DNA from: Eledone cirrhosa | Taxonomy: Eukaryota | Reading direction: 5' to 3' | Length of the DNA stretch: 64,000 nt | Assembly: GCA_964016885.1 (NCBI GenBank) | Contig: OZ024745.1 | Coordinates: forward strand, 100,192,001-100,256,000 | Part shown: positions 1-64,000 of the stretch, piece by piece | How the letters are laid out: the number at the start of each line of letters is the position of its first letter | Position numbering within the stretch: the first letter of the stretch is position 1 | Notes under the pieces: generated by a model | Database searches by the model: none | Seen by the model: only the letters and a program-made list of their open reading frames with translations | Told to the model about the DNA's origin: nothing | Position numbers and translations under genes: made by a program

Positions 1-288
1 GGAACCACCGCATATTCGCAGAATCGTGAATATTTGCGATTTTTTTTAATGAATTTTTTCGTGGCAATATATATATTTTTTAATGTTAAATTATTAATAA
101 TAAATACTGTATTTGCCAGCCTATTGGACCCCACTTCACATAAGATGCTCCCTCTTTTTTTAAAATTATATTTTACATTGTATTTTGACATTTATAGGCA
201 TTTTATGAACCGTGTCCAATATTCGCAGTTTTTCACTCTTTGTGGGTGCTCTAGGAACATAACCCATGTGGAGACTGGGGAACAACTG
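1..288. mobile_element. Right end of a Tc1/mariner-pogo (Tigger-like) non-autonomous DNA element
   Basis: Ends in ...GGGGAACAACTG|TA (CAGT-type terminus plus TA site) and has repeated ATATTCGCAG motifs. Left end lies outside the window. Confidence 0.35.
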
Positions 289-596
289 TATAGTAAAAAC
301 GTTGAATGGATAGAAGACAAAGAAGATGGATATATTGCATATAACATTAAGAAGAAAATGTAAACAAATGAGAAATAGAGATATCAATATTTCAGTTTTT
401 GAGTGGTACTAAGGTCTCTTTAGAAGGCATTCTTTAGTTCTAGTTCAGAAAACAAATGGTTTACAGAAGCTTTTCTCTCTGATTTGGATAAAAATTGAAG
501 TCAGACAGAGAAGAGCACACTAGATAAAATAAGAATTAAAAATGTGTTAGAACAGAGGACATGGTAAAGAGAAATATTTCATTGTTTAGCTGATAG

Positions 597-626
597 AACC
601 CAAACCAAACCAAACCAAACCAAACC
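597..626. repeat. (CAAAC)n microsatellite
   Basis: Direct pentamer repeats. Confidence 0.85.
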
Positions 627-1018
627 TCAGTTGTTTTTAAAAGAAAAGCAATCCCAAACAATAAAAATTTTCTTCTGGGGTTATAATTCATTACCACTCT
701 AAAAGCTGACTGGATGGGAAAGACATGGGTTTATGGAGAAGAAAAGTATGAGAGCTGGAGCTCCTCTGAAGAAAGTTGCAAAGATGATATAAGACTAACT
801 CAAAAGTTCATGTTACTGAGCTAGTTAAACACATATTGAAAGACAGGAAAACTCAGCAAGCTATGATCCTTTGTTGACAATTGATCTTCAACCTCTCCAT
901 ATTCTGAGGATGGAGTTAGGAAGTACAGGATATCATGAATGTTATCTAATGATAAGTAAAAAATAAACAGGAGATAATCTCAAAGTGTGTCTCTGGTTTT
1001 GCTACTGTTGCCATTAGT

Positions 1019-1145
1019 GGCTGTCTCTGGCCAGAATTCTCTCACCTCTTTCTGTTCAAACCAGCTGTAACTGGCTGCTCATACTGATGTTAAGGTATTG
1101 TTCTCAAAATAAATAATATCAAAATCTCATAGATTCAATATTATT
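1019..1145 (-). mobile_element. Internal fragment of the piggyBac-type MITE family
   Basis: Reverse complement matches the internal sequence of 1389-1596. Confidence 0.75.
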
Positions 1146-1388
1146 TTTTTTTGGTATTTATTTCATTGATCGCTACGAAAAGTCATGTTAATTAATTAAA
1201 ATTCCCTATGAGATATTTCATTTAGTATATTAACTAATTTTCCTTCTAGACTAAGGCTATTTTCATAATGGTTGAATCAAGAAAATACAGGTTAATAAGT
1301 ATCATCATTTCTACATCCATTGTTTTCTGGCAAGTCTTGTGAGGCATGTTGGATGTTCTTCCCAATACCATGTCACATCTTATCTTAA

Positions 1389-1596
1389 CCTTTTAGCATT
1401 TACACTACTCTATAGTTACTATTGGACTTTCACGGTAAACACTTTACCTCACATAATATTGAATCTATGAAATTTTGATATTATTTATTTTGAGAACAAT
1501 GCTTTAACATCAGTATGAGTGGCCAGTTACAGCTGGTTTGAATAGAAAGAGGTGAGAGAATTCTGGCCGGATATGGCCAGTTTAAATGCTAAAGGG
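1389..1596 (+). mobile_element. piggyBac-type MITE (~210 bp)
   Basis: TTAA at 1385-1388 and 1597-1600. TIRs CC(T/C)TTTAGCATTTA...TAAATGCTAAAGGG. Several other copies in the window. Confidence 0.8.
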
Positions 1597-1749
1597 TTAA
1601 GTATAATATATATCACTGACTTTCATTGCATAAGTCTCTCCATGTTTTATCTACCAAATTTACTTATGAGGTATTGGTCAGCCCAGGATTATAATATTAA
1701 TAAATCATTCACCCAAGGTGTTACACAGGAGGACTGAATCTGAAACCAT

Positions 1750-2097
1750 ATGTAGCTATGTGGTTAAGAGGCTCGCTATAGTTTCAGTTTCACTCCCACA
1801 GTTAAGTACCTTGGTCAAATGTTTTTACTATAGCCTCAGATTGACCAATGCCTTAAGTGAAATATGTGAATGTATATGACCATGTCTCTGTGTTTGTGAC
1901 TATGTCTGTGTTGCCACCTACTGTTTATTTATGTCCTGGAACTTAGACAAAGTTCCAGGACATTGACAAAGAGGGATTGATAAAAGAAGAACCAGACTTG
2001 AACAACTAGGGTGGATACAATCGACTTTAAGGCAGTGCTCCAGCATTTACTGCAGTCCAATGACTGAAAACTAAAAAAAAAATAATAAAAGAATAAT
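1750..2097 (+). mobile_element. Degenerate tRNA-derived CORE-type SINE
   Basis: TAGCTATGTGGTTAAG head, ACCTTGGTCAAATG core-like motif and A-rich tail. Confidence 0.5.
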
Positions 2098-2441
2098 ACT
2101 GAATGAGCAAGCATAAAATATCACAAAACAGTCTACATAAACATGGAAGCTTCCATTAATCGGTATGCTCTCTCCATTCATTATTGACTTTAAAATAGCA
2201 GCAAGTATGCTCAAAATAAAAATAAGATAACCACAGATAGAAATTGAAATAGAATGCTTTGTTCAATTAAGTTATCTTTCAATGGGTTTGTTCAAGTAAA
2301 ACTGATTGGAGCTTATCCAATAACAATAACTTACACAGTCAGCTTCAGGCATTTGCTGAAAAGACTGTGTCAAATTACACACTGGCATGTGTGACATTTA
2401 TTATGGGGATTGGTGTTAATTTGTGAATGTACTTGTCTTAG

Positions 2442-2482
2442 AAAGAATCAACAATTTTATGATGTATCAGAAAGTTCATTCT
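2442..2482 (+). CDS. Candidate 41-nt internal exon of an unidentified host gene (xRINNFMMYQKVHS)
   Basis: TTGTCTTAG acceptor, GTAAGT donor, open frame, non-repetitive context. No homology support. Confidence 0.25.
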
Positions 2483-4914
2483 GTAAGTTTGTTACTTGCC
2501 TACTTCTTTACAAAAGGTTACTGCTTATATTGGCTTGAGATATTAATAATTGAAAGTTTCTGTGTATTCATAAATCAACAGGAATTCCATAATGATCTAT
2601 TATATATTTACTAGTAAAATTAAATATCATTGTTGTGATTTCTAAAGTATATTTGCTTCATTCATAGAAATTCTTAGAATCTAAATGAATTGTTTTGATG
2701 TATAGTTAAACATTTTTTTATAGAATTCTGCATTATTATCACAAAGTTAGTAATTTCATTTTCATATGTGAATTTGATAACTATACCGGTGATATTAAAG
2801 CTCAGATCTAAGGTCTCTACTGGTGAGAGTTGATCATGTATCTCCTAAAAATTCCTTCTAGGGTTCACAGGCAAGGTCTTTATAGAAGAGAAGCAGTTAT
2901 TTGTGAAATAAGTGACCCATCTTCATGCCACTGATGTTATCAAAAGGAAAGCAATGGCAGATATAGCTTGGAATCAGTGTTGTTACTGGTGAACTAAGGT
3001 AAAGAACTGGAATAAATTCTAGAAGAAATTTTATCCAATACACTAACAATTCCACTAATCCACTGCCATGAACTGGTACTTCATTTTAACCCCAGAAGGA
3101 TGAAAATCAAAGTTGACCAAGGCAGGAATTGAACTATGAATGTAAAGAGCTGCAACAAATACTGCAAAAGATTTTATTTAATGTTCCAAAGAATCATGTG
3201 TATGTTTTAAGAAATTCAAAGTTGAAATCTTGTTAAATATACAATACAAACTAATCTTTGTTTTCAATTATTGTACAAAGTTTTTTAGAAAAGCATTCCC
3301 TCTATTCAGATAGATAACCAACAATACTTTGGTCTTATACTTTTCCTCTTTATTGTGAAGCCATTAGAGTTAGTCATGTCAGTATTCGTATTCAGACATC
3401 ATGGTTTTTATTGCAAAATCAAACTAAAATTTGGGGGAGAAATTAAAACTGTTTAGAAAATATTGTTGAACATTGAAGATAAAACGCATTGCATTGTAAA
3501 CCATCTTAATGTTGAAAATTGAATATGAAATTAATTGAATTAATTGAATATGAAGTGTGCATATTGATATTATACGCAAATATATATGCATGTAGATATG
3601 ATACATCAAATAAAATCGTAACTGAGAATATGCACAGAAATTGAAGAGAGACTGTGTTACACTCTCTTCCGTAATCAGTGAAGTAATCCATGGATTACAT
3701 GGATTACATTTAAAGAAAACAATATTATATATAAACTCCATTATGGCAAAATGTTATGAAAACGAAAAAGGAGAAAATTAGTGACGGAAATATAAACCTT
3801 ATATAAGTGATGTGATATAGCGTCCATTATATCATAACCGGAAGTATTGACATTTGAAAATTTTAAAAGAAGTGAATCTTAGAATAAGCAATAAAATTAT
3901 TTATATTTAATCAAGAATTACAAAATTTAGTACATAAATTATGTAATATTCATTCATTATTTAATCAAAGTAATCCAACTTATTTTACTAACGGGATAAA
4001 AAAAGTATATTCAGGTTCACAGTCCTGCACTCCTCCCTTTATTATATTATGATAATGTATCATCTATTGTGAAAGCATGTCTTATATTTATAACTATCTT
4101 CTGGTTCATACCAATCTATGCTTCAATAAATTTGTTATTTCATATATCCACCTGGCATCGCCTCTGATTCTATTTATTTTAAAGTGTTTATGTTTATCTA
4201 AAAAAACTTTTGACATAAGAACATTTATTAAGTTCTATTTCCAATACCAACTTAATAAGAAAGTTAGTTATTCTACTAAATCTTTCCAAATTCTTGATTA
4301 ATTTCAACATTATTCGAAAATCATAGTAATGAAAACGTAAAGCCCAAAGGTAATTTGTTAATAATAGACATGCAAAAAGTCAGGGAAAGAGGATGTTAAA
4401 TGATGATAATGATGATGAAAAAGTCAAAATAATAACTAATAGAAAATGATAGATTTGAGAAAGAGATTCAATTCTGTAGACATATATCAGAAGTGTAAAA
4501 TTATAAATACAATATACTATTTTCATAACAATTTTTATAAAGTTTCATTTAAAAGAATTAAATTAAGATCTTAAGATGACTTTGTTATATGGAAATAAAT
4601 AGAAAAAATCCTGATAATTTTGACTTTAGTAATTTTTTTTTAATGAAAATATGATACCCCCTGTATGGCATACTGTTTGTTTTCATTAAATTAGTGAATT
4701 TATCCTATTTTTAAATGTATTTTATGTTTTGCGTTCTTTCAACAGAGAAGAAGCATGCTACCTCTAATTCTCTTAACCCTAACATCTGCCCCCCCCCCCC
4801 TACGGATTTCGTATAAATGTGTTTACTTATATGCTTACACAGCAAGGTCAGTAATGGACAGACAACTTTCAGATTACCCCTTCCCCCCATGTAGGCATAT
4901 ACCTATATGTACAT

Positions 4915-5396
4915 ATGTATGATGCCTGTGTGAGGAGTGCGATGCTGCATGGTAGTGAGACATGGGCAGCAACTGCAGAGGATATGCGACGGCTAAGGAG
5001 AGAAATGAGGCAAACATGCTCCGTTGGATGTGCAGTGTAAATGTGCGTGAACGACCCAGCATAAATGTGTTGAGAGAGAAACTGTGTCTGAGAGGGATAG
5101 AATGTAGTGTACGGGAGAGGAGACTGAGGTGGTATGGACATGTGATGCGCATGGAGGATGACCGATGGGTGAAGAAGTGCCAGGAATTGCCAGTTGAAGG
5201 AAGACGTGGTAGAGGTAGACCATGAAAAACATGGGCGGAGGTGGTGAGAACAGACCTCAGATCATTGAAGCTCACAGTGGAGATGACGAGGGACCGTGAC
5301 GAGTGGAGAGATGCTGTGCTGAATAAGACCCGTCCCACCCTTGCAAGCAGGGAAAAGCAGACGTAAAATGATGATGATGATGATGATGATGATGAT
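4915..5396 (+). mobile_element. 5'-truncated RTE LINE 3' fragment (short-3'UTR subfamily)
   Basis: Encodes YDACVRSAMLHGSETW...RRLRWYGHVMRMEDDRWVKKC with frameshift/stop. Ends GACGTAAAA(TGA)n. Confidence 0.9.
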
Positions 5397-6014
5397 ATAT
5401 GTAGGTGTTTTTGATGTATAACAGTGTAGATTTGTGAACATGTGAATGCCCCCCCCCCCACCCTGGACTACTATCCCCCCACCACTTATAGTATCATACA
5501 TATCATTCTTACACATGTCTTGTTCTCACTCTCCAAACATGGCTACCTTAAGGCGAGGCATCCTCCCCACCCCCATAGAGTAGAGGGGACTCTTCGATTA
5601 AGTCCATCACTGAAAACCTCTCTAGTGTTGGTGCCACAACAAATTTACCTGGTAGACTCTGTAAAGTGATTGGCATTAGAAAGGGTATCCAGCTGTAAAA
5701 CACTTGCCAAACAAAGAGTTGTGCCAAGGGTACAACTTCCGCAGTGCTGGTGCCTCATTAATATACCCCAAGTACACTCTGTAATGCAATTAACATTTTG
5801 AAGAGCATCCAGCCATAGAAAACATATCAAACATCAGGTTGAGAGGATTTTCCAGTTATGTCAAGAACATAGCAACCACCTTAGTGCTGGTGTGACAATA
5901 AAATGCACCCAGTGCACTCTGTAAAGGGTAGAAGAATGTGCAGAAGCAAGATGTTACAACATCATTCTGGATGTCTGCGAAGGCAGAGGCTTTGATTGAA
6001 TACTACTTTGGTCT

Positions 6015-6161
6015 ATGATGTTAAATGATGATGACGACGATGTTAAAATGATGATGATGATGATGCTGATGCTGACGATGATGATGATGATGACGATGAT
6101 GATGATAATGATGATGATGATGACGATGTTAAATGATGATGATGATGATGCTGATGCTGAC

Positions 6162-6199
<38 letters not shown>

Positions 6200-6303
6200 C
6201 GATGATGATGACGACGATATTAAATGATGATGATGATGATGATGATGATGCTGACAATAATGATGATGATGACGATGTTAAATGATGATGACAACAATGT
6301 TAA

Positions 6304-6336
<33 letters not shown>

Positions 6337-6766
6337 CTGACAATGACGATGATGATGCTGACAATGATGATGATGATGACGACGATGACGATGACGACGA
6401 TATTAAATGATGATGATGATGATGCTGATGATGATGTTAAATGATGATGACGACAATGTTAAATGATGATGATGATGCTGACAATGACGATGATGATGAT
6501 GCTGACAATGATGATGATGATGACGATGACGACGATATTAAATGATGATGATGATGATGCTGACGATGATGATGATGATGATGACGATGTTAAATGATGA
6601 TGACGACAATGTTAAATGATGATGATGATGATGATGATGCTGACGATGATGATGATGATGACGATGTTAAATGATGATGACGACAATGTTAAATGATGAT
6701 GATGATGATGATGATGCTGATTCTGACAATGACGACGATGATGATGGTGATGATGGTGACGATGAC
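6015..6766. repeat. Compound (GAT)n repeat with reiterated GATGTTAAATGATGAT units
   Basis: About 750 bp of GAT/GAC/GCT triplets punctuated about 14 times by TTAAA. Confidence 0.95.
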
Positions 6767-7139
6767 ATAGTCTCAATGATTTATCAGTTTAGTGTCAGAG
6801 GACATTTCGAGTTTATTCTTATACTATTGACAAACACATCAATTATTTAGCTTACTAGACATTTCAATTTCTAGAGCCTCATCTACAAAAGAACATCATA
6901 AGAGCTGACACAATTTTTATTATTTTTGTTGGCATTACAGTTTATATATGTTGTTCTTCCAGTGTAGATTCTCCAGATGGATTTTCATAGCTTCGTTATT
7001 CACTTGAATAACTTACAAGCCTTTAAAAAAATTATTTTCATCCATGAATTTAGAAATAAAAATATACAACACAGACATTAAAAATATAAACCACAGACTT
7101 TAAACATAATTCAAACAATATGTCTAAAGTATTATGTTT

Positions 7140-7552
7140 TTAACAGGATTGACATGTACAGCTGGGTTGAAAGTGGTATCACGATTGATGGGTGTAGGAT
7201 CAGTCAGCTGGAATTTGCAGACGACATGGTATTACTTAACTCAACAGAAGGTGATTTCCGACATGCACATGATAGATTTGATACTGATTGTTGCATGGCT
7301 GAAATGTAAATCAGTGCTGCAAAAACTGAGACACTCATCCTCTCAAGGAAGCCTGTACATTTCACTCTATTTATAAGTGGAGTACTACTGAAGCAGTTGG
7401 AGAAGTTCAATTATCTTGGGGCTGAATTAAGTGCAAGAATTGCAGGAGCTGGTGCAGTAATGTGCCAGCTTTAGCATTTGGTAACCAGATGAAGGGAGGT
7501 AGATGTAAATGCCAAACTAGCTATCTTCAATTCGGTATTTGTGCCAACCCAT
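7140..7552 (+). mobile_element. Old RTE-type reverse transcriptase fragment
   Basis: LEFADDMVLL (RT YADD-type motif) and QLEKFNYLG readable across frameshifts. Confidence 0.7.
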
Positions 7553-8607
7553 AGATGTTCCTATCAGAAGTAACCATCTCTAAATGATCCAATTGGATCC
7601 CTAAATGAGAACAATTGAGTTTATGGATGTTATCCAACTATCTTGCTTGTGGTTTACTACTGGATCCATTACCAGATGACTTTGTAAAATCTGTCCAGTA
7701 AAAAATCTGTCCACTTAAGGTTTCTATAGGTCTTGTGAGACCAAGGATTTACACCTTGCAGTCACTCATGCATACAAATATTCACCCTCCATAACACTGA
7801 TGCAGTTCAAAGGAAAGACAAAGGTCAATACTGCTTGGCTGTGAATGATGTCTCAGAATGCAAAATGCCAAAAATTCTTGTGGAAAACATCCTAACCAAC
7901 AATTCTACCAATCCATCATTCTGAACTGGTATCTTATTTATTGATCCCCAAAAAAGCCTTTGATGGGATTTGATCTCAGAACATAAAGAACCAGAACAGC
8001 TGCCACAAAGCATTTAATTTAATGCTCTAACATTGTCAATTTGCTGTTGAAATCAACTAACAGTGTATTCAAATAATTCAATTTAGTTTTCAGCAATACA
8101 ATTATTATACATGAACAAAAATAATGTTTCTATTGCTATTCTAGGGCAAAAGACAAAGAAAGAAATTATGCCAAAGTGAAAAAAAAATGTTGTATAGTGA
8201 TATTTAGAGAAATTGTGATTTGAGAAAGACTGGGGTTGATTCTTCCTCTATAGAAAAAATCAGCTGTGTTCAGACCTGGAGAGGGTTGGGCTTTGCCAGG
8301 TTTAAAGGTGCCCTAGACACGCTGTATAATGGTGCCTCTACGATTCCACAAGGAGTTATAGGGTCTTAATCCTTTATAAAATATAAATGCCAGAAACATA
8401 GTAAAATATTCTCACATGAAACTAAGATGATTAGTAGGTTGAAAAAGGAAAGCCATTGATCTAAGAAACCTAAACTTTTCCATAGTGAAAGATTTTCCAC
8501 AAAAGAATGTTTGACATTAGAAAAGATAGCTACCTTTTTAATAAAAAGAAATGATACCGATGATACAACAGAATCATGCCACAAATATAAAAATGATTTA
8601 TTGAATT

Positions 8608-8781
8608 GGATTGGCAGTATCGGTAGAGGGTCGAACGCCATGCATAGTTACGTCCCTTTACGATCTGAGTTCAAATCCCACTGAGGTTGACTTTGCCTTT
8701 CATCCTTACGGGGTCGATAAAATAAAGTACCAGTAATGCACTAGGTAATTGCTGGCCTTGTGCCTAAAGTAGAAACAATTA
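8608..8781 (+). mobile_element. tRNA-derived SINE family A
   Basis: A box TGGCAGTATCGG, B box GAGTTCAAATCC, central CCTTTCATCCTTACGGGGTCGATAAAATAAAGTACCAG, tail CCTAAAGTAGAAACAATT. Confidence 0.9.
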
Positions 8782-9325
8782 ATTACAAAATCAAAGGGAT
8801 AGAGAATAGAATCCAAAATATATTTGGAAATTAATTTCTCCTCACTCCAGCAGATAAATCTTTCACCTTTTATTAAAGAATAACATGTATATATAAATAA
8901 CAGTATATATAAATAAAATGTGTGTGTGCGTGTGTATGTATCATTATGTGGTTGATGGCTGAAAGAAAAGAGTACTCAATACCGAAAAAGAGTTTTAATA
9001 TTCATTTTATTAAGGCTAAATAGTGTAGTTCCCCCCTATCACAGGGTCATCAGACAACAACTAACATTTTAATAATAGACACAGTATAAATAAAGAAAGA
9101 CAGGGGATTTAATTGAGAAGGGGTAATTAAGATAGGCTGGAGAGGGTGGTGGTGGCAGTAGGGGAGGATAGAGCTGTGTGGAAAAGATGATAATGGGTGG
9201 TAATGGATGTAGCTATCAGATTTTTAACTGGTCAGGGGGAGGCAGGTGATGAATGTGAAGGTGGCTGTTTAGGGTTAGTGGAAAAGATAGGTGGGATTAG
9301 CTGGATGAAGTGGTGGATGGAATAT

Positions 9326-10180
9326 ACATCATCATCACTGTTTAATGTATATTTTCCCAGCTTGCATGGGTTAGACGGGTCGTCCATATTACAAGACAAG
9401 TTTGGCCAGCTGGCTGAGCTGTGCCTTGCTCAGACAGAACTGTTACTGTATTTTGTGATCTGAGTGGTCCCATTATAATGGAGGTCTGACCAGTTGGCTG
9501 TGCCATGCCTTGTTCATAGTGGGGCCATGTTTGGGCTGGCTTTTACGGCTTTTCATAGCTGCCCTTCTTACCGCCAACAACATTTACAGGGCGGGGTTGG
9601 GTGGTCCTGTTATGAAACAAGTCTGGCCAGATGGCTGAGCTGTATCTTGCAAAAATTGGGACTGTGTTGGCTGGGTTTTTACAGCTGCTGGATACTCTTC
9701 TTAAGACCAACCATGTTTACAGTGTGGAACTGGGTGGCACCGTTATGAGGAGGGTCTGGCCAGTTGACCAAGCGCTAGCCTGCTCACATCGGAACCTTAA
9801 TTTGGGAGCTGCATAGTCCCATTATGAGGGGAATCTGGCCAGCTGCCTGCACCATGCCTTGCTCATAGTGGCGCTGTGTTATTGGGTGGTCCTGTTATAA
9901 GTCAAGTCTAGCCGGATGGCTGTGCCATACCTTGCACTTATCGGGACCATGTATTGACTGGGGTTTTATGGCTGCTGGATGCACTTCCTAACATCAAACA
10001 TGTTTACAGTGTGGAATTGGGTGGTGACACCATTGTGGAGAGGTGCTGGCCAGTTGGCCTTACCATACCCTGCTCTCAGCAGAACTGTATTTTGGGATCT
10101 GAGTGCTCCCATTATGAGGGATGTCTACCAGTTGGTCATGCTCTGCCTAACACATAATGGGGCCATGTTTAGGCTTGGTT
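9326..10180 (-). repeat. RTE/SINE 3'-tail-derived sequence with internal tandem amplification
   Basis: Starts with (CAT)n and the reverse-complemented RTE terminus, then repeats degenerate CCCATTATGAGG..CTGGCCAG..CCTTGCTCA units that are antisense to the RTE 3'UTR (34640-34690). Confidence 0.65.
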
Positions 10181-10181
10181 A

Positions 10182-11638
10182 TCTCCTTATAATATATAAC
10201 CAGCAATTTCTCTGTCTGTCTGTCCGACGCATAGAGAAAGAGTGAGAGTGAAAGAAAGAGACAGACTACAAGAGGGGGATAGCGGGAGGGAGAGCGAGAG
10301 ACGCTGGAAGAGGGGAAGGAAAGCTATGTCTTGCTGTCTGCATTACGATACACATATATATACACGCACACACTGAGCGCGTCATAATGACGTAATGCAG
10401 ACAGCCAGACATACAGACAGATATTATAAGGGCGCAACGTTATATCTATGTATCTATCTAAAAAGAAAGACTAAAAATTATATAGAGAGAACGCTAAATC
10501 GCCTAATGCGGTCCCTAGGCATTGAAAATTTGAAATAATTTTTGCTCAAAACACTCACAGGACCATAAGTATTACATGTGGAAAGTTTGAAAACAATCGG
10601 TTGGATGGTTCTCAAGTTTTAGTGAGCTGACAGACAGACAGACATTCTCTGTTTTAGATATATAGACTAGCAGAAAACCACACGGTGGGCGGTTTTCTGC
10701 TAGTCTATATATATAAAACTGAGGATGTCTGTCTGTGTGTGTGTGAGTTCGAATCCCTAAAACTCGAGAACCACCCAACTGACTGTTTTCAAACTTTCCA
10801 CATGTAATACTTATGTTTCAGGGAGTGTTCTGAGCAAAAATTCAAATTTTCAATGCCCTAGGGACCGCATTAGGCGATTTAGCGATCTCTCTCTATAATT
10901 CTTAGTTTTTCTCTTTTTAGATAGATACATACATATAACGTCGCGCCCTTATAATATCTGTCTGTATGTCTGGCTGTCTGCATTACGTCACTTCCTTGAG
11001 GATGTCTGTGTGTGTGTGTGTGTGTGTCTCTGTGTGTGTGTGTCTGTGAGTTTGAATCCCTAAAACTCGAGAAGTACTTAATCGATTTTTTTCAAACTTT
11101 ACATGTGTATTACTTATGTTTCAGGGAGTGTTATGCACATAAACAATTCAACTTTTTTTTATCTCCTAGGGCCCGCATTAAACTGCGTTTTTAAAGATTT
11201 TTAGGGATTTTTTGAGGCGTTACGTCAGACCGATTTCCTTGAAATTGTAACTATGTATTAGTCAGTCTCTTCTTCATACCGTAGGCAAGGAAAATCCAAC
11301 TTTCTTATGGCCTAGGGACCGAATTAGGTGAAAAACTTCATTTTTTCAGCTTCTTAGGGCTTTTCGGAGGCGTTACGTCTAGCTGATTTTCCCAAAATTT
11401 CAAGGCATATTATGCACATAAAAAAATTTATTTTCTTGATCCCCTAGGGCCCGCATTTGGTGAAAACCTGCATTTTTCCTGCTTATCGAGGAAAACCTTA
11501 AAGATTATCCAGCCATCAGAGTATTCGGTTTATTTTCTTTACATATTGTCCAGGCATGCAGTTTTTCCCCGATTAGGTCTGTTGGCGGCCCGCGTTACAA
11601 AATACCTTATCCCGTGCAACGCCGGGTACCACTGCTAG
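10182..11638 (+). mobile_element. Composite non-autonomous Helitron-like element(s)
   Basis: A|TC 5' start at 10182. 3' hairpin CCCGTGCAACGCCGGG followed by CTAG|T at 11638. Internal CTAG|TCTATATATATAAAA junction at 10703/10704 and (CTGT)n subterminal microsatellites. Confidence 0.7.
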
Positions 11639-13067
11639 TATACATATAAAGTTGGAAAGATGACAAAAAATGTCAAAATGACGGGTTCCTACAAAAAAAA
11701 ACCCACCCACACACCAGACTCAGAGCTGGTATTCTCTACTCTTATCATTACACTTTTCATTGACTATCCAGCACTAGTTCTTTACTTGCTCAATCACCTT
11801 CCCACCAACAACAAGCATGTAGCTACCTGTTCATCCTCCCTTACCATCTTATCACTCTGTTTTCCCTCATAATAAATACTAGTGAAGCTCTCTCCTACCA
11901 TGGCACTCCACTATTTCTCCATCTGCCTCATATCAACAACTAATAGGTAGCTATCCTCTACCATCCTATCACTTTCCTCCCTTTCACACTTATATCCATA
12001 CTCTCTCCCTATTTAACCTCTTGGTCACCACTCCTCTTCAAATTACACACTTAGGCACTTTTGCTTTGAAAGAAGAATGGAGATGATATAGGATGATGAG
12101 GATTTTTTTTTGCCATGAAGGGGCAAGGCAACCTTTCAGGTATGGGCATCACAGACAAATAGGGTTGAGAGTGGTTGACATAGAGTAGAGAGAGTGTTGT
12201 TGTGAAGGACTTGGCTTCTCTAGTGGCGTGATAAACTGCACCCAGTACACTGTTAAGTGGTTGGTATTAGGAAGCGCATCCAGCTAAAGAAACCATGCTA
12301 AAAATTGGAATGTACAACCTGTTCAACCCTTGCCTGCATGGAAAGCAAATAAGATAGACGATGATGATAATTCCACACAGTTTAACTCACAAGGTAGAGG
12401 TCAACTCCAGACTGTGATATTAGACATTTGGGGGTCAAACTTGGAATCATATGGTTGCACAGGAAACCTCCTAACCCCACAGCTATGCCTTCACTCATTT
12501 ATTGCTCTGATTTTCCCTTATATATAAGACAAAAGTACACAATACAGGGATATATTATGGAGGAGATGTGGATTGACATATAGTTGATGTAACCAATGTA
12601 TGATGAGAGCTTGCAAGAAATAAAAAAAAAACATATTATAAAGGCTCAAGTATTGTAGATGAGAAATATATTGAACTCAGAACATTTCCAGCAAAAGAAT
12701 AAAGTAATGAAAAATATGTAAATAATAAGAATATAAAATATAAAATGTGGTATAACAAAATAATACAAGAAGGGATAAGTATACAAAATGATAAGATTAA
12801 GTAGATCTGGTGTTTAATTTTATAACATGCTGTAGATGTTGATGGATAATATGGATGTTCATAGATATGTGTATTGAAATAATTTGTCCCAATACAAGCC
12901 AGACGCCACACACACGTACACACACACACACACATCCTCTCTTTCTCTCTCTCCTTTTTGACCCAGCACTTACATCCTTGAAATTCCCACTTCCTTGTCA
13001 AACTATGCTAGTATGGAAAGCTGGGCACACCCTACAATGTACCTTTAGAAGTCACCCACGCTTTTAA

Positions 13068-13265
13068 ACCCTTTAGCATTTAAATCAGCTGTATCCTGCT
13101 AGAATTCTCTGTTCAAAGCTGCCATAACCCAGCTGCTCATCCAAAATCAAGGTATTGTTCTCAAAAAAAGTGATATCAAAATCTCATAAATTCAACATTA
13201 TGTGAGATAAAGCCTTTACTGTAAATATACAATAGTAAATATAGAGTAATGTAAATGCTAAAGGG
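13068..13265 (-). mobile_element. piggyBac-type MITE copy
   Basis: CCCTTTAGCATTTA...TAAATGCTAAAGGG|TTAA, in reverse orientation to the 1389 copy. Confidence 0.8.
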
Positions 13266-14293
13266 TTAAAGCCATCCCTTCCTTGGCAAGTAGTCTACTT
13301 CTCCCTCAAATTCCTCACTCTCTATCACTGTCCCTTCCTCACATCATGCCACAAGTGCTCTAGTTTTGAAAAATGATAATGCTGGTGCCAAGACAAGGGG
13401 TTTCTAGTGCCAGAATAAAAGTCAGGTGGCAGTGGCAGTGCCAAGGTAGAATGCACACCTAGTACATGCTATGAAGTGTTTGGTGTTAAGAACGGCATCC
13501 AGCTGTAGAAACCATGCCAGAATGAAACATATGAATGAGGTGTAGTCATCTGAACTGTCCAGACTCAGAACAGGACAACCTATCTAACCCATGCAAGCAT
13601 GAAAAACAGTGGTGATGATGATGATGACATATCTAAGATATGTCTCATGAGATTATGGATATGTACTTGCAAAATCCCTCTCCGTGTTAACCCAGACAAA
13701 GTCTTTTGTGGAAAACCATCATTTGCTTAGGCATTCAAGCATCCCCTCTCCATGCTGCCAATATCCAAAGGAAAAGTAAAAATTGATACAGATCTGCAGC
13801 AATGATGGTGCAGAAAAATTCAGAATGCAAAGGGCTAAAAGAGATACTGTAAGGAATTAACACCTTAACAATTCTGCCAATCTATTACTGTAGATAGGTA
13901 CTTTATTTATCAACTCTTAAAGGATAAAAAACAAAGCTGACCTCAGTGGAATCTAAGGCCCGAGCATAGGTTAGCATAAAAAATATTTCAGGGATCATTT
14001 AATCCAAAGCTCTAATAACTGCCAATTCACCAGAATGGACCATGTGAGCAACACAGTCATCTGACCTGTTCAAACTGAAAATGTAACAACCTATGTAACC
14101 AATGGAAGCATGGAAAATAAATTTCAAACAGTGATAATAATGATGATGAGAGAGAGTGAGTGTATATCAGGGACCAGTTTCATGAGACTATGGATATACA
14201 CTTGGAAAATTTATCTCCAAAATAACCCGGACATGGTCTTCTGTGGAAGACTAGCATCTCTCTATTGCTCTCTTTATATATATATATATATAA

Positions 14294-14473
14294 GGCGGTG
14301 GATTGGCAGTATCGGTAGAGGGTCGGACGCCATGCTTTCCAGCATAGTTACGTCCCTTTACGATCTGAGTTCAAATCCTGCCGAGGTTGACTTTGCCTTT
14401 CATCCTTACGGGGTCGATAAAATAAAGTACCAGTAATGAACTGGGTAATTGCTGGCCTTGTACCTAAAGTAGA
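14294..14473 (+). mobile_element. SINE family A, young copy in (AT)n
   Basis: Near-consensus GGCGGTGGATTGGCAGTATCGG...CCTAAAGTAGA. Confidence 0.9.
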
Positions 14474-14627
14474 CATATATATATATATATATATATATAT
14501 GAATGAATGTATAGTATATTTTATAATATACTCTATGTTTATTTAAAAACATTTTGAAGACCATTCGCTATGAGTTTTAAAGTAGTGACTATGTCACTTA
14601 CTTTGTGTCAGCAAAAATAATAAAGGG

Positions 14628-14668
14628 AAGCAACCGACAGCTGTTTCTCGTTTCTTAACGGTTATCAA
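14628..14668 (-). ncRNA. Hammerhead ribozyme core, U3-A8 variant, 5' strand of stem I lost
   Basis: Minus strand reads TTGATAA-c-CGTT-aaga-AACG-a-GAAAC-AGCT-GTC-GGTTGCTT. Confidence 0.55.
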
Positions 14669-14735
14669 GCTCTTAAACATCACCGGAATTCTATAAGAAT
14701 CCAGCTTCGATAAGTCTCGGCAGAAGCGAGGGGAT

Positions 14736-14784
14736 AAGCAATCTTGATAACTGTTAACAAATGACAAACAGCTGTCGGTTGCTT
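14736..14784 (+). ncRNA. Type I hammerhead ribozyme, U3-A8 variant, GAAA mutated to CAAA
   Basis: Stem I AAGCAATC/GGTTGCTT (8 bp, one GU), core TTGATAA, palindromic stem III ACAGCTGT, GUC site at 14774-14776. Confidence 0.55.
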
Positions 14785-14984
14785 CCCTTTATTTTTGCCG
14801 AGACAAAGTAAGTGACATAGTCACTACTTTAAAACTCATACTGAATGGTCTTCAAAATGTTTTTAAATAAACATACAGTATATTATCAAATATACTATAC
14901 ATTCATTCATACATACATCACTATTTCAGAGCACTGATACTAATATATATATTAGTTTTGTGAGTTTTTTTTAGACATACAATG

Positions 14985-15247
14985 TAACGGGAGGAAACAA
15001 TAGCACCACTGACGTGGTTGCAGATGTGCAATGAAAGAACTTTGATAAACTATATATATGTGTTTGTGTCTATATTGTATCTGTATTATTTTTGACCGTT
15101 GGTCAGTTAATGGCAACATTGAGGACCGAATAAATTAGATTACCGATATAAAAGACACAGAAGCGAAAAGCGAAAACCAACCAAACAGTGAGTGTGTTCT
15201 GTTATTAATTCTGGCAATATTACACAAATATGACCCTCCCCAAGTAT

Positions 15248-15255
<8 letters not shown>
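14985..15255 (+). mobile_element. Penelope-like terminal fragment with degenerate hammerhead (15005-15046)
   Basis: CTGACGT-g-GTTGCA-gatg-TGCAAT-GAAAGAACTTTGA, then terminus ATGACCCTCCCCAAGTATAACAAT(AT)n shared with 21769-22248. Confidence 0.5.
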
Positions 15256-15296
<41 letters not shown>

Positions 15297-15424
15297 AAAG
15301 TTTTATTTAAAATTGTTGGGTTACAACAAGTAAATATTTTATAACTGATATAAAGCACTCGACAAGTTTTTGGAGTAGATATACAATATTAAACAAATGG
15401 AAACTATATTTATAAAACCATATT

Positions 15425-15490
15425 TATTTCATTATACATATTTCAGGGATACCATATTAAAAATATGGCATGCCTTCGTCAGATAAAATA
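15425..15490 (-). ncRNA. Type I hammerhead ribozyme (mirror copy)
   Basis: Exact reverse complement of 15592-15657. Confidence 0.7.
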
Positions 15491-15591
15491 CAATATATAA
15501 ACAGTTTTATAAATAATTTTGACGTACCATAATATAAGCGACCATTAAATTATGGTACGTCAAAATTATTTATAAAACTGTTTATATATTG

Positions 15592-15657
15592 TATTTTATC
15601 TGACGAAGGCATGCCATATTTTTAATATGGTATCCCTGAAATATGTATAATGAAATA
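15592..15657 (+). ncRNA. Type I hammerhead ribozyme
   Basis: Stem I TATTTTAT/ATGAAATA, core CTGACGA (15600-15606), stem II AGG-c-ATGCCATATT-ttt-AATATGGTAT-c-CCT, GAAA (15638-15641), self-complementary stem III ATATGTAT, AUA cleavage triplet ending at 15649. Confidence 0.7.
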
Positions 15658-16532
15658 AATATGGTTTTATAAATATAGTTTCCATTTGTTTAATATCGTA
15701 TATATATATATATATTTGTAAAATAATGAGAAGAAGTCAACACAAGGAAGCTGTCAAAACACCAAAATGCTGTCAATGACAGCATTGAGTAAAATTTACA
15801 TCAAAGGATAGAAATCAGTGGCTAGAAGTGTGTTGGTCTCTAGAAACGATAGGAAAAAAAGAAATAAGGGAGAAAATAGATGAGAGAAGATCATACAAAT
15901 ATTTAAATATACTTATATCAAAGGCATGTATTGAGTTAGAAACTCCAAATAGTCTCATTACAGTAAAATTAGCTCTAGGAAAAGGTATAACTGAACAAAA
16001 AAGAAAAACGAACACAGACATATACATCTATGTGTTCAAATCGTAATGGACCAGAATCGCTAAGGTGGAAAAAATACTAACTACATACAATAGGGTTTGT
16101 TAGACTCAATTTAAGAATAAATCAAGAAAGCTTTTAGACCGCCTGTGGTTTGACAATTTAACTAAAAGTACCATGTAGAATAGATGGCTCATGCAATAGT
16201 TTGTGTGATAACTTTGTTTGTATACACACACACACACATATATATAATATATATATGCCTATATACATATATATATATGTAATGTGGCCGTGTAGCTAAC
16301 ATGGTAAAAAGTTCCCAGTTCCACACTGTAAATGTGGTTGGTGTTAGGAAGGGCAACCAGCCGTAGAAAGCCTGCCAGATAGTCCCATACGAGCGAGACA
16401 CGGTCACCCGACCAACCTTGCCTCAAGTGACACAACTCCCATCTAACCTATGCTAGCGTGGAAGATGGATGATAAACGATGATGATGATGATATATATAT
16501 ACACCACCACCACCGCCTTGAGCTGTAATGAA

Positions 16533-16878
16533 GGAGGCACATGGCTTAGTGGTTAGAGCATTGGCCTTGCAATCGAAAGGTTGTGAGTTCAATTCTCAGA
16601 CCGGGCAATGTGTTGTTTCCTTGAGCAAGACACTTTATTTCACATTGCTCCAGTTTACTCAGCTGTAGAAATGAGATGATAGGGACTGGAGTCCCTATCA
16701 TTCCACTGTAAAGTGGACGTGTAGGTGCCACGGAAAAAAAGCACCCAGCACTCACTGTAAATGAGGTTGGTGTTAGGAAGGGCATCCAGCTGTAGAAATC
16801 AAGCCAGAATCTGTTCCCGTCCCACCCTTGCAAGCAGGGAAAAAGCGGATGTAAAATGAAATGATGAAATGATGATGA
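16533..16878 (+). mobile_element. CORE-type SINE with tRNA head and RTE-derived tail
   Basis: TGGCTTAGTGGTTAG A box, GAGTTCAATTC B box, CCTTGAGCAAGACACTTTATTTCAC core-like motif. Tail matches RTE 3' ends in this window. Confidence 0.85.
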
Positions 16879-17221
16879 GTAACCACTCGTCTCTGTTTTA
16901 TTTTATTATATATATATATATAAATTTTGGTTTATGAAGCTAGCCAAAAATAATCCATAGACCCTTGACTGTTCTTTACTCAATGAGACAATGTTATTAT
17001 AAGATTTGTACATAGGAAAATACAAACTTATAACACAGAATTCACACCACATGTTACAGGTAAGGAAAACAGTAACAAGTGGGTAATGATAATTTTATGT
17101 CTTATAAACCCAGACTATTGATAATTTCCGTACTGTAAGTATTATTCACAGTAATTATATATCTGCAGACATTAAACAATGTGTGGTCTTCTAACAGGAT
17201 TCAGAAAGTAAGCACAGTTAA

Positions 17222-17430
17222 CCCATTAGCATTTACATTACTTTATATATGCTATTAAATTTTTGTGGTAAAGGCTTTAATATGACATAATACCAAATCT
17301 ATGAGATTTTGATATTATTCATTTTGAGAACAATACTATAACATCAGTATGAGTGGCCAGATACAGCTGGTTTGAACAGAAAGAAGTGAGAGAATTCTAG
17401 TCGGATACAGTTGGTTTAAATGCTAAAGTG
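17222..17430 (+). mobile_element. piggyBac-type MITE copy
   Basis: TTAA|CCCATTAGCATTTA...TAAATGCTAAAGTG|TTAA. Confidence 0.8.
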
Positions 17431-17559
17431 TTAAATAAGGTACTCAATATGTTAGTAGAGAAGAAGCATATTTATAACTGATAAAATATTTTAAGATTTA
17501 GATTGAAGAATTTGAAGCATTTACAGCACTCACATTACTGTAATGCTGCTCATACAAAT

Positions 17560-17818
17560 AATTGTTTCTACTTTAGGCACAAGGCCAGCAAATACCCAGT
17601 GCATTACTGGTACTTTATTTTATCGACCCCGTAAGGATGAAAGGCAAAGTCAACCTCGGCGGGATTTGAACTCAGATCGTAGAGGGACGTAACTATGCTG
17701 GAAAGCATGGCGTCCGACCCTCTACCGATACTGCCAATCCACCGCCGTTGCTCATACAAATAATTGTTTCTACTTTAGGCACAAGGCCAGCAATTACCCA
17801 GTGCATTACTGGTACTTT
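17560..17818 (-). mobile_element. SINE family A, full copy plus adjacent 3'-end-only copy
   Basis: Reverse complement of family A. TGCTCATACAAATAAT is duplicated at ~17546 and ~17749. Confidence 0.85.
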
Positions 17819-18517
17819 TCCTATATGGCTACAATACAATGATTGAAACCAATATAAGTATTCATAATCATATCATCATTATCATCGTTTAACATCCATT
17901 TTCCATGCTAGCATGGGTAGGACGGGTTGACCCTTTGGGAGAGAATCAGGTCAGATGACTGTGTTTCACTCACCCAGGGCTGATTTTAGCTTGGTTTCTA
18001 CAGCTGGATGCCCTCCTTAATGCCAACCACATTTCTAATAAGAAATTAAAAATATTCTCTTTTATATCTTGGTTTGCAATTCATATTATTGTAGTTGATT
18101 TATGAGTCTATAACATTTCGAGTGGATGCTTAAATAACATTTACAAGAATCAGAAACTAAATTTGAGCTTATTTCCACTTTATACTTTGGTTGGCCTTGA
18201 CAGTTGGGATACATATTTTCAGTTGACATACAAGAAATTTCCAGCATTTATACAAATACAAACACACAAAGAAAATGAATGGAGGAGGGTTGAGAGAAAA
18301 AGAGTATGAAAGTAAAAATTGAGAGAAAGAGAGAGGTAGAGAGAGAGAGAGAGAGAGAGAGAGATGGTGGAGTGGGTGGAGAACTGAAGTGAATAAATTC
18401 ATTTAACATGTAGCACTGCAAAATACAAATTACTTGAAAATTTCACAGAACGGAATTATCAAATGAGTCTATTTTGTTTATTTGTCATAAATACTGGGTA
18501 AGCCTCATAGCTTGTAC

Positions 18518-18553
<36 letters not shown>

Positions 18554-18845
18554 TATATTACATCAAATATAGAAGTAGAGTTTGGGGAATAAAAAGTAGT
18601 GATTATACATATATATAAGTGTCTAAACTATATGTTTTTGCCTATATTGAGTGTCACCAGAGAATGGGGTAAGTAGTCAGAAATGGTGATGTCATTGTTG
18701 TCTTGCCCACCCTTAGCTTTTGCTGGAATCTGCTAGATAGCGCTATGCCATCAGTTTCAAAATTCATAACTGAAGACTTTCAAAATGCTTATTTATAAAC
18801 ATAACGTATATCTTTAGATATACAAAAACACACACACATATATAT

Positions 18846-19096
18846 ATCATCATCATCGCTTTTATGTCAACTTTTATTTTGTTAGAGATGCCTACTGGCT
18901 GTAGTAGGTTTTACTATGTATTTAGGTAAGGCGGGTCTTCTCTGTTACTGAGTACCGCCAAAGGTCTCGGTCCAGTGACATTGTCTTGGAGAGGTGTAAG
19001 TGTGTGAGGTCGGAGTTTATCAGCTCGTCCCAGGTTTTTCTGGGTCTGCCTATTCCGTGGCTACCGTCTATCTTTATTGCCCTGCACTTTGTTATC
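18846..19096 (-). mobile_element. RTE 3' fragment
   Basis: Minus strand encodes KCRAIKIDGSHGIGRPRKTWDELINSDLTHLHLSKTMSLDRDLWR. Confidence 0.8.
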
Positions 19097-19339
19097 TTAT
19101 ATAAATAATAAAATTATTTACACGCACAAAACCCACATCGTACCGTCCTGTGCCGTCTGTAATGTTTTTCTTGATGTCAGCTCTTGTGGCCAATAAAGAA
19201 ATCATTATTATTTTTTATTATTATTAATATTTTTTATTATTATTATTGTTGTCATTATCGTTATTATTATTACTTTTTTTTCGTGCAATGGTCATACTTG
19301 ATAATGCAGCCATCATATATATATATATACATATATATA

Positions 19340-19393
<54 letters not shown>

Positions 19394-19458
19394 AAAATGT
19401 ATGACCCCCGACGGCAGAGCTCAAGCTGTTTCGACGGTTCCTTACCACAACTACTTCG

Positions 19459-19495
<37 letters not shown>

Positions 19496-19641
19496 CATGC
19501 ATACATTGAAAGACAACGGGAATGCTTTTATATGAATACTCTCTATTAAACTATGTTGTAAAATTATTATTGATTTGTTGTTTGTTAAAAATATTTGTTT
19601 GAATTTCCTATAATTTAATATTTAATTGAAATTCACATCAA

Positions 19642-19828
19642 TAATAATTGTTTCTACTTTAGGCACAAGGCCAGCAATTACCCAGTGAATTACTGGTACT
19701 TTATTTTATCGACCCCGTAAGGATGAAATGCAAAGTTAACTTCGGCGGGATTTGAACTCAGATCATACAGGGACGTAACTATGCTAGAAAGCATGGCGTC
19801 CAACCCTCTACCGATACTGCCAATTCAC
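19642..19828 (-). mobile_element. SINE family A
   Basis: Reverse complement of the family consensus. Confidence 0.9.
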
Positions 19829-20040
19829 GTAATAATAATAATGGTTTCTAATTTAGGCACAAGGTCAGCAATTTGAGGGGAGAAGACAGTCAATTGATGC
19901 AGTATTAGACTAGTATCAATTCCAGAAGAATGAAAGAAAAAGTTGACTTGGGTGGGATTTCAACCCAACGTAAAAAGCTGGAAAACATTTTGACAATTCA
20001 GTCAGTATAGAACCCTTTCCCAATAATATTAATAATAAAC

Positions 20041-20120
20041 ATAATGATTTTATTTATTGGTCACAAGGGTCAACATGTAGGGGACAATACAAAGACACGG
20101 ACAGTGGGGGGGGGGGGGGG
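20041..20120 (-). mobile_element. 3' tip of an L1/Tx1-like element
   Basis: Antisense match to the CCCTTGTGGCCAATAAA..(ATT)n terminus at 27215-27250 (also seen at 19180-19210). Confidence 0.55.
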
Positions 20121-20388
20121 GTTGTTGTTGTTGTTACAATAAGCTTGAGTAACAATGAAATACCTTAAATATTCACAATTTTTAGTAAGGACATACTTTT
20201 GAAGATATTTTTATAAAGTTGTAGAAAAATGAATTATTTTGCCTGTGTAAATAATTTTAAATGAAATTTGACTTTAAAAAGTTAACCTTTTCATTACCAT
20301 ATTACTAATAAAAGACAGTGCCTATGATTTTTCAAGTAATTTTGAAAATAATCAAGATTTTGAAGAACTTTAATAATATAACTATTTT

Positions 20389-20427
<39 letters not shown>

Positions 20428-20431
<4 letters not shown>

Positions 20432-20890
20432 TCATCATCATCATCATCATCAACGTTTAACGTCCGTGTTCCACGCTTGCATGGGTTTGGACGGGGGTAT
20501 TCCCACTTGAGGCAAGAGTGGTTGTCTTGCTCGCATAGGACTGTCTGGCAGGTTTTCTACAGTTGGATGCCCTTCCTAACACCAACCACATTTACAGTGT
20601 GGGACTGGGAGGTTTTTACCGTGTTGCCTACACGGCCACATTACAGCGTGGACTATGTGTTTTTTTGTCGTGACACCTACACGATCTCATTTGTTTCGGC
20701 CTGGATGTTGTGGCACCAACATAACTTTACATAGGAGGGGGGTGGTGTGGATGGGGTGTGGGTGGTGGGACGGGGGTGTATTTTGTGAGAGATGCCTACT
20801 GGCTGTAGTAGGTTTTACTATGTATTTAGGTAAGGTTGTTTGTTCTTCTCTATTACTGAGTACCACCAAAGGTCTCGGTCCAGTGACATA
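20428..20890 (-). mobile_element. RTE 3' end with long 3'UTR
   Basis: MSLDRDLW.. ORF end, GGTGTTAGGAAGGGCATCC motif and (GAT)n tail on the minus strand. Confidence 0.75.
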
Positions 20891-20902
20891 TATACACACA
20901 TA

Positions 20903-20958
<56 letters not shown>

Positions 20959-21271
20959 CACACACATACATATATATACACACACACACACATATATATA
21001 TATACACATACACACACACACATATATATATACACATACACACACACATATATATACATACATATACATATATACACACATATATATACATGGCTATACA
21101 CACACACACATGTATATATATACATACATTATACATATATTATATATATATTCATCATCATCATTATATATATATATTTATTATATAATATGTATATATA
21201 TTTATTATATATATTATGTATATATATATATATATTTATTATATATTATGTATATATATATATATTTATTA

Positions 21272-21309
<38 letters not shown>

Positions 21310-21410
21310 TATATATATTATGTGTATATATATATATATAGTGATACTGGGGTATTCCAATATAATAGATCCTAGTAAATATACATATTTATATATATAT
21401 ATATAAATAA
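20888..21410. repeat. Complex (AT)n/(AC)n microsatellite block
   Basis: Dinucleotide runs; source of the spurious IY/TH-repeat ORFs. Confidence 0.95.
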
Positions 21411-21540
21411 ATATCATCATCATCCTCCAAGCATAGAAAAGCAAACATGATGATGATGATAATGATATAAATATATATAAATATATATATATGAAAAGAT
21501 TCAGGACCCCAACGGCTGAGCTTCGGCCGTTTCAACCTTA

Positions 21541-21758
21541 TCATCATCATCATGTTACGTCCGCTTTTCCCTGCTTGCTAGGGTGGGACGGGTCTTATTC
21601 ATCACAGCATCTCTCCACTTGTCACGGTCCTTCGTGATCTTCAGCGATCTGAGATCTGTTCTCACCACCTCTGCCCATGTTATTCGTAGTCTACCTCTAC
21701 CACGTATTCCTTCAACTGGCATTTCCTGGCACTTCTTCACCCATCGGTCATCCTCCAT
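21541..21758 (-). mobile_element. RTE 3' fragment (short-3'UTR subfamily)
   Basis: MEDDRWVKKCQEMPVEG...TRPTLASREKRT, closely matching 5151-5370. Confidence 0.9.
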
Positions 21759-21768
21759 ATATATATAT

Positions 21769-22248
21769 ATATTGTTATGCTTTGGGAGGGTCATGTTGCC
21801 AATAAGAAACACACGCACCAGTTGCTTTCACTTCAATTTATTATAAATTAAATTTATAAATTTAGGAATTTATAAATTTCCGGTTGGTTGGTTGGTTCCA
21901 CAACCAGACGATTGTTCATATATTGTCAAAGTTCTTTCGTCACCCATTCTGTGACCTCTTCAGTGACTGGGGATTGTTTTTGTGCCTCTCCTTTGTTCTG
22001 TCCTACGCCATCTTGTTTTTGTGTGTGTTGTGTGCTTAGTTTGCGCATGTGTTACATCCGGGTGTCTGTGTGTGTTTATATTTGTTTATTTACATGTTAC
22101 TGGTTGGTTGTTTGTTCTATGTGTGTGTGTGTTTTCATTTTGTCCTTAATTGTAAGTTGTGATGTTGCTATTCCATTCATGTTTTCTATTTAATTTTGGT
22201 GCCTGTGTTTCTTATTGGCAACATGACCCTCCCAAAGCATAACAATAT
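21769..22248 (-). mobile_element. Element with 52-bp inverted ends and internal hammerhead (Penelope-like derivative)
   Basis: 21769-21820 vs 22197-22248 inverted with 1 mismatch. Left end abuts (AT)n. Confidence 0.65.
21925..21967 (-). ncRNA. Minimal type I hammerhead ribozyme
   Basis: GTCA-CTGAAGA-g-GTCAC-agaatgg-GTGAC-GAAA-GAACTT-TGAC. Stem I GTCA/TGAC, 2-bp stem III, CUU triplet. Confidence 0.55.
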
Positions 22249-22682
22249 CGGTTTCAACACACGTTTTCAGATAAAGAATCTTGCTAAACAAATTCAGAAA
22301 CGAAATATATATATATATATTAATAGGTGGGGGGAGGGGGGTATTCGAGACCTGAAAGTAATTGAAGCAATTGGTTCTCAATTGTGACAAGAAAAATTAG
22401 TGATATTTAAATGGTATTAAATGATAATTTTGAAATCTGTTTATTTGCCAAGTTTTTTAAGAAACTTCTTCACCAGTTTAAGAACACTTGCTTTTAGAAG
22501 AAAGTTATTTCAATATTATATGTCCAATCATCTGAACTCATTGAAACAATAAACCGTCAGGTAAAAAAAAAAGTGTTAGATATTCTATGCTACATCAAAA
22601 CTGTTCTAAATTAAAGCTAATTAATTAAATACCTCACCCACTTATAAATAATTCCACTTGAGCCAAATAGAATAGGAATTAA

Positions 22683-22877
22683 CTCTTTACTCTATATTTA
22701 CTATTGTATTTTCCCGGTAAATACTTTATTTCACATAATTATCTTACATAATATTGAGTCTATGAGATTTTGATCTTATTTATTTTGAGAATATTACCTT
22801 AACAAAAGTATGACCGGTTTGAAGAGAAAGAGGTGAGAGAATTCTGGACGGATGTGGCTGGTTTAAATGCTAAAGAG
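22683..22877 (+). mobile_element. piggyBac-type MITE copy, left end degraded
   Basis: Internal homology to 1389-1596; ends TAAATGCTAAAGAG|TTAA. Confidence 0.7.
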
Positions 22878-23444
22878 TTAAGGAAGATTTTTGGATAATT
22901 TTAAGAAGTTAGGTTTTGCTAGTGAAAAGATAAACCAGGTAGATTAAGTTCATGATTGTTTTGTAAACCTGAGAGGAAGAAAGATCATTAAAATGCTAAT
23001 TCATGATAATAATGAGGAAAAGAAATTCAAAGAATGAAATTGTCTATGTTTGTGTGAATATTTTCGATTTGAAATATCTTAAATTGGGCTGATGAAAAAA
23101 AAGGCTACAAGTGATTTTGTAAAAAGATTGAAACCTGCTATAAAATATATACTGTATATACTCAAATATAAGCTGATACAAATATATGCTGAACCCCCTC
23201 CTCACTTTATGACTGAGAAATGGACAAAAGATTAAACCCTGTTTATAAGCTGAGGCAGCTAATCAACACATTATGTTTAAAAGGTGCACTTTTGAAATTC
23301 TCATGAATATAAAACATATTTATGAAGTTTTAAGATTTTGATGTTGAAAATGTTTTAAGTGTTGTTTAAAGTATATTTTTTGTTTCACAACTCCATTAAG
23401 TAATGAGTTTCCATTACGTTAAGTTTCAAAATGTTCTCAAATTT

Positions 23445-23790
23445 TTAATAATAATGAAATTATTGTGCACAGTGCTCAAGTGCACTATGACTCGTCAAAG
23501 GTGCATGTATAGTACATAGAATAATATACAAATGTCAGGGAAGTGAATAGTGTATGAGTCATGATATACATGTGTGTGTATGGAGGGGGAATATTAGGTG
23601 TAGTGTTGGCGAATCTTAGGAAGCATGGAGGTTTTAAAGGATGCAGTGTCTTGACAGCTAATAACTGATGCAGGTAGTTTACTTCCAACCACTCATATAC
23701 TAAGTGTAGTTCGAAAGGAAGAAATTGAATAAGAAAATTTGTGTAAGGATTCAGGCAGAGAAAACAAGAGAGGGCGAAAGCAAGAAAAAA
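23445..23790 (-). mobile_element. CR1/L2-type LINE 3' fragment
   Basis: Minus strand encodes SKLPASVISCQDTASFKTSMLPKIRQHYT*, resembling the WNxLP...FK C-terminus of CR1/L2 ORF2. Confidence 0.55.
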
Positions 23791-24746
23791 AAAAAAAAAA
23801 TCAGAGTTCAATATCATGTAAGATTGAAAGAAAAAGTATTATTAATTCAGAGAAAAACATGTGTATATGTGTGTATGTGATATTTATGTATAAAAAGTTC
23901 AAATTATAAACATTTGTTGGTAATATTTTCAAGGAAATGCACAAATAACAACCAATGACAATGTAAATGTTGAAAAACAATGTTTCAACGTAAAATAATC
24001 ACTCCAAATATTTTAGCACCTTATTTATGTAGAATTTGAAGTTGGTGAAAATCGGCAAAATATTGACCTTATGCATAAAATCCTCCTCCCCATTTTACCA
24101 TTGTTTTCTTTGGCTTATATTCGAATACATATGGTATATTAGAATTAAACTAAGATAAATTAGATTAAGACTGTAAATAAATGAGACGACAGATCCCTGG
24201 CTTGTCTGGGAGATCAGTAGCCACACTTCAGTACTGACTTAGTCTATGTAGACTTCTCCAACACTTGATAGCAGGGAAAGCAGATGATAATGATGATAAA
24301 AAAACATAATTTTATATGATGCTTCAAATTCTCACAAATTAAAAACATTAAATTTTCTGAAACTTTTCTGATGTGGATAAAGAGTTTATAAAGAAAACAT
24401 TTAATTGCTGATAATATATACAGGTAAGTGATTATACAATAGCTGTGTAAACATATCAAAGCAGTAAAATACTTCAAACTGTATTCAACCCTTCAAAAGA
24501 TATGTAAGATGATGAAAATGGTGGGATGGTCATGGCAGAAAGGTCTTTGATCATATGTTTGCTCAACCAGGGCTGGTCAAATGCTATAATAACAACCTCA
24601 AAGAGTTGTTAAAAGACATTAACTGTATAAAAAATTGAAAATATAACTTGAAAAGAAATAATTTGTTACTGAAGACGCAAATCTACACCCCCCCTCCCCG
24701 AAAAGTTGTTCAAAACAAGTAAGTGTGGATTTCAAATTAAGATTAA

Positions 24747-25293
24747 CCCATTAGCATTTAACCCTTTAGAATTTACATTACTCTACATTTACTATTATAT
24801 TTTCATGGTAAAAGCTTTACCTCAGAATTATCTCACATAATATTGAATCTATGACATTTTGATTGGCAGTATCGGTAGAGGGTCGGACGCGATGCTTTCC
24901 AGCATAGTTACGTCCCTTTACGATCTGAGTTCAAATCCCTCCGAGCTTGACTTTGCCTTTCATCCGTACGGGGTCGATAAAATAAAGTACCAGTAATGCA
25001 CTGGATAATTGCTGGCCTTGTGCCTAAAGTAGAAACAATTATTTATTTTGAGAACAATACCTCAACAGAAGCCAGTTATGGCCAGTTTGAACAGAAAGAG
25101 GTGAGAGAATTCTTGTTGGATATGGCTGGTTTAAATGCTAAAGGATTAAACCAGCCATATCCAGCCAGAATTCTCTCACCTCTTTCAGTTCAAACTGGCT
25201 GTAACCAGCCACTCATACTGATGTTAAGGTATTGTTCTCAAAATAAATAATAGCAAATACAATAGTACAGAGTAATGGAAATGCTAAAGGGAT
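24747..25293. mobile_element. piggyBac-type MITE interrupted by SINE A (24861-25042), fused to an inverted partial MITE
   Basis: MITE left part, SINE A, MITE right part to ~25145, then reverse copy AAACCAGCCATATCC...ATGCTAAAGGG. Confidence 0.75.
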
Positions 25294-26049
25294 AATTGTA
25301 TGCACACATTTGTAATAAGGCTATTAAAAAATAGATGCTGCTTCTTTATTTTTTTCAAAAATTTGTTTACTTTTGATGAAAAACAAAGTTAAAAATTAAA
25401 TGATTTGCATTGACAGAAAACAGTTCATATATAAAAACTAGTCTAAGTTTGGTGTACTGTAAATGCAAAAGAATTGTAACTTTTGGGGCTTGGTTCTTAA
25501 TGATCATATTATAGGAGCAGTTGAAATGAATGTTAAAGAAATGTGGCCTACTGGTTAGAGTGATGGACACATAAGTTTATGGGTTTAATTTCTGGACAAG
25601 ATGGCACATTATATTTTTGAGCAAAATACTTCATCTGATGCTGCTCCTGTCAGGAGTTGCAGCCAGCAGATAGATTCAACCAATGGAAAAAAATGTTTCC
25701 ATGGTTTGATTTGATGACAGGCTCCTTGTTTGTTTTTTTTTTTAAAATGAAAACAGCAGATCCCTTCAATAAACCATAACCTTCTCTCAAAAATGTTACT
25801 TGTTTACATATATTTGTTTGTACACATATGTGTACATGTGTATACATGTATGTTTATGTTTGTGCAAGTATTTTGTTTCTGCTTTCCCAGAAGATAGCAT
25901 GATAATCACTAGTCACACTAATAAATGAAAGTCAATACTTTAGGAATGTTCAACAGAGTTACAGCTATAACTCTACAGATAGAATGTTGATGCTGGAATA
26001 GGTCTTAATATATCTGAATCATATGTTTATAAATTAAGGTATGAGTTAA

Positions 26050-26500
26050 TAAGGATTTCTAGTATAGGCAAAAGGCCAGTAATTTTGGGGGAGGGGAAAG
26101 TTGATCAAGTCGACTCCAGTATGTTACTGGTACTTTATTTTATCGACTCCGTAAAGATGAAAGGCAAAGTTAACCTCGGCAGGATTTGAACTCAGATCAT
26201 AAAGGGGCGTAACTCAATGCTGCAAAGCATGGCATCCGACCCTCTACTGATACAGCCAATCCACCACCCTGGTATGAGTTAATAATGATTTCTATTATAG
26301 GCACAAGGCCAGCAATTTTGGGGAGAGGAAGTCGATTATATCGAGCCCAGTGTGTTACTGGTACTTTATTTTATCGATCCCGTAAGGATGAAAGGCAACA
26401 CTAACCTCGGTGGGATTCGAACTCAGAATATAAAGGGCAGTAACTCTATGCCGCGAAGCAGGGTGTCAGATGTTCTACCAATTCTGCCAATCCAGCGTCT
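26050..26500 (-). mobile_element. Two tandem SINE A copies (long-tail subfamily)
   Basis: Both antisense, bounded by GGTATGAGTTAATAA at 26038, 26271 and 26503. Confidence 0.85.
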
Positions 26501-26569
26501 TCGGTATGAGTTAATAATGATATTAGTACTACAAGAAGTGCATCCTTATATAGCTTTACTTATTATTAC

Positions 26570-26960
26570 TATTGGATAGAGTATCGGACAGCATGCTTTG
26601 TGGCATATAGTTACATCCCTTTAGGTACTGAGTTCAAATCTTGCCAAGGTTAACTTTGCCTTTCATCCTTACGGGGGTTGAGAAAATAAAGCACCAGTAA
26701 TGCATTGGGGTCGATTTAATTGGCTTTACCCTCCCCCAAAATTGCTGGCCTTGTGCCTAAATCAGAAACCATTATTATTATTATTATTGTTATTGAGGGC
26801 TGTGGCTCGACAGGATCAGTAGGGTGTCAAAAAACATGCTTAAGTGCATATCATTACTGTCCTTTATGTTTTGAATAAAAAAACCTGGTGAAGTTAATTT
26901 TGCCTTTCGTCCTTACAGGGTAGATAAAATAAAACACCAAAAATTGCTGGCCTTGTGCCT
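26570..26960 (+). mobile_element. Two older SINE A copies
   Basis: GAGTTCAAATC B box and GCCTTTCATCC..AAAATAAA..CCAG core, with (ATT)n tail. Confidence 0.75.
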
Positions 26961-26964
26961 ACTC

Positions 26965-27250
26965 TGATCATGTGCCTGTAGGCTGGTGAATTTGAGAAGG
27001 AGAGAGGTACTCATCACGGGTGCCCTCGAAGAGTCGGGTGGTTCAGGATTGGTGGGGTACCTGAGCCAACCCTGGGTGGCTACCCCCACCCCCTATTGGA
27101 GGGTTCTGATTGTTGCATTTTTCTTGTTATTTTGTTATTGTTATTTATATATTTTTTTCCACGTTTTAATATGTAAACCCCACTGTCCCCATCTATTGTA
27201 TTGTCCTCTATATGTCGGCCCTTGTGGCCAATAAATGAAACTATTATTGT
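26965..27250 (+). mobile_element. L1/Tx1-like 3'UTR fragment
   Basis: Same layout as the satellite inserts (CCCTATTG, T-rich tract, GTAAACyCC, CCAATAAA, (TAT)n). Confidence 0.55.
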
Positions 27251-27512
27251 TCTTCTTACTATCAGACTCCATCTTGGAGCTTAAAATAAAAATTGCTTTC
27301 AGTTCTTCTATGTGGTATCCAATTCATTTCTGATTATTCTGGCAGTGTCAACTAGGCACGTGTTTTTGTACAGGCTCTATACCAAGATCAAATCCAATTT
27401 GTTGCAAATGTTTAACAAGATTATCTGTTACACATCCTAGTGCTCCTATAATTATTGGTGCCAGTATTACCTTATTTACTTCACCCTTTCAAATTTTCAT
27501 ATTATTTTTATT

Positions 27513-28130
27513 GCTAGAGAGTCGGACACCGAATTACGACCCTTTATGTTCTAAGTTCAAATCTTGCTGCGGTTAGCTATGCCTTTCATCTTTACAGGGT
27601 CGATAAAATAAAGTACCAGTGATTCACTGGGGTTGATTTAATCGACTTTCCCCTTCCTAGCAAATTGCTGACCTTATGCCTAAAGTAGAAACAATTATCA
27701 TCATTATTATTACTAATATGAGGTGGATTGGGTGGTGGATTGGCAGTATCAGTAGAGGGTTGGACACCATGCTTTCCAGCATAGTTACGTCCCTTTATGA
27801 TCTGAGTTCAAATCCCGCCGAGGTTGACTTTGCCTTTCATCCTTACGGGGTCGATAAAATAAAGTACCAGTAATGCACTGGGTAATTGCTGGCCTTGTGC
27901 CTAAAGTAGAAACAATTATTACTAATATGAGGGTGGTGGTTTGGCAGCATCGGTAGAGGGTCGGACGCCATGCTTTGCAGTATAGAGTTACACCCCTTCC
28001 TGATCTGAGTTCAAATCCTGCCGAGGTTAACTTTGCCTTTCATCCTTACGGGGTCGATAAAATAAAGTACCAGTAATGCACTGGGATAATTGCTGGCCTT
28101 GTGCCAAAAGTAGAAACAATTATTATTACT
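27513..28130 (+). mobile_element. Three tandem SINE A copies
   Basis: Copies at ~27515, ~27730 and ~27931, each followed by ATTATTACTAATAT. Confidence 0.85.
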
Positions 28131-28272
28131 AATATCATTACTATTGATATTACTCTCATTATTCCTAAGATTAATATAATTTTTTACATATGGTAACAAT
28201 CAATAATTTATTCAAGTATTCACTTTATTTGATAAGCTATATATACTGTTTGTTTATTACTACATGCTCTAG

Positions 28273-28322
28273 CTCTCTTCACCTTGTCAAATGATGTAAT
28301 GCAAATTCCATTTATTCTATCT
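28273..28322 (+). CDS. Candidate 50-nt internal exon (xLFTLSNDVMQIPFILS)
   Basis: CTCTAG acceptor, GTAAGT donor, open frame. No homology support. Confidence 0.2.
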
Positions 28323-28529
28323 GTAAGTTCTTATGTGAAAATGTGTCTTTCTGTATTTCAAAGGTGATATTTGCCTGAAACATTTTGAAATATTTATACC
28401 TGCATCTACAGATTTTGAATATCATAGCTACTGAAGATCCTGAATAGAATCAAAGCAAAGACATTACACTTAAACATTTAATCTGTTAAAATAATTAATA
28501 TTTACTTTATGGTTATATTATTGCATATA

Positions 28530-28716
28530 GGGCGGTGGATTGGCATTATCGGTAGAGGGTCGGACGCCATGCTTTGAAGCATAGAGTTACGTCCCTTTAC
28601 GATCTGAGTTCAAATCCCGCCGAGGTTAACTTTGCCTTTCATCCTTACGGGGTCGATAAAATAAAGTACCAGTAATGCACTGGGTAATTGCTGGCCTTGT
28701 GCCTAGAGTAGAAACA
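28530..28716 (+). mobile_element. SINE family A with 13-bp TSD
   Basis: ATTATTGCATATA at 28517-28529 and 28717-28729. Confidence 0.92.
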
Positions 28717-28796
28717 ATTATTGCATATATATATAACTTTTATCATGTTCTTTCTGGATTTTGGTCTTTTAAACTTTGTATTTATTATCATTATCA

Positions 28797-28992
28797 TGGA
28801 TTGGCAGAATCGATAGAGGGTTCGATGTCATGCTTTGCAGCATAGAGTTACGGCCCTTTACGGTCTGGATTCAAATCCTGTCGAGGTTAAATTTGCCTTT
28901 CATCCTTACGGGGTCGATAAAATAAAGTACCAATAACGTACTGGTATAATTGCTGGCCTTGTGTCAAAAGTAGAAACATTATTATTATTATT
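28797..28992 (+). mobile_element. SINE family A
   Basis: Diverged full copy with (ATT)n tail. Confidence 0.85.
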
Positions 28993-29193
28993 ATATGTTA
29001 GTGTGTGTACATATATATATATATATGTAGATATATTTTACTTGAATTACTATGGAATATGAAAACTGGTTATGATTTGGAAGTCGCTACATTAAGTGTG
29101 GTTGCAAATATAAAAACAAAATTGGGTGAAAAATCATTGTTTTTACTCCACTCAACCATACCTCTGTTTCTTTAGCCGATTTTCTTGCCTTAA

Positions 29194-29397
29194 CCCTTTT
29201 GCATTTAAACCAGCCATGTCCAGCCAAAATTCTCTCACCTCTTTCTGTTCAAACCGGCCATAACCGGTTGCTCATACTTATATTAAAGTATTGTTCTCAA
29301 AATGAATGATATCAAAATCTCATAGATTCGATATTATGTGAGATAATTTACCATGAAAATACAATAGTAAATATAGAGTAATGTAAATGCTAAAAGG
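29194..29397 (-). mobile_element. piggyBac-type MITE copy
   Basis: TTAA|CCCTTTTGCATTTA...TAAATGCTAAAAGG|TTAA. Confidence 0.8.
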
Positions 29398-30069
29398 TTA
29401 AATATTTACAACCCTGGCTGCATTGTAGCTGCTTATATGTATATATTAGGTATGCACCAATCACAAGTAATTTTAGTTTGCCTTATTGGAGGATACTGAT
29501 TAATCAACATCTGATTATCTATAATGCATGGTGACATTGGCTTGCCTCAAAATATTCCTTTGACCCTTGTGATTTGTGGCCGATTGTCACACTTAATGGT
29601 GAATTGATGGTTGTTTTTGTTTTTGCCTTCCCTTCTTTCTCTCATTCTGATTGTATATTTTGGTGTGTTGTATTTGTGAGGTTCCTAGCAATAGTTAATT
29701 GTATTAGTTATTTGTGTTTAGAATTTCATTCTAAAAGAATTGTAATGTTATTTGTGTATATTTTAAAACCTTAATAAAGTTTATATGTTATATATTATAT
29801 TTCATCATTAATAACAATTATGGAGTTACTATTGGAGAGCACATGATGACAAAATTAGGCTGATTTGATATATGAGTTAGCATACATGAGTCAGTAAGAA
29901 ATTGGCTATGTTTTAAAAATAAAGAAATTTTGCTGTTGTTACATCATAAGACTAAAATTTGATCATAAAATTTTATTTCTTGTTTCTGTGAGGTATGATA
30001 ACAGGAATCAGTATTATTGGAAGTTTTTTAATATGTTTAAATGTAATCAAAAACTTGATGATTTGAAAA

Positions 30070-30318
30070 TCAATTCAGTGCTCGTGCCAATTCTTACCTA
30101 TGGTCATGAATCTTGGGTAATGACAGAAAGAATATGATTATGAATACAAGTGATAAGCTGCTAAAATGAGGTTCTCCAAAGAGTCTTTGAAGTAACATTC
30201 CTCAATAGAGTGCATAGCTCAGAGAACAGGGAGTTGCTCCAGGTAAAGCCCATGCTTTTCCATATTGAGAGATCACGGCTCCAATACTATGAACATGTGG
30301 TCAGGATGTCTCAGGAAA
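30070..30318 (+). mobile_element. Old RTE C-terminal fragment
   Basis: SVLVPILTYGHESWVMTERI and IERSRLQYYEHVVRMSQE. Confidence 0.7.
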
Positions 30319-30407
30319 TATATACACACTTCAACAGCATTCTAATAAATATTGCCTGTACAGGTAATCAAAGTGTGTATACATTTTTAGGGAACACCCT
30401 GTGTGTT

Positions 30408-30443
<36 letters not shown>

Positions 30444-30700
30444 CATATATACTGTATGCACTAACTTTCCCTCCCTCTTCCCTACACCTCCACACCCTAA
30501 CATTGCACTCATGCCCAGACACTATGTCCCTCACACATGCCCCTAGATCTACCTCCTCAACCGCCATAAACCTCCCCCAAGTCCCCAGAATACACTGTAA
30601 AAGTGGATGGTGTTAGAAAGGGTATCCAGCCATAGAAACCAAACCAAAATCAGTCCTGCATGAATGAGTAAAAAATGGATGTAAAATGGTGATGGTGATC

Positions 30701-30813
<113 letters not shown>

Positions 30814-31825
30814 ATGAGTTGGATGCATCCACATTTATGTATCGGTATGGTGATAGTGTTGGAGTCATGATAAAATTCTCCCAGTACACATCTGTAAATG
30901 TAGTTGGTGTTAGGAAGGGCATCTAACCATGGAAACCACATTCCCTGTACATGCTGTAAAGCAGCTGGCATTAGGAAGGTCATCAATTCATAGAAATGAA
31001 GCTGAAACAAATTGTACAAGCAGGACTTAGTCACCTGACCAGTCTAGCCTCAGCATGCAACAGCTGTCTAACTAATGCAAGCAATGAAAATAGATGTTAA
31101 ACGGTGATGACACACACACACACACGCATTCACACAACTCCCTTACAATCAAAGTAACAAATCCAACTCATACTAACATGGAAAACCAGGCATGCCTCAC
31201 CTTGTACTATGATAAAATGCTTGGATGGGGGTTGAGAAGGGAATATGGCCATAGAGGCCATGCCAAGATGGAATGTGTGAACTAGATGTGGCTAGATGTG
31301 AACTAGATGTGAACTAGATGTGGAATATAGATGCTTAATGATGATGAAATGATGCACTCTCAACCTACCTGCTGCCATATCCTTGATACACCTTTCCTAT
31401 CCAATCCATGTATATATAGAAAGTCTGACATATTCCACAACACACAGCCAAGTGGAACTCACTCTCTTCAAGGCTAGCAGCCCTCATGGCACATTACTTG
31501 TTCACCCACTATGGAATAACCATCTCCATTAGCAAGCATTTTACTCTCATCATTGCCTCTGTGGCCAGGTCAAGGACAAAATGAGCGCCTAAATGCCATA
31601 ATTAGATAGCACTAGAGGACATGATAAAATACATCCAGTCCACTCTGTAAGATGGTAGCACTGGAGCCACAAAAAGAAAAGCACCCAGCTCACCCTGTTT
31701 TTCGGAAAACATAGATAATACCTGTTGTTAAAAATTGCAGGAGTGACCACATATGAGTGAATAACATTGTACTGCATGCCATGATGTTAAATAGCACCAT
31801 AAATCTCTAACAGGGTAAAGACGCC

Positions 31826-32127
31826 CTTCAATCACGAATGACCATGGGATTTGCACCTAGAGAGATCCTCTCCGAGGCACAAGTCCGGGCAAGGTTTGTG
31901 AAAGACCAGCAATTGCCCATGCATACCGTCTCCGCTCTCAATACCACTAATGTTGTCCAACGGAAAGGCAAAGGCCGATACAGCTTGGCACCACTGATGT
32001 CGCAACTCACTTCAACAGCTGAATGAACTGGAGCAACGTGAAATAAAATGTCTTGCTCAAGAACACAATGCAAAGTCTAGTCTGAGAATCGAACTCACGA
32101 CCTCATCTAACCACTAAGCCATCCACC
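31826..32127 (-). mobile_element. CORE-type SINE (different 3' tail from the 16533 copy)
   Basis: Antisense TGGCTTAGTGGTTAG, GAGTTCGATTC and CTTGAGCAAGACATTTTATTTCACGTTGCTCCAG. Confidence 0.75.
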
Positions 32128-32576
32128 TAACAGAAAACGTGAATAAAGAATATCCAAAGATCAATAATCTTTGCAGCCTCTATTACAGTTTTTATATATT
32201 TTTACATTGCCATGCCATCTGATGAATGTTTTTCTGCTATAATCTTACAAGTAATAGAAAAACAGTTAGCTCAAAACAATGCTTATTTCTAACACTAACA
32301 CAAGGTCAGTAATCTAGAGAAAGAGGAAAGTTGATTATATTAACCTCAGTATTTGACTGTTATATTAGTTTATTGACCTCGTAAGGATGAACGTCAAAAT
32401 TGACTTCCGCAGGATTTGAAAAATGTTAAGGAGCTGAATAAATAAATACTGGTAACTATTTTCGATTCATTCTAATTACTACCAATAATACTTGTGTATG
32501 CACATACGTATATACATACACACATATGTATATACACACACATGCATGCACACTCATATATCCACAGATATGAAAT

Positions 32577-35500
32577 ATGAATCTGCGAGCTACCAAGCAC
32601 CCACGTGAAGCGCCAACCCAGAGACCCTCCCCTACGAGTGTCGACAAATGCCCAAAACTCCGAGTTGGTACCATCAATGTAGGCTCAATGAAAGGAAGAG
32701 CAGGAGAAATCGTAGAAATGCTAGAGCGAAAGGAAGTTGATGTATGCTGTGTGCAAGAGACTAGATGGAGAGGAGGGTCTGCTAGAGTCCTTGTAGGAAA
32801 AAGCCAGTGCTACAAATTTTTCTGGGTGGGAAATGACGATGGGATGGGTGGTGTAGGTATACTATTAGCTGACAAGTGGGTAGATAAAGTAATCTCAGTG
32901 TACAGGGTAAATGCAAGAATCATTAAACTTAGACTAGTCCTGAATAAGACAATTACCACAATAATATCAGCTTACGCACCCCAATCGGGGCTGCCAGACG
33001 AACTTAAGGATAGGTTTTACGAGTCCCTAATACACACTACTGCTCTAACAGACGACAAGGACTTCCTAATCATTGCAGGAGATTTTAACGGACACGTAGT
33101 TTGTACCAGGGGTTTGTACACGGGTTTGTACCAGGGAAAGGCACCACTGATGCCCTCTTCCTTGTGAGGCAATTACAGGAAAAGTACCTAGCTAAAAGTA
33201 AGCCACTCTACTTGGCATTTGTCGACCTTGAGAAAGCCTTTGACAGAATTCCACGTGCAGTAATCTGGTGGGCTCTTAGAAAACTAGGAGTAGATGAATG
33301 GCTTGTGAAAGCGGTACAAGCCATGTATAGGGGAGCAGTCAGCAAAGTTAGGATTGGCAATGAGTATAGCGAGGAATTTAGCGTACAGGTTGGGGTCCAC
33401 CAGGGCTCTGTTCTTAGCCCTCTCCTGTTCATCATAGTCCTGCAGGCAATAACGGAGGAGTTTAAGACCGGATGCCCATGGGAACTCCTGTATGCTGATG
33501 ACCTCGCACTCATAGCTGAATCTATGGTAGAACTAGAGAATAAATTCCAAACCTGGAAGCAGGGACTAGAGAGAAAGGGCCTCAAAGTCAACATGACAAA
33601 GACTAAGGTCCTTGTAAGTAGACGAGAAAACAGAACCCAGATCCCCTCAGGGAAATGGCCTTGCTCAGTATGTAGGAAAGGTGTAGGTAGAAACTCCATT
33701 CTCTGCCCCAAATGCAAACAATGGGTACACAAGAGATGTAGCGGGATCTCAGGAAGCTTAATTAAGAATGTAGGATTCACATGCAGCAGCTGTGCTGAAA
33801 CAGCAAGCAAACAGCCACAGGAAACAAGTACCACCAATCTCTGGGAGGGCCCTGTAGAAACAGTAGACAGCTTCTGCTACCTAGGTGACCGAATTAGCAA
33901 CGGAGGTGGGTGCTCAGAAAGTACAATAACTAGGGTAAGAACGGGATGGAAGAAGTTTAGGGAACTACTACCACTGCTAGCTGCAAAAGGCTTCTCCCTC
34001 AGAATGAAAGGCAGACTGTATGATGCGTGTATCCGAACAGCGATGTTGCATGGTAGTGAGACCTGGGCGCTGAAGGTGGAAGACTCACGTAGATTAGAGA
34101 GAAACGAAGCCTGCATGCTCCGATGGATGTGTAACAGTAATATACGTGAACGACAAAGCATAAAGGAATTGAGAGAGAGACTGAGCATAAGAGGAATCAA
34201 ATGCTGCGTGCAGGAGAGGCGGTTACGCTGGTATGGACATGTGATGCGTATGAAGGATGACAGCTGCATAAAAAGGTGCAGAGCACTAGAAGTTGATGGA
34301 AACCGCGGAGTGGGGAGACCCAAGATGACTTGGGATGAGGTGATAAAAGCCGACCTTACCCAACTACACCTCTCAAAGTCAATGACACACGACCGTGACT
34401 TCTGGCGTCACGCAGTAATACAGGGTACCCGACCTCCCATGGGTACATGCTGAAGCATATAAACAATATGCCCCCCCCTCCACCGCAAGGTGGCCGTGGA
34501 GGTGCCACGGCAAAAAAGCACCCAGCCCACACTGTAAAGTGGGCGTGTAGGCGCCACGAAAAAGCACCCAGCACTCACTGTAAATGAGGTTGGTGTTAGG
34601 AAGGGCATCCAGCTGTAGAAATCAAGCCAGATCAGTTCCTGTATGAGCAAGGCATGGTCAGCCGACCAGACACTGCCCACAACAGGACAACCCGTCTAAC
34701 CCATGCTAGCGTGGAAGAACGGACGTAAAACGGTGATGATGATGATGATGACGTAGGTAAACACTGCGACGGCTTCAATAGAGTACATGGAGGCCATGGA
34801 GTTGGCACAAGGAATGAGGAAGGATTCAGACTTCTAGAATTCTGCGACGCCAATGACATGTCGATATGTAACACAAACTTTAAAAAACCCGACAACCACC
34901 TGATCACCTATAGATCAGGGGAGCACTCTAGTCAGTTAGATTTTATCCTCATCAGAGGACGTGACAGATGGACGGTCGTAAACACAAAAGCCTTCCCTAG
35001 TGAGGAATGTACATCCCAACATAGCTTAGTTGTCAGCGACCTCACGGTCAGAACTAGACGAGCCCTGAAACAGAGGCCAACCTGGAGAAGAAAGATCTGG
35101 AAGCTGAAAGTCCCCTCAACCAGTAACAGATTTAAAGATATTTTACTCAACGCCTACGACAGTAAAGAAGAACAGATAGAGACATTTAACGTAGAAGAGA
35201 ACTGGGAGTTCCTAAAAAATAACTTACTAGAGGCGACGGATGAGGTTTGTGGCTGGAGTAAGACCTCAAGCAGGAGGAGAGTGACTTGGTGGTGGAACAA
35301 TAAGGTAGATGAAGCAGTCAAGGCCAAGAGACAGGCATGGAAAGAATGGAAGAACGGGGGGAGCAGGGTACATTACATAGAGACCAAGAGGGAAGCTAGG
35401 CGACAAGTATACTTAGCTAGGAGGGAAGCAGAGGATAGAAAATTCAAGCATGTTTTACAACGTGAGGACCAGAAACAGGAGGTATTCAAGATTGCGAGGC

Positions 35501-37353
35501 AGTGTGTCAGAGATAGTTGTGATGTCATTGGAGAGAAGTGTATCCGGAATGATAAAGGTGAGCTTGCCCTCACAAGTGCTGAGAAGAAAGATGCATGGAA
35601 GAGTCATTATGATAGATTACTAAATGAGGAGAATGCATGGGAAGAAGAGACCCTACCCCACGTAGACCCTATAGAGGGACCAGCAGTACAAGTCAGCGGC
35701 AGCGTAGTAAGTAAGGCAATCAGAGATATGAAGATAGGGAAGGCAACCGGTCCATCGGGTATAGCTGCCGAGATGCTGAAGGCATCTGGGTCTGTAGGTC
35801 ACACTATAACCACACGTATCGTTAACCAGGTAATACTAGAGGGGGCCATACCAAAAGATTGGTGCAGTAGCATCATTGTCAACTGCTACAAAGGTAAAGG
35901 CGATGCACTAGATAGAGGAAACTATAGAGGTATAAAGTTGATGGACCAGGTCATGAAAGTAACAGAAAGAGTTATAGCACAGCTGATTAGGGACCGGGTG
36001 AATATAGACGAGATGCAATTTGGGTTTGTACCAGGGAAAGGCACCACTGATGCCCTCTTCCTTGTGAGGCAATTACAGGAAAAGTACCTAGCTAAAAGTA
36101 AGCCACTCTACTTGGCATTTGTCGACCTTGAGAAAGCCTTTGACAGAGTTCCACGTGCAGTAATCTGGTGGGCTCTTAGAAAACTAGGAGTAGATGAATG
36201 GCTTGTGAAAGCGGTACAAGCCATGTATAGGGGAGCAGTCAGCAAAGTTAGGATTGGCAATGAGTATAGCGAGGAATTTAGCGTACAGGTTGGGGTCCAC
36301 CAGGGCTCTGTTCTTAGCCCTCTCCTGTTCATCATAGTCCTGCAGGCAATAACGGAGGAGTTTAAGACCGGATGCCCGTGGGAACTCCTGTATGCTGATG
36401 ACCTCGCACTCATAGCTGAATCTATGGTAGAACTAGAGAATAAATTCCAAACCTGGAAGCAGGGACTAGAGAGAAAGGGCCTCAAAGTCAACATGACAAA
36501 GACTAAGGTCCTTGTAAGTAGATGAGAAAACAGAACCCAGATCCCCTCAGGAAAATGGCCTTGCTCAGTATGTAGGAAAGGTGTAGGTAGGAACTCCATT
36601 CTCTGCCCCAAATGCAAACAATGGGTACACAAGAGATGTAGCGGGATCTCAGGAAGCTTAATTAAGAATGTAGGATTCACATGCAGCAGCTGTGCTGAAA
36701 CAGCAAGCAAACAGCCACAGGAAACAAGTACCACCAATCTCTGGGAGGGCCCTGTAGAAACAGTAGACAGCTTCTGCTACCTAGGTGACCGAATTAGCAA
36801 CGGAGGTGGGTGCTCAGAAAGTACAATAACTAGGGTAAGAACGGGATGGAAGAAGTTTAGGGAACTACTACCACTGCTAGCTGCAAAAGGCTTCTCCCTC
36901 AGAATGAAAGGCAGACTGTATGATGCGTGTATCCGAACAGCGATGTTGCATGGTAGTGAGACCTGGGCGCTGAAGGTGGAAGACTTACGTAGATTAGAGA
37001 GAAACGAAGCCTGCATGCTCCGATGGATGTGTAACAGTAATATACGTGAACGACAAAGCATAAAGGAATTGAGAGAGAGACTGAGCATAAGAGGAATCAA
37101 ATGCTGCGTGCAGGAGAGGCGGTTACGCTGGTATGGACATGTGATGCGTATGAAGGATGACAGCTGCATAAAAAGGTGCAGAGCACTAGAAGTTGATGGA
37201 AACCGCGGAGTGGGGAGACCCAAGATGACTTGGGATGAGGTGATAAAAGCCGACCTTACCCAACTACACCTCTCAAAGTCAATGACACACGACCGTGACT
37301 TCTGGCGTCACGCAGTAATACAGGGTACCCGACCTCCCATGGGTACATGCTGA
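32577..37353 (+). pseudogene. RTE endonuclease/reverse transcriptase ORF (join 32577-33099, 34757-37353; ~1039 aa), broken by an insertion and by a TGA at 36523-36525
   Basis: Removing the insert restores GDFNGHV-GKHCDGFNRVHGGHGVGTRNEEG in frame, continuous with the ORFs at 34858 and 36904. Confidence 0.9.
33100..34750 (+). mobile_element. 5'-truncated RTE copy nested in the outer RTE
   Basis: Matches 36022-37650 at offset 2900 with ~7 substitutions. ACGTAG is duplicated at 33094-33099 and 34751-34756. Has its own (GAT)n tail. Confidence 0.93.
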
Positions 37354-40300
37354 AGCATATAAACAATATGCCCCCCCCCCCCCCCCACCGCAAGGTGGCC
37401 GTGGAGGTGCCACGGCAAAAAAGCACCCAGCCCACACTGTAAAGTGGACGTGTAGGCGCCACGAAAAAGCACCCAGCACTCACTGTAAATGAGGTTGGTG
37501 TTAGGAAGGGCATCCAGCTGTAGAAATCAAGCCAGATCAGTTCCTGTATGAGCAAGGCATGGTCAGCCGACCAGACACTGCCCACAACAGGACAACCCGT
37601 CTAACCCATGCTAGCGTGGAAGAACGGACGTAAAACGGTGATGATGATGATGATGATGATGATGTTCTAAGTTTAAAAAAACTAAACAGACCAGATTTAA
37701 ATTTTTTTTAAATTCCAAACTGTCTCTGTTTCCAGGACACATTAGCCATCTGTTTTAAAGGATTTTGTATATAATTTAAAACATGTCAAGATAATTTTAT
37801 ATGAGAGCCTTTTATCAAATTACGTTAGAAGCTCTATCCTAATAATTAAACAATAATTTGTGTAAACATTTTCAAATTTGTCATTAATTAATTAAAATAG
37901 TACATTTCATTAGTGATGCAGTAAAGTTGACATGAGTGGGAACATATGAAGTATTGTAGAGTTTACTGTGGCAGTGTAGGACATGATAGGAACATAGGAT
38001 ATATTGTAGAGTTTACTGTGGCAGTGTATGACATGATAGGAACATAGGATATATTGTAGAGTTTACTGTGGCAATGTATGACATGATAGGAACATAGGAT
38101 ATATTGTAGAGTTTACTGTGGCAGTGTAGGACATGATAGGAACATAGGATATATTGTAGAGTTTACTGTGGTAGTGTATGTCATGATAGGAACATAGGAT
38201 ATATTGTAGAGTTTACTGTGGCAGTGTATGACATGATAGGAACATAGGATATATTTTAGAGTTTACTGTGGCAGTGTATGACATGATAGGAACATAGGAT
38301 ATATTGTAGAGTTTACTGTGGCAGTGTAGGACATGATAGGAACATAAGATATATTGTAGAGTTTACTGTGGCAGTGTAGGACATGATAGGAACATAGGAT
38401 ATATTGTAGAGTTTACTGTGGCAGTGTAGGACATGATAGGAACATAGAATATATTGTAGAGTTTACTGTGGCAGTGTAGGACATGATAGGGACATAGGAT
38501 ATATTTTAGAGTTTACTGTGGCAGTGTATGACATGATAGGAACATAGGATATATTTTAGAGTTTACTGTGGCAGTGTAGGACATGATAGGGACACAGGAT
38601 ATATTGTAGAGTTTACTGTGGCAGTGTAGGAGATGATAGGAACATAGGATATATTGTAGAGTTTACTGTGGCAGTGTAGGACATGATAGGAACATAGGTT
38701 ATATTGTAGAGTTTACTGTGGCAGTGTAGGACATAATAGGTACATAGGATATATTGTAGAGTTTACTGTGGCAGTGTAGGACATGATAGGTACATAGGTT
38801 ATATTGTAGAGTTTACTGTGGCAGTGTACGACATGATAGGAACATAGGTTATATTGTAGAGTTTACTGTGGCAGTGTAGGATATGATAGGAACATAGAAT
38901 ATATGTTAGAGTTTACTGTGGCAGTGTAGGACATGATAGGAACATAGGATATTTTGTAGAGTTTACTGTGGCAGTGTAGGACATGATAGCAACATAGGAT
39001 ATATTGTAGAGTTTATTGTGGAAGTGTAGGACAAGATAGGGACATAGGATATATTGTAGAGTTAACTGTCGCAGTGTAGGACAAGATAGGTACATAAGAT
39101 ATATTGTAGAGTTTACTGTGGCAGTGTAGGACATGATAGGTACATAAGATATATTGTAGAGTTTACTGTGGCAGTGTAGGAGATGATAGGAACATAGGAT
39201 ATATTGTAGAGTTTACTAAGGCAGTGTAGGACATGATAGGTACATAGGATATATTGTAGAGTTTACTGTGGCAGTGTAGGACATGATAGGAACATAGGAT
39301 ATATTATAGAGTTTACTCTTGGCAGTGTAGGACATGATAGCAACATAGGATATATTGTAGAGTTTACTGTAGCAGTGTACGACATGATAGGAACATAGGA
39401 TATATTGTAGAGTTTACTGTGGCAGTGTAGGACATGATAGGTACATAGGATATATTGTAGAGTTTACTGTGGCAGTGTAGGACATGGTAGGAACATAGGA
39501 TATATTGTAGAGTTTACTGTGGCAGGGTAGGACATGATAGGTACATAGGATATATTGTAGAGTTTACTGTGGCAGTGTAGGACATGATAGCAACATAGGA
39601 TATATTGTAGAGTTTACTGTGGCAGTGTTGGACATGATAGGTACATTGGATATATTGTAGAGTTAATTGTGGCAGTGTATGACATGATAGCGACATAGGA
39701 TATATTGTAGACTTTACTGTGGCAGTGTAGGAGATGATAGGAACATAGGATATATTGTAGAGTTTACTGTGGGAGTGTAAGAGATGATAGGAACATAGGA
39801 TATATTGTAGAGTTTACTGTGGCAGTGTAGGACATGATAGAAACATAGTATATACTGTAGAGTATACTGTGCAGTGTAGGACATGATAGGAACATAGGAT
39901 ATATTGTACAGTTTACTGTGGCAGTGTAGGACATGATAGGAACATAAGATATATTGTAGAGTTTACTGTGGCAGTGTAGGACATGATAGGAACATAGGAT
40001 ATATTGTAGAGTTTACTGTGGCAGTGTAGGACATGATAGGAACATAGAATATATTGTAGAGTTTACTGTGGCAGTGTAGGACATGATAGGGACATAGGAT
40101 ATATTTTAGAGTTTACTGTGGCAGTGTATGACATGATAGGAACATAGGATATATTTTAGAGTTTACTGTGGCAGTGTAGGACATGATAGGGACACAGGAT
40201 ATATTGTAGAGTTTACTGTGGCAGTGTAGGAGATGATAGGAACATAGGATATATTGTAGAGTTTACTGTGGCAGTGTAGGACATGATAGGAACATAGGTT

Positions 40301-43300
40301 ATATTGTAGAGTTTACTGTGGCAGTGTAGGACATAATAGGTACATAGGATATATTGTAGAGTTTACTGTGGCAGTGTAGGACATGATAGGTACATAGGTT
40401 ATATTGTAGAGTTTACTGTGGCAGTGTACGACATGATAGGAACATAGGTTATATTGTAGAGTTTACTGTGGCAGTGTAGGATATGATAGGAACATAGAAT
40501 ATATGTTAGAGTTTACTGTGGCAGTGTAGGACATGATAGGAACATAGGATATTTTGTAGAGTTTACTGTGGCAGTGTAGGACATGATAGCAACATAGGAT
40601 ATATTGTAGAGTTTATTGTGGAAGTGTAGGACAAGATAGGGACATAGGATATATTGTAGAGTTAACTGTCGCAGTGTAGGACAAGATAGGTACATAAGAT
40701 ATATTGTAGAGTTTACTGTGGCAGTGTAGGACATGATAGGTACATAAGATATATTGTAGAGTTTACTGTGGCAGTGTAGGAGATGATAGGAACATAGGAT
40801 ATATTGTAGAGTTTACTAAGGCAGTGTAGGACATGATAGGTACATAGGATATATTGTAGAGTTTACTGTGGCAGTGTAGGACATGATAGGAACATAGGAT
40901 ATATTATAGAGTTTACTCTTGGCAGTGTAGGACATGATAGCAACATAGGATATATTGTAGAGTTTACTGTAGCAGTGTACGACATGATAGGAACATAGGA
41001 TATATTGTAGAGTTTACTGTGGCAGTGTAGGACATGATAGGTACATAGGATATATTGTAGAGTTTACTGTGGCAGTGTAGGACATGGTAGGAACATAGGA
41101 TATATTGTAGAGTTTACTGTGGCAGGGTAGGACATGATAGGTACATAGGATATATTGTAGAGTTTACTGTGGCAGTGTAGGACATGATAGCAACATAGGA
41201 TATATTGTAGAGTTTACTGTGGCAGTGTTGGACATGATAGGTACATTGGATATATTGTAGAGTTAATTGTGGCAGTGTATGACATGATAGCAACATAGGA
41301 TATATTGTAGACTTTACTGTGGCAGTGTAGGAGATGATAGGAACATAGGATATATTGTAGAGTTTACTGTGGGAGTGTAAGAGATAATAGGAACATAGGA
41401 TATATTGTAGAGTTTACTGTGGCAGTGTAGGACATGATAGAAACATAGTATATACTGTAGAGTATACTGTGCAGTGTAGGACATGATAGGAACATAGGAT
41501 ATATGTTAGAGTTTACTGTGAAAGTGTAGGACATGGTAGGAACATAGGATATATTGTAGAGTTTACTGTGACAGTGTATGACATGATAGATACACAGGAT
41601 ATATTGTAGAGTTTATTGTGGCAGTGTAGAACATGATAGGAACATAGGATATATTGTAGAGTTTACTGTGGCAGTGTAGGACAAGATAGGTACATAAGAT
41701 ATATTGTAGAGTTTACTGTGGCAGTGTAGGACATGATAGGTACATAAGATATATTGTAGAGTTTACTGTGGCAGTGTAGGACATGATAGGAACATAGGAT
41801 ATATTGTAGAGTTTACTCTTGGCAGTGTAGGACATGATAGCAACATAGGATATATTGTAGAGTTTACTGTGGCAGTGTAGAAAATGATAGGAACATAAGA
41901 TATATTGTAGAGTTTAATGTGGCAGTGTAGGAAATGATAGCAACATAGGATATATTGTAGAGTTTACTGTGGCAGTGTAGGACATGATAGGTACATAGGA
42001 TATATTGTAGAGTTTACTGTGGCAGGGTAGGACATGATAGGAACATAGGATATATTGTAGAGTTTACTGTGGCAGTGTAGGACATGATAGGAACATAGGA
42101 TATATTGTAGAGTTTACTGTGGCAGTGTAGGACATGATAGGAACATAGGATATATTGTAGAGTTTACTGTGGCAGTGTAGGAGATAATAGGAACATAGGA
42201 TATATTGTAGAGTTTACTGTAGCAGTGTACGACATGATAGGAACATAGGATATATTGTAGAGTTTACTGTGGCAGTGTAGGACATGATAGGAACATAGGA
42301 TATATTGTAGAGTTTACTGTGGCAGTGTAGGACATGATAGGAACATAGGATATATTGTAGAGTTTACTGTGGCAGTGTAGGACATGATAGGAACATAGGA
42401 TATATTGTAGAGTTTACTGTGGCAGTGTAGGACATGATAGGTACATAGGATATATTGTAGAGTTTACTGTGGCAGTGTAGGACATGATAGGTACATAGGA
42501 TATATTGTAGAGTTTACTGTGGCAGCGTAGGACATGGTAGGAACATAGGATATATTGTAGAGTTTACTGTGGCAGTGTAGGACATGGTAGGAACATAGGA
42601 TATATTATAGAGTTTACTGTGGCAGTGTAGGACATGATAGGAACATAGGATATATTGTAGAGTTTACTGTGGCAGTGTAGGACATGGTAGGAATATAGGA
42701 TATATTGTAGAGTTTACTGTGGCAGTGTAGGACATGATAGGTACATAGGATATATTGTAGAGTTTACTGTGGCAGTGTAGGACATGGTAGGAACATAGGA
42801 TATATTATAGAGTTTACTGTGGCAGTGTAGGACATGATAGGTACATAGGATATATTGTAGAGTTTACTGTGGCAGTGTAGGACATGATAGGAACATAGGA
42901 TATATTATAGAGTTTACTGTGGCAGTGTAGGACGTGATAGTAACATAGGATATATTGTAGAGTTTACTGTGGCAGTGTAGGACATGATAGGAACATAGGA
43001 TATATTATAGAGTTTACTCTTGGCAGTGTAGGACATGATAGCAACATAGGATATATTGTAGAGTTTACTGTAGCAGTGTACGACATGATAGGAACATAGG
43101 ATATATTGTAGAGTTTACTGTGGCAGTGTAGGACATGATAGGTACATAGGATATATTGTAGAGTTTACTGTGGCAGTGTAGGACATGGTAGGAACATAGG
43201 ATATATTGTAGAGTTTACTGTGGCAGGGTAGGACATGATATGTACATAGGATATATTGTAGAGTTTACTGTGGCAGTGTAGGACATGATAGCAACATAGG

Positions 43301-46300
43301 ATATATTGTAGAGTTTACTGTGGCAGTGTTGGACATGATAGGTACATTGGATATATTGTAGAGTTAACTGTGGCAGTGTATGACATGATAGGAACATAGG
43401 ATATATTGTAGAGTTTACTGTGGCAGTGTAGAAAATGATAGGAACATAAGATATATTGTAGAGTTTAATGTGGCAGTGTAGGAAATGATAGCAACATAGG
43501 ATATATTGTAGAGTTTACTGTGGCAGTGTAGGACATGATAGGTACATAGGATATATTGTAGAGTTTACTGTGGCAGGGTAGGACATGATAGGAACATAGG
43601 ATATATTGTAGAGTTTACTGTGGCAGTGTAGGACATGATAGGAACATAGGATATATTGTAGAGTTTACTGTGGCAGTGTAGGACATGATAGGAACATAGG
43701 ATATATTGTAGAGTTTACTGTGGCAGTGTAGGACATGATAGGAACATAGGATATATTGTAGAGTTTACTGTAGCAGTGTACGACATGATAGGAACATAGG
43801 ATATATTGTAGAGTTTACTGTGGCAGTGTAGGACATGATAGGAACATAGGATATATTGTAGAGTTTACTGTGGCAGTGTAGGACATGATAGGAACATAGG
43901 ATATATTGTAGAGTTTACTGTGGCAGTGTAGGACATGATAGGAACATAGGATATATTGTAGAGTTTACTGTGGCAGTGTAGGACATGATAGGTACATAGG
44001 ATATATTGTAGAGTTTACTGTGGCAGTGTAGGACATGATAGGTACATAGGATATATTGTAGAGTTTACTGTGGCAGCGTAGGACATGGTAGGAACATAGG
44101 ATATATTGTAGAGTTTACTGTGGCAGTGTAGGACATGATAGGAACATAGGATATATTGTAGAGTTTACTGTGGCAGTGTAGGACATGGTAGGAATATAGG
44201 ATATATTGTAGAGTTTACTGTGGCAGTGTAGGACATGATAGGTACATAGGATATATTGTAGAGTTTACTGTGGCAGTGTAGGACATGGTAGGAACATAGG
44301 ATATATTATAGAGTTTACTGTGGCAGTGTAGGACATGATAGGTACATAGGATATATTGTAGAGTTTACTGTGGCAGTGTAGGACATGATAGGAACATAGG
44401 ATATATTATAGAGTTTACTGTGGCAGTGTAGGACGTGATAGTAACATAGGATATATTGTAGAGTTTACTGTGGCAGTGTAGGACATGATAGGAACATAGG
44501 ATATATTATAGAGTTTACTCTTGGCAGTGTAGGACATGATAGCAACATAGGATATATTGTAGAGTTTACTGTAGCAGTGTACGACATGATAGGAACATAG
44601 GATATATTGTAGAGTTTACTGTGGCAGTGTAGGACATGATAGGTACATAGGATATATTGTAGAGTTTACTGTGGCAGTGTAGGACATGGTAGGAACATAG
44701 GATATATTGTAGAGTTTACTGTGGCAGGGTAGGACATGATAGGTACATAGGATATATTGTAGAGTTTACTGTGGCAGTGTAGGACATGATAGCAACATAG
44801 GATATATTGTAGAGTTTACTGTGGCAGTGTTGGACATGATAGGTACATTGGATATATTGTAGAGTTAACTGTGGCAGTGTATGACATGATAGCAACATAG
44901 GATATATTGTAGACTTTACTGTGGCAGTGTAGGAGATGATAGGAACATAGGATATATTGTAGAGTTTACTGTGGGAGTGTAAGAGATGATAGGAACAAAG
45001 GATATATTGTAGAGTTTACTGTGGCAGTGTAGGACATGATAGAAACATAGTATATACTGTAGAGTATACTGTGCAGTGTAGGACATGATAGGAACATAGG
45101 ATATATGTTAGAGTTTACTGTGAAAGTGTAGGACATGGTAGGAACATAGGATATATTGTAGAGTTTACTGTGACAGTGTATGACATGATAGATACACAGG
45201 ATATATTGTAGAGTTTATTGTGGCAGTGTAGAACATGATAGGAACATAGGATATATTGTAGAGTTTACTGTGGCAGTGTAGGACAAGATAGGTACATAAG
45301 ATATATTGTAGAGTTTACTGTGGCAGTGTAGGACATGATAGGTACATAAGATATATTGTAGAGTTTACTGTGGCAGTGTAGGACATGATAGGAACATAGG
45401 ATATATTGTAGAGTTTACTCTTGGCAGTGTAGGACATGATAGCAACATAGGATATATTGTAGAGTTTACTGTGGCAGTGTAGAAAATGATAGGAACATAA
45501 GATATATTGTAGAGTTTAATGTGGCAGTGTAGGAAATGATAGCAACATAGGATATATTGTAGAGTTTACTGTGGCAGTGTAGGACATGATAGGTACATAG
45601 GATATATTGTAGAGTTTACTGTGGCAGGGTAGGACATGATAGGAACATAGGATATATTGTAGAGTTTACTGTGGCAGTGTAGGACATGATAGGAACATAG
45701 GATATATTGTAGAGTTTACTGTGGCAGTGTAGGACATGATAGGAACATAGGATATATTGTAGAGTTTACTGTGGCAGTGTAGGAGATAATAGGAACATAG
45801 GATATATTGTAGAGTTTACTGTAGCAGTGTACGACATGATAGGAACATAGGATATATTGTAGAGTTTACTGTGGCAGTGTAGGACATGATAGGAACATAG
45901 GATATATTGTAGAGTTTACTGTGGCAGTGGAGGACATGATAGGAACATAGGATATATTGTAGAGTTTATTGTGGCAGTGTAGGACATGATAGGAACATAG
46001 GATATATTGTAGAGTTTACTGTGGCAGTGTAGGACATAATAGGAAAATAGGATATATTGTAGAGTTTACTGTAGCAGTGTACGATATGATAGGAACATAG
46101 GATATATTGTAGAGTTTACTGTGGCAGTGTAGGACATGATAGGAACATAGGATATATTGTAGAGTTTACTGTGGCAGTGTAGGACATGATAGGAACATAG
46201 GATATATTGTAGAGTTTACTGTGGCAGTGTAGGACATGATAGGAACATAGGATATATTGTAGAGTTTACTGTGGCAGTGTAGGACATGATAGGTACATAG

Positions 46301-49300
46301 GATATACTGTAGAGTTTACTGTGGCAGTGTAGGACATGATAGGTACATAGGATATATTGTAGAGTTTACTGTGGCAGCGTAGGACATGGTAGGAACATAG
46401 GATATATTGTAGAGTTTACTGTGGCAGTGTAGGACATGATAGGAACATAGGATATATTGTAGAGTTTACTGTGGCAGTGTAGGACATGGTAGGAATATAG
46501 GATATATTGTAGAGTTTACTGTGGCAGTGTAGGACATGATAGGTACATAGGATATATTGTAGAGTTTACTGTGGCAGTGTAGGACATGGTAGGAACATAG
46601 GATATATTATAGAGTTTACTGTGGCAGTGTAGGACATGATAGGTACATAGGATATATTGTAGAGTTTACTGTGGCAGTGTAGGACATGATAGGAACATAG
46701 GATATATTATAGAGTTTACTGTGGCAGTGTAGGACGTGATAGTAACATAGGATATATTGTAGAGTTTACTGTGGCAGTGTAGGACATGATAGGAACATAG
46801 GATATATTATAGAGTTTACTCTTGGCAGTGTAGGACATGATAGCAACATAGGATATATTGTAGAGTTTACTGTAGCAGTGTACGACATGATAGGAACATA
46901 GGATATATTGTAGAGTTTACTGTGGCAGTGTAGGACATGATAGGTACATAGGATATATTGTAGAGTTTACTGTGGCAGTGTAGGACATGGTAGGAACATA
47001 GGATATATTGTAGAGTTTACTGTGGCAGGGTAGGACATGATAGGTACATAGGATATATTGTAGAGTTTACTGTGGCAGTGTAGGACATGATAGCAACATA
47101 GGATATATTGTAGAGTTTACTGTGGCAGTGTTGGACATGATAGGTACATTGGATATATTGTAGAGTTAACTGTGGCAGTGTATGACATGATAGCAACATA
47201 GGATATATTGTAGACTTTACTGTGGCAGTGTAGGAGATGATAGGAACATAGGATATATTGTAGAGTTTACTGTGGGAGTGTAAGAGATGATAGGAACATA
47301 GGATATATTGTAGAGTTTACTGTGGCAGTGTAGGACATGATAGAAACATAGTATATACTGTAGAGTATACTGTGCAGTGTAGGACATGATAGGAACATAG
47401 GATATATGTTAGAGTTTACTGTGACAGTGTATGACATGATAGATACACAGGATATATTGTAGAGTTTATTGTGGCAGTGTAGAACATGATAGGAACATAG
47501 GATATATTGTAGAGTTTACTGTGGCAGTGTAGGACAAGATAGGTACATAAGATATATTGTAGAGTTTACTGTGGCAGTGTAGGACATGATAGGTACATAA
47601 GATATATTGTAGAGTTTACTGTGGCAGTGTAGGACATGATAGGAACATAGGATATATTGTAGAGTTTACTCTTGGCAGTGTAGGACATGATAGCAACATA
47701 GGATATATTGTAGAGTTTACTGTAGCAGTGTACGACATGATAGGAACATAGGATATATTGTAGAGTTTACTGTGGCAGTGTAGGACATGATAGGTACATA
47801 GGATATATTGTAGAGTTTACTGTGGCAGTGTAGGACATGGTAGGAACATAGGATATATTGTAGAGTTTACTGTGGCAGGGTAGGACATGATAGGTACATA
47901 GGATATATTGTAGAGTTTACTGTGGCAGTGTAGGACATGATAGCAACATAGGATATATTGTAGAGTTTACTGTGGCAGTGTTGGACATGATAGGTACATT
48001 GGATATATTGTAGAGTTAACTGTGGCAGTTTATGACATGATAGCAACATAGGATATATTGTAGACTTTACTGTGGCAGTGTAGGAGATGATAGGAACATA
48101 GGATATATTGTAGAGTTTACTGTGGGAGTGTAAGAGATGATAGGAACATAGGATATATTGTAGAGTTTACTGTGGCAGTGTAGGACATGATAGAAACATA
48201 GTATATACTGTAGAGTATACTGTGCAGTGTAGGACATGATAGGAACATAGGATATATGTTAGAGTTTACTGTGACAGTGTATGACATGATAGATACACAG
48301 GATATATTGTAGAGTTTATTGTGGCAGTGTAGAACATGATAGGAACATAGGATATATTGTAGAGTTTACTGTGGCAGTGTAGGACAAGATAGGTACATAA
48401 GATATATTGTAGAGTTTACTGTGGCAGTGTAGGACATGATAGGTACATAAGATATATTGTAGAGTTTACTGTGGCAGTGTAGGACATGATAGGAACATAG
48501 GATATATTGTAGAGTTTACTCTTGGCAGTGTAGGACATGATAGCAACATAGGATATATTGTAGAGTTTACTGTGGCAGTGTAGAACATGATAGGAACATA
48601 AGATATATTGTAGAGTTTAATGTGGCAGTGTAGGAAATGATAGCAACATAGGATATATTGTAGAGTTTACTGTGGCAGTGTAGGACATGATAGGTACACA
48701 GGATATATTGTAGAGTTTACTGTGGCAGGGTAGGACATGATAGGAACATAGGATATATTGTAGAGTTTACTGTGGCAGTGTAGGACATGATAGGAACATA
48801 GGATATATTGTAGAGTTTACTGTGGCAGTGTAGGACATGATAGGAACATAGGATATATTGTAGAGTTTACTGTGGCAGTGTAGGAGATAATAGGAACATA
48901 GGATATATTGTAGAGTTTACTGTAGCAGTGTACGACATGATAGGAACATAGGATATATTGTAGAGTTTACTGTGGCAGTGTAGGACATGATAGGAACATA
49001 GGATATACTGTAGAGTTTACTGTAGCAGTGTACGATATGATAGGAACATAGGATATATTGTAGAGTTTACTGTGGCAGTGTAGGACATGGTAGGAACATA
49101 GGATATATTGTACAGTTTACTGTGGCAGTGTAGGACATGGTAGGAACATAGGATATATTGTAGAGTTTACTGTGGCAGTGTAGGACATGATAGGAACATA
49201 GGATATATTGTAGAGTTTACTGTGGCAGTGTAGGACATGATAGGAACATAGGATATATTGTAGAGTTTACTGTGGCAGTGTAGGACATGATAGGAACATA

Positions 49301-50938
49301 GGATATATTGTAGAGTTTACTGTGGCAGTGTAGGACATGATAGGTACATAGGATATATTGTAGAGTTTACTGTGGCAGTGTAGGACATGATAGGTACATA
49401 GGATATATTGTAGAGTTTACTGTGGCAGCGTAGGACATGGTAGGAACATAGGATATATTGTAGAGTTTACTGTGGCAGTGTAGGACATGATAGGAATATA
49501 GGATATATTGTAGAGTTTACTGTGGCAGTGTAGGACATGATAGGAACATAGGATATATTGTAGAGTTTACTGTGGCAGTGTAGGACATGATAGGAACATA
49601 GGATATATTGTAGAGTTTACTGTGGCAGTGTAGGACATGATAGGTACATAGGATATATTGTAGAGTTTACTGTGGCAGTGTAGGACATGATAGGTACATA
49701 GGATATATTGTAGAGTTTACTGTGGCAGCGTAGGACATGGTAGGAACATAGGATATATTGTAGAGTTTACTGTGGCAGTGTAGGACATGATAGGAACATA
49801 GGATATATTGTAGAGTTTACTGTGGCAGTGTAGGACATGGTAGGAATATAGGATATATTGTAGAGTTTACTGTGGCAGTGTAGGACATGATAGGTACATA
49901 GGATATATTGTAGAGTTTACTGTGGCAGTGTAGGACATGATAGGTACATAGGATATATTTTAGAGTTTACTGTGGCAGTGTAGGACATGGTAGGAACATA
50001 GGATATATTGTAGAGTTTACTGTGGCAGTGTAGGACATGATAGGTACATAGGATATATTGTAGAGTTTATTGTGGCAGTGTAGGATATGATAGGATCATA
50101 GGATATATTGTAGAGTTTACTGTGGCAGTGTAGGACGTGATAGTAACATAGGATATATTGTAGAGTTTACTGTGGCAGTGTAGGACATGATAGGTACATA
50201 GGATATATTGTAGAGTTTATTGTGGCAGTGTAGGATATGATAGGATCATAGGATATATTGTAGAGTTTACTGTGGCAGTGTAGGACGTGATAGTAACATA
50301 GGATATATTGTAGAGTTTACTGTGGCAGTGTAGGACATGATAGGTACATAGGATATATTGTAGAGTTTACTGTGGCAGTGTAGGACATGGTAGGAACATA
50401 GGATATATTGTAGAGTTTACTGTGGCAGTGTAGGACATGATAGGTACATAGGATATATTGTAGAGTTTACTGTGGCAGTGTAGGACATAGTAGGAACATA
50501 GGATATATTGTAGAGTTTACTGTGGCAGTGTAGGACATGATAGGTACATAGGATATATTGTAGAGTTTACTGTGGCAGGGTAGGACATGATAGGTACATA
50601 GGATATATTGTAGAGTTTACTGTGGCAGTGTAGGACATGATAGGTACATAGGATATATTGTAGAGTTTACTGTGGCAGTGTAGGACATGATAGGTACATA
50701 GGATATATTGTAGAGTTTACTGTGGCAGTGTAGGACATGATAGGTACATAGGATATATTGTAGAGTTTACTGTGGCAGTGTAGGACATGATAGGTACATA
50801 GGATATATTGTAGAGTTTACTGTGGCAGTGTAGGACATGATAGGTACATAGGATATATTGTAGAGTTTACTGTGGCAGTGTAGGACATGATAGGTACATA
50901 GGATATATTGTAGCGTTTACTGTGGCAGTGTAGGACAT

Positions 50939-51716
50939 AATAACTTTCTTTTTATTTGGCACCATGGCATCAAAGAATGGGACAAGTACAATGGGGGGAG
51001 TTTACATAAAAAGACGTCCTCAATAAGGAGGAGGCAATAACAAAATATAAAAATAACAAAATATATAATATAACAAAAATAAATTGAATAACAAAATCCT
51101 CAATAGGGAGGAGGCGCGTTGGGGGCTGGGGTGGTCGCATACACCCCCGAAAAAACTGTGCAACCCTTCTCCTCAAGAGCACAGGGAGAGGGTGCTCCCT
51201 TGATATTTCATCTTCCTCACCTACAGTCTGATGTAGAGTGAAGGCTCATTCACATGGGCCATTCTCTCCACTTTCACCCATCTTTCATAAAAATGGCTGG
51301 GGTGCAGTACCTCTCTCTCCATCCTGATCCTTCTTCTGAAATGATATTGGAAGAAACGGACCAGTTGTTGGCCAGAGAGAAAGGTGTCTGACCTCATTCC
51401 TTTCAGACGCGTCCACCATACAACCTCTTTCGCCCTGGCTATTACGCACTGAAACATCGCCTCTCCTTCGTTTTTGAAGAGGGTAGGCGGCATGATCGTT
51501 ACAATAGACTCGGTGTTCAACCGGTTCGGTCCCACCCGTGAGAGTAGTCATTCGACATAACCCCACAGATCGGCAATGCCCGAGCAGTGTACCAATGCGT
51601 GTGCAATGGTTTCCTCGTTGCACACGCATCTGGGAGAGATCTTTTTCGAGGGGTCCCTACCCGGGTGCCCGTGTCTGTAAAGACTTTCTCGAACGGGCAG
51701 AGCCCCTCGGTAGCAC
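50939..51716 (-). mobile_element. 5'-truncated L1/Tx1-clade retrotransposon (778 bp), copy 1
   Basis: Minus strand encodes CYRGALPVRESLYRHG...SPRCVCNEETIAHALVHCSGIADLW (zf-RVT-like), then an in-frame stop, the ORF end and a 3'UTR with AATAAA. AGGACAT is duplicated on both sides. Confidence 0.85.
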
Positions 51717-54700
51717 AGGACATGATAGGTACATAGGATATATTGTAGAGTTTACTGTGGCAGTGTAGGACATGATAGGTACATTGGATATATTGTAGAA
51801 TTTACTGTGGCAGTGTATGACATGATAGCAACATAGGATATATTGTAGAGTTTACTGTGGCAGTGTAGGACATGATAGGAACACAGGATATATTGTAGAG
51901 TTTACTGTGGCAGTGTAGGAGATGATAGGCACATAGGATATATTGTAGAGTTTACTGTGGCAGTGTAGGACATGATCGGAACATAGGATATATTGTAGAG
52001 TTTACTGTTGCAGTGTAGGACATGATAGGAACATAGGATATATTGTAGAGTTTACTGTGGCAGTGTAGGAGATGATAGGAACATAGGATATATTGTAGAG
52101 TTTACTGTGGGAGTGTAAGAGATGATAGGAACATAGGATATATTGTAGAGTTTACTGTGGCAGTGTAGGACATGATAGAAACATAGTATATACTGTAGAG
52201 TATACTGTGCAGTGTAGGACATGATAGGAACATAGGATATATGTTAGAGTTTACTGTGCCAGTGTAGGACATGGTAGGAACATAGGATATATTGTAGAGT
52301 ATACTGTGGCAGTGTAGGACACTGGTAGGAACATAGGATATATTGTAGAGTTTACTGTGGAAGTGTAGGACATGATAGGAACAAAGGATATATTGTAGAG
52401 TTTACTGTGACAGTGTAGGACATGGTAGGAACATAGGATATATTGTAGAGTTTACTGTGCCAGTGTAGGACATGATAGGAACATAGGATATATTGTAGAG
52501 TTTACTGTGCCAGTGTAGGACATAATAGGAACATAGTATATATTGTAGAGTTTACTGTGGCAGTGTAGGACATGATAGGAACATAGAATATATTGTAGAG
52601 TTTACTGTGGCAGTGTAGGACATGATAGGATATATCGTAGAGTTTACTGTGGCAGTGTAGGACACGATAGGACATGATAGGAACATAAGATAAATTGTAG
52701 AGTTTACTGTGCCAGTGTAGGACATGGTAGGAACATAGGATATATTGTAGAGTATACTGTGGCAGTGTAGGACACTGGTAGGAACATAGGATATATTGTA
52801 GAGTTTACTGTGGAAGTGTAGGACATGATAGGAACACAGGATATATTGTAGAGTTTACTGTGGCAGTGTAGGACAAGATAGGAACATAGGATATATTGTA
52901 GAGTTTACTGTGGAAGTGTAGGACATGATAGGAACACAGGATATATTGTAGTGTTTACTGTGGCAGTGTAGGACATGATAGGAACATAGGATATATTGTA
53001 GAATTTACTGTGGCAGTGCATGACATGATAGCAACATAGGATATATTGTAGAGTTTACTGTGGCAGTGTAAGACATGGTAGGAACATAGGATATATTGTA
53101 GAGTTTACTGTGGCAGTGTAGGACATGATAGGAACATAAGATATATTGTAGAGTTTACTGTGGCAGTGTAGGACATGATAGGAACATAAGATATATTGTA
53201 GAGTTTACTGTGGAAGTGTAGGAAATGAGTTTACTGTGGCAGTGTAGGACATGATAGGAACATAGGATATATTGTAGAGTTTACTGTGGCAGTGTAGGAC
53301 ATGATAGGAACATAGGATATATTGTAGAGTTTACTGTGGCAGTGTAGGACAGGATAGGAAGATAGGATATATTGTAGAGTTTACTGTGACAGTGTAGGAC
53401 ATGATAGGAACATAAGATATATTGTAGAGTTTACTGTGGCAGTGTAGGAGATGATAGGAACATAGGATATACTATAGAGTTTACTGTGGCAGTGTAGGAC
53501 ATGATAGGTACATATGATGCATTGTAGAGTTTACTGCGGCAGTGTAGGACATGATAGGAACATAATATATATTGTAGAGTTTACTGTGGCAGTGTACGAC
53601 ATGATAGGGACATAGGATATGTTGTAGAGTTTACTGTGGCAGTGTAGGAAATGATAGGAACATAGGATATATTGTAGAGTTTACTGTGGCAGAGTAGGAC
53701 ATTATAGGAATACACAGGATATATTGTAGAGTTTACTGTGGCAGAGTAGGACATGATAGGAACATAGGATATATTGTACAGTTTACTCTGGCAGTGTAGG
53801 ACATGATAGGAACATAGGATATATTGTAGAGTTTTCTGTGGCAGTGTAGGACATGATAGGAACATAGGATATATTGTAGTGTTTACTGTGGCAGTGTAGG
53901 ACAGGATAGGAAGATAGGATATATTGTAGAGTTTACTGTGACAGTGTAGGACATGATAGGAACATAAGATATATTGTAGAGTTTACTGTGGCAGTGTAGG
54001 AGATGATAGGAACATAGGATATACTATAGAGTTTACTGTGGCAGTGTAGGACATGATAGGTACATATGATGCATTGTAGAGTTTACTGCGGCAGTGTAGG
54101 ACATGATAGGAACATAATATATATTGTAGAGTTTACTGTGGCAGTGTACGACATGATAGGGACATAGGATATGTTGTAGAGTTTACTGTGGCAGTGTAGG
54201 ACATGATAGGAACATAGGATATATTGTAGAGTTTACTGTGGCAGAGTAGGACATTATAGGAATACACAGGATATATTGTAGAGTTTACTGTGGCAGAGTA
54301 GGACATGATAGGAACATAGGATATATTGTACAGTTTACTCTGGCAGTGTAGGACATGATAGGAACATAAGATATATTGTAGAGTTTACTGTGGCAGAGTA
54401 GGACAAGATAGGTACATAAGATTTATTGTAGAGTTTACTGTGGTAGTGTAGGACATGTTAGGAACATAGAATATATTGTAGAGTATACTGTGGCCGTTTA
54501 AGACATGATAGGAACAAAGGATATATTGTAGAGTTTACTGTGGCAGTGTAGGACATGATAGGAACATAGGATATATTGTAGAGTTTACTGTGGCAGTGTA
54601 GGACAGGATAGGAAGATAGGATATATTGTAGAGTTTACTGTGACAGTGTAGGACATGATAGGAACATAGGATATATTGTAGAGTTTACTGTGGCAGTGTA

Positions 54701-54906
54701 GGACATGGTAGGAACATAGGATATATTGTAGAGTTTACTGTGGCAGTGTATGACATGATAGCAACATAGGATATATTGTAGAGTTTACTGTGGCAGTGTA
54801 GGACATGATAGGAACATAAGATATATTGTAGAGTTTATTGTGGCAGTGTAGGACATGGTAGGAACATAGGATATATTGTAGAGTTTACTGTGGCAGTGTA
54901 GGACAT

Positions 54907-55684
54907 AATAACTTTCTTTTTATTTGGCACCATGGCATCAAAGAATGGGACAAGTACAATGGGGGGAGTTTACATAAAAAGACGTCCTCAATAAGGAGGA
55001 GGCAATAACAAAATATAAAAATAACAAAATATATAATATAACAAAAATAAATTGAATAACAAAATCCTCAATAGGGAGGAGGCGCGTTGGGGGCTGGGGT
55101 GGTCGCATACACCCCCGAAAAAACTGTGCAACCCTTCTCCTCAAGAGCACAGGGAGAGGGTGCTCCCTTGATATTTCATCTTCCTCACCTACAGTCTGAT
55201 GTAGAGTGAAGGCTCATTCACATGGGCCATTCTCTCCACTTTCACCCATCTTTCATAAAAATGGCTGGGGTGCAGTACCGCTCTCTCCATCCTGATCCTT
55301 CTTCTGAAATGATATTGGAAGAAACGGACCAGTTGTTGGCCAGAGAGAAAGGTGTCTGACCTCATTCCTTTCAGACGCGTCCACCATACAACCTCTTTCG
55401 CCCTGGCTATTACGCACTGAAACATCGCCTCTCCTTCGTTTTTGAAGAGGGTAGGCGGCATGATCGTTACAATAAACTCGGTGGTCAACCGGTTCGGTCC
55501 CACCCGTGAGAGTAGTCATTCGACATAGCCCCACAGATCGGCAATGCCCGAGCAGTGTACCAATGCGTGTGCAATGGTTTCCTCGTTGCACACGCATCTG
55601 GGAGAGATCTTTTTCGAGGGGTCCCTACCCGGGTGCCCGTGTCTGTAGAGACTTTCTCGAACGGACAGAGCCCCTCGGTAGCAC
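54907..55684 (-). mobile_element. L1/Tx1 fragment, copy 2
   Basis: Same junctions and length as copy 1, with few SNPs. Confidence 0.85.
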
Positions 55685-57035
55685 AGGACATGATAGGTAC
55701 ATAGGATATATTGTAGAGTTTACTGTGGCAGTGTAGGACATGATAGGTACATTGGATATATTGTAGAATTTACTGTGGCAGTGTATGACATGATAGCAAC
55801 ATAGGATATATTGTAGAGTTTACTGTGGCAGTGTAGGACATGATAGGAACACAGGATATATTGTAGAGTTTACTGTGGCAGTGTAGGAGATGATAGGAAC
55901 ATAGGATATATTGTAGAGTTTACTGTTGCAGTGTAGGACATGATAGGAACATAGGATATATTGTAGAGTTTACTGTGGCAGTGTAGGACATGATAGAAAC
56001 ATAGGATATATTGTAGAGTTTACTGTGGCAGGTATGACATGATAGCAACATAGGATATATTGTAGAGTTTACTGTGGCAGTGTAGGAGATGATAGGAACA
56101 TAAGATATATTGTAGAGTTAACTGTGGCAGTGTATGACATGATAGCAACATAGGATATATTGTAGACTTTACTGTGGCAGTGTAGGAGATGATAGGAACA
56201 TAGGATATATTGTAGAGTTTACTGTGGGAGTGTAAGAGATGATAGGAACATAGGGTATATTGTAGAGTTTACTGTGGCAGTGTAGGACATGATAGAAACA
56301 TAGTATATACTGTAGAGTATACTGTGCAGTGTAGGACATGATAGGAACATAGGATATATGCTAGAGTTTACTGTGCCAGTGTAGGACATGGTAGGAACAT
56401 AGGATATATTGTAGAGTATACTGTGGCAGTGTAGGACACTGGTAGGAACATAGGATATATTGTAGAGTTTACTGTGGAAGTGTAGGACATGATAGGAACA
56501 CAGGATATATTGTAGAGTTTACTGTGGCAGTGTAGGACATGGTAGGAACATAGGATATATTGTAGAGTTTACTGTGCCAGTGTAGGACATGATAGGAACA
56601 TAGGATATATTGTAGAGTTTACTGTGCCAGTGTAGGACATAATAGGAACATAGTATATATTGTAGAGTTTACTGTGGCAGTGTAGGACATGATAGGAACA
56701 TAGAATATATTGTAGAGTTTACTGTGGCAGTGTAGGACATGATAGGATATATCGTAGAGTTTACCGTGGCAGTGTAGGACATGATAGGATATATCGTAGA
56801 GTTTACTGTGGCAGTGTAGGACACGATAGGACATGATAGGAACATAAGATAAATTGTAGAGTTTACTGTGCCAGTGTAGGACATGGTAGCAACATAGGAT
56901 ATATTGTAGAGTATACTGTGGCAGTGTAGGACACTGGTAGGAACATAGGATATATTGTAGAGTTTACTGTGGAAGTGTAGGACATGGTAGGAACATAGGA
57001 TATATTGTAGAGTTTACTGTGGCAGTGTAGGACAT

Positions 57036-57813
57036 AATAACTTTCTTTTTATTTGGCACCATGGCATCAAAGAATGGGACAAGTACAATGGGGGGAGTTT
57101 ACATAAAAAGACGTCCTCAATAAGGAGGAGGCAATAACAAAATATAAAAATAACAAAATATATAATATAACAAAAATAAATTGAATAACAAAATCCTCAA
57201 TAGGGAGGAGGCGCGTTGGGGGCTGGGGTGGTCGCATACACCCCCGAAAAAAGTGTGCAACCCTTCTCCTCAAGAGCACAGGGAGAGGGTGCTCCCTTGA
57301 TATTTCATCTTCCTCACCTACAGTCTGATGTAGAGTGAAGGCTCATTCACATGGGCCATTCTCTCCACTTTCACCCATCTTTCATAAAAATGGCTGGGGT
57401 GCAGTACCTCTCTCTCCATCCTGATCCTTCTTCTGAAATGATATTGGAAGAAACGGACCAGTTGTTGGCCAGAGAGAAAGGTGTCTGACCTCATTCCTTT
57501 CAGACGCGTCCACCATACAACCTCTTTCGCCCTGGCTATTACGCACTGAAACATCGCCTCTCCTTCGTTTTTGAAGAGGGTAGGCGGCATGATCGTTACA
57601 ATAGACTCGGTGGTCAACCGGTTCGGTCCCACCCGTGAGAGTAGTCATTCGACATAGCCCCACAGATCGGCAATGCCCGAGCAGTGTACCAATGCGTGTG
57701 CAATGGTTTCCTCGTTGCACACGCATCTGGGAGAGATCTTTTTCGAGGGGTCCCTACCCGGGTGCCCGTGTCTGTAGAGACTTTCTCGAACGGGCAGAGC
57801 CCCTCGGTAGCAC
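57036..57813 (-). mobile_element. L1/Tx1 fragment, copy 3
   Basis: Same junctions and length as copy 1. Confidence 0.85.
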
Positions 57814-60800
57814 AGGACATGATAGGTACATAGGATATATTGTAGAGTTTACTGTGGCAGTGTAGGACATGATAGGTACATTGGATATATTGTAGAATTT
57901 ACTGTGGCAGTGTATGACATGATAGCAACATAGGATATATTGTAGAGTTTACTGTGGCAGTGTAGGACATGATAGGAACACAGGATATATTGTAGAGTTT
58001 ACTGTGGCAGTGTAGGAGATGATAGGAACATAGGATATATTGTAGAGTTTACTGTGGCAGTGTAGGACATGATAGGAACATGGGATATATTGTAGGGTTT
58101 ACTGTGGCAGTGTAGGACATGATAGGAACATAGGATATATTGTAGAGTTTACTGTTGCAGTGTAGGACATGATAGGAACATAGGATATATTGTAGAGTTT
58201 ACTGTGGCAGTGTAGGAGATGATAGGAACATAGGATATATTGTAGAGTTTACTGTGGGAGTGTAAGAGATGATAGGAACATAGGATATATTGTAGAGTTT
58301 ACTGTGGCAGTGTAGGACATAATAGAAACATAGTATATACTGTAGAGTATACTGTGCAGTGTAGGACATGATAGGAACATAGGATATATGTTAGAGTATA
58401 CTGTGCCAGTGTAGGACATGGTAGGAACATAGGATATATTGTAGAGTATACTGTGGCAGTGTAGGACACTGGTAGGAACATAGGATATATTGTAGAGTTT
58501 ACTGTGGAAGTGTAGGACATGATAGGAACACAGGATATATTGTAGAGTTTACTGTGGCAGTGTAGGACAAGATAGGAACATAGGATATATTGTAGAGTTT
58601 ACTGTGGAAGTGTAGGACATGATAGGAACACAGGATATATTGTAGTGTTTACTGTGGCAGTGTAGGACATGATAGGAACATAGGATATATTGTAGAATTT
58701 ACTGTGGCAGTGTATGACATGATAGCAACATAGGATATATTGTAGAGTTTACTGTGGCAGTGTAAGACATGGTAGGAACATAGGATATATTGTAGAGTTT
58801 ACTGTGGCAGTGTAGGACATGATAGGAACATAAGATATATTGTAGAGTTTACTGTGGCAGTGTAGGACATGATAGGAACATAAGATATATTGTAGAGTTT
58901 ACTGTGGAAGTGTAGGAAATGAGTTTACTGTGGCAGTGTAGGACATGATAGGAACATAGGATATATTGTAGAGTTTACTGTGGCAGTGTAGGACATGATA
59001 GGAACATAGGATATATTGTAGAGTTTACTGTGGCAGTGTAGGACAGGATAGGAAGATAGGATATATTGTAGAGTTTACTGTGACAGTGTAGGACATGATA
59101 GGAACATAAGATATATTGTAGAGTTTACTGTGGCAGTGTAGGAGATGATAGGAACATAGGATATACTATAGAGTTTACTGTGGCAGTGTAGGACATGATA
59201 GGTACATATGATGCATTGTAGAGTTTACTGCGGCAGTGTAGGACATGATAGGAACATAATATATATTGTAGAGTTTACTGTGGCAGTGTACGACATGATA
59301 GGGACATAGGATATGTTGTAGAGTTTACTGTGGCAGTGTAGGACATGATAGGAACATAGGATATATTGTAGAGTTTACTGTGGCAGAGTAGGACATTATA
59401 GGAATACACAGGATATATTGTAGAGTTTACTGTGGCAGAGTAGGACATGATAGGAACATAGGATATATTGTACAGTTTACTGTGGCAGTGTAGGACACGA
59501 TAGGAACATAAGATATATTTTAGAGTTTACTGTGGCAGAGTAGGACAAGATAGGTACATAAGATATATTGTAGAGTTTACTGTGGTAGTGTAGGACATGT
59601 TAGGAACATAGAATATATTGTAGAGTATACTGTGGCCGTTTAAGACATGATAGGAACATAGGATATATTGTAGAGTTTACTGTGGCAGTGTAGGACATGA
59701 TAGGAACATAGGATATATTGTAGAGTTTACTGTGGCAGTGTAGGACATGGTAGGAACATAGAATATATTGTAGAGTTTACTGTGCCAGTGTAGGACATGA
59801 TAGGAACATAGGATATATTGTAGAGTTTACTGTGCCAGTGTAGGACATAATAGGAACATAGTATATATTGTAGAGTTTACTGTGGCAGTGTAGGACATGA
59901 TAGGAACATAGGATATATTGTAGAGTTTACTGTGCCAGTGTAGGACATGATAGGAACATAGTATATATTGTAGAGTTTACTGTGGCAGTGTAGGACATGA
60001 TAGGAACATAGTATATATTGTAGAGTTTACTGTGGCAGTGTAGGACATGATAGGAACATAGAATATATTGTAGAGTTTACTGTGGCAGTGTAGGACATGA
60101 TAGGATATATCGTAGAGTTTACCGTGGCAGTGTAGGACATGATAGGATATATCGTAGAGTTTACTGTGGCAGTGTAGGACACGATAGGACATGATAGGAA
60201 CACAGGATATATTGTAGAGTTTACTGTGGCAGTGTAGGACAAGATAGGAACATAGGATATATTGTAGAGTTTACTGTGGAAGTGTAGGACATGATAGGAA
60301 CACAGGATATATTGTAGTGTTTACTGTGGCAGTGTAGGACATGATAGGAACATAGGATATATTGTAGAATTTACTGTGGCAGTGTATGACATGATAGCAA
60401 CATAGGATATATTGTAGAGTTTACTGTGGCAGTGTAAGACATGGTAGGAACATAGGATATATTGTAGAGTTTACTGTGGCAGTGTAGGACATGATAGGAA
60501 CATAAGATATATTGTAGAGTTTACTGTGGCAGTGTAGGACATGATAGGAACATAAGATATATTGTAGAGTTTACTGTGGAAGTGTAGGAAATGAGTTTAC
60601 TGTGGCAGTGTAGGACATGATAGGAACATAGGATATATTGTAGAGTTTACTGTGGCAGTGTAGGACATGATAGGAACATAGGATATATTGTAGAGTTTAC
60701 TGTGGCAGTGTAGGACAGGATAGGAAGATAGGATATATTGTAGAGTTTACTGTGACAGTGTAGGACATGATAGGAACATAAGATATATTGTAGAGTTTAC

Positions 60801-63800
60801 TGTGGCAGTGTAGGAGATGATAGGAACATAGGATATACTATAGAGTTTACTGTGGCAGTGTAGGACATGATAGGTACATATGATGCATTGTAGAGTTTAC
60901 TGCGGCAGTGTAGGACATGATAGGAACATAATATATATTGTAGAGTTTACTGTGGCAGTGTACGACATGATAGGGACATAGGATATGTTGTAGAGTTTAC
61001 TGTGGCAGTGTAGGACATGATAGGAACATAGGATATATTGTAGAGTTTACTGTGGCAGAGTAGGACATTATAGGAATACACAGGATATATTGTAGAGTTT
61101 ACTGTGGCAGAGTAGGACATGATAGGAACATAGGATATATTGTACAGTTTACTGTGGCAGTGTAGGACATGATAGGAACATAAGATATATTTTAGAGTTT
61201 ACTGTGGCAGAGTAGGACAAGATAGGTACATAAGATATATTGTAGAGTTTACTGTGGTAGTGTAGGACATGTTAGGAACATAGAATATATTGTAGAGTAT
61301 ACTGTGGCCGTTTAAGACATGATAGGAACATAGGATATATTGTAGAGTTTACTGTGGCAGTGTAGGACATGATAGGAACATAGGATATATTGTAGAGTTT
61401 ACTGTGGCAGTGTAGGACATGGTAGGAACATAGAATATATTGTAGAGTTTACTGTGCCAGTGTAGGACATGATAGGAACATAGGATATATTGTAGAGTTT
61501 ACTGTGCCAGTGTAGGACATAATAGGAACATAGTATATATTGTAGAGTTTACTGTGGCAGTGTAGGACATGATAGGAACATAGGATATATTGTAGAGTTT
61601 ACTGTGCCAGTGTAGGACATGATAGGAACATAGGATATATTGTAGAGTTTACTGTGCCAGTGTAGGACATAATAGGAACATAGTATATATTGTAGAGTTT
61701 ACTGTGGCAGTGTAGGACATGATAGGAACATAGTATATATTGTAGAGTTTACTGTGGCAGTGTAGGACATGATAGGAACATAGAATATATTGTAGAGTTT
61801 ACTGTGGCAGTGTAGGACATGATAGGATATATCGTAGTGTTTACCGTGGCAGTGTAGGACATGATAGGATATATCGTAGAGTTTACTGTGGCAGTGTAGG
61901 ACACGATAGGACATGATAGGAACATAAGATAAATTGTAGAGTTTACTGTGCCAGTGTAGGACATGGTAGGAACATAGGATATATTGTAGAGTATACTGTG
62001 GCAGTGTAGGACACTGGTAGGAACATAGGATATATTGTAGAGTTTACTGTGGCAGTGTAGGACATGATAGGAACACAGGATATATTGTAGAGTTTACTGT
62101 GGCAGTGTAGGACAAGATAGGAGCATAGGATATATTGTAGAGTTTACTGTGGAAGTGTAGGACATGATAGGAACATAGGATATATTGTAGAATTTACTGT
62201 GGCAGTGTATGACATGATAGCAACATAGGATATATTGTAGAGTTTACTGTGGCAGTGTAAGACATGGTAGGAACATAGGATATATTGTAGAGTTTACTGT
62301 GGCAGTGTAGGACATGATAGGAACATAAGATATATTGTAGAGTTTACTGTGGCAGTGTAGGACATGATAGGAACATAAGATATATTGTAGAGTTTACTGT
62401 GGAAGTGTAGGAAATGAGTTTACTGTGGCAGTGTAGGACATGATAGGAACATAGGATATATTGTAGAGTTTACTGTGGCAGTGTAGGACATGATAGGAAC
62501 ATAGGATATATTGTAGAGTTTACTGTGGCAGTGTAGGACAGGATAGGAAGATAGGATATATTGTAGAGTTTACTGTGGCAGTGTAGGACATGATAGAAAC
62601 ATAGTATATACTGTAGAGTATACTGTGCAGTGTAGGACATGATAGGAACATAGGATATATGTTAGAGTTTACTGTGCCAGTGTAGGACATGGTAGGAACA
62701 TAGGATATATTGTAGAGTATACTGTGGCAGTGTAGGACATGATAGGAACACAGGATATATTGTAGAGTTTACTGTGGCAGTGTAGGACATGGTAGGAACA
62801 TAGGATATATTGTAGAGTTTACTATGCCAGTGTAGGACATGATAGGAACATAGGATATATTGTAGAGTTTACTGTGCCAGTGTAGGACATAATAGGAACA
62901 TAGTATATATTGTAGAGTTAACTGTGGCAGTGTAGGACATGATAGGATATATCGTAGAGTTTACCGTGGCAGTGTAGGACATGATAGGATATATCGTAGA
63001 GTTTACTGTGGCAGTGTAGGACACGATAGGACATGATAGGAACATAAGATAAATTGTAGAGTTTACTGTGCCAGTGTAGGACATGGTAGGAACATAGGAT
63101 ATATTGTAGAGTATACTGTGGCAGTGTAGGACACTGGTAGGAACATAGGATATATTGTAGAGTTTACTGTGGAAGTGTAGGACATGATAGGAACACAGGA
63201 TATATTGTAGAGTTTACTGTGGCAGTGTAGGACAAGATAGGAACATAGGATATATTGTAGAGTTTACTGTGGAAGTGTATGACATGATAGCAACATAGGA
63301 TATATTATAGAGTTTACTGTGGCAGTGTAAGACATGGTAGGAACATAGGATATATTGTAGAGTTTACTGTGGCAGTGTAGGACAGGATAGGAAGATAGGA
63401 TATATTGTAGAGTTTACTGTGACAGTGTAGGACATGATAGGAACATAGGATATATTGTAGAGTTTACTGTGGCAGTGTAGGACATGGTAGGAACATAGGA
63501 TATATTGTAGAGTTTACTGTGGCAGTGTATGACATGATAGCAACATAGGATATATTGTAGAGTTTACTGTGGCAGTGTAGGACATGATAGGAACATAGGA
63601 TATATTGTAGAGTTTACTGTGGCAGTGTAGGACAGGATAGGAAGATAGGATATATTGTAGAGTTTACTGTGACAGTGTAGGACATGATAGGAACATAGGA
63701 TATATTGTAGAGTTTACTGTGGCAGTGTAGGACATGGTAGGAACATAGGATATATTGTAGAGTTTACTGTGGCAGTGTATGACATGATAGCAACATAGGA

Positions 63801-63935
63801 TATATTGTAGAGTTTACTGTGGCAGTGTAGGACATGATAGGAACATAAGATATATTGTAGAGTTTATTGTGGCAGTGTAGGACATGGTAGGAACATAGGA
63901 TATATTGTAGAGTTTACTGTGGCAGTGTAGGACAT

Positions 63936-64000
63936 AATAACTTTCTTTTTATTTGGCACCATGGCATCAAAGAATGGGACAAGTACAATGGGGGGAGTTT
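63936..64000 (-). mobile_element. L1/Tx1 fragment, copy 4 (cut by window end)
   Basis: Same left junction GGACAT|AATAACTTTC. Confidence 0.85.

What the first reader, a model, noticed from the sequence alone, without database searches (positions are those of the whole stretch)
14499..14910. Second foldback element with a U3-A8 hammerhead core, each arm broken in a complementary way
Seen: both arms have TTGATAA in place of CTGATGA and AAAC-AGCT-GTC. The right arm keeps an 8-bp stem I but has CAAA for GAAA; the left arm (minus strand) keeps GAAA and stem II CGTT/AACG but lost the 5' strand of stem I at the inversion point. Known: positions 3 and 8 form a tertiary pair, so C3-G8 to U3-A8 is compensatory. 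Inference: an older, different family with the same outward-facing architecture as the 15.4-kb palindrome. CUGANGA-only searches would miss it.
Basis: partly seen in the sequence, partly recalled or inferred. Interest (0 to 1): 0.75.

Follow-up and report, generated by a model that had tools for sequence, protein, structure and literature searches.

The report
Dead copy of Penelope-riding hammerhead repeat
This is one decayed, mirror-image insertion of a small non-coding repeat whose family carries a hammerhead ribozyme fold with an already published U-A core swap plus a less familiar mismatch beside the core, and it was likely copied around the genome by Penelope-type retrotransposon enzymes, so it is a variant of a known kind whose cutting is still untested.

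Summary
The motifs are real. The element runs 14499-14944 and is two back-to-back pieces of one 315-nt repeat unit, joined at 14668/9 inside a (TA)n tract. Of 90 family arms covering the ribozyme, 88 have U3-A8 and 75 an intact core. Genome-wide core counts are U-A 244, C-G 65, U-G 24, C-A 6, and one well-supported branch separates U-A from homologous C-G families. Stems covary. The 'complementary' breaks are unrelated: a 5' truncation and a private G12C. In 31 of 34 two-armed loci only one arm has a ~30-nt tail, the Penelope-like (PLE) footprint. U3-A8 hammerheads and opposite-strand pairs in PLEs are in print (PMC4209133). Less familiar: a lineage-wide C·A mismatch at 10.1·11.1, and arms that almost never pass the previous cut site (1 tandem pair genome-wide), so this is not a tandem retrozyme. 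No autonomous partner and no RNA data were found. The scan noted similar U3-A8 and two-armed PLE repeats before, in this genome and others. Verdict: real, known kind, modest twist.

The parts
14475..14500 (.). (TA)n target tract, left side
   Evidence: sequence; nearly all family arm ends run into (TA)n
14499..14669 (-). left arm: unit positions 127 to ~302, 5'-truncated, ends at the short 3' site (no tail)
14628..14669 (-). left-arm hammerhead remnant: U3-A8 core, stem II, GAAA, palindromic helix III and stem I 3' strand; stem I 5' strand missing; does not fold as the ribozyme hairpin (z = +1.07)
14668..14669 (.). junction of the two arms, 2-nt microhomology (AG)
14668..14944 (+). right arm: unit positions 53 to 328, 5'-truncated, ends at the long 3' site
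14715..14802 (+). extended stem I (18-bp outer helix, small bulge, proximal helix) enclosing the ribozyme
   Evidence: fold -41.9 kcal/mol, z = -7.7; conserved with base changes in sister families
14736..14784 (+). right-arm type I hammerhead: U3 14744, A8 14749, C10.1 14751, A11.1 14764; predicted cut between 14776 and 14777
14765..14765 (+). private G12C change (catalytic guanine lost); two CpG-type changes in stem II at 14752 and 14762
14911..14944 (+). ~30-nt tail present on this arm only (PLE-type second 3' end)
14943..14952 (.). (TA)n target tract, right side
   Evidence: sequence

Best explanation
This is a two-armed, inactivated insertion of a dispersed 315-nt non-coding repeat whose family carries a type I hammerhead fold with a fixed U3-A8 pair, and it was likely written into a (TA)n tract by a Penelope-like element (PLE) reverse transcriptase/endonuclease acting in trans. 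Shown: the family, the 315-nt permuted unit, the core covariation, the two fixed 3' ends, the (TA)n targets, and the lesions in this copy. Inferred: the PLE protein nicks both strands of the AT-rich target and copies the RNA from each nick, one arm starting at the short site and the other at the long site ~30 nt further 3'. Each cDNA stops at a variable point and the two are joined by microhomology, which gives the outward-facing foldback. Inferred: the ribozyme of the master elements was under selection to fold (compensatory changes in stems I, II and the palindromic helix III) and probably cuts slowly or as a dimer. Inserted copies, this one included, decay neutrally.
For: Family: 510 first-look candidates, 40 scored, other copies 84-97% identical; unit 315 nt and read head-to-tail across its boundary. 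Architecture: 37 of 130 loci with mapped arms are abutting two-armed insertions; of these 31 have one tailed and one short arm, 2 short+short, 1 tail+tail, 3 unclassified (31 of 34, binomial p 8e-7). The neighbouring 15.4-kb family shows the same rule in 24 of 24 two-armed loci (108-nt tail), and one of its long arms carries a 222-aa frame with CxC/VVY-YVG/C-C-H motifs that I read by eye as a PLE endonuclease (Pfam gave no hit). PMC8557442 (passages) describes partial tandems, an inverted 5'-truncated copy, a 30-40-bp tail at one end and (TA)n targets for PLEs. PMC11167929 (parts 1-2 of 4) shows both strands nicked and extended, with two RT start sites that bound the tail. Ribozyme: U-A 244 / C-G 65 / U-G 24 / C-A 6; on 22 distinct hand-picked rows from five families, 12 of 14 pairs change on both sides, covariation score 0.589 against 0.06-0.13 for slid controls; helix III palindrome AGCT 67, GGCC 11, single changes 5 of 83; self-duplex -11.1 and -14.1 kcal/mol against +2.4 for the hairpin. 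Neutral decay: core mismatches 13/371 against 348/8645 elsewhere in copies found without the ribozyme (p 0.79).
Against: No autonomous PLE sharing this unit's sequence was found, so the mobilising enzyme is inferred from footprints alone. The 10.1·11.1 pair is mismatched in most of the superfamily (18 of 22 rows unpaired), which may weaken or abolish cutting. The active fold is 2-7 kcal/mol above the minimum-energy fold in all six family majorities. The contingency counts are not independent events: the tree needs only one switch. PMC11167929 found ribozyme cutting dispensable for PLE insertion in vitro.
Confidence: 0.85

Rival explanations
1. A classical non-LTR retrozyme: tandem transcripts are cut to monomers, circularised, and copied round the circle, with arms ending because the RT displaces its own cDNA poorly after one turn.
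For: 315-nt non-coding unit with a full-size type I hammerhead, strongly self-paired (z = -6.7); arms read through the unit boundary; the chance of stopping rises from 0.19-0.33 per 50 nt before one turn to 0.56-0.83 after it; PMC7229834 (passages) and bioRxiv 10.64898/2026.07.22.740005 (parts 1-3 of 5) describe such elements.
Against: Tandem arrays are absent: one pair of cut-site motifs 290-320 nt apart in the whole genome, and 1 clear two-core arm among 130 loci. The same genome's RT copies arms of 2.6 kb.
Confidence: 0.25
2. The repeat moves as a linear ~1.5-unit transcript from an internal promoter; the hammerhead is an inherited, now nearly silent passenger that is not needed for copying.
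For: The arm-length cap (3 of 107 arms pass the previous cut site, 18 expected from an exponential fit) fits a transcription start as well as a cut; arm 5' ends near the cut site are spread over 35 nt, not sharp; two non-standard core features; ribozyme mutants still insert in vitro (PMC11167929); 8 of 9 Xenopus retrozyme dimers did not cut.
Against: Compensatory changes in stems I, II and III and at 3-8 persist across families 17-30% apart, which is hard to keep without selection on the fold.
Confidence: 0.3
3. A MITE or foldback DNA transposon with long terminal inverted repeats in TA sites.
For: Long inverted arms flanked by TA.
Against: Arm lengths and inner junctions differ at every locus, many copies are single-armed, the two outer ends differ by a tail, and the unit is permuted head-to-tail.
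Confidence: 0.03
4. The two broken ribozymes at this locus complement each other or were disabled on purpose.
For: One arm lacks stem I, the other G12.
Against: They lie on opposite strands; a read-through RNA forms a ~180-bp duplex; truncation points vary among copies; G12C is private; copies decay at the background rate.
Confidence: 0.02

Closest known systems
U3-A8 minimal hammerheads of Schistosoma mansoni Cercyon PLEs (Cervera & de la Pena 2014, PMC4209133; parts 1-2 of 4 read)
   Same: U3-A8 core (about 1,300 hits there), palindromic helix III implying dimer action, dispersed single motifs, pairs 100-700 bp apart on opposite strands
   Different: Here the ribozyme is full-size (6-bp proximal stem I, U-led 3-nt bulge, 6-nt loop II, long outer helix), sits in a 315-nt non-coding unit, and has C·A (A·A, G-C or G·U in sister families) where that paper reports a highly conserved G10.1-C11.1
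Animal non-LTR retrozymes (Cervera & de la Pena 2020, PMC7229834, passages; Li, Clavereau & Pollet 2026, bioRxiv 10.64898/2026.07.22.740005, parts 1-3 of 5)
   Same: ~300-nt non-coding, self-paired unit with a canonical-size type I hammerhead; proposed PLE dependence; the axolotl HHR_Amex2 has a U·U mismatch at the base of helix II
   Different: No tandem arrays here (1 pair genome-wide); insertions are single or two-armed and capped near 1.5 units; circular RNA not shown
EN+ Penelope-like insertion units (Craig et al. 2021, PMC8557442, passages; Frangieh et al. 2024, PMC11167929, parts 1-2 of 4)
   Same: Partial tandem, inverted 5'-truncated copy, ~30-nt tail at one end only, (TA)n targets, AC-rich sequence at the 3' ends
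   Different: No ORF; no autonomous element with a homologous pLTR was found
Natural hammerhead core variants (Perreault et al. 2011, PMC3088659, passages)
   Same: C3-G8 to U3-A8 covariation seen in nature and active in vitro; U10.1·U11.1 tolerated
   Different: A C10.1·A11.1 mismatch combined with U3-A8 is not mentioned in the passages read; that study's filters reject mispairs at 10.1-11.1

Membership tests
Type I hammerhead ribozyme | Core C3/U3-U4-G5-A6-N7-G8/A8-A9, G12-A13-A14-A15.1, U16.1-H17 with a 3-8 pair | tested here: met
   Family: 75 of 90 arms intact, 88 of 90 U3-A8. This copy's right arm fails (G12C) and its left arm lacks stem I.
Type I hammerhead ribozyme | Helix I closing round the core, with covariation | tested here: met
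   6 of 6 pairs change on both sides, 88% of cells paired
Type I hammerhead ribozyme | Helix II with a Watson-Crick 10.1-11.1 pair next to the core | tested here: not met
   The three outer pairs covary, but 10.1·11.1 is C·A in 76 of 83 F1, A·A in 24 of 25 F2, C·A in 10 of 14 F4, G-C in 3 of 3 F3. An alternative reading is one extra base on each side of a 3-4-bp stem.
Type I hammerhead ribozyme | Helix III (A15.1-U16.1), weak and palindromic in animal forms | tested here: met
   2-bp stem with AGCT or GGCC loop; self-duplex -11 to -14 kcal/mol
Type I hammerhead ribozyme | Self-cleavage after C17 | not testable with these tools
   No assay; no RNA run listed
Non-LTR retrozyme | Non-coding unit of ~170-400 nt with one type I hammerhead | tested here: met
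   315 nt, fold z = -6.7
Non-LTR retrozyme | Tandem repeats with at least two consecutive complete ribozymes | tested here: not met
   1 pair genome-wide at 290-320 nt spacing, exact 12-mer, and its second core is mutated; 1 clear case among 130 loci. Units of other length, such as family G, fall outside that search.
Non-LTR retrozyme | Circular and linear monomer RNA in cells | not testable with these tools
   No RNA holder listed
Non-autonomous Penelope-like element | Partial tandem / permuted unit and inverted 5'-truncated partner | tested here: met
Non-autonomous Penelope-like element | 30-40-bp tail at one end only; (TA)n target | tested here: met
   31 of 34 classifiable two-armed loci; ends run into (TA)n
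Non-autonomous Penelope-like element | Homology to the pLTR of an autonomous PLE in the same genome | tested here: inconclusive
   None in the loci held; PLE endonuclease relics near some copies were not contiguous with them; no genome-wide screen of PLE ends was possible
MITE / foldback DNA transposon | Fixed structure with equal terminal inverted repeats | tested here: not met
   Variable arms, unequal ends, single-armed copies

The most novel reading that the evidence does not exclude
A hammerhead with two departures from the standard core at once (U3-A8 and a C·A mismatch at 10.1·11.1, kept through several subfamily expansions) still cuts in vivo, and its cut sets the 5' end of the RNA that PLE reverse transcriptase copies. 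The template would be a linear ~1.5-unit RNA, cut at the upstream ribozyme and uncut at the downstream one. That would explain why arms stop short of the previous cut site (3 of 107 pass) and why short arms cluster just 3' of the cut (13 of 37). It would give a retrozyme-like element that spreads without tandem arrays or circles, and a ribozyme class invisible to descriptors that demand a 10.1-11.1 pair.
Probability: 0.3. Interest if true: 0.6.

Novelty: new variant of a known kind. Interest (0 to 1): 0.33.

Why it matters
The locus itself is a dead copy of a known kind of element. The family is still useful in two ways. It is a natural series of homologous hammerheads that differ at the 3-8 pair (C-G or U-A) and at 10.1·11.1 (C·A, A·A, G-C, G·U), so one can test how far the core can drift and still cut. 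And its insertion lengths are capped near the previous cut site, which bears on the open question of whether PLE-associated hammerheads have to cut for the element to spread (PMC8557442 calls their function unclear; PMC11167929 found cutting dispensable in vitro).

Tried and rejected
Rfam scan of the window: no hammerhead family at E<=10. Expression: no RNA holder listed; the three runs laid are contigs of unrecorded kind from one sample and only confirm that the window copy's three ribozyme changes are private. Autonomous partner: tblastn and ORF lists over all loci held, inspection of L217, L218, L225, 3' regions of six endonuclease relics and a search with a C3-G8 sister copy found none. 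Pfam did not name the L091 frame and the Atlas could not read it, so its PLE label rests on motifs read by eye. A model with both arms primed on one 1.5-unit RNA (tail arm always the short one) was rejected: tailed and short arms can each be the longer. A hard wall at the previous cut site was rejected: 3 of 107 standard arms pass it, and 4 of the 36 arms dropped for non-standard 3' ends nominally pass it too (L050, L059, L166, L167). Post-insertion selection on the core was not seen. The direction of the C-G/U-A switch could not be rooted. One F1 copy (L167) was misfiled as F4 by my classifier, which is why F1 and F4 need two changes on that tree. Lunse et al. 2016 on PLE hammerhead variants could not be opened; it and unread supplements of PMC4209133 and PMC7229834 may already hold the C·A variant.

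Full report
What is there. The window lies in a 3.0-Gb animal genome; that it looks cephalopod is my recall of its SINEs plus earlier notes, not a test. The element is longer than stated: a left arm on the minus strand (14499-14669) and a right arm on the plus strand (14668-14944), joined by a 2-nt microhomology and flanked by (TA)n. Rfam finds no hammerhead in the window at E<=10.

The family. A search with the centre gave 510 candidates, of which 40 were scored; other copies are 84-97% identical. Their flanks show a 315-nt unit that is read head-to-tail across its own boundary. I fetched more copies by a query outside the ribozyme, by patterns and by place; 130 distinct loci had mappable arms. 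This is a sample: only the best 40 candidates per DNA search and the first 100 of 244 pattern matches were listed. In the window the left arm is unit 127-302 and the right arm unit 53-328.

The ribozyme. Of 90 arms at least 86% identical to the reference that cover the whole motif, 88 have U3-A8 and 75 keep all 11 core positions; in copies found without using the ribozyme the figures are 24 and 19 of 25. The right arm's G12C and two CpG-type stem II changes are private. With the same downstream motif the genome holds 244 U3-A8, 65 C3-G8, 24 U3-G8 (8 of them in one local array) and 6 C3-A8 matches; reversed controls gave 0, 0, 0 and 1. These fall into homologous families: F1 (this one), F2, F3 and F4 with U3-A8, and G and H with C3-G8. 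F1-F4 align at 73-83%, and F4 and H share a 3' region at 73% (E 7e-15). A tree of 33 copies separates the two groups by one branch at 100/100, so the counts record one switch, not hundreds, and the root is unknown. On 23 hand-picked, consensus-like copies from F1-F4 and H (22 distinct), 12 of 14 named pairs change on both sides; the score is 0.589 against 0.06-0.13 for slid controls. The geometry is that of a full-size type I hammerhead: a 6-bp proximal stem I, a bulge with an invariant U, a 6-nt loop II and a long outer helix; that this matches the S. mansoni loop-bulge contact is recalled, not tested. Helix III is a palindrome that changes from AGCT to GGCC in one subfamily (67 and 11 of 83, single changes 5) and pairs far better between two molecules than within one, as described for dimer-acting animal hammerheads (PMC4209133). 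The active fold lies 2-7 kcal/mol above the minimum-energy fold.

The pair next to the core in stem II is mismatched: C·A in 76 of 83 F1, A·A in 24 of 25 F2, C·A in 10 of 14 F4, C·A as the commonest state in H (8 of 19, with 6 CpG-type T·A), G-C in 3 of 3 F3, G·U in 18 of 22 G. U·U at this place is published (PMC3088659, PMC7229834; passages). One targeted search for C10.1/A11.1 found nothing relevant, but the most pertinent paper could not be opened and I read no supplements.

How it inserts. Arms end at two fixed 3' sites about 30 nt apart, both running into (TA)n. Among 37 abutting two-armed loci, 31 pair a tailed arm with a short arm, 2 are short+short, 1 tail+tail and 3 unclassified (p 8e-7 on 31 of 34). 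The unrelated, younger 15.4-kb family obeys the same rule in 24 of 24 loci, older relatives included, with a 108-nt tail; one of its arms is 2.6 kb long and carries a frame I read as a PLE endonuclease (no Pfam hit). This is the PLE footprint described in PMC8557442 (passages) and explained by two internal RT start sites and nicking of both strands in PMC11167929. I found no autonomous element sharing the U3-A8 unit. Copies decay neutrally (core 13/371 against 348/8645), so the two 'complementary' lesions here are an ordinary truncation and an ordinary point change.

An unexplained cap. Of 107 arms with standard 3' ends that cover the ribozyme, only 3 reach past the cut site of the previous unit, where an exponential fit predicts 18; the chance of stopping per 50 nt rises 0.19, 0.30, 0.33, 0.56, 0.83. 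I dropped 36 arms with non-standard ends or low identity; 4 of them nominally pass the site. Genome-wide, one pair of cut-site motifs lies 290-320 nt apart. The shorter arm of two-armed loci begins within 35 nt 3' of the cut site in 13 of 37 cases, against 5 and 2 in the neighbouring windows (post hoc p 0.004). A cut 5' end, an internal transcription start, RT stalling in the long stem, or poor strand displacement on a circle could each give this, and the spread of ends does not single out cleavage. No RNA run was listed.

Against what is known. U3-A8 in nature (PMC3088659) and in PLE hammerheads, with pairs on opposite strands (PMC4209133), is published, as is the PLE link of animal retrozymes. 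The family works like a retrozyme-type PLE parasite but fails the tandem criterion, so I file it as a non-autonomous PLE-type element, with its driver not found. Two searches pairing hammerhead or retrozyme with octopus or cephalopod terms listed no report of this family, and a recent octopus repeat annotation does not mention ribozymes in its main text (PMC13282606). The scan's own notes hold similar U3-A8 and two-armed repeats in this genome and others; none matched this DNA by sequence.

Verdict. Observation confirmed; interpretation partly supported; new variant of a known kind; interest 0.33.

Noticed in passing
window ~15294-15706; L061-L092: The 15.4-kb palindrome is a two-armed insertion of a young family (top 40 hits about 99% identical) with a canonical C3-G8 hammerhead, a 108-nt tail on the left arm only, and in L091 a 2.6-kb arm carrying an endonuclease-like frame: likely the pLTR end of an active PLE.
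   Followed up: partly
L217:3600-4200, L218:2700-4050: A second, unrelated U3-A8 family (F5): minimal hammerhead with a 3-bp stem I and canonical G10.1-C11.1, also as two-armed (TA)n insertions; a decayed PLE frame lies 1 kb from one copy but is not contiguous with it.
   Followed up: partly
L191:757-790: A U3-A8 hammerhead-like motif about 360 nt downstream of a PLE endonuclease-like relic; a possible autonomous element with this core.
   Followed up: no
G000:C1:348839237-348962770: Eight U3·G8 copies of family G spaced mostly ~9.6 kb apart, next to one C3-G8 copy (L103): a local tandem array that inflates the mismatch count; L103 also holds a cysteine-rich frame that looks interleukin-17-like by recall.
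   Followed up: no
L225:3963-3993: A single C3·A8 hammerhead-like motif with a GC-rich stem II and G10.1-C11.1; one copy seen.
   Followed up: no
L217:2928, 3348, 5482, 6208: Another hammerhead family (C3-G8, palindromic helix III, C/U·A at 10.1·11.1) in tandem at 420-nt spacing and as an inverted pair.
   Followed up: no
window 10500-10880: A further long palindrome centred near 10690 (source of the spurious microRNA hits); no hammerhead found in it by my scan.
   Followed up: no
window 37929-63939: A 50-bp satellite of about 520 copies with strong GC skew fills the last 26 kb of the window.
   Followed up: no
L019, L036, L146: Copies of different U3-A8 subfamilies sit side by side in the same (TA)n region, suggesting repeated use of the same target tracts.
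   Followed up: no
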